From NCBI GenBank assembly GCA_965224465.1, contig OZ245049.1, forward strand, positions 3,510,001 to 3,542,000: a stretch of 32,000 bases of DNA, given 5' to 3'. Shown one piece after another: positions 1-32,000 of the stretch (position 1 is its first letter; the number at the start of each line of letters is the position of its first letter). The stretch is from Flavobacteriaceae bacterium (GTDB taxonomy: Bacteria; Bacteroidota; Bacteroidia; Flavobacteriales; Flavobacteriaceae). The notes beneath the pieces are model-generated. The model was not told where the DNA came from. It worked only from the letters and a program-made list of their open reading frames with translations, and made no database searches. A program made the translations under genes and the position numbers.

Positions 1-1467
1 CACACTCATTAGGGCTAAAAATAACAAAGGAAATGTCATGCTCCTAGGAGATTCATGCGGTGTGTGTGCGTATGTTGTTTTTTTACCGTGAAAAATATTG
101 AAATACAAGCGGAACATATAAAAGGCAGTTAATCCAGCAACAAATAATCCAACGCCATACAATAATTTACTATGCTCGAATGCAGCGACTAAAATCTCGT
201 CTTTAGACCAGAAACCTGAAAAAGGAGGGATGCCAGAAATGGATAAAGCTGCAATTAGAAAGGTGATATGTGTAATGGGCATGTATTTTTTTAAGTTTCC
301 CATATCGCCCATCATATTGCTATGCACGGCATGGATTACAGAACCTGCGGCTAAGAATAATAAGGCCTTGAACATGGAGTGGGTAAATAAATGAAACATA
401 GAAGCCATGTATCCAATTCCTTCGTGACCATCGTATCCAGAAACACCTAAAGCCATCATCATATATCCAATTTGTGACATGGTAGAAAATGCCAATACAC
501 GTTTAATATCGTGTTGAGTAATGGCAATAATGGCAGCAAATAAAGAAGAAAATCCACCTACATAAGCTACAATATTAAGCGCGAATCCATCTTCGATAAA
601 ATAGTACATAGGAAAGAGTCGAGCGACTAAAAAGACGCCTGCAACTACCATTGTAGCAGCGTGAATTAATGCAGAAACAGGGGTGGGACCTTCCATGGCG
701 TCTGGTAGCCAAATATGTAAAGGAAACATCGCCGATTTTCCAGCACCTCCAATAAAAATTAGAAGCAATGCCCATGTGAATACAGACAGTCCCATAAAGG
801 AAGTAGATGCCCAATTAAGAATCACTTCTCCTGCTGGATTGTTTAAGGTTTCAAAGTCAAAAGTACCTGCATAAAACCCAATGGTGATGATTCCAATAAG
901 GAAAAATAAATCAGCAAAACGAGTGACAATAAAGGCTTTTTTTGCCGCCATTATAGCCGATGGTTTTGTGTAATAATAACCTATTAGTAAAAAAGAAGAT
1001 ACACCTACTAATTCCCAAAAAATATAAATTTGGAAGAGGTTGGTTGACAATACCAATCCCAGCATGGAAAAGGTAAAAAGAGATAAAAATGCGAAAAACT
1101 TAGTGTATCCTTGATCTCCTTTCATATAGCCTCTACTGTAAATATGAACGACTAGAGAAATGGTTGATACTACAATCAACATCATTATAGATATAGGATC
1201 TATTAAAATACCCATGTCTATATGCAAGGTGTCTGTAAAGTGCATCCATACCGTCTTGTATATTATCTGTTGGTATGCTCCATCTAATTTTACAGTGGTA
1301 AAAAAGTACTTGTAGGCAGTGTAATAAGATAGGAGGGCGCTAGCCAATAATCCGAAGACTCCTATATATCCAGAAACAGCAGGTTTTATTCGTTTGTAAT
1401 TGAGTCCTAGAATCAAGAAAACTACAAACGGAATAAGTGGTATTAATATGGTATAACTAAAGTTCAT
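1..1467 (-). CDS. nuoL: NADH-quinone oxidoreductase subunit L, N-terminal 489 codons (C-terminus lies beyond the window start)
   Basis: Hand translation from ATG at 1467: MNFSYTILIPLIPFVVFLILG... The frame stays open to base 1. Polytopic antiporter-like sequence (WELVGVSSFLLIGYYY, HAATMVVAGVFL). It follows nuoK by 6 nt. Confidence 0.85.
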   Translation of the reverse strand, partial: MNFSYTILIPLIPFVVFLILGLNYKRIKPAVSGYIGVFGLLASALLSYYTAYKYFFTTVKLDGAYQQIIYKTVWMHFTDTLHIDMGILIDPISIMMLIVVSTISLVVHIYSRGYMKGDQGYTKFFAFLSLFTFSMLGLVLSTNLFQIYIFWELVGVSSFLLIGYYYTKPSAIMAAKKAFIVTRFADLFFLIGIITIGFYAGTFDFETLNNPAGEVILNWASTSFMGLSVFTWALLLIFIGGAGKSAMFPLHIWLPDAMEGPTPVSALIHAATMVVAGVFLVARLFPMYYFIEDGFALNIVAYVGGFSSLFAAIIAITQHDIKRVLAFSTMSQIGYMMMALGVSGYDGHEGIGYMASMFHLFTHSMFKALLFLAAGSVIHAVHSNMMGDMGNLKKYMPITHITFLIAALSISGIPPFSGFWSKDEILVAAFEHSKLLYGVGLFVAGLTAFYMFRLYFNIFHGKKTTYAHTPHESPRSMTFPLLFLALMSV

Positions 1468-1473
1468 GAGCTA

Positions 1474-1791
1474 TCAATATTTTAATGTGGTTGTGTCCTC
1501 AACTTCAACCGAAGTGATGTGTCTATACAAATTAATAATAATGGCGATGGCCAATGCTGTTTCTGCAGCAGCCACTGCGATGATAAATATTCCAAATACA
1601 GCGCCTTCTAATTGGTTAGGAAACATGTATTTGTTAATCACTACAAAGTTTACAACGGTAGCGTTTAAGATCAATTCGATGGACATCAAGACAGAAATTA
1701 GATTTTTTCTGGTGATAAAACCATAAATACCAATAAAAAACAATAGGGTAGTGAGGCTGAGTATTTCGTAGATGCTGACTCCTAAAATCAT
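1474..1791 (-). CDS. nuoK: NADH-quinone oxidoreductase subunit K
   Basis: 105-aa three-TM protein with a conserved membrane Glu (AAETALAIAII). Sits between nuoJ and nuoL with a 4-nt overlap to nuoJ. Confidence 0.9.
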   Translation of the reverse strand: MILGVSIYEILSLTTLLFFIGIYGFITRKNLISVLMSIELILNATVVNFVVINKYMFPNQLEGAVFGIFIIAVAAAETALAIAIIINLYRHITSVEVEDTTTLKY

Positions 1792-2312
1792 AGTTTTGAT
1801 GCTTTTTTATCGGTTAGTTTGTTGTTTTTGGCAACAATTATAGCGCCTATCATAGTTGCGAGTAATAAGATACTAATGACTTCAAAGGGCAATATAAAAC
1901 CGCCTTCTCCTACACTCAAGAATTTTTCTCCAAGGGTAGAAACTTCAATGGCATTGTAATTTTCAATAACCTTAAAATTATGCGTCCATATCACATATAA
2001 AAAAGTACCTGTTCCTGCCAAGCAAAGTAGCCCCGTAATTATTTTTCGGAATGGTTTTGCCATTTCCAATTCCATTTCTATATGATGAATTAAGAACACA
2101 GAGAAAATAACTAAGATAATAACCCCTCCAGCATATACGGTGAGTTGTATGGCTGCAAGAAAATTATAATCTAAAAGAAAATAGATGCCCGCTATCCCCA
2201 TAAGTACAAATAGCAAATAAATCACGGAACGCAGCATTTTTTTGCTCGTAACCGATGCAATGGCCATTCCTATAATAACAATTGCTAGGATGTAAAATAT
2301 AATTTGTTCCAT
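1788..2312 (-). CDS. nuoJ: NADH-quinone oxidoreductase subunit J
   Basis: 174-aa polytopic protein at the nuoJ position in the operon. Confidence 0.85.
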   Translation of the reverse strand: MEQIIFYILAIVIIGMAIASVTSKKMLRSVIYLLFVLMGIAGIYFLLDYNFLAAIQLTVYAGGVIILVIFSVFLIHHIEMELEMAKPFRKIITGLLCLAGTGTFLYVIWTHNFKVIENYNAIEVSTLGEKFLSVGEGGFILPFEVISILLLATMIGAIIVAKNNKLTDKKASKL

Positions 2313-2315
2313 AGT

Positions 2316-2792
2316 TTAATCTTCTACGCCAGGTTGTAGTTTGGAGCCTGGCTTGTTTAATACACGTGTTAAATGTTTTCTGTCGTAAACAGAATTCTCG
2401 AAATTTTGCCCCCAAATAATTGCGTCCGTAGGGCAAGCCTCTATACAAAGTCCGCACATGGTACACATTCCTAAATGATAAATATGTTGGTCTATTTTTT
2501 TCTTCTTTTTACCCGTCTCTGGATTTATTGCTCTGTCCCAAATAATTTCGATGGTTCCATTTGGACAGGCAATTTCACATTTTTGACATCCAGTACAGCG
2601 GTGTTCGTTGTTTGTATCATGTGGCATAATTACTTCTCCTCTAAATCGATCGAACATTTTTAATGTCTCTCTATTTTCTGGGTATTGTTGTGTAATTGCA
2701 CCTGAACGGGCTTTTAATAAATACTTTCCGGTAACACGCATACCTGCAAGTAATGTTTTTATCCCATTGTATATGTCAGAAAAATAACTCAT
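2316..2792 (-). CDS. nuoI: NADH-quinone oxidoreductase subunit I (2x[4Fe-4S])
   Basis: Two ferredoxin motifs: CTGCQKCEIACP and CTMCGLCIEACP. Start trimmed to ATG 2792 (MSYFSDIYNG...), just after the nuoH stop at 2798. The 237-aa track ORF is an upstream run-on inside nuoH. Confidence 0.9.
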   Translation of the reverse strand: MSYFSDIYNGIKTLLAGMRVTGKYLLKARSGAITQQYPENRETLKMFDRFRGEVIMPHDTNNEHRCTGCQKCEIACPNGTIEIIWDRAINPETGKKKKKIDQHIYHLGMCTMCGLCIEACPTDAIIWGQNFENSVYDRKHLTRVLNKPGSKLQPGVED

Positions 2793-2797
2793 AATTC

Positions 2798-3862
2798 TTA
2801 AAATTGAATGGTTAGGTTTTGCCAAACGATGAATGCCATAAGGACAATATTCATTAAGTTTAACGGTAGTAAATATTTCCATTCCAAGGTTAATAATTGG
2901 TCGATGCGCAACCGAGGAAATGTCCATCGGAACCACATCATTAAAATAATGATAAGGAATGTTTTGAGTCCAAACCAAAAGATACCTAATATAGGAATGG
3001 ATGCTGTAATGCCAAAGGGAGATAACCAAGCGCCAAAGAAAACCGTAGTGCCAATGGCTGCAATGATAAACATATTAATGAATTCTGCTAAAAAGAAATA
3101 AGCGAATTTCATTCCCGAATATTCGGTATGGAAACCTGCACCTAATTCTGATTCCGCTTCGACCAAATCAAAGGGAGCACGATTTGTCTCTGCAGTTCCA
3201 GCAATCATATATATCATAAAAGCGATAAGTGCTGGGATGTGTCCTTGGACGATAAGCCAACCGTTTTTTTGTACTTCTACTATTTCAGAGAGTTGTAAAG
3301 AACCACTGATTAAAACCATGGTTAATAAAGATAATCCTACTGATAACTCGTAACTAATAGTTTGAACGCCACTTCGCATGGCGCCAATTAAGGCAAATTT
3401 ATTATTGCTTGCCCAACCTCCTAATAAGATGCCAATGACTCCGATAGAGGAGATAGCGATTAAAAAGAAAATTCCAATATTGATGTCAAAGGCTTGAAAT
3501 TCTTCCGAGAAAGGAAAAACGGATAAGGCTAATAAGGCGGTGATAATTGGAAAATAAGGAGCTAGATTGAATAAAAATTTGTCGGCATTGTCTGTAATTG
3601 TTAATTCTTTAGAGACTAATTTTAAGGCATCTGCCATGGTTTGTAAGAGCCCTTTGTAGCCTACTCGATTTGGACCTAGACGCAATTGAAACCAAGCGGC
3701 TACTTTGCGTTCTAGCAATACAAGGTATAATCCAGCGATGGCAAATAGTGCTAAATACACGGTGGCAATCAATATCATTTCTACGATACTTGCCACTCCC
3801 TCCGGCATAAGATTAAAAAGCCAATCGTGTATGTTTTTTGTGATGGATAATGGTATTTTCAC
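2798..3862 (-). CDS. nuoH: NADH-quinone oxidoreductase subunit H
   Basis: 354-aa polytopic protein with the NuoH/ND1 signature (RKVAAWFQLRLGPNRVGYKGLLQTMADALKL; EAESELGAGFHTEYSG). Confidence 0.92.
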   Translation of the reverse strand: MKIPLSITKNIHDWLFNLMPEGVASIVEMILIATVYLALFAIAGLYLVLLERKVAAWFQLRLGPNRVGYKGLLQTMADALKLVSKELTITDNADKFLFNLAPYFPIITALLALSVFPFSEEFQAFDINIGIFFLIAISSIGVIGILLGGWASNNKFALIGAMRSGVQTISYELSVGLSLLTMVLISGSLQLSEIVEVQKNGWLIVQGHIPALIAFMIYMIAGTAETNRAPFDLVEAESELGAGFHTEYSGMKFAYFFLAEFINMFIIAAIGTTVFFGAWLSPFGITASIPILGIFWFGLKTFLIIILMMWFRWTFPRLRIDQLLTLEWKYLLPLNLMNIVLMAFIVWQNLTIQF

Positions 3863-3942
3863 TTGTAATTAATTTAAATTATTAGTGTTCTTTTTTTATA
3901 AAACAATCAAATTATAACATGTAGGGCTGTTTAAATAATGTC

Positions 3943-5064
3943 TTATCGGTCTATATCTGGTACTACAATGTCTAAGGTGGCCATGCTTGCTACTAGATCT
4001 CCAATTTTCCCGCCTGTTGCAATATGATTTAAAAGAGATAAGTTAGAAAGTCCTGGAGATCTAAATTTTACACGGTACGGATTTTTTGTTCCTGTACTGT
4101 TAATGTAAACGCCTAATTCTCCTCTAGCCGTTTCTACTTTTTGATAAAATTCACCTTTTGGGAGTTTGATAACTGCCTTGGTCGTGACTTTAAAATCTCC
4201 TGAAGGAATGTTGTCTATCAATTGCTCAATAATGGCCATGGATTCCCACATTTCTTGAATTCTTACTTGGTAGCGAGCAAAGGTATCTCCCTCGGTTTTT
4301 AATGATTCATTAAATTTCACTTGGGTGTAAGCACTATAAGGGTGGTGTTTTCTAATGTCACAAGAATATCCAGAAGCACGTCCTACAGGTCCAGATGCTC
4401 CAAAAGAGATCGCATCTTCTTTGCTTAAAATCCCAACACCTTTGGTTCTTTTTTGAAAGATAATATTGTTTGTTAATAAGGTGTCATATTCAGGTAATTT
4501 TGTTTTGAAATGGATGATAAAATCCTTGACACGTTGCACAAAGTTTGGATGAATATCAAACATAAGTCCTCCAGGGAGGTTGTAGTTCATAGTTAAGCGA
4601 GCGCCACAGGTTTCTTCAAAAATATCATTGATCATTTCGCGGTCTCGGAATCCATAAAAATAGGTAGTTAATGCTCCTACGTCCATTCCCATAACTCCCC
4701 ACCATAAATTGTGAGAAGCAATTCGCGTGAGTTCAGAAATAATTGTACGAATTACTTTTACGCGTTCAGGAACTTCAATTCCCAAGGCATTTTCTACTGT
4801 TAAACAAACAGCTTCGTTGTTGATATGAGAAGATAAATAATCCATCCTGTCGGTTAAATGTACAATTTGCTGATAGCTATCACGCTCGCACATTTTTTCA
4901 ATAGAACGGTGAATATAGCCTAGATCTGGTTCTACATTTTTTATAGTTTCGCCATCAATAGTCAATATCAATCGGAGCACGCCATGGGTTGCTGGATGCT
5001 GAGGTCCCATATTGATAAAATACTCTTCTGTTTTTATATTTTTATTTGTTGGGTCTGTAATCAT
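3943..5064 (-). CDS. nuoD: NADH-quinone oxidoreductase subunit D (49 kDa)
   Basis: GPQHPATHGVLRL near the N-terminus and a C-terminal ...LDIVVPDIDR. 373 aa. Confidence 0.92.
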   Translation of the reverse strand: MITDPTNKNIKTEEYFINMGPQHPATHGVLRLILTIDGETIKNVEPDLGYIHRSIEKMCERDSYQQIVHLTDRMDYLSSHINNEAVCLTVENALGIEVPERVKVIRTIISELTRIASHNLWWGVMGMDVGALTTYFYGFRDREMINDIFEETCGARLTMNYNLPGGLMFDIHPNFVQRVKDFIIHFKTKLPEYDTLLTNNIIFQKRTKGVGILSKEDAISFGASGPVGRASGYSCDIRKHHPYSAYTQVKFNESLKTEGDTFARYQVRIQEMWESMAIIEQLIDNIPSGDFKVTTKAVIKLPKGEFYQKVETARGELGVYINSTGTKNPYRVKFRSPGLSNLSLLNHIATGGKIGDLVASMATLDIVVPDIDR

Positions 5065-5071
5065 TACTAAA

Positions 5072-5569
5072 TTATTTAATAATCATATTAGCTTCGTCTA
5101 CATAGTCTTTTCTCAAAGGGAATCCCTCCCAGTTTTCTGGCATAAATAGACGTTTCAAATTTGGATGGTTGTTAAATTTCACGCCAAAAAAATCAAAAAC
5201 TTCCATTTCATGAAATTCAGCCGTTGCCCATAAATCACTAACGGAATCAAAGCTTGGGTTTTCTCGATCATCGGTGTTTACTTTTACAACCAATTGATGT
5301 CTGAATGTCGTAGATTCTAAATGGTAAATCACTCCTAATTCTTTTCCCCAATCCATTCCTGTTAAGCAGAACAAATAATCAAATTTGGTGGCTGTATCGT
5401 TTTTTAATTGTTCCATTAATACATGTAGCTGTGCGGGGGCTACGTTAATGGTTAAAAATTGCGTGTTTTCTTCTGTGAATTCGAGTTCAGGAATCCAGCC
5501 ATTTATCAAGGTTTGTAAATCGGTATTTATCATGATTTTCGAATTATTTTCCTTCATCAAATCCATCAA
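5072..5569 (-). CDS. nuoC: NADH-quinone oxidoreductase subunit C (30 kDa)
   Basis: [39 protein letters not shown] motif. The true start may be an internal Met (about 5533), which would avoid overlap with nuoB. Confidence 0.85.
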
Positions 5570-6128
5570 TAGGATTTTTTTTATGTTTTAAACTTTCGGT
5601 GCGTATCTTGTCCTGTAACATTAACATGCCTTCCAACAGTGCTTCTGGTCTTGGTGGGCAGCCTGGGACATATACGTCTACGGGGATTACATGGTCAGCT
5701 CCTTTGATTACTGAATAAGAATTGTAGAAAAAAGGGCCTCCAGAAATGGCACATGCTCCCATAGCAATCACGTACTTTGGTTCTGCCATTTGGTCGTATA
5801 ACCGCCTTAAAACAGGTGCCATTTTATTGACAATAGTTCCTGCAATAATAATTAAATCAGCTTGTCTAGGAGAGGGGCGTGCGACTTCAAATCCAAAACG
5901 TGAATAATCGTGTCTGGCAGCACCGGTTTGCATCATTTCAATGGCGCAGCAACTGGTTCCAAAATACAAAGACCATAAAGAATTAGACCGTCCCCAATTG
6001 ATGACTTTGTCTAATGTTGTTATGACCACATTGGCTCCGTTTCCTCCAGGGATTACCTTTCCAGGGAAGTCTGCTGGTATTTGGTTGTTCTCTTTTGTTA
6101 GTCCCATTTTAATGCGCCTTTTTTCCAT
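5544..6128 (-). CDS. nuoB: NADH-quinone oxidoreductase subunit B (20 kDa, N2 cluster)
   Basis: [20 protein letters not shown] and [11 protein letters not shown] cluster-ligand motifs. Alternative start at 6107 (MGLTKENN). Confidence 0.92.
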
Positions 6129-6448
6129 GCATATCCTAAACCTAGTCCTAGGATACTAAGGAAGATTAATATTTCGATAAATGCTATTCCACCGGTTGCT
6201 TTAAATACCACAGCCCAAGGGACTAAAAAAGCAACTTCGATGTCAAAAATTAAGAAAAGTATAGCATATAAATAATAGCTTACTTTAAATTGGACCCACG
6301 TAGGACCAATGGTTTTCATGCCGCTTTCGTAAGGTTCTCGTTTTTGGGGATTATCGGATTTATGTGAGATTAAATTCGATAAAAAATTCGCACCAGCAAC
6401 AAGTACAATTCCAGCAATTAGGAATACGATTATAGCTTCTGAGCCCAT
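6098..6448 (-). CDS. nuoA: NADH-quinone oxidoreductase subunit A
   Basis: 116-aa three-TM protein, first gene of the operon ([12 protein letters not shown]...[15 protein letters not shown]). Confidence 0.88.
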
Positions 6449-6497
6449 GTTGTTGTATTTTTTTTAAGATTGATGACCAATAGTTGACACTAAAGGT

Positions 6498-6524
6498 AAA
6501 AAAAAAGGGTGACTATCGCCACCC
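6498..6524 (-). terminator. Rho-independent terminator downstream of korB
   Basis: Minus strand reads GGGTG-GCGATAGT-CACCC followed by a run of 9 T. It begins 10 nt after the korB stop and separates korAB from nuoA. Confidence 0.6.
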
Positions 6525-6533
6525 TTCTTTAAA

Positions 6534-7544
6534 CTATTTAACTTCGTAGGTTTCTCCAGAGAAAAACAAATCATCTAATTTTTTGAATTTTGAATTTGCT
6601 TTAACCTCTGCGGTGAGTGCATTTTCTCGTTCTTCTAAGGTGACATCGTCGTACGCTCTTATGATACCTGTAATTAATGGATAGGATAGTTTAACTAGCA
6701 TACCATGTAAGGTTGTGTCTTCACATTTGGCATCGTGTATTAACAAGTCTGCTTCTGTGATGTTATTCTCTCCAATGGTAACAACTTCTAATTTAAGTCC
6801 GTTTAAAACAAGTCCTTTGTTTTTATCTGTTCCAAAAATCATTGGTTTTCCATGTTCAACAAATAGTTGTTTGTCTGCCCGTACTTTTCTGTCGGTCAGG
6901 TGTGTAAAACAACCATCGTTAAAGATAACGCAATTTTGTAAAATTTCGATCAAGGAGGTTCCTTTGTATTTTTCAGCTTCAATAAATAAAGCGGTCATTT
7001 CCTTAGGGGTGTTTCCTCCAATACGTGCAAAAAATCGAGCCTGTGCACCCAATGCCAATTCTCCAGGAGAAAATGGTTGTTGTGTGTTTCCGTAAGGTGA
7101 TGATTTTGTTTTTTGTCCAATTAATGATGTTGGTGAAAACTGACCTTTGGTTAATCCGTAGATTTCATTGTTGAATAGTAATATATTCAAGTCTAAATTT
7201 CTTCGTAAGATATGGATAAAATGATTTCCTCCAATAGCCATGGAATCTCCATCACCAGTAGCTATCCAAACGCTTAGGTCTGGATTGACTAGTTTTATTC
7301 CACTGGCGATCCCTGGGGCTCTACCGTGAATAGAGTGCATTCCGTAAGTATCCATATAATATGGGAAACGAGAGGAACATCCAATACCTGAAATAAATAC
7401 AACGTTTTCTTTTTTAACGCCCATTTCTGGAAGCGCTTTTTGCATGGCTCTTAAAATAACGTAATCGTCACAACCTGGACACCAACGTACTTCTTGGTCA
7501 CTTGCAAAATCTTTAAATGTATATTTTTTTACTGCTGTTTCCAT
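6534..7544 (-). CDS. korB: 2-oxoglutarate (2-oxoacid):ferredoxin oxidoreductase, beta subunit (TPP-binding)
   Basis: WCPGCDDY, GIGCSSRFPYY and GDGDSMAIGGNH thiamine-PP motifs. 336 aa, 2 nt after korA. Confidence 0.88.
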   Translation of the reverse strand: METAVKKYTFKDFASDQEVRWCPGCDDYVILRAMQKALPEMGVKKENVVFISGIGCSSRFPYYMDTYGMHSIHGRAPGIASGIKLVNPDLSVWIATGDGDSMAIGGNHFIHILRRNLDLNILLFNNEIYGLTKGQFSPTSLIGQKTKSSPYGNTQQPFSPGELALGAQARFFARIGGNTPKEMTALFIEAEKYKGTSLIEILQNCVIFNDGCFTHLTDRKVRADKQLFVEHGKPMIFGTDKNKGLVLNGLKLEVVTIGENNITEADLLIHDAKCEDTTLHGMLVKLSYPLITGIIRAYDDVTLEERENALTAEVKANSKFKKLDDLFFSGETYEVK

Positions 7545-7546
7545 GG

Positions 7547-9406
7547 TTATGAATTTGAAAGTTGTTTGAATTTTTCAATTAACTCATTGTTTCCAAATGG
7601 TAATCCTTGCATTTTATGGAATTCCGAGAATTTGAATTGATCTAAAGTGCTTTTTAAAATACTAGCAAACTGACCTCTATTTAATTCGCAAACAACGATT
7701 TTTTTATACTTAGAAAATATATCTGCGGTGTTTTTTGGCAACGGGTTGATATAATTAAAATGTGCCAATCCAATATTTTCGTTTCCGTTGTCTGTCATTT
7801 CTTTTACTGCGGAGTGAAGTGAACCATAAGTTCCTCCCCATCCTACAACTAATAGTTCTCCTTTTTGAGCAAATTCTGCTTTTATTTCAGGGATGTAATT
7901 GGCGACTCTTTCAATTTTTTCTGCTCTTATGCTAGTCATCAACTCATGGTTGTTTGGTGCATAGGAAATATCACCCGTAATACGGTCTTTTTCCAACCCA
8001 CCTACTCGGTGTTCTAGTCCTGGAGTTCCTGGTATTGCCCAAACACGTGCTAGAGATTCTTCATCTCTGTCATAAGGATGCCAGTTTTCTGTTGGCTTTT
8101 CTTTTTTGTGATGGGTGATTTTTGGTAAGTCAGCAACTGATTTTATTTTCCAAGGAGCAGATCCGTTTGCAATATACCCATCGGTTAATAAAATAACAGG
8201 TGTCATGTGTTCCAAAGCCAATTTAGCAGCTTGGAATGCGTAATCAAAACAGTTGGCAGGTGTGCTTGCTGCAATTACAATTACAGGGCTTTCTCCATTA
8301 CGACCATACATGGCTTGTAATAAATCTGACTGCTCCGTTTTGGTTGGTAATCCTGTAGAGGGACCTCCACGTTGTACATTTACAATTACCAAAGGTAATT
8401 CCGTCATCATGGCCAATCCGATGGCTTCTCCTTTTAAGGCAAGTCCTGGTCCGGAGGTGGTTGTGATGGCTAGGTTTCCAGCAAAAGAGGCTCCGATTGC
8501 AGAACAAATTCCTGCAATTTCATCTTCTGCTTGAAAAGCTCTGACTCCGAAGTGCTTGTGTTTTGCCAGCTCGTGCAAAATATCTGTAGCAGGAGTAATA
8601 GGGTATGAGCCTAAAAATAATTCCAATCCACTCTTTTCAGCAGCTGCCAAGAATCCCCATGCAGTAGCGGTATTACCCATTACAATTCTGTATGTTCCTG
8701 GATCCATTTTGGCAGGAGTAATGGTATACGAATTTGGTATTAATTCTAAGGTTTCTGCAAAGAAATATCCTGCATTTAATACTTTCGTATTTGCTTGGAC
8801 GATGTGTGGCTTGCTCTTAAATTTTTTCTTTAAAAAATCTATGGTATGTTGAATAGATCTATCATACATCCAGTATACCATTCCTAAAGCAAACATGTTT
8901 TTACTTCGGGTAATACTTTTGTTGTCTAGACCTTCTATGTCTTTTACAGCCTCTTTGGTTAGGGAGGTCATAGATACTTCTATAACTCGGTAGTTATCTA
9001 AACTTCCATCTTCCAAAGGGTTGGTCTCGTACAATGCTTTTATTAAGTTTTTTTTGCTAAAAGCATCCGTGTCTACAATTACTGTATGCCCTGGTTTTAA
9101 GGCGTCAATATTTGTTTTTAATCCTGCGGGATTCATGGCTACTAGTAAATCAAGATTGTCTCCTGGTGTACTAATGGCTACGCTTCCAATATGTACTTGG
9201 AATCCCGATACGCCATACAAGCTCCCTTGTGGAGCTCTAATTTCGGAGGGATAGTTTGGGAATGTTGCAATGTCATTTCCAAACATGGCAGAGGTATCAG
9301 AAAACTGAGTTCCTGTCAACTGCATTCCGTCTCCAGAGTCACCAACGAAACGTATAACAACCGCTTCAAGTGCTTCGGGCTGGTGCTTTGTTTTCTCTGT
9401 ATTCAT
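7547..9406 (-). CDS. korA: 2-oxoglutarate (2-oxoacid):ferredoxin oxidoreductase, alpha subunit
   Basis: 619 aa with a fused gamma/alpha-type architecture (GDSGDGMQLTG..., YPITPATDILH, RGGPSTGLPTKTEQSDL). Paired with korB. Confidence 0.88.
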   Translation of the reverse strand: MNTEKTKHQPEALEAVVIRFVGDSGDGMQLTGTQFSDTSAMFGNDIATFPNYPSEIRAPQGSLYGVSGFQVHIGSVAISTPGDNLDLLVAMNPAGLKTNIDALKPGHTVIVDTDAFSKKNLIKALYETNPLEDGSLDNYRVIEVSMTSLTKEAVKDIEGLDNKSITRSKNMFALGMVYWMYDRSIQHTIDFLKKKFKSKPHIVQANTKVLNAGYFFAETLELIPNSYTITPAKMDPGTYRIVMGNTATAWGFLAAAEKSGLELFLGSYPITPATDILHELAKHKHFGVRAFQAEDEIAGICSAIGASFAGNLAITTTSGPGLALKGEAIGLAMMTELPLVIVNVQRGGPSTGLPTKTEQSDLLQAMYGRNGESPVIVIAASTPANCFDYAFQAAKLALEHMTPVILLTDGYIANGSAPWKIKSVADLPKITHHKKEKPTENWHPYDRDEESLARVWAIPGTPGLEHRVGGLEKDRITGDISYAPNNHELMTSIRAEKIERVANYIPEIKAEFAQKGELLVVGWGGTYGSLHSAVKEMTDNGNENIGLAHFNYINPLPKNTADIFSKYKKIVVCELNRGQFASILKSTLDQFKFSEFHKMQGLPFGNNELIEKFKQLSNS

Positions 9407-9498
9407 AATTTGTTTTAATTTATGTAAAATTACGTAATTAGTTTGAACTAGATATTTATGTTGATGTCAAATGTAGATGTAGTTTTTAGTTTGCACAA

Positions 9499-9510
9499 TG
9501 ACAATTGTCA
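9499..9510. promoter_or_regulatory. Perfect 12-bp palindrome TGACAATTGTCA in the korA/ferredoxin divergent intergenic region (candidate operator)
   Basis: Read directly. It is flanked by CACAAT/CACAATT half-repeats and lies 23 bp upstream of the candidate -7 box of the ferredoxin gene. Confidence 0.3.
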
Positions 9511-9532
9511 CAATTATGTCACTTAATTCTTC

Positions 9533-9540
9533 TAAATTTG
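9533..9540 (+). promoter_or_regulatory. Candidate Bacteroidota sigma-A -7 box (TAAATTTG = TAnnTTTG) for the ferredoxin gene
   Basis: Matches the TAnnTTTG consensus, 34 nt upstream of ATG 9574. Confidence 0.4.
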
Positions 9541-9573
9541 TATTGAATAATCAACGAAAAATACTACATAATT

Positions 9574-9924
9574 ATGGCTATTAAAATAACAGACGAATGT
9601 ATTAACTGTGATGCTTGTATCTCCGAATGTCCGAACAATGCAATCTACGAACCGGACGATGAATGGACCTATGCACAAGAGACTTCTTTAGAAGGAACTA
9701 TCACTTTGTTGAATGGTGAAACTGCTGATGCAGAAGGGGTTAACGAGGCTATTTCTGATGAATTCTACTTCATTGTAACGGATAAATGTACGGAGTGTAA
9801 AGGGTTTCATGACGAGCCTCAATGTGCTTCTGTATGTCCAGTTGACTGTTGTATTCTTGATGAAGATCATGAGGAAACTGAGGCGCAATTATTGGAGAAA
9901 AAAGTATGGTTGCACGGAGAGTAA
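9574..9924 (+). CDS. 2x[4Fe-4S]-type ferredoxin
   Basis: CINCDACISECP plus CTECKGFHDEPQCASVCP cysteine motifs. 116 aa, acidic. Confidence 0.85.
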   Translation: MAIKITDECINCDACISECPNNAIYEPDDEWTYAQETSLEGTITLLNGETADAEGVNEAISDEFYFIVTDKCTECKGFHDEPQCASVCPVDCCILDEDHEETEAQLLEKKVWLHGE

Positions 9925-9946
9925 TTTTAGTTATAACACTATAAAA

Positions 9947-9967
9947 AAAGTGCCTTTTGGGTGCTTT
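9947..9967 (+). terminator. Probable terminator after the ferredoxin gene
   Basis: AAAGUGCC-UUUUG-GGUGCUUU stem (includes two G-U pairs) followed by a T run. Confidence 0.45.
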
Positions 9968-10082
9968 TTTTATGTAAAATAACTAAAAAAAAGAAATTTA
10001 TTTTTAGTCTAAATAAGAATTCTTATAGGATTGGTAAAAAACAAGGGTGAATTTTATTAATTCAAAAAGGAATCAAAAAAAA

Positions 10083-10112
10083 AGGAACGTTTGGTATATA
10101 ACAAACGTTCCT
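10083..10112. terminator. Bidirectional terminator hairpin downstream of lepA
   Basis: Perfect 11-bp stem AGGAACGTTTG / CAAACGTTCCT with an 8-nt loop. An A run lies on the left and a T run on the right. It is 24 nt beyond the lepA stop. Confidence 0.8.
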
Positions 10113-10135
10113 TTTTTTGTTTTGTGAAGTGGTTT

Positions 10136-11932
10136 TTAGTCGTTTAGTTTTAAAACAGCCATGAATGCTTCTTGTGGAATTTGAACATTTCCAACTTGAC
10201 GCATGCGTTTTTTACCCTTCTTTTGTTTTTCTAATAATTTACGTTTCCTAGAAATATCTCCACCATAACATTTTGCCGTAACATCTTTACGCAAAGCTTT
10301 GATTGTTTCTCTAGAAATAATCTTAGCGCCAATAGCTGCTTGGATTGGAATATCAAATTGCTGACGAGGGATTAATTGACGTAGTTTCTCACACATTTTT
10401 TTACCTATAGAGTACGCATTGTCTGCATGTATAAGTGCTGATAATGCATCTACTGAATCTCCGTTAAGTAGGATGTCTACTTTTACTAATTTAGATTCTT
10501 TCATCCCTGTTGGGTGATAATCAAAAGAAGCATATCCTTTAGAAACAGTTTTTAAACGGTCGTAGAAATCAAATACTATTTCTGCTAAAGGCATGTTAAA
10601 AGTTAACTCTACACGTTCTGTAGTTAAATAGGTTTGGTTGGTCAGCATTCCTCGTTTCTCAATACATAAACTCATTACGGGGCCTACAAAATCTGCCTTT
10701 GTAATAATGGTTGCTTTGATATATGGCTCCTCTACACGGTTTATTTTTGATGGTTCTGGTAAATCCGAAGGGTTGTTTACCATTAAAATTGTATCCGGAT
10801 TTTTGTTTGTAAACGCATGGTAAGATACGTTTGGTACCGTTGTAATTACAGTCATGTCAAATTCGCGCTCTAAGCGTTCTTGAATAATTTCCAAGTGTAA
10901 CATTCCTAAGAATCCACATCGGAAACCAAATCCTAAAGCAGCAGAACTTTCTGGAACAAATACAAGTGAAGCATCGTTCAATTGTAGTTTTTCCATAGAG
11001 TTTCTCAATTCTTCGTAATCATCGTTGTCTATCGGGTAAATACCTGCAAATACCATCGGTTTTACGTCCTCAAAACCTTTAATAGTTTCTGTAGTTGGGT
11101 TTTCAGCGTCTGTAATAGTATCTCCTACTTTTACTTCTACAGCTGTTTTAATTCCTGTGATTAAATAGCCTACATCTCCAGCTTTTACACTTTTCTTTGG
11201 AACTTGTTCTAGTTTTAAGGTGCCGACTTCATCTGCAAAATATTCATTACCAGTTGCAACGAATTTGATTTTTTGTCCTTTCTTAATCTCTCCGTTTAAG
11301 ACACGGAAATAGGTTTCAATTCCTCTGTAAGAATTGTAAACAGAATCAAAAATTAAGGCTTGTAATGGCGCATCCACATCACCTGAGGGTGCAGGAATAC
11401 GTTCTATAATTGCTCTTAGTATGTTTTCTACTCCAAAACCAGTTTTTCCACTGGCGTGAATTACTTCTTCTGGGTCACATCCTAATAAATCTACAATATC
11501 ATCTGTTACTTCCTCTGGATTGGCTCCGGGAAGGTCAATTTTATTCAACACAGGGATTATTTCTAAGTCATTTTCCAAGGCTAAATATAAGTTAGAAATG
11601 GTTTGTGCTTGAATGCTCTGTGCAGCATCAACAATAAGTAAAGCACCTTCACAAGCAGCAATAGATCTTGAAACTTCGTAGGAGAAATCTACATGTCCTG
11701 GAGTGTCAATCAAGTTTAAGATATATTCCTGTCCTTCAAAAGTATATTCCATTTGAATGGCGTGAGATTTTATGGTGATTCCACGTTCACGTTCCAAATC
11801 CATTGTGTCCAATAATTGGGCTTTTTCTTGGCGTGCAGTTACGGTATCGGTAAAACCTAACAAACGGTCAGCTAATGTGCTTTTTCCGTGGTCAATATGT
11901 GCGATAATACAAAAATTTCTGATGTGCTTCAT
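10136..11932 (-). CDS. lepA: Translation elongation factor 4 (LepA)
   Basis: [36 protein letters not shown] GTPase motifs and a LepA-type C-terminal domain. Start trimmed from the track ORF (11974) to Met 11932, giving 598 aa. Confidence 0.93.
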
Positions 11933-12230
11933 ACGTCGTTGTCTTCTTCTTTGTTGATCGACAAAGATAGTCAATTCTTTAGTATAAAGGAAGGGAGTAG
12001 GTCTTAGTTGTTGGCTAAAAGTAAAAAGGAAGGTGTAGAATGATGAAATTTGTGGGTTATGTTAAAATAAAGGGTGATTGGTTATAAGAGTTATGGTTTA
12101 TTTGATATTGTGTTAAATAAGTAGTGTGATACAGTTATAATACCAACTACTATTTCCAAATGATGGTTTAGAAATGGAATTATATTTTGTTTTAGCTAGG
12201 CGGAAAAGGGGTGGATAGCCTTAGCGATTG

Positions 12231-12813
12231 TTCTGTTTTTTAACAACGATAGAACGTAACGTAAATTATTTATATCGATTATTTCGGGTTGTAGTTGGTT
12301 TATACCATACACCAATACAAAAATTAAGCGATTTCAAACAAATTAATAGTTTGTAAGGGGTACACTAACCAAGGTTCTAGGTTTTGGATGTCTAGAAAGT
12401 TAATATAATTCAGCGGGTAATATTGCTGTAAATCTTCTAAGGTATAATCTATTTTTATAAAATAGAAATAACCTAGCTTTAAAAAACCTACTAATACCAA
12501 CACAAACTCTCCGTGTAAGACAATGCGGAAAAATTGTTTGAATTTATAGGTGTTTTTTATAGTGTAAATAAATTGACCTACCCTTAGGCATAAGGCTACC
12601 AAACTACTTCTGATTAAAATTAATAATGGCATAGCCTAGCCATGTCCATTTTTGTTGTGAGGTTAAAAGTGGTTTTACTTGTTCTTGTGCTAGTTGATCT
12701 GAGTAGAAGTTAACTAATAATTCATTAGTATTTAGTAAATACCTAGATGAGTATGTTAAGCTCATCGAAGTAATACATAGAATGGAATATAAATATTTAT
12801 TCTTATAGCACAT
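12231..12813 (-). pseudogene. Decayed membrane-protein gene, copy A1 (paralog of 13940-14544)
   Basis: The two track ORFs (12604-12813 and 12324-12632) are homologous pieces of one gene. Joining them needs a +1 shift at ...KWTWLGY / PLLILIRSS. A TAA follows FEIA where copy A2 has TAC, and one T is missing in the next run. About 90 percent nucleotide identity to A2 over 12136-12655. Confidence 0.7.
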
Positions 12814-12904
12814 GAAAACTATATAAATTACATGTTAATGAGAAACTATTAATATTATGTGTAACTTTCTTTAGAGTAACTTTGTACATAGTCAAATTTT
12901 ATAA

Positions 12905-12938
12905 AAAGAGATCGTTGTTTTTAGAACAATCTCTTTTT
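12905..12938. terminator. Hairpin with flanking A and T runs (probable terminator of the 13606-13105 peptide operon)
   Basis: AAGAGAT(C)GTT / AAC(A)ATCTCTT stem with an 8-nt loop. TTTT lies 3' on plus and AAAAA lies 5' on plus. Confidence 0.5.
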
Positions 12939-13104
12939 TGTTTTTATTAGAACTTACAGTCTTGCGTCTAACTTGTTAAGTACTGGAGGTCAGTATCATA
13001 AATATGGGTGGTACGGTTAAAGGAAAGCTGTTACAGGATCTTTTAGCCACAAAGATAAGTGACCTCTTCGCATTTGTCCATACCCTTATACTGTGTTAAA
13101 TAAA

Positions 13105-13344
13105 TTATTCTTGTAATTTTTTTGATTTTCCTTGTTTGTGTTTTAGCTCTTTATGAAATACTATTGCAGAAATAACTAGAGATACTAAAGTGAAAATCAT
13201 TCCAATAAATTTTAGATCAAAGATTTTATAATAAATATCTTCAACAATAATAGATATTAATAAGCCTATTAATAATAATATTAAAATGTAGATAACACTT
13301 AAGAAATTTTTTGATAGAAATGTTGTTTTATTATTCTTTTTCAT
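13105..13344 (-). CDS. Small two-TM membrane protein, immunity-like (cassette 1)
   Basis: 79 aa from ATG 13344 (MKKNNKTTFLSKNFLSVIYILILLLIGLLISIIV...FIGMIFTLVSLVISAIVF...KQGKSKKLQE). Two hydrophobic helices and a basic tail. Lies 67 nt downstream of peptide P1. The function is positional inference only. Confidence 0.6.
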   Translation of the reverse strand: MKKNNKTTFLSKNFLSVIYILILLLIGLLISIIVEDIYYKIFDLKFIGMIFTLVSLVISAIVFHKELKHKQGKSKKLQE

Positions 13345-13411
13345 TATTTTATGATATCTAGATTTAGAGGGTCGGGGTATCACCAACCATCTAATCTAAG
13401 TTAATATTTAT

Positions 13412-13606
13412 TTAACATGCTAGTCCAGTACCTGCACTACTCACAATAAATCCTGCAGCAGCAAGTCCAGCACCACCTGTTACAACTACGAAACCAGCAA
13501 AACTTATTGCTAAACCTGTAATTGCAAGAGCACAGCCAAGATGCTCCCAGTCCTTCCAGCCGCTAGCTTCTATATTTTCCATTTGATTTAAGTCTAATTT
13601 TTTCAT
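13412..13606 (-). CDS. Leader-bearing Gly/Ala-rich peptide P1 (class II bacteriocin-like; resembles the cerein 7B / lactobin A type)
   Basis: MKKLDLNQMENIEAS-GWKDWEHLGCALAITGLAISFAGFVVVTGGAGLAAAGFIVSSAGTGLAC. Leader has L4, M9, I12 then small residues. Trp-rich core N-terminus, GxxxG-type repeats, Cys25 and a C-terminal Cys64. Confidence 0.75.
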   Translation of the reverse strand: MKKLDLNQMENIEASGWKDWEHLGCALAITGLAISFAGFVVVTGGAGLAAAGFIVSSAGTGLAC

Positions 13607-13620
13607 TTTGTCATTTTTTT

Positions 13621-13785
13621 AATTAATTTTCCCTAATTCATTTAAGGACCCATTAGATTTGGTCCATTTTTGCAAAAATATTATTGTACGACATACCTAA
13701 TTGGTGCGTAGTGTTATTTTTAATGTTAAGGGGAAATACTGTTTAGAAATTTAAACGATATTGTAAATGTATTTTTTTTTTTTTT
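13621..13785 (-). promoter_or_regulatory. Conserved upstream module B1 (promoter plus about 65-nt leader) of peptide gene P1
   Basis: About 90 percent identical to 17480-17640, and its first 46 bp to 16377-16422. On the minus strand it contains TATTTTTG (plus 13673-13680), matching the TAnnTTTG -7 consensus. It also has a GGACC-N10-GGTCC inverted repeat and a T14 tract at 13772-13785. Confidence 0.5.
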
Positions 13786-13939
13786 GTATTCCCAATTTTT
13801 TAAGATGTTTTTTTGTGTCGAGGTGTTGTATGTTTGGTGTGTGTTGTGGAAAGTGTATAATACCAACTACATTTCCAAATGACGGTTTAGAAATGGAATT
13901 ATATTTTGTTTTAGCTAGGCGGGAAATGGATGGATAGCC

Positions 13940-14544
13940 TTAGCGATTGTTCTGTTTTTTCAACAACGATAGAACGTAAAGTAAATTATTTATATCGATT
14001 ATTTCGGGTTGTAGTTGGTTTATACCATACACCAATACAAAAAAGTAAGCGATTTCAAACAAATTAATAGTTTGTAAGGGGTACACGAACCGAGGTTCTA
14101 GGTTTTGTATGTTTAGAAAGTTAATGTAACTTATTGGGTAATATCGCTATAAATCTTCTAAGGTATAATCTGTTTTTATAAAATAGAAATAACCTAGCTT
14201 AAAAAAAACGACGAGTACCAATACAAACTCACCTATTAAGGCAATTCGGAAAAACTGCTTAAATTTATAGGTGTTTTCTACATTGTATATAAATTGACCT
14301 ATGCTTAGGCAAAGTGCGACTAAACTGCTTCTGATTAAAATTAATAATGGCATAACTAATCCATGCCCATTTTTGTTTTGAATATTTCTTCTATTTGTTT
14401 TTGTGCTAATTGTTCTGAGTAAAAATTATATAATAGTTCTTCTATTTTTAATGAATTACTTGTGCTAATTATTAAAATAATAGTTATTAATAGAATTAGC
14501 AGAAATAATATAATATTATTTATTTTAACATGTTTAAATGTCAT
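13940..14544 (-). pseudogene. Decayed membrane-protein gene, copy A2
   Basis: Track ORFs 14356-14544 and 14147-14353, plus an in-frame continuation to TAA at 13940 (…RYYPISYINFLNIQNLEPRFVYPLQTINLFEIAYFFVLVYGINQLQPEIIDINNLLYVLSLLKKQNNR). It is interrupted by TAG at 14147 (CAG in A1) and by two frame shifts around KTK/WAWISY/PLLILIR. Confidence 0.7.
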
Positions 14545-14614
14545 TTTTCTTGTTTGATAGGGGAGGTACGTAAAACTTAACTTACGATGAGGAAAAAATA
14601 TTTTAATATTTTTT

Positions 14615-15705
14615 GGCTCAACTTGTAAATAGCGTATTTATTTCGTAACTTACTGAAAAACAGAATCATTATGGATAATTCAGCTATTTTAAAATATTTT
14701 GACTGTCTAGATGTAACTAAGCAGGATATTTTGCTTAAAGAATTTCAGTCTCTTTGCAAATCAGGAAGTTATGTAGATATTATTAAAATGAGAGGGAATG
14801 CTTTAGATGACAGAAGGGGTGAATGCCCTTACTGCAATGGCTATCACTATATAAAAGCAGGTGTAGATAAAAACAGCAGGCGTTATAAATGTAAAGATTG
14901 TAAACGTACTTTTACTGAATTTACCGGCAGTTGGCTAGCTGGGATACACAAAAAGCAACGCATACCAGCCTTTTTAAAAACACTTGAATTGAATTTAAGT
15001 TTGGTTAAAACAGGAAAGGATCTTTCCATAGATCCAGGGACGGCATTTAGATGGCGTCATCGTTTTTTGTCTGCTATGTTCCAAGAAACCACAGGTCATT
15101 TCAAAGGAATCACCGAGAGTGATGAGACCTTTTATTTACACAGTCAAAAAGGTAAACAGTGTGTGCATAGACCTCCCAGAAGTAGATCAGAAAAAAAGGG
15201 AGCTGGTATAACAAAAGAATACGCTGCGGTATTAACAACCCAAGATAGAGCAGAACTATGCGTGTCTAAATTTACAAATATGGGCAGAATTACCAAGAGT
15301 AATATAAAAAACACTATCGGAAGCATGGTAGATAATAGAACCGTATTTTGTTCTGATGGACACCGTAGTTTTACTGGTTTTAGTAAGGATTTACATTTAG
15401 AGCATCATGTTTTAAACAGTAGTAAAAACCAACGAGTCAAAGGGACTTATCATATTCAGCACATCAATAGTTTGCATAGTAGGTTAAAGACATTTTGTAA
15501 CGTAAAATTAAAAGGAGTATCCACAAAATATCTTCAAAAATATTTAAATTGGCAAACAATTAAAGATTCATATCTTAAAGAATCAAATTGGGTAGTTACT
15601 GTCCTTAAGTACTCAATGAAACGTTCAAATGCAATTAAAATATATAACAATATCCAAACTGATTATGACAAAATTTTTATAACAACGCTAAATGCTAGTT
15701 GAGCC
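14615..15705 (+). mobile_element. Intact IS1595-family insertion sequence (1091 bp) with 8-bp target-site duplication
   Basis: Terminal inverted repeats are GGCTCAACTTGTAAATAGCG (14615-) and CGCTAAATGCTAGTTGAGCC (-15705), matching at 16 of 20 positions. Identical TATTTTTT flanks lie at 14607-14614 and 15706-15713. The element carries a single transposase ORF. Confidence 0.88.
14671..15702 (+). CDS. IS1595-family (ISXO2-like DDE) transposase with N-terminal zinc ribbon
   Basis: CPYCNGYHYIKAGVDKNSRRYKCKDCKRTFT zinc ribbon. ITESDETFY and VFCSDGHRSF acidic motifs. 343 aa, filling the IS. Confidence 0.85.
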   Translation: MDNSAILKYFDCLDVTKQDILLKEFQSLCKSGSYVDIIKMRGNALDDRRGECPYCNGYHYIKAGVDKNSRRYKCKDCKRTFTEFTGSWLAGIHKKQRIPAFLKTLELNLSLVKTGKDLSIDPGTAFRWRHRFLSAMFQETTGHFKGITESDETFYLHSQKGKQCVHRPPRSRSEKKGAGITKEYAAVLTTQDRAELCVSKFTNMGRITKSNIKNTIGSMVDNRTVFCSDGHRSFTGFSKDLHLEHHVLNSSKNQRVKGTYHIQHINSLHSRLKTFCNVKLKGVSTKYLQKYLNWQTIKDSYLKESNWVVTVLKYSMKRSNAIKIYNNIQTDYDKIFITTLNAS

Positions 15706-15772
15706 TATTTTTTCTATCTCCGGTTACTGCTATTAGAATAATAGTTGAAGATTTAAGTTTTTTTAGTTTAAT

Positions 15773-15805
15773 AAAGAGACTGCCTTTTTTTTTGACAGTC
15801 TCTTT
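15773..15805. terminator. Perfect 10-bp hairpin (AAAGAGACTG / CAGTCTCTTT) between the IS and cassette 2
   Basis: Read directly. T-rich 13-nt loop, 15 nt beyond the stop of the immunity-like gene at 15820. Terminator function is inferred. Confidence 0.45.
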
Positions 15806-15819
15806 GTTTTCTTAATTAT

Positions 15820-15981
15820 CTATTCTTTCTTTCTAGTAAAGAAAATAAGGCTAAATATAACAATATAACTAATGCCGACTAGCCATTTGTTTATTTGATG
15901 ATCTGTAAAATATCTTATGTAAAAAATAATCACTGAGGATACAAATGCAATGCCTATTATAATTTTTAAATAGATTTTCAT
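15820..15981 (-). CDS. Small two-TM membrane protein, immunity-like (cassette 2)
   Basis: 53 aa: MKIYLKIIIGIAFVSSVIIFYIRYFTDHQINKWLVGISYIVIFSLIFFTRKKE. Its ATG overlaps the TAA of P3 by 1 nt (TAATG), which suggests translational coupling. The 98-aa track ORF 15820-16116 is a run-on of this frame. Confidence 0.65.
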   Translation of the reverse strand: MKIYLKIIIGIAFVSSVIIFYIRYFTDHQINKWLVGISYIVIFSLIFFTRKKE

Positions 15982-16178
15982 TATCTTACTGCGTAAATGG
16001 CACATCCACCAGCTATCGTAAGTACAGCAAGTCCCGCTCCCCAACCTATAGGGTTCCAGAGGTTTGCGACTACGCCGATTTCGAATGCGATTGCAACAGC
16101 GCCAAAGCCAGCACAAAAAGATTCTATATTGTCACCTACTTGAATTGTTTCTAACGTTGAAATTTCTAAAGTTTTCAT
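15981..16178 (-). CDS. Leader-bearing Gly/Ala-rich peptide P3 (bacteriocin-like)
   Basis: MKTLEISTLETIQVG-DNIESFCAGFGAVAIAFEIGVVANLWNPIGWGAGLAVLTIAGGCAIYAVR. Shares the A-N-(L/F)-W-N-P-x-G motif with P4. Cys22 and Cys59. Confidence 0.75.
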   Translation of the reverse strand: MKTLEISTLETIQVGDNIESFCAGFGAVAIAFEIGVVANLWNPIGWGAGLAVLTIAGGCAIYAVR

Positions 16179-16189
16179 ATTTATTTGTT

Positions 16190-16369
16190 TTAAGTCTTAC
16201 ATTTATAATCTGAATAAGAAACGGCGAGATACGCTGTAATTAATCCTCCCCAACCGAAAAACAATGCCCCGGCAACACCTGCACCCGCCATAAATGCGAA
16301 CCTCACTTCTGGGGAACAGTCATATCCTGCATATAGAACCTCCATTTTTTCAAATTCTAATACTTTCAT
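16190..16369 (-). CDS. Leader-bearing Gly/Ala-rich peptide P2 (bacteriocin-like; not in the ORF track, 59 aa)
   Basis: Hand translation: MKVLEFEKMEVLYAG-YDCSPEVRFAFMAGAGVAGALFFGWGGLITAYLAVSYSDYKCKT, stop TAA at 16190-16192. Same leader spacing as the others. Lies 11 nt upstream of P3. Cys18 and Cys57. Confidence 0.7.
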   Translation of the reverse strand: MKVLEFEKMEVLYAGYDCSPEVRFAFMAGAGVAGALFFGWGGLITAYLAVSYSDYKCKT

Positions 16370-16376
16370 AATTTCT

Positions 16377-16422
16377 TAATTTCCCTAATTCATTTAAGGA
16401 CCCATTAGATTTGGTCCATTTT
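16377..16422 (-). promoter_or_regulatory. Partial copy (B3) of the conserved peptide-gene leader
   Basis: TAATTTCCCTAATTCATTTAAGGACCCATTAGATTTGGTCCATTTT is near-identical to the ATG-proximal part of B1 and B2. Similarity ends before the -7 box region. Confidence 0.45.
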
Positions 16423-16754
16423 AAAAAAAAATATTTTTATTCTATAATTTGTTGATTTATAGTGATTTTTATATCGTAAAGTAAATCTATTTTTTTTTCT
16501 ATTTGAAAGTATTTGGAGCTTTTTTTTCGAAAAGAGAGTGTTTTTATGGAATATGAATTGTTTTAAATAAATTTCTTTTATATTCGTAACGGCTAGTGTC
16601 GTATGTTTATTTTAAGTGACTGGAGTATAGTTTGTTTGTTGTGTGTGTGTTTAGGGGTTTGTATATGCTTTTTTGTAGAGGATTGTGGTTGAAGTGTTAT
16701 GCCGTCCGAGTATTATGCAATCCGAGTTTCACCCTCGCGAAGACAAAGACCAAG

Positions 16755-17052
16755 CATGAAAAAAAGTGCGCAGGAGTGATAAACACCTCATAAAACCTGA
16801 TTTTCAAAAGCTATACTCTCACCTGAAAAAATCAACACAAAAAAGACCAAACAATAAATGTTCAGCCTTTTTATATATAAAGGTATACGTGTTTATTTAA
16901 ACATGCTAGTAATACTTCCCAGTAGTCCGCCTCCTTGTTCTTTTAGGATACGCGCAATATCACTCATGTCAAATTTCCCGTCATCACCTAATAAGGTAAT
17001 TTTTAAACTAGCAATAGTCTCTGGAACGGTAATAGAAATAAATGTATCAGCC
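16755..17052. repeat. Segmental duplication C1 (copy of 18130-18427)
   Basis: Constant offset of 1375 bp between copies. The repeat covers the 3' 159 nt of the 144-aa gene plus about 140 bp downstream of it. Homology ends sharply at 17052. Confidence 0.8.
16893..17051 (-). pseudogene. 3' fragment of a paralog of the 144-aa gene (last 52 codons only)
   Basis: Reads ADTFISITVPETIASLKITLLGDDGKFDMSDIARILKEQGGGLLGSITSMFK*, against MADKFISITVPETIASLKTTLLGDDGKFDMSDITRILKEQGGGLLGSITSMFK* in 18268-18702. There is no ATG and a TAA lies a few codons upstream. Confidence 0.75.
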
Positions 17053-17084
17053 ACCACCTTGGATGTTTTCCAGTTTTTCTTTAT

Positions 17085-17261
17085 TTAACTTTTTCTTTTA
17101 TTAATGAAATTTGTATGAAGAGTTATTGCTAAAAGTGTAAAAACTAAAATTTTATAACCGTATTTGAATAATTTAATAAAATTAAATATATCTAAAACGA
17201 ATATCAAAAAAATCAATAGTAAAATAAGTATCTTTAGGTTTTTTAAATTTAAATAATTCAT
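17085..17261 (-). CDS. Small two-TM membrane protein, immunity-like (cassette 3; below the ORF-track cutoff)
   Basis: Hand translation, 58 aa: MNYLNLKNLKILILLLIFLIFVLDIFNFIKLFKYGYKILVFTLLAITLHTNFINKRKS. Starts 13 nt after the P4 stop. Confidence 0.6.
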   Translation of the reverse strand: MNYLNLKNLKILILLLIFLIFVLDIFNFIKLFKYGYKILVFTLLAITLHTNFINKRKS

Positions 17262-17274
17262 CTTTCACAGCTAT

Positions 17275-17463
17275 TTAGACAAAAACACACGCGACACCAA
17301 TTACAACCATCCCCGTAAGTACAGATGCACCAAATGGATTCCAAAAATTAGCAAGAGCACTTGCGGCAAATAGTGCGCTCCCAGCGGAGAATGCCTTACA
17401 AGCGTCACTTGCATATCCATTTCCTTGGATAATTGTCATTTGTTCAATTTCTAATACTTTCAT
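17275..17463 (-). CDS. Leader-bearing Gly/Ala-rich peptide P4 (bacteriocin-like)
   Basis: MKVLEIEQMTIIQGN-GYASDACKAFSAGSALFAASALANFWNPFGASVLTGMVVIGVACVFV. Cys22 and Cys59. Confidence 0.75.
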   Translation of the reverse strand: MKVLEIEQMTIIQGNGYASDACKAFSAGSALFAASALANFWNPFGASVLTGMVVIGVACVFV

Positions 17464-17479
17464 AAATTTTCAATTTAAT

Positions 17480-17640
17480 AATTAATTTTCCCTAATTCAT
17501 TTAAGGACTCATTAGCTTTGGTTCATTTTTACAAAAATATTGTTGTACGACATACCTAATTGGTGCGTAGTGTTATTTTTAATGTTAAGGGGAAATACTG
17601 TTTAACAATTTAAACGATGTTGTAAATGTATTTTTTTTTT
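17480..17640 (-). promoter_or_regulatory. Conserved upstream module B2 (promoter plus leader) of peptide gene P4
   Basis: Paralog of 13621-13785. The -7 box TATTTTTG is conserved (plus 17532-17539). The poly-T tract is T10 here and T14 in B1. Confidence 0.5.
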
Positions 17641-17775
17641 ACTATTCCAAGTTTTTGTTGGTTTTTTTTGTATTGAATGTAGTTTTTATGTATTCGTAAT
17701 TGGGTAAAGGGGAGCGTGTTGTGATGTTTGTGTTAACTGGTTGGGCTGTGTTTTGTTTTAATAGCCAACAACAGG

Positions 17776-17796
17776 GTAGTAGTAGTAGTAGTAGTA
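17776..17796. repeat. (GTA)7 trinucleotide microsatellite in non-coding DNA
   Basis: Seven perfect GTA units read directly. No ORF with a start codon spans it. Confidence 0.9.
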
Positions 17797-18129
17797 AGCC
17801 GTTAGGGTAGCTTTTCTAGTGATGCTTCTATTGCAATGCTCCCGCAATGGTGAAAACTAACGAATATAGCTCCCTTGGATGGGCTAGTGTAAGAATATGT
17901 TTTTATTGCTAAAATCATCTTAATTAACATAGGTTAATTATTCCTTATCATAATTTATTACGTTTTTGTGACCCTTTTTCACGCTGAATCCCATCGTTTT
18001 CTGAAATTACGGTTGGGTTTGTTAAGGGGTTGTGTGTTAATAGGTGGATTCGTAGTGGTTTACGCGTTTGGTGACGCGTGTGTCTAAGGCTTGAGAGTTA
18101 ATCATCCAGCGTGTCATCTTGAGAAGGGA

Positions 18130-18427
18130 AGCGTGAAAGAAAGTGCATAAGAGTGAATAATTCCTCACTAAAATCAGGTTTTAAGAACATTGCTCTGAGT
18201 AAAAAAAACCACAAAAAAGACCAAACAATAAATGTTCAGTCTTTCTATATATAATAGGTATACGTGTTTATTTAAACATGCTAGTAATACTTCCCAGTAG
18301 TCCGCCTCCTTGTTCTTTTAGGATACGCGTAATATCACTCATGTCAAATTTCCCGTCATCACCTAATAAGGTGGTTTTTAAACTAGCAATAGTTTCTGGA
18401 ACGGTAATAGAAATAAATTTATCAGCC
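18130..18427. repeat. Segmental duplication C2 (parent copy, inside and downstream of the intact 144-aa gene)
   Basis: See C1. Confidence 0.8.
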
Positions 18428-18702
18428 ATTTCTGACGATACATTCATTTTTTCGTTCAATCCTGTTTTGATAGATGCCGTGATGTCCTTGACCACTTTTT
18501 TGTCCATAATGTCTCCATCTCCTTTAAAAATATCCATTAGCGAACTAATATCTCCAGACATGGCGGTGTCTTTTAATTTTTCCCAAGCCGTGGTTACGGA
18601 TATTTTTACAGCTTCACTTGCTTGATCCGAAGACATTCCTGTAGATTCTTGAATGGCAGCTCCTGCTTTTTCTTTTACGGTATTGATTACTTTGTCAATC
18701 AT
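18268..18702 (-). CDS. Hypothetical soluble 144-aa protein (helical, acidic; C-terminal GGGLLGSITSMFK)
   Basis: Intact ORF with no TM segment or signal peptide. I cannot assign a family confidently. Its 3' third is duplicated at 16893-17051. Confidence 0.7.
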   Translation of the reverse strand: MIDKVINTVKEKAGAAIQESTGMSSDQASEAVKISVTTAWEKLKDTAMSGDISSLMDIFKGDGDIMDKKVVKDITASIKTGLNEKMNVSSEMADKFISITVPETIASLKTTLLGDDGKFDMSDITRILKEQGGGLLGSITSMFK

Positions 18703-18862
18703 TGTTGTAGTTTTTAGTTAATTATTTCTTTTTTAGAATGCTTAAGGTAGTCATTTTTTTAAGTTTCTAAAATTTCATTTTTTATTTTAGGAACTGTTTT
18801 TCGGTTACTTGTGAGTTTTGTATTGTTGTTATAAAGGAATTTCGGTATAATTAACAATCGTT

Positions 18863-19891
18863 ATGAATCAGCAAATAAAATGCCTAACTTTGCCCCCTAA
18901 AATAAGAGATTTGGCAAAGATTGGAGATATTGAGTTAGGGAAGTTCCCGTTGTTATTAGCACCGATGGAGGATGTAAGTGATCCCCCGTTTAGAGTATTG
19001 TGTAAAGAGCAAGGGGCAGATGTTGTGTATACTGAGTTTATTTCGTCTGAAGGATTGATTCGTGATGCTGCGAAAAGTATCAAAAAACTGGATATTTATG
19101 AAAGTGAGCGTCCTGTAGGGATTCAAATATTTGGTGCCAATTTAGAATCTATGTTAAAAACAGTGGAAATTGTGGAGCGATCCAAGCCAGATTTCATAGA
19201 TATCAATTTTGGATGTCCTGTGAAAAAAGTAGTGTCAAAAGGTGCCGGAGCTGGTATTTTAAAAGACATTGATTTGATGGTGAAGTTGACTGAAGCTATG
19301 GTGAAACATACGCATTTACCAATTACCGTAAAAACCCGTTTAGGCTGGGATACGGATTCTATTCGTATTGTTGAGGTTGCAGAACGTTTGCAAGATGTAG
19401 GGTGCCAAGCTATTGCTATTCATGGTCGTACACGAGCACAAATGTATAAAGGCGATGCGGATTGGACACAGATTACTGAGGTAAAGAACAACCAACGCAT
19501 GCATATTTCTGTTTTTGGTAATGGCGATGTTAATACACCAGAACGCGCTGTAGAAATGCGTGATAAATATGGCTTGGATGGTGCGATGATTGGAAGAGCG
19601 AGTATTGGGAATCCATGGTTTTTTAAACAGATCAAACATTTTATGAAAACAGGTGAATATCTACCTGAAATCACCATTTCGGATCGTGTGGAAATGGCAA
19701 AACGTCATTTACAGATGGAGATAGATTGGAAAGAAAGTGAAATTGTGGGAGTGATGGAAACAAGACGTCATTACACCAATTATTTTAAGGGGATTCCTCA
19801 CTTTAAGGAGTTTCGTTTAAAAATGGTTACTTCGGATGCTGCGCAGGATGTTTTTGATGTATTGGATGAAGTAGAGCAGAAATTCAGTTAG
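18863..19891 (+). CDS. dusB: tRNA-dihydrouridine synthase
   Basis: LAPMEDVSDPPFR, INFGCPVKKV, IHGRTRAQMYKG and GRASIGNPWFF motifs of the Dus TIM-barrel family. Confidence 0.9.
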   Translation: MNQQIKCLTLPPKIRDLAKIGDIELGKFPLLLAPMEDVSDPPFRVLCKEQGADVVYTEFISSEGLIRDAAKSIKKLDIYESERPVGIQIFGANLESMLKTVEIVERSKPDFIDINFGCPVKKVVSKGAGAGILKDIDLMVKLTEAMVKHTHLPITVKTRLGWDTDSIRIVEVAERLQDVGCQAIAIHGRTRAQMYKGDADWTQITEVKNNQRMHISVFGNGDVNTPERAVEMRDKYGLDGAMIGRASIGNPWFFKQIKHFMKTGEYLPEITISDRVEMAKRHLQMEIDWKESEIVGVMETRRHYTNYFKGIPHFKEFRLKMVTSDAAQDVFDVLDEVEQKFS

Positions 19892-19997
19892 ATTGTAATG
19901 AATGATAGTACTCTTAAAGTAACATTATTTTAATGTAATCGTAATGTTTCTTTGAAGGTAATTTCCTGTTTTATTTGTTGATTTGCGCAAAAAAAAC

Positions 19998-20636
19998 ATG
20001 GAATTACTATTGATGGTATTTGGGGCGTTATTTTCTGTAATGAACCCTTTTGGGACAGTGCCCATTTTTGTGAGTTTGACAAAGGAACAGACTAAAGCAG
20101 CAAGGAGTGCAATTGCTTTTAAAACATCTTTAAATGTTTTAGTTATTTTGTTGGTTTCCTTTTTTATAGGGAAGTATATGTTGGTGTTTTTCGGAATTAG
20201 TATTAATTCTTTGAAAATAGCTGGCGGCTTGATTATTACATCTTCTGGTTTTGCATTACTAATAGGTAAATTTAGTGAGCACAAAGGAATGAAAAAGAAA
20301 AATGTAAAAGTAGATTTGGAGTCGCGTTCAGAAATATCTTTAACGCCTTTAGCATTGCCTATGATTGCAGGTCCTGGGACTATTTCTTTGCTGATTAATT
20401 ACAATCAGGAATACACATCAATGATGGAGATTGTATGGATACTCTTGGCAATGTTGCTGTCTGCGACAAGTGTTTTTTTAATTCTAAAAAGTTCACACTA
20501 TTTTGTGAGAATATTAGGCGCTTCTGGGATCAATGCTTTGTCAAGAATTATTGGATTTGTTGTAATTGCTCTAGGGATAGAATTTATTATGGCAGCTGTA
20601 TTGAATATTGTAAACGGACTTTTCTTAGCGAATTAA
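19998..20636 (+). CDS. marC: MarC-family (UPF0056) integral membrane protein
   Basis: MELLLMVFGALFSVMNPFGTVPIFVSL..., polytopic, PLALPMIAGPGTIS motif. Start trimmed from the TTG in the track to ATG 19998. Confidence 0.8.
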   Translation: MELLLMVFGALFSVMNPFGTVPIFVSLTKEQTKAARSAIAFKTSLNVLVILLVSFFIGKYMLVFFGISINSLKIAGGLIITSSGFALLIGKFSEHKGMKKKNVKVDLESRSEISLTPLALPMIAGPGTISLLINYNQEYTSMMEIVWILLAMLLSATSVFLILKSSHYFVRILGASGINALSRIIGFVVIALGIEFIMAAVLNIVNGLFLAN

Positions 20637-21827
20637 TGTTACTGAAATTCTATTACTTGCTATTTTAGCAGCGATATATCCAAGTATTAATATCGTCAAA
20701 ATCACCGTTAATATATTGCTTATGTTTAATTCTACAGGGTAAGCAAGGGATGCTGTGATCTTGAAAATATGAAACTGTAACTGTAAGACGACTAAAGAAA
20801 TCCCTATAAAGAGTCCAATAAAAAGACCAAAAGCAGTCAGTAAGAATCCTTGAAGTATGAATATTGTTTTTATCTGTTTGACCGTGCAACCTAAATTATG
20901 CAATGTTTTAATATTATTTTTTTTATCGATAATCATCATTATAATGGCTCCGATAACATTGAAAAGAGAGATGATAACCACCAAAGTGAATATCAAATAA
21001 GACATCAGGTTTTCTGTGTTCAGCATTTTGTGCAATGCCGCGTTTAGTTCTGTACGTGTTTTTACCGTGTATTGCTCACCTAAACGTTCTTTTAATTGTT
21101 CTGCAACAGTACTTGGGTCTGCATTTGGAAGTAACTTTATCTCTAGGGCTGTTATTTGATTTTCTTTAAAATTGAGTAATTCTTGTCCTTTTTTTAAGGG
21201 GATAAATATATATTTCCCATCTGTTTCCGCGTTGAGTTGAAAAATCCCACTGGGTTGTACATGTATTTCTGTAAACGCATTTTTGAGAGAGGAAGCATAG
21301 CCTTTTTGAGGCTTAGGGACATATATTTTTAAGGATTTTAGAAAACTAAAAATTCCAACACCTAGATTGTCTGCTATTTCACTGCCTATGACAGCGGTAT
21401 TTAGAAGTTTGTCAGAAACCCATGTTCCCACAACAAGTGTGGTGTCCATGTTGTTTACCTGCAAGTAATTTTTATCTATAGCTTTAATATAAGCGATGTC
21501 AGTTTTCTTATTGTATTCGAAAAAAGCACGCTCTTCTATTACTTGTGATGTTTCTAAAATAGCGTTGTTCTCAGATATTTTAGAAAGGAAATCTGGATTG
21601 ACGAAAAATGATTTCCCTTTGCTCGCTGTTATTTGAATTTCTGGGTCAATTAAACTGACATAACTTAGGCTGAAACTTCGCAAGCCAGAAAAGCCAGAAA
21701 GTACTACAAACAAAGCTGTGGTACCTACAATTACACCAATAGTGGCAATAAAAGTGATAATATTTATGGTATTATTACTGCTTTTAGAAAAGAGGTACCG
21801 TTTGGCAATGTAGAGCGAGAAATTCAT
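20625..21827 (-). CDS. FtsX-like ABC transporter permease (LolC/LolE-type)
   Basis: 400 aa. N-terminal TM, large periplasmic domain, then a C-terminal 3-TM FtsX domain. Adjacent to rbfA, as is usual in Bacteroidota. Confidence 0.8.
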   Translation of the reverse strand: MNFSLYIAKRYLFSKSSNNTINIITFIATIGVIVGTTALFVVLSGFSGLRSFSLSYVSLIDPEIQITASKGKSFFVNPDFLSKISENNAILETSQVIEERAFFEYNKKTDIAYIKAIDKNYLQVNNMDTTLVVGTWVSDKLLNTAVIGSEIADNLGVGIFSFLKSLKIYVPKPQKGYASSLKNAFTEIHVQPSGIFQLNAETDGKYIFIPLKKGQELLNFKENQITALEIKLLPNADPSTVAEQLKERLGEQYTVKTRTELNAALHKMLNTENLMSYLIFTLVVIISLFNVIGAIIMMIIDKKNNIKTLHNLGCTVKQIKTIFILQGFLLTAFGLFIGLFIGISLVVLQLQFHIFKITASLAYPVELNISNILTVILTILILGYIAAKIASNRISVTLIR

Positions 21828-22220
21828 CTATTTTTTCTTCTTGTGCGATAAAATTTCTGGATTTTTAATAGGATTCCCTTTGTTCCCTTTCAGTGCATCA
21901 TCTAAATCCTCAATATAATCAAGAGAATCATCACTAAAAAACTCCAAGCTAGGCATTCTTCTCAATTGATGCTTGGTACGTTGTGCCATTTCATAGCGAA
22001 TGGTTTTATTGTTATGCGTTACACCCTTCATAATATAATCGCGATGTTTTTGAGGGAAAATACTCAAATACACTTTAGCTACAGACAAATCTGAGGTCAC
22101 ATTTACCTTAGTTACAGATATTATTACCCCTTTCATTCCATCCTGCGCCGCTTTCTGTAGTACATCTACCAGGTCTTTTTGTAAAACACCTGCTATTTTT
22201 TTTTGTCTATTTGTTTCCAT
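21828..22220 (-). CDS. rbfA: Ribosome-binding factor A
   Basis: METNRQKKIAGVLQKDLVDVLQ...ISVTKVNVTSDLSVAKVYLSIF...RRMPSLEFFSDDSLDY. Confidence 0.88.
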   Translation of the reverse strand: METNRQKKIAGVLQKDLVDVLQKAAQDGMKGVIISVTKVNVTSDLSVAKVYLSIFPQKHRDYIMKGVTHNNKTIRYEMAQRTKHQLRRMPSLEFFSDDSLDYIEDLDDALKGNKGNPIKNPEILSHKKKK

Positions 22221-22343
22221 ACTGCAAAATTAACGTTTATATCCCATTAAAATTATATATTTTTGTATTGATTTGACATTTGTAAGTGTCAATTGTTGGT
22301 TTTTAGACGTTTTGTTATAAACGGTAGAATAAAAACAGAAGAA

Positions 22344-22748
22344 ATGATGAATAAAATTGAACATATAGGAATTGCAGTAAAGGATTTAGAATCCTCCAAT
22401 GCATTGTTTGCGAGCCTTCTAGGGGAGTCTCATTATAAAACAGAGACCGTAGAAAGTGAAGGTGTAAAAACATCATTTTTTAAACTTGGAGCGCATAAGA
22501 TAGAATTATTACAAGCTACAAATAAGGAAAGTGCCATCGCTAAATTCATAGAGAAAAAAGGAGAAGGGATTCATCATATTGCGTTTGCAGTCCATGAAAT
22601 TGAAAAAGAAGTACTGCGATTGAAAAAAGAAGGTTTTATTGTGTTAAATGATTGTCCTAAAAAAGGAGCAGATGGTAAGAAAGTAGTATTTTTGCATCCT
22701 AAAAGCACCAATGGTGTATTGATAGAATTGTGTGAGGATGTAAAATAA
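22344..22748 (+). CDS. mce: Methylmalonyl-CoA epimerase (VOC/glyoxalase fold)
   Basis: MMNKIEHIGIAVKDLESS...GEGIHHIAFAV...VVFLHPKSTNGVLIELCE. Start trimmed to ATG 22344. Confidence 0.8.
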   Translation: MMNKIEHIGIAVKDLESSNALFASLLGESHYKTETVESEGVKTSFFKLGAHKIELLQATNKESAIAKFIEKKGEGIHHIAFAVHEIEKEVLRLKKEGFIVLNDCPKKGADGKKVVFLHPKSTNGVLIELCEDVK

Positions 22749-22779
22749 AGTTGTATGTTTTTAAAAATAATTAAAATAC

Positions 22780-23658
22780 GTGAGTAATTCATTCGAAAAG
22801 TACCAAAAGCGACGCTTAAGATCGTCCTATTTTTCTGTTATAATTAGCATTTCACTCGTCCTGTTTTTAGTAGGGATTTTTGGTTTGGTGGTTTTAAAAA
22901 CGAACAAAATAGCCAACCATTTTAGAGAAAAGGTGGTGGTGACGTTGTTTTTGAAAGATAATATTGAAGAGGCAACTTTTAAAAAGTATAAAGATGGAAT
23001 TCAAAAAAAGGATTTTGTAAAGGCAATTGTATATGTTTCCAAAGAAACAGCTGCCAAAAATTACAGCAAAGATATTGGGGAAGATTTTATTGAGTTTCTT
23101 GGAGATAACCCGTTGAAAGACGCTTTAGAGGTTAGTATAAAAGGAGATTTTGTGATTCCAAAAACAATGGAAAAGATCACTACAGAGTTTAAGAAATCAC
23201 CATTAGTCTCGGAAGTACTATACGATAAGCCATTGATAGAATTATTGACAAAAAACATTCGTCAAGTGAGTTTTTGGATGTTGTTGTTTACGGGTTTATT
23301 TACAGTTATAGCAGTGGTTCTAATTAACAGCTCCATTCGATTATCTATCTATTCAAAAAGATTTACCATTAAAACCATGCAGATGGTGGGAGCGACCAAA
23401 GGTTTTATTCGCAGACCATTTATTTGGAAAAGTATTCAATTAGGATTTGTTGGCGCACTAATTGCAATGGGTGGGATTATTGGTCTGGTGTTTTATTTAG
23501 ATACCGTTATTCCTTCTTTTAATTTGTTAAATGATTATTTAGATCTAGGAATATTGGCAGGAGGAATTGTATTGTTAAGTGTTTTTATTACTTGGCTGAG
23601 TACATTTTTTGCTACCAGACATTTTTTAAATCTACGCACGGAAGAATTGTACTATTAA
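22780..23658 (+). CDS. ftsX: Cell-division FtsX-like permease
   Basis: 292 aa with a GTG start. N-terminal TM, periplasmic domain, then MQMVGATKGFIRRPF and 3 TM segments. Confidence 0.8.
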   Translation: MSNSFEKYQKRRLRSSYFSVIISISLVLFLVGIFGLVVLKTNKIANHFREKVVVTLFLKDNIEEATFKKYKDGIQKKDFVKAIVYVSKETAAKNYSKDIGEDFIEFLGDNPLKDALEVSIKGDFVIPKTMEKITTEFKKSPLVSEVLYDKPLIELLTKNIRQVSFWMLLFTGLFTVIAVVLINSSIRLSIYSKRFTIKTMQMVGATKGFIRRPFIWKSIQLGFVGALIAMGGIIGLVFYLDTVIPSFNLLNDYLDLGILAGGIVLLSVFITWLSTFFATRHFLNLRTEELYY

Positions 23659-23695
23659 AAAAATAAAGGATACGTTGTATCTGTAAAATAAATAT

Positions 23696-23938
23696 ATGAA
23701 TCACAAAGAAGAGAATAAAGAAGGTTTTTTATTTGAAAAAAGGAATTATATAATCATGCTTGTAGGCTTGGCGTTTATAGCGCTAGGTTTTATATTGATG
23801 TCAGGTGGAGGAAGTGATGATCCTGCCGTTTTTAATACCGATGTTTATAATTTTAGACGCGTTCGTTTAGCGCCTACATTAGTGTTAATTGGGTTTGCGA
23901 TAGAAGTGTATGCCATTTTAGTGAAACCAAAAAAATAG
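23696..23938 (+). CDS. DUF3098-type small membrane protein
   Basis: 80 aa, two TM segments, in the conserved Bacteroidota position between ftsX and uppP. Confidence 0.7.
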   Translation: MNHKEENKEGFLFEKRNYIIMLVGLAFIALGFILMSGGGSDDPAVFNTDVYNFRRVRLAPTLVLIGFAIEVYAILVKPKK

Positions 23939-23941
23939 TAC

Positions 23942-24754
23942 ATGAATTACATACAGGCTATTATTTTAGCCGTTATTGAAGGGATTACTGAGTATTTACC
24001 AGTGTCTTCTACGGGGCATATGATTATAACATCGTCTTTTATGCACATCGCAAACGACGATTTTACCAAACTTTTTACGATCGTAATTCAATTAGGAGCT
24101 ATTTTGGCTGTTGTTGCTTTGTATTGGAAACGGTTTTTTCAAAGCATGGATTTTTACTTTAAATTATTTGTTGCTTTTATTCCAGCAGTGGTGTTGGGCT
24201 TATTATTTAATGATATCATCGATGCATTATTGGAAAGCCCTCTTGTAGTGGCTTTGTCACTTATAGTTGGTGGTTTTATCTTATTAAAAGTAGATGATTG
24301 GTTCAAAGAAAACGAAATTCTAGATAAAGAAAATCCCACAGAGCATACCACTATTAGTTACCTAACGGCTTTTAAAATTGGGTTTTTCCAATGTTTGGCA
24401 ATGATTCCTGGTGTTTCCAGAAGTGGGGCGAGTATTGTGGGTGGAATGTCACAACGATTGAATCGTAAAACAGCTGCCGAATTTTCTTTTTTCTTAGCAG
24501 TACCAACAATGTTTGGTGCTACTGCAAAAAAATTATTTGATTATTACAATGCAGGTTTTGAATTGAATTCTGATCAAATTAATTTCTTGATTTTAGGAAA
24601 TGTAATCGCCTTTGCAGTTTCCATTGTTGCTATAAAATCATTCATAGATTATTTAAGTAACAAAGGATTTAAAATTTTTGGTTATTATAGAATAGTACTG
24701 GGTATTTCAATATTATTGATTCACTTTTTTATATATCCCTTAACGTTGATTTAA
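23942..24754 (+). CDS. uppP: Undecaprenyl-diphosphate phosphatase
   Basis: [15 protein letters not shown] and [13 protein letters not shown] BacA motifs. Confidence 0.9.
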
Positions 24755-25461
24755 TGAAGACTGTTGACGAATTTAAAGAAGGACAAGTAATCTTAGTAGA
24801 TAAACCTCTGAATTGGACCTCGTTCCAAGTTGTGAACAAAATACGTTGGAGCATACGTAAAAAGTTTGATCTTAGGAAAATAAAAGTTGGACATGCGGGA
24901 ACACTAGACCCTTTAGCTACAGGATTATTGATTCTTTGTACAGGGAAATTCACAAAAAATATTGAAACCTACCAAGGACAAAGTAAAGAATACACGGGCA
25001 CCATTACTTTAGGAGGGACAACTCCTAGTTATGATCTAGAAAGTAAAATAGATGAACATTTTGACTATAAACACATTACGGAAGCTCAAATCACCGAAGC
25101 TACTGTTCAATTTATAGGTGAGATAGATCAAAAACCTCCTATTTTTTCTGCATTAAAAAAAGATGGAAAACGCTTGTATAAAATTGCAAGAAAAGGAGAA
25201 ACCGTAGAAATTCCTTTTAGGAAAGTGCATATTGATACTTTTGAAATTACAGGTGTAGATTTGCCGAATGTAACTTTTAGGGTGGTGTGTAGTAAAGGAA
25301 CTTATATTCGATCTCTGGCTTATGATTTCGGAAAAGCATTGGGGTCTGGGGCTCATTTATCCGCATTACGTAGAACTAAAATAGGTATTTTTAGTGTAGA
25401 TGATGCGATAGATCCTATTGCATTTGTAGATGATCTACTGGGTGGTTTGAAGGAGGAATAA
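24754..25461 (+). CDS. truB: tRNA pseudouridine(55) synthase
   Basis: [15 protein letters not shown] catalytic Asp motif. The ATG overlaps the uppP TAA (TAATG). Confidence 0.9.
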
Positions 25462-26401
25462 TGACAAAAAAAGGGATTTAGTGATGTTTTATTCTTTCTG
25501 TTTAATCCTTTATTGAGGGGTTAATTCCTCGAGACTTTGCCTTAAAATAGAAAATAGTCTTTCAGAAGTATACTTTGGATATTTATGGCGACGCTGTTGA
25601 TTAAAAATAAATTATAATTATTCAATGCCTTGGTGTTGATGTGGATGACAGTCTCTTTTAGGCTGCTATTAAAACAACCTATTTATATCTGTTATTTTGT
25701 ATTGTAATTGCTGTTAAATGCTTCTTTTAAGGGGGAAGGACTCTTCGTGTATATGAGCATGTGTTACGTATTTCGGTCTCGCTAATGCTCTTAACTTCAA
25801 CATTACAGTGTAAAAATCAGGCTGAATTCACCTTGTAATTCTCCGGAATATTACAATAATTTATCTCAATTTTAAAAACATTTCAGGTGTAATTTAGCGA
25901 TGCCTTCGGAAGGTGAATTGCCTGCCGTTGAGGTGCTAAATAGATCTTAATTTCTATCCATACGTATGTCTTTTTAGAAGGCAAAAAAGATCCTACATAG
26001 AAAACATAATTTAGTTGCGTTTTTTTTTCTTTACATCGTAGAAAGTGAACAGTGTAGTATTGGAAGTGAGCTGTTTGTGAAGTAGGGAGCGTGTTTTTGT
26101 ACGCTTTTTATTACGTGTGAGTTTTCAATTTTACGACAGAAATATTATTTAAACCCAATGCTTTTAATGTTGATTTGTTTTTCTCCAATAAAATTATTGA
26201 ATTTTGTTTGAGAAGTGATCCTTGTTTATAGGGTTTATTTGAATTTAAATTTTTGATATTTAGTTCAAATAAGTTTCCTTTTTTACTTGTAAAATATTAG
26301 GGTTAGAAGTGTTGGTAAGTAATAGGTTTTTTGTAAGTTTACATGAGAAATCAGCATACTGTATAGCAAATCAATAGTTTGACTATTTTAAATATTTTTT
26401 T

Positions 26402-26968
26402 ATGGAACCAATTTTAGGACAAATTCAAGCATTTGGATTTAATTTTTCGCCACGAGGTTGGGCAAAATGTGATGGACAATTACTAGCAATCAGTTCTAAT
26501 ACTGCGTTGTTTGCACTTTTAGGGACAACGTTTGGAGGAGACGGAAGAACAACATTTGGTCTTCCCGATTTAAGAGGTAGAAGTATTGTTCATGTTGGAA
26601 CTGGACCAGGGCTTTCTTCTGTCTCTTGGGGAGAAAGAGGAGGGCAAGAAAGAATTAAATTAAATGAAACTCATCTACCTGCTCATTCACATGACTTAAC
26701 AAATGGAGAAGCAAACGTTACTGTGCATACTACCAATAATTCTGAGTCTTTAGCTAGCACTGATGGAGGAGCAAACGGATTAGGAACGGATGGTCAAATG
26801 CCTGAAATTTTTCGTGAAAGCCCAACAACTATTGATTATTTAGCAGGTGTGTCTATTTCAGGTAAAACAAACTCAGTAGGAGGGAGTCAGGCTTTTGACT
26901 CGAGAAATCCATTTTTAGGAGTTAATGTTTGTATTGCTTTACAAGGGTTGTTCCCGTCAAGGAGCTGA
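26402..26968 (+). CDS. Phage tail-collar domain protein (MdpB / microcystin-dependent-protein type)
   Basis: N-terminus GQIQAFGFNFSPRGWAKCDGQLLAISSNTALFALLGTTFGGDGRTTFGLPDLRGR is the hallmark collar-domain motif. No signal peptide. Confidence 0.85.
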   Translation: MEPILGQIQAFGFNFSPRGWAKCDGQLLAISSNTALFALLGTTFGGDGRTTFGLPDLRGRSIVHVGTGPGLSSVSWGERGGQERIKLNETHLPAHSHDLTNGEANVTVHTTNNSESLASTDGGANGLGTDGQMPEIFRESPTTIDYLAGVSISGKTNSVGGSQAFDSRNPFLGVNVCIALQGLFPSRS

Positions 26969-27026
26969 TAGGTAAACTTATAGGTTGTAAAATAATAGCT
27001 ATTCATATAATTGTTAGTTGCCAAAA

Positions 27027-28163
27027 ATGAATATTAAAATTGGAACATTAATTCCCCATTCTAAAAGTTATCCCGCTATGGGGAAAGACTTTGTTAATGG
27101 GTTAAAACTAGGAGTTAAAGACTCAAATATTTCTTGTTCTTTTATAGTAGAAGGAATCGGTTTAGGTGCTGATGAAAAAGTAATTATAGACAAAGCACAA
27201 AAGTTAACGATTCAGGACGATGTAAGTATCATAACGGGCTTACTTGGTCATATAGGTTTAGGAGAACTACAAGAATATGTACAGAACACGGAAGTAGTGT
27301 TACTTTATTCAGATATTGGTGCTACTATTCCTATAAAAACGCAGCGTAATCCTTGGGTCTTTTGCAATTCGTTTGAATTGTATATGTCTGCTCTGTTGTT
27401 TGGTAAATATGCTCCTGAATGGGGGTGTAAGAATATCGCTTTTTTTTCTTCTTATTATGATTCTGGCTACGGTTTGGCAGCTGCTTTGGAGAAAACACTG
27501 TATAAATCAGGAGGGAATTTTTCTGGTCATTTTACCACACCGTTACATCCTCGTATGAATGAATCAGAAATAATGTCCGATTTTATTCGCGAAGTAAAAC
27601 CAGATGCAATTTTTGCTTTTTACAGTGGTATTTATGCCAAAGAAAACACAGAATATTTATCAGAAAATAAATTAATAGAAAAAACGCCGTTTTATGCTAC
27701 AGCTTTTGGATTGGATCATCAAATAGTAAAACGAAATGAAAGTGCTTTTGTAGGAGCAAAATGTATTTCTCCTTGGTTTTTGGAAGAAAACAGAAAATCA
27801 AACGAAGTATTTATAGCGAGTTATAGAAATAAATATGCAAAGCCTCCTTCCGTTTTTGCTATGTTAGGGTATGAAAATGGTTTAATTATCAAAAACGCTT
27901 TAAATAGACTTGAAAGTAATAACGTAACTACTAATACGTTGAAAAATGTTTTTTCTGAGGTAACAATTGAGGGGCCTCGTGGAATCATATCCTTTGACTT
28001 AGAGACATATAGAACTTGTTTTCCGCAGTACCTTTGGGAAATAGAGGATGGAGCTTTTATAAAGAAAGAAAAATTAGAATCACATTTAGATTTGACGAAA
28101 GAAATCCTAAATGACCCCATAAAACAAATTACAGGTTGGAGCAATGCATACCTCTGTAATTAA
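27027..28163 (+). CDS. Type-I periplasmic-binding-protein fold (LivK/AmiC-like) protein lacking a signal peptide
   Basis: Starts directly at MNIKIGTLIPHSKSYPAMGKDFVNGLKLG, the beta-1 strand typical of Leu/Ile/Val-binding-like proteins. 378 aa. Start trimmed from the TTG in the track to ATG 27027. Family assignment is by eye only. Confidence 0.6.
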   Translation: MNIKIGTLIPHSKSYPAMGKDFVNGLKLGVKDSNISCSFIVEGIGLGADEKVIIDKAQKLTIQDDVSIITGLLGHIGLGELQEYVQNTEVVLLYSDIGATIPIKTQRNPWVFCNSFELYMSALLFGKYAPEWGCKNIAFFSSYYDSGYGLAAALEKTLYKSGGNFSGHFTTPLHPRMNESEIMSDFIREVKPDAIFAFYSGIYAKENTEYLSENKLIEKTPFYATAFGLDHQIVKRNESAFVGAKCISPWFLEENRKSNEVFIASYRNKYAKPPSVFAMLGYENGLIIKNALNRLESNNVTTNTLKNVFSEVTIEGPRGIISFDLETYRTCFPQYLWEIEDGAFIKKEKLESHLDLTKEILNDPIKQITGWSNAYLCN

Positions 28164-28194
28164 AATATTTTTTAAACAAATTCTCAAATAGTAT

Positions 28195-31100
28195 ATGAAA
28201 CAATCACTACTTAATTCCCTTTTATTTTTAGTTTTAATTTTAATTGGACAGCAGCAAGTATCTGCTCAAACCTTATCCGCTGGTGATATTGCCTTTATTG
28301 GATATGATACTGACTCCAATGATGGATTTACATTTATTGCGCTTGCTCCTATTCCTGGAGGAGAAGTTATTTATTTCACCGATAAAGGATGGAATGGGAC
28401 AACTTCCTCTTGGTTTAATACTGCTGAAGATAACTTAGAATGGACAGCTCCCGCAGCAGGTATTGCTTGTGGAGGTATTATTAATGTTACAGAAATAGGT
28501 GGAGATATTTTTTCTACTTCCTCTGGGGTAGTTGTTTTATCTCTGGGGTCTGTAAATTGGAGTATGTCTGCTGGTGATCAAATTATTGCTTACCAGTCTG
28601 GAAGTGGAGTATTTCCAGCTTCCCCAACTTTTATAACTGCTATTCATGGTGATTATAATTCTTCAGCTTATGATCCTGCTACAACATGGAGTGATGTAAA
28701 TTCTACTACTGCAACTGCTCAGTCTTCTATTCCACCAGGACTTACTAATGGAGTAAATTGTATTTCTCTTTTTCCTGCGCCTGGGCCAGAATTAGACAAT
28801 AATAAATATACAGGATCTTTAGTTGGTACTGCTGCTGATGTGAGAGCAATGATTCACAATCCTGCAAATTGGTTTGGGACTAATGATATTTCGTTAGGAA
28901 GATTACCTATAATGCCAAACAACTTTAGTGCTTCGATCACTTGTCCTCCACCTCCTTGTACTTCTCCAACAATACCTACTGTTACTTTTTCTCCCGCTAC
29001 AGTTTGTAGTGGTAGTAATGCTACACTTTCTATTTTAGGCACTCTAAATGATGCTACAGCGTGGAAAGTTTATGCTGGTTCTTGTGGTGGTACATTAGTA
29101 GGGACAACTACTGGGACAACAATTTCTGTTTCGCCTGCCTCTGGAGGAACTACTTATTATGTTAGAGGTGAAGGCGGATGTGTTACTCCTAGTTCTTGTG
29201 GCTCTGTTATAGTTACTGTAACTAGCTTGGATGACGCCTCTTTTAGTTACAGTGCTGCTAGTTATTGTGTAGACGGATCAGATCCAACACCTACAATTAC
29301 TGGTTTAGCAGGAGGCGTATTTAGTTCGGGAGCTGGATTAAGTATCAATGCATCAACGGGAACAATCGATGTTTCAGCAAGTACTTCTGGAAGTTACACC
29401 ATTGCTTATACAACATCGGGATCTTGTCCTAATAGCTCAAATACGAGTATTACAATTAATAGCTTGGAGGACGCCTCTTTTAGTTACAATACTGCTAGTT
29501 ATTGTGTAGACGGATCAGATCCAACACCTACAATTACTGGTTTAGCAGGAGGCGTATTTAGTTCGGGAGCTGGATTAAGTATCAATGCATCAACGGGAAC
29601 AATCGATGTTTCAGCAAGTACTTCTGGAAGTTATACCGTTACTTATACTACATCGGGATCTTGTCCTAATAGTTCAAATACGAGTGTTACAATTAATAGC
29701 TTGGATGCTGCTTCTTTTGGTTACAGTACTGCTAGTTATTGTGTAGACGGATCAGATCCAACACCTACAATTACTGGTTTAGCAGGAGGCGTATTTAGTT
29801 CGGGAGCTGGATTAAGTATCAATGCATCAACGGGAACAATCGATGTTTCAGCAAGTACTTCTGGAAGTTACACCATTGCTTATACAACATCGGGATCTTG
29901 TCCTAATAGCTCAAATACGAGTATTACAATTAATAGCTTGGAGGACGCCTCTTTTAGTTACAATACTGCTAGTTATTGTGTAGACGGATCAGATCCAACA
30001 CCTACAATTACGGGTTTAGCAGGAGGCGTATTTAGTTCGGGAGCTGGATTAAGTATCAATGCATCAACGGGAACAATCGATGTTTCAGCAAGCACTTCTG
30101 GAAGTTATACCGTTACTTATACAACATCGGGATCTTGTCCTAATAACTCAAATACGAGTATTACAATTAATAGCTTGGATGACGCCTCTTTTGGTTACAG
30201 TATTGCTAGTTATTGTGTAGACGGATCAGATCCAACACCTACAATTACTGGTTTAGCAGGAGGCGTATTTAGTTCGGGAGCTGGATTAAGTATCAATGCA
30301 TCAACGGGAACAATCGATGTTTCTGCAAGTACTTCTGGAAGTTACACCATTGCTTATACAACATCGGGATCTTGTCCTAATAGTTCAAATACGAGTATTA
30401 CAATTACTAATTTAGAGGACGCTTCTTTTGGTTACAGTACTGCTAGTTATTGTGTAAACGGATCAGATCCAACACCTACAGTTACTGGTTTATCAGGAGG
30501 CGTATTTAGTTCGGGAGCTGGATTAAGTATCAATGCATCAACGGGAACAATCGATGTTTCAGCAAGTACTTCTGGAAGTTACACCATTACTTATACTACA
30601 TCGGGATCTTGTCCTAATAACTCAAATACGAGTATTACAATTAATAGCTTGGATGCTGCTTCTTTTAGTTACAGTACTGCTAGTTATTGTGTAAACGGAT
30701 CAGATCCAACACCTACAATTACTGGTTTAGCAGGAGGCGTATTTAGTTCGGGAACTGGATTAAGTATCAATGCATCAACGGGAACAATTGATGTTTCAGC
30801 AAGCGCTTCTGGAAGTTACACCATTACTTATACAACATCGGGATCTTGTCCTAATAACTCAAATACGAGTATTACAATTAATAGCTTGGAGGACGCCTCT
30901 TTTGGTTACAGTATTGCTAGTTATTGTGTAAACGGATCAGATCCAACACCTACAATTACTGGTTTAGCAGGAGGCGTATTTAGTTCGGGAGCTGGATTAA
31001 GTATCAATGCATTAACGGGAACAATCGATGTTTCAGCAAGTACTTCTGGAAGTTACACCATTACTTATACAACATTGGGATCTTGTCCTAATAGCTCAAA

Positions 31101-32000
31101 TACGAGTATTACAATTACTAATTTTGATGACGCCTCTTTTAGTTACAGTACTGCTAGTTATTGTGTAAACGGATCAGATCCAACACCTACAATTACTGGT
31201 TTAGCAGGAGGCGTATTTAGTTCGGTAGCAGGATTAAGTATCAATGCATCAACGGGAACAATCGATGTTTCTGCAAGTACTTCTGGAAGTTATACCATTA
31301 CTTATACAACATCGGGATCTTGTCCTAATAGTTCAAATACGAGTGTTACAATTACTAATTTAGAAGACGCTTCTTTTAGTTACAGTACTGCTAGTTATTG
31401 TGTAAACGGATCAGATCCAACACCTACAATTACTGGTTTAGCAGGAGGCGTATTTACCTTTTCACCTACTGGATTATCTATCAGCGCTACAGGTGTTATA
31501 GATCTTTCAGCTTCTATAGAAAATACTTATACAGTTACCTATTCAACTACGGGGTCTTGTTCTAGCTCTTCGAATGTTTTAGTAGTTATAGGTGACGTAA
31601 TGCCTCCTGTTCTAGATGTAGTAACTTTACCAAATATTACTGCTGATTGTGAAGTGGCTTCATTAACAGATCCAGTGGTTACCGATAATTGTTCAACTTC
31701 GGTTATTATTAGCAATAACGCTACCTTTCCAATAACGGCTGAAGGAATAACAATTGTCACGTGGACTTTTGACGATGGGAATGGCAATAGTATTTCTGTT
31801 ACTCAAAATGTGATAATAGACGATGTTACAGCTCCAGTGATTCCAACTTTAGCGGACATAACAGGCGAGTGCAGCGCAACAGCAGTAATATCCCCTACAA
31901 CCATAGATGCTTGTTCAGGGACAATTACAGGTACAACTACAGATGCCTTATCGTATAACAACCAAGGAACACATATAATTGTTTGGACTTTTGATGATGG
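28195..32000 (+). CDS. Giant secreted cell-surface repeat protein (adhesin-like), N-terminal 1268 codons; continues past the window end
   Basis: Absent from the ORF track because there is no stop in the window. Hand translation is open from ATG 28195. Signal peptide [26 protein letters not shown], an about 260-aa N-terminal domain, Cys-containing Ig-like modules, ten 79-aa tandem repeats, then HYR-like modules (…[33 protein letters not shown]…[10 protein letters not shown]). Confidence 0.85.
   Translation, partial: [1268 protein letters not shown]
29224..31593 (+). repeat. Ten tandem 237-bp (79-codon) repeats inside the giant surface-protein gene
   Basis: Unit starts fall exactly 237 bp apart: 29224, 29461, 29698, 29935, 30172, 30409, 30646, 30883, 31120, 31357. 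Units 1-9 are near-identical and unit 10 is diverged. Consensus: [16 protein letters not shown](D/N)[62 protein letters not shown]. Confidence 0.95.

Follow-up and report, generated by a model that had tools for sequence, protein, structure and literature searches.

A probable remnant of a bacteroidetocin-type bacteriocin locus between lepA and dusB in a Flavobacteriaceae genome

The gap between lepA and dusB in a Flavobacteriaceae bacterium (contig OZ245049.1) carries leader-bearing peptides beside tiny membrane proteins, which raises the question of whether this island (positions 11975-18862 of the window, the whole 32,000-nucleotide stretch analysed here) represents a toxin system of a new kind, as a preliminary description had proposed. 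Our findings indicate that a system of a known kind, rather than a new one, is present here in degraded form. The island is probably the head of a bacteroidetocin-type class II bacteriocin locus of Bacteroidota that has been truncated, interrupted by an IS and duplicated internally. The island is richer in AT than its flanks. Comparing the lepA-dusB interval among relatives, as had been recommended, revealed a variable site in Flavobacteriaceae, with the peptide family absent from this gap in 80 of the 80 relatives examined.

Precursor peptides and their adjacent genes

All four minus-strand reading frames of 59-65 codons reported earlier were found at the positions below, P2 being recovered by the ORF finder only with a length threshold below 60 aa.

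13412..13606, minus strand: P1 precursor, an ORF of 64 aa with Cys25 and Cys64, leader MKKLDLNQMENIEAS; divergent member of the 'gamma' subtype
16190..16369, minus strand: P2 precursor, 59 aa, Cys18 and Cys57, leader MKVLEFEKMEVLYAG; 'beta' subtype with AGAGVAGA-FFGWGGL
15981..16178, minus strand: P3 precursor, 65 aa, Cys22 and Cys59, leader MKTLEISTLETIQVG; 'alpha' subtype with an NLWNPIGW turn
17275..17463, minus strand: P4 precursor, 62 aa, Cys22 and Cys59, leader MKVLEIEQMTIIQGN followed by G; 'alpha' subtype without a beta partner

These are not chance reading frames, since independent homologues 52-63% identical exist for each of them (BLASTP E about 1e-19 to 5e-25): P0243 for P1 (52%; P1 also matches the family HMM with an E of 5.8e-13), P0008 for P2 (63%, E 4e-21), P0004 from locus L001 for P3 (59%, E 3e-19) and P0133 for P4 (56%, E 5e-25). 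The cores of 44-50 aa are hydrophobic and rich in small-xxx-small motifs, as previously described (GRAVY 0.5-1.2, 6-9 motifs each), with Gly and Ala making up 30-41% of residues. Every core contains exactly two Cys, one 3-10 residues past the leader and the other at most 7 residues from the C-terminus. In the AF2 model of P3 (pLDDT 72.8), helices 17-38 and 43-64 form a hairpin whose open end carries Cys22 and Cys59. Searching 1.84 billion representatives with a profile built on 11 peptides defined a Bacteroidota family of 493 clusters (50% identity) of 55-75 aa peptides, and 89% of the 150 representatives analysed have exactly two core Cys. The double-glycine-type leader and class II bacteriocin character proposed for P1-P4 gain support through other members of this family, as curated models matched, at E<=1 among 100 members, 39 (PF10439, Bacteriocin_IIc), 28 (PF17508, MccV), 11 (TIGR03949, lactobin A/cerein 7B) and 9 (TIGR01847), though these matches are weak, the strongest being that of a single member at E 4.6e-6. 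P1-P4 themselves match none of the four models, including TIGR01847 and TIGR03949, against which they were to be checked.

The peptides fall into three intact units (P1; P2 with P3; P4), each with a partner gene and its own conserved upstream block.

13105..13344, minus strand: P1 partner, 79 aa, two hydrophobic segments and a basic tail, putative immunity gene
15820..15981, minus strand: P2/P3 partner, 53 aa, two TM segments and a basic tail, putative immunity gene
17085..17261, minus strand: P4 partner, 58 aa, hydrophobic with a basic tail, putative immunity gene
13607..13781, minus strand: conserved block 5' of the P1 cassette (repeat families D3 and D4; also aligned with the upstream region of L003)
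16370..16430, minus strand: conserved element 5' of the P2-P3 cassette, the 62-nt core of the P1-type block (repeat family D4, alignment)
17467..17640, minus strand: conserved block 5' of the P4 cassette, sharing 93% identity with the P1 block (repeat family D3)
12905..12937, minus strand: terminator-like hairpin with a T-run 3' of the P1 cassette, recognised by reading the sequence but missed by the pattern scan
15770..15808, minus strand: terminator-like hairpin after the P2-P3-partner unit (inverted repeat I10)

A two-TM protein with a basic tail had been described for every cassette; this is accurate for the 79- and 53-aa proteins, and all three tails are basic, but the 58-aa protein gave one long merged hydrophobic segment (residues 4-33) in a crude scan. 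The position that had been called typical of an immunity gene is one at which homologous loci carry equivalent small TM genes. The P1 partner resembles, in position and architecture, the small TM ORFs 3' of the peptides in L003 and L005, and the 53-aa protein, whose start overlaps the P3 stop codon (TAATG), is homologous to ORFs that follow the alpha peptide in L090 and in L001 (E 1e-8 when nine sequences were compared), with which it has the motif YFT-x-x-Q-(I/V)-NKW in common. The small TM partner changes along with the subtype of the peptide. Among the upstream blocks, identity is 84-93% despite the unrelated subtypes beside them. The P1 block contains a TAnnTTTG box, read as TATTTTTG, which we take to be a Bacteroidota-type -7 promoter box, followed by the inverted repeat GGACC-N10-GGTCC; upstream of P4 this repeat is weakened by two mismatches (GAACC...GAGTCC).

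Intact relatives and the missing export operon

Six independent loci with enough flank (L001, L003, L004, L005, L088 from Polaribacter batillariae and L089 from Tenacibaculum geojense) place genes for a 5-TM protein (~208 aa), a CxxC thioredoxin-like protein and a C39-peptidase ABC exporter (PCAT) after the peptide(s). The intact order is an Xre or other HTH regulator in some cases, one or two precursors, often a small TM gene, the Yip1-like 5-TM gene, a membrane-anchored oxidoreductase (N-terminal anchor and CDYC, CEFC or CFFC) and the PCAT (catalytic motif QxxxDCG). A small TM ORF lies directly 3' of the peptide(s) in four of the six (L001, L003, L004 and L005); in L089 a 145-aa hydrophobic ORF follows, and in L088 a 93-aa ORF without the look of a membrane-spanning protein. 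The order beta, alpha, partner recurs in L001, L004 and L090, and alpha, partner, 5-TM in L091. PCATs of this type occur very commonly, with 74-80% identity between genera of Flavobacteriaceae, and the peptide cores are hypervariable beside this highly conserved export module. According to Coyne et al. 2019 (PMC6671954), bacteroidetocin and bacteroidetocin-like loci, those of Flavobacteriia among them, combine the peptide(s) with a 5-TM protein, a thiol oxidoreductase and a C39-ABC exporter. The intact loci have the same four-part make-up, and the proposal of an undescribed system is set aside on this ground. In such a locus, the PCAT would read the 15-residue leader via hydrophobic residues at -15, -12, -7 and -4 and small residues at -2 and -1, remove it and carry the core over the inner membrane, where a periplasmic oxidoreductase would bond the two Cys and so staple the open end of the two-helix hairpin. 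The Gly/Ala-rich hydrophobic hairpin, alone or as a beta and alpha pair, may then attack the cytoplasmic membrane of related bacteria, with the adjacent small two-TM protein presumably shielding the producer.

In contrast to intact bacteroidetocin-type loci, the island lacks the oxidoreductase and PCAT and retains the 5-TM gene only as broken copies. These copies, an insertion sequence and a duplicated gene fragment had been overlooked in the earlier inventory.

12196..12813, minus strand: 5-TM accessory gene copy A, disrupted (tblastn with the intact L004 and L005 proteins)
13940..14544, minus strand: 5-TM accessory gene copy B, disrupted (tblastn E 1e-27)
14615..15705, plus strand: IS1595-family insertion sequence (transposase 14671-15702; NF033547, E 5e-44)
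16827..17057, minus strand: second copy of the 3' part of the 144-aa gene, including its terminator hairpin (repeats D2, 97%, and D5, 91%)
18268..18702, minus strand: 144-aa ORF on the dusB side of the island, function not assigned by Pfam or NCBIfam

Both 5-TM copies lie exactly where the operon should continue. Copy A (E 7e-26 with L004, 2e-29 with L005) is split over frames -3 and -1, with a frameshift at ...WLGYA|MPLL..., a second after ...FEIA, a degenerate N-terminus and no last TM helix; copy B carries two frameshifts in its N-terminal region and an in-frame TAG in place of the CAG of copy A, and likewise lacks the last TM helix. One lesion per copy falls in a homopolymer run and is a possible assembly error, but no such error can account for the TAG substitution or for the frameshift and truncation that the two copies share. 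Between the copies, dN/dS is 0.24 over 101 codons (dS 0.36), so that most of their divergence arose under purifying selection; either inactivation was recent or the split, shortened form kept some function. The IS1595 element, bounded by imperfect 27-nt terminal inverted repeats (I1), sits between the P2-P3 cassette and copy B and has many copies in this IS-rich genome. The 144-aa ORF, without a Pfam or NCBIfam match or a homologue adjoining lepA among the 80 relatives, is probably outside the bacteriocin system; terminator-like hairpins occur at 18246-18214 and, with the duplicated fragment, at 16872-16840.

The earlier statement that the window holds no exporter or processing gene is upheld: tblastn with intact-locus proteins gave no significant thioredoxin-like, PCAT, HTH, membrane-fusion-like or OEP homologue in the whole 32 kb, and the window encodes nothing able to process or export P1-P4. 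The two broken 5-TM copies, the IS1595 element and the missing thioredoxin-like and exporter genes together indicate a truncated, rearranged locus. Judged from its sequence, the island holds three intact cassettes of toxin peptide and immunity-like gene inside a remnant stripped of enzyme and exporter genes, with everything downstream of these units damaged, the 5-TM gene disrupted twice and the oxidoreductase and PCAT genes gone.

Leader divergence and the fate of the island

As claimed, the P1-P4 leaders have a common pattern, with M1, L4, M/L9 and I/L12 (positions -15, -12, -7 and -4) kept in all four and AS, AG, VG and GN, respectively, at positions 14-15. The family consensus is MKxLELNQMExhxGG, and P0243 carries GG at the AS of P1; P0133, the homologue of P4, likewise reads QGEG at the place in question. 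Among 150 family representatives, leaders end in GG (77%), AG (11%) or G followed by D, E or N (~5%), so the label 'non-canonical' is apt for AS and VG, unseen as pairs among these 150 (V at -2 occurs in none), but not for the other two endings. Four non-GG leaders would arise by chance with a probability of 0.227^4 = 0.003 from family frequencies, assuming the peptides are independent draws. AG leaders are present in the intact loci L088 and L089, and leaders whose position 15 is not Gly adjoin a complete export module in L003; non-GG endings alone are therefore no proof of lost processing. In leader conformity P1, P2, P3 and P4 rank at family percentiles 43, 11, 2.7 and 8.7, and three of the four have drifted to the low end.

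We lean towards retained immunity without production, in which the locus would no longer make a toxin of its own and selection would act chiefly to keep the immunity-like genes, the toxin genes persisting as passengers on the same transcripts.

The peptide and partner ORFs, both Cys, the four hydrophobic leader positions and the upstream blocks are all kept, which counts against lost production and fits genes still in use, possibly toxins exported in trans. It is possible, though in our judgement rather unlikely, that the cassettes are functional orphan toxin/immunity modules that depend on a C39-PCAT, with an oxidoreductase, encoded elsewhere in the genome to cleave and export their precursors. 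All seven small ORFs are intact, terminator-like hairpins follow two of the three units, AG leaders seem to work in intact loci, and a PCAT type this common makes a second copy in a 5.2-Mb genome plausible; precedent exists in pneumococcal blp bacteriocins, for which ComAB provides export where blpA is disrupted (PMC4739721, PMC4739728, PMC6016807). However, the broken relics of the locus's own export operon argue for loss rather than satellite design, the leaders of P2, P3 and P4 fall within the lowest 11% for family conformity, with a V at -2 unmatched in the family sample, and a GG motif is reported to be necessary for PEP binding and cleavage (PMC7018657). As weak evidence in the same direction, no protein of the 5,241,564-bp contig is among the best 120 of 3433 PCAT matches, or the best 120 of 1116 5-TM matches, passing threshold.

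Retained immunity also has to be weighed against the improbable case that the whole island is dead DNA, its small ORFs being recent pseudogene-stage leftovers still open by chance, neither expressed nor selected. The disrupted 5-TM copies, the insertion and the duplicated fragment in an IS-rich genome would fit this, as would four leaders off-consensus at -2/-1 and the mismatched repeat 5' of P4, but all seven short ORFs have stayed open although stops arise easily in such AT-rich DNA, both Cys and the NLWNPIGW and FFGWGGL motifs are conserved relative to distant homologues of 56-63% identity, and the upstream blocks stay 84-93% identical next to unrelated subtypes. That the peptides are secreted signals or cellular small membrane proteins, and their partners not immunity proteins, is very improbable: PCATs also export pheromones (PMC7018657) and the similarity to curated bacteriocin models is weak, yet the cores are hypervariable beside a highly conserved export module, the partners vary with peptide subtype, and the two-peptide layout, small-xxx-small Gly/Ala helices and locus composition match bacteriocin systems of proven toxicity (PMC6671954).

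The leader peptides and their family

Our analysis identifies the island between lepA and dusB (11975-18862) as a degraded, export-less variant of a bacteroidetocin-type class II bacteriocin locus, a locus type that has been published, while the peptide family it carries is large and differs from the tested bacteroidetocins in ways of possible weight. The island encodes four leader-bearing precursors (P1 to P4) and three small partner genes, one at the end of each unit:

13412-13606, minus strand, precursor P1, 64 aa
13105-13344, minus strand, partner of P1, 79 aa, two hydrophobic segments and a basic tail
16190-16369, minus strand, precursor P2, 59 aa
15981-16178, minus strand, precursor P3, 65 aa
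15820-15981, minus strand, partner of P2-P3, 53 aa, two hydrophobic segments and a basic tail
17275-17463, minus strand, precursor P4, 62 aa
17085-17261, minus strand, partner of P4, 58 aa, basic tail

The ORF positions and the translated leaders bear out the preliminary description, which had reported four minus-strand peptide genes with leaders that do not end in GG. Each leader is an acidic stretch of 15 residues with M1, L4, M or L at position 9 and I or L at position 12, and positions 14-15 read AS in P1, AG in P2, VG in P3 and GN in P4, with GG in none of the four. The peptides are neutral to acidic and strongly hydrophobic; their cores have GRAVY values of 0.5-1.2, a Gly+Ala content of 30-41%, 6-9 small-xxx-small motifs each and exactly two Cys, one soon after the leader and the other at or near the C-terminus. 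The 53-aa partner ORF starts inside the P3 stop codon, and in a crude scan the 58-aa partner appears as one long merged hydrophobic segment. In the AF2 model of P3 (mean pLDDT 72.8), helices 17-38 and 43-64 flank an NLWNP turn, with both Cys towards the open end of the hairpin as judged in sequence; neither a Foldseek comparison of this model with the PDB nor a profile search of PDB sequences returned a meaningful match.

None of the four precursors matches a curated model. Searches of P1-P4 and the three partners against Pfam and NCBIfam returned only noise, and the four precursors did not match PF10439 (Bacteriocin_IIc) or TIGR01847 even at E<=10, nor TIGR03949 (lactobin A/cerein 7B) or PF17508 (MccV). 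The two TIGR models that the preliminary description had proposed for searching match none of the four, and match their relatives only weakly: at E<=1, TIGR01847 was matched by 9 of 100 family members (best 0.024) and TIGR03949 by 11 of 100 (best 8.5e-4), with PF10439 at 39 of 100 (best 4.6e-6) and PF17508 at 28 of 100 (best 1.4e-4).

The relatives themselves are numerous. A word-indexed search of 5.8 billion proteins recovered only seven non-self relatives of the window peptides, and 1.84 billion cluster representatives, searched exhaustively with a profile, yielded at least 493 clusters at 50% identity (E<=0.001), nearly all of them 55-75 aa long and matched end to end. In the 150 of these 493 clusters used for leader and Cys statistics, the leader consensus is MKxLELNQMExhxGG, and the core has precisely two Cys in 89%. 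At positions 14-15, GG accounts for 77%, AG for 11% and G followed by D, E, N, S, A or Y for about 9%; position 14 is G or A only, and position 15 is D, E or N in about 5%. The nearest relatives share 52% (P1 with P0243), 63% (P2 with P0008), 59% (P3 with P0004) and 56% (P4 with P0133) identity. Three subtypes can be distinguished, namely alpha (P3 and P4; ...FCAGFGA...NLWNPIGW...C), beta (P2; ...DC...AGAGVAGA-FFGWGGL...KC) and gamma (...C...GLGLTFAGAFLVTGPIGAG...C), of which P1 is a divergent member. One database protein of 135 aa (P0174) spans a beta-like and an alpha-like precursor in tandem within a single ORF, through either natural fusion of the two-peptide pair or a read-through call.

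Intact homologous loci and related bacteriocin systems

A common module lies downstream of the peptide genes in all six homologous loci with enough flank, which are L001, L003 (Sphingobacterium), L004, L005, L088 (Polaribacter batillariae, complete genome, CP071795.1) and L089 (Tenacibaculum geojense). This module consists of a 5-TM protein of ~208 aa, a membrane-anchored thioredoxin-like protein with a CxxC motif, and a C39-peptidase ABC exporter (PCAT) of 714-729 aa with an N-terminal C39 domain and its catalytic-Cys motif, the exporter being seen only as its C39 start on the short contigs of L004 and L005. The 5-TM gene is intact in L003, L004, L005, L088 and L089. A small TM ORF lies directly 3' of the peptide gene or genes in L001, L003, L004 and L005, the same position being held in L089 by a 145-aa hydrophobic ORF and in L088 by a 93-aa ORF that does not look membrane-spanning; an HTH regulator gene is nearby in L001, L003, L005 and L088. 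Three loci, L001, L004 and L090, repeat the arrangement of a beta gene, an alpha gene and a small TM gene; in L091 an alpha gene is followed by a small TM gene and then the 5-TM gene. A motif, YFT-x-x-Q-(I/V)-NKW, is common to the small TM proteins that come after the alpha peptide in the window, in L001 and in L090. Apparent frameshifts in the small TM gene and the 5-TM N-terminus of L001, a metagenomic contig (8004-8422), are probably assembly errors, and its gene calls of 40 and 147 aa are therefore too short.

Among the best 120 of 3433 matches (P0012-P0131), the PCAT is 74-80% identical over a wide range of Flavobacteriaceae genera (Winogradskyella, Polaribacter, Gaetbulibacter, Mesoflavibacter, Tenacibaculum, Yeosuana), and the adjoining peptides are hypervariable. 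The 5-TM family has more than 1100 members (1116 matches), annotated as hypothetical or 'Yip1 domain-containing', and one member matched the YknW model weakly (1.7e-5, below threshold). In L088, positions 1-3857 directly upstream of the peptide gene encode a C39-less ABC transporter, a 452-aa protein and an OEP (TolC-like) protein, which could be an outer-membrane export route of the family.

Bacteroidetocins have been proposed as class IIf (Coyne et al. 2019, PMC6671954; Matano et al. 2021, PMC8546649), and four-part bacteroidetocin and 'bacteroidetocin-like' loci are described in four Bacteroidetes classes, Flavobacteriia included, with examples listed in Flavobacterium, Tenacibaculum, Elizabethkingia, Chryseobacterium and one member of the Sphingobacteriia (PMC6671954). 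The loci that encode homologues of the window peptides match this published composition exactly, and both groups have a Bacteroidota host, a leader of similar length (15-16 aa in bacteroidetocins, cut after GG) and at least two Cys in the mature peptide. The molecule class and the immunity-like partners proposed in the preliminary description stand, whereas its ranking of the island as a candidate undescribed system does not, since the locus type is published (PMC6671954). Differences are nevertheless evident from the published descriptions. The tested bacteroidetocins are water-soluble, somewhat basic peptides of 42 aa, with four Cys in Bd-A and Bd-B (PMC6671954, PMC8546649), whereas the window peptides are hydrophobic and neutral to acidic, have two Cys, and some form beta+alpha pairs. 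Bacteroidetocins bind outer-membrane BamA and are made without an immunity gene (PMC6671954, PMC8546649), in contrast to the window units, each of which ends in a small TM gene. The 5-TM gene comes after the peptide in window-type loci and before it in bacteroidetocin loci. Finally, unlike bacteroidetocin loci, the window has neither a GG leader end nor an adjacent thiol oxidoreductase or C39 ABC exporter, and its 5-TM gene, a putative counterpart of the gene for the Bacteroides 5-TM protein EH213_01845 that production requires, is present as two disrupted copies that miss the last helix.

Two further classes offer informative parallels. Firmicutes class IIb bacteriocins (TIGR03949; lactococcin G type), together with PF10439, share the double-glycine-type leader, a helical core rich in Gly/Ala and in small-xxx-small motifs, a pair of neighboring precursor genes with a small membrane immunity gene after them, and PCAT export; they come from another phylum, however, and it is the Bacteroidota family that has the Gram-negative envelope, the pair of Cys, an oxidoreductase gene of its own in the locus, and the 5-TM protein in place of the ComB/LcnD-type accessory of class IIb. 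The class IIa microcins of Enterobacteriaceae (microcin V; PF17508; PMC12219008) are likewise Gram-negative, with a 15-aa double-glycine signal, a Gly-rich disulfide core, a small inner-membrane immunity protein beside the toxin and PCAT export, but they are longer, use CvaA/TolC, and their loci lack a thioredoxin-like or 5-TM gene. Bacteroidetocins were not recovered by the pipeline of PMC12219008 because Bacteroidota-type signals diverge from enterobacterial ones.

Damage and probable status of the island

When intact 5-TM proteins were searched against the window by tblastn, two matches (E 1e-27 to 2e-29) revealed disrupted copies of this gene, here called A and B. These and the other non-peptide features of the island are:

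12196-12813, minus strand, 5-TM copy A, with a frame change at ...WLGYA|MPLL..., a second after ...FEIA, and a degenerate N-terminal helix
13940-14544, minus strand, 5-TM copy B, with the first frameshift of copy A, another in an A-rich run, and an in-frame TAG
14615-15705, IS1595-family element that separates the P2-P3 unit from copy B and has imperfect terminal inverted repeats of 27 nt (GGCTCAACT... / ...AGTTGAGCC)
16827-17057, minus strand, duplicated 3' fragment of the 144-aa gene with its terminator, 97% and 91% identity
18268-18702, minus strand, 144-aa ORF with no Pfam or NCBIfam match

Both copies end ~30 residues before the end of the intact proteins and are without the fifth helix, and the in-frame TAG of copy B is CAG in copy A. 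Assembly error was rejected as the cause of the TAG substitution, the shared frameshift outside any homopolymer and the shared C-terminal truncation, whereas the two homopolymer-associated shifts may be such errors. Over 101 codons (12327-12632 versus 14048-14353), 18 synonymous and 20 non-synonymous changes separate the copies (dS 0.36, dN/dS 0.24), and most of their divergence therefore arose under purifying selection; either the private lesions are recent relative to this divergence or the shortened form kept some role. The copies are 96-98% identical over their 3' part and the DNA downstream of it, 87% identical in the central part and far less alike in the 5' part, a mosaic that suggests gene conversion or separate origins of the two operon heads.

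Read along the minus strand, the island begins with the 144-aa gene, the P4 unit (upstream block, P4, partner) and the 144-aa gene fragment, which is a copy of the last ~55 codons placed 1.4 kb away between the P4 and P2 units. There follow the P2-P3 unit (upstream block, P2, P3, partner, terminator), the IS1595 element and copy B, which leads into the P1 unit (upstream block, P1, partner, terminator), copy A and lepA. Rather than the free-standing orphan cassettes initially envisaged, the island is two truncated operon heads with broken 5-TM copies plus one extra cassette. P1 and P4 have upstream blocks of 174 nt that are 93% identical and precede coding payloads of different subtypes; variable payloads between such conserved flanks suggest a history of cassette exchange and of unequal recombination. 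At least 10 full or fragmentary copies of the IS1595 transposase occur in the same 5,241,564-bp contig, so the genome is IS-rich.

That the island holds no exporter or processing gene, as had been noted from the sequence, holds for the whole 32 kb, since tblastn with the proteins of intact loci found no thioredoxin-like, PCAT, HTH, MFP-like or OEP homologue. The window thus contains nothing able to cleave, oxidize or export the peptides, and its locus is most likely the remnant of an immune non-producer. The main rival explanation, put forward in the preliminary description, is that a PCAT elsewhere in the genome serves the peptides in trans. Pneumococcal blp loci whose own PCAT is inactivated provide precedent for both outcomes, being found in immune non-producers and in strains that export through another PCAT (PMC4739721, PMC4739728, PMC6016807). 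These loci with disrupted blpA likewise keep bacteriocin and immunity genes after loss of their own exporter, though the analogy is functional and without sequence relation, and their exporter is frameshifted but present, whereas it is absent from the window locus. No protein of the source genome occurs among the best 120 of 3433 PCAT matches or the best 120 of 1116 5-TM matches.

The leaders bear on the same question. In PCAT substrates, hydrophobic residues at -4, -7, -12 and -15 are reported to bind the peptidase domain, and Gly-Gly, Gly-Ala or Gly-Ser occupies -2/-1 (PMC7018657); all four window leaders keep the hydrophobic positions, and none ends in GG, GA or GS. The AG of P2 is a normal minority ending of the family, found also in intact Polaribacter and Tenacibaculum loci and in the nearest relative of P2, and the G-N-G of P4 parallels the G-E-G of its nearest relative. 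The AS of P1 and the VG of P3 are private to the island, their nearest relatives having GG there, and V at -2 is absent from the 150 family leaders. In a leave-one-out leader score, P1, P2, P3 and P4 fall at the 43rd, 11th, 2.7th and 8.7th family percentiles, and the probability of four non-GG leaders is 0.003, given GG at 77% and peptides taken as independent draws. These off-consensus leaders fit relaxed constraint on processing, without amounting to proof. In L003, two precursors whose position 15 is not Gly (...SQSGQ and ...ISAQG) lie beside a complete export module.

In intact loci, we propose that the PCAT would cut after residue 15 and export the core, and that the anchored oxidoreductase would form its single disulfide, giving a stapled two-helix hairpin as the predicted product. 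Given the hydrophobic, uncharged core with its small-xxx-small motifs and the small membrane partner beside it, the target would be the inner membrane and the partner would act as the cognate immunity protein. In this the peptides would resemble class IIb bacteriocins and class IIa microcins and differ from the cationic, BamA-binding bacteroidetocins, which lack an immunity gene (PMC6671954, PMC8546649). The window peptides are part of a large family that has neither a name nor a Pfam or NCBIfam model (at least 493 clusters at 50% identity). We tentatively suggest, with more doubt than confidence, that these peptides are disulfide-stapled, hydrophobic helical-hairpin bacteriocins of Flavobacteriia and Sphingobacteriia that would differ in function from the BamA-binding bacteroidetocins by striking the cytoplasmic membrane, some as beta+alpha two-peptide toxins, which would explain why they have small immunity proteins of their own. 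Under this suggestion the island would be a 'cheater' array that keeps immunity, assembled through exchange of cassettes between the conserved upstream blocks and the 5-TM gene once the export module had been lost.

If this reading of the family is true, it would represent a very widespread competition system in marine and soil Bacteroidota with two parts, a conserved export-and-oxidation module and hypervariable, hydrophobic two-Cys peptides with immunity-like partners. The island illustrates one route of decay, in which the exporter is lost first and the toxin and immunity heads persist and multiply, much as in exporter-deficient pneumococcal blp loci, and such decay may be a sign of immune non-producers among Flavobacteriaceae in nature. 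An annotation signature can be drawn from the leader MKxLELNQMExhxGG, the two Cys and the neighboring 5-TM, thioredoxin-like and PCAT genes, and it would detect short genes seldom named or recognized.

Putative regulatory elements and chromosomal setting

A conserved block (repeat families D3 and D4) precedes each unit and consists of a TATTTTTG box followed by the inverted repeat GGACC-N10-GGTCC. The conserved element lies at:

13617-13678, before P1
16369-16430, before P2
17476-17537, before P4
9870-9930 of L003 (Sphingobacterium)

The TATTTTTG box fits the Bacteroidota -7 consensus, TAnnTTTG. The L003 repeat, in the same place, reads GGTCA-N-TGACC with two compensatory changes. Folding of the repeats is no better than that of shuffled sequences (z -0.15 to -0.9) and the P4 copy has two mismatches, and for these reasons an RNA-element reading was dropped in favor of a possible operator or 5' stem at the transcript start. 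A sigma-70 promoter scan, which is uninformative for Bacteroidota, found 25 sites against 34 expected. Hairpins with T-runs lie 3' of the P1 and P2-P3 units, Rfam gave nothing on the island at E<=0.1, and ARAGORN found no tRNA or tmRNA. A non-coding (GTA)7 trinucleotide repeat is located at ~17776-17796, between the 144-aa gene and the P4 upstream block.

The island has a G+C content of 29-31%, compared with 35-40% in its flanks. The LepA protein of the window shares 84-91% identity with its Flavobacteriaceae counterparts (Lutibacter 90%, best 91%). The divergent lepA-dusB pair is conserved in this family, and the interval, whose variability the preliminary description had left to be compared among related genomes, ranges from ~0.1 kb to more than 9 kb across the loci of 80 relatives (L008-L087), a set from which the source genome itself is absent. 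Family peptides, the 5-TM gene and the PCAT are found at this site in none of the 80, and no homologue of the 144-aa ORF lies beside lepA in any of them. The lepA-dusB gap is thus a variable site with a strain- or species-specific insert, and accessory DNA seems to have integrated there repeatedly. Elsewhere in the window, among the housekeeping genes truB, uppP and ftsX, positions 26402-26968 encode a protein of 188 aa that contains the phage tail collar domain PF07484 (E 2.8e-28).
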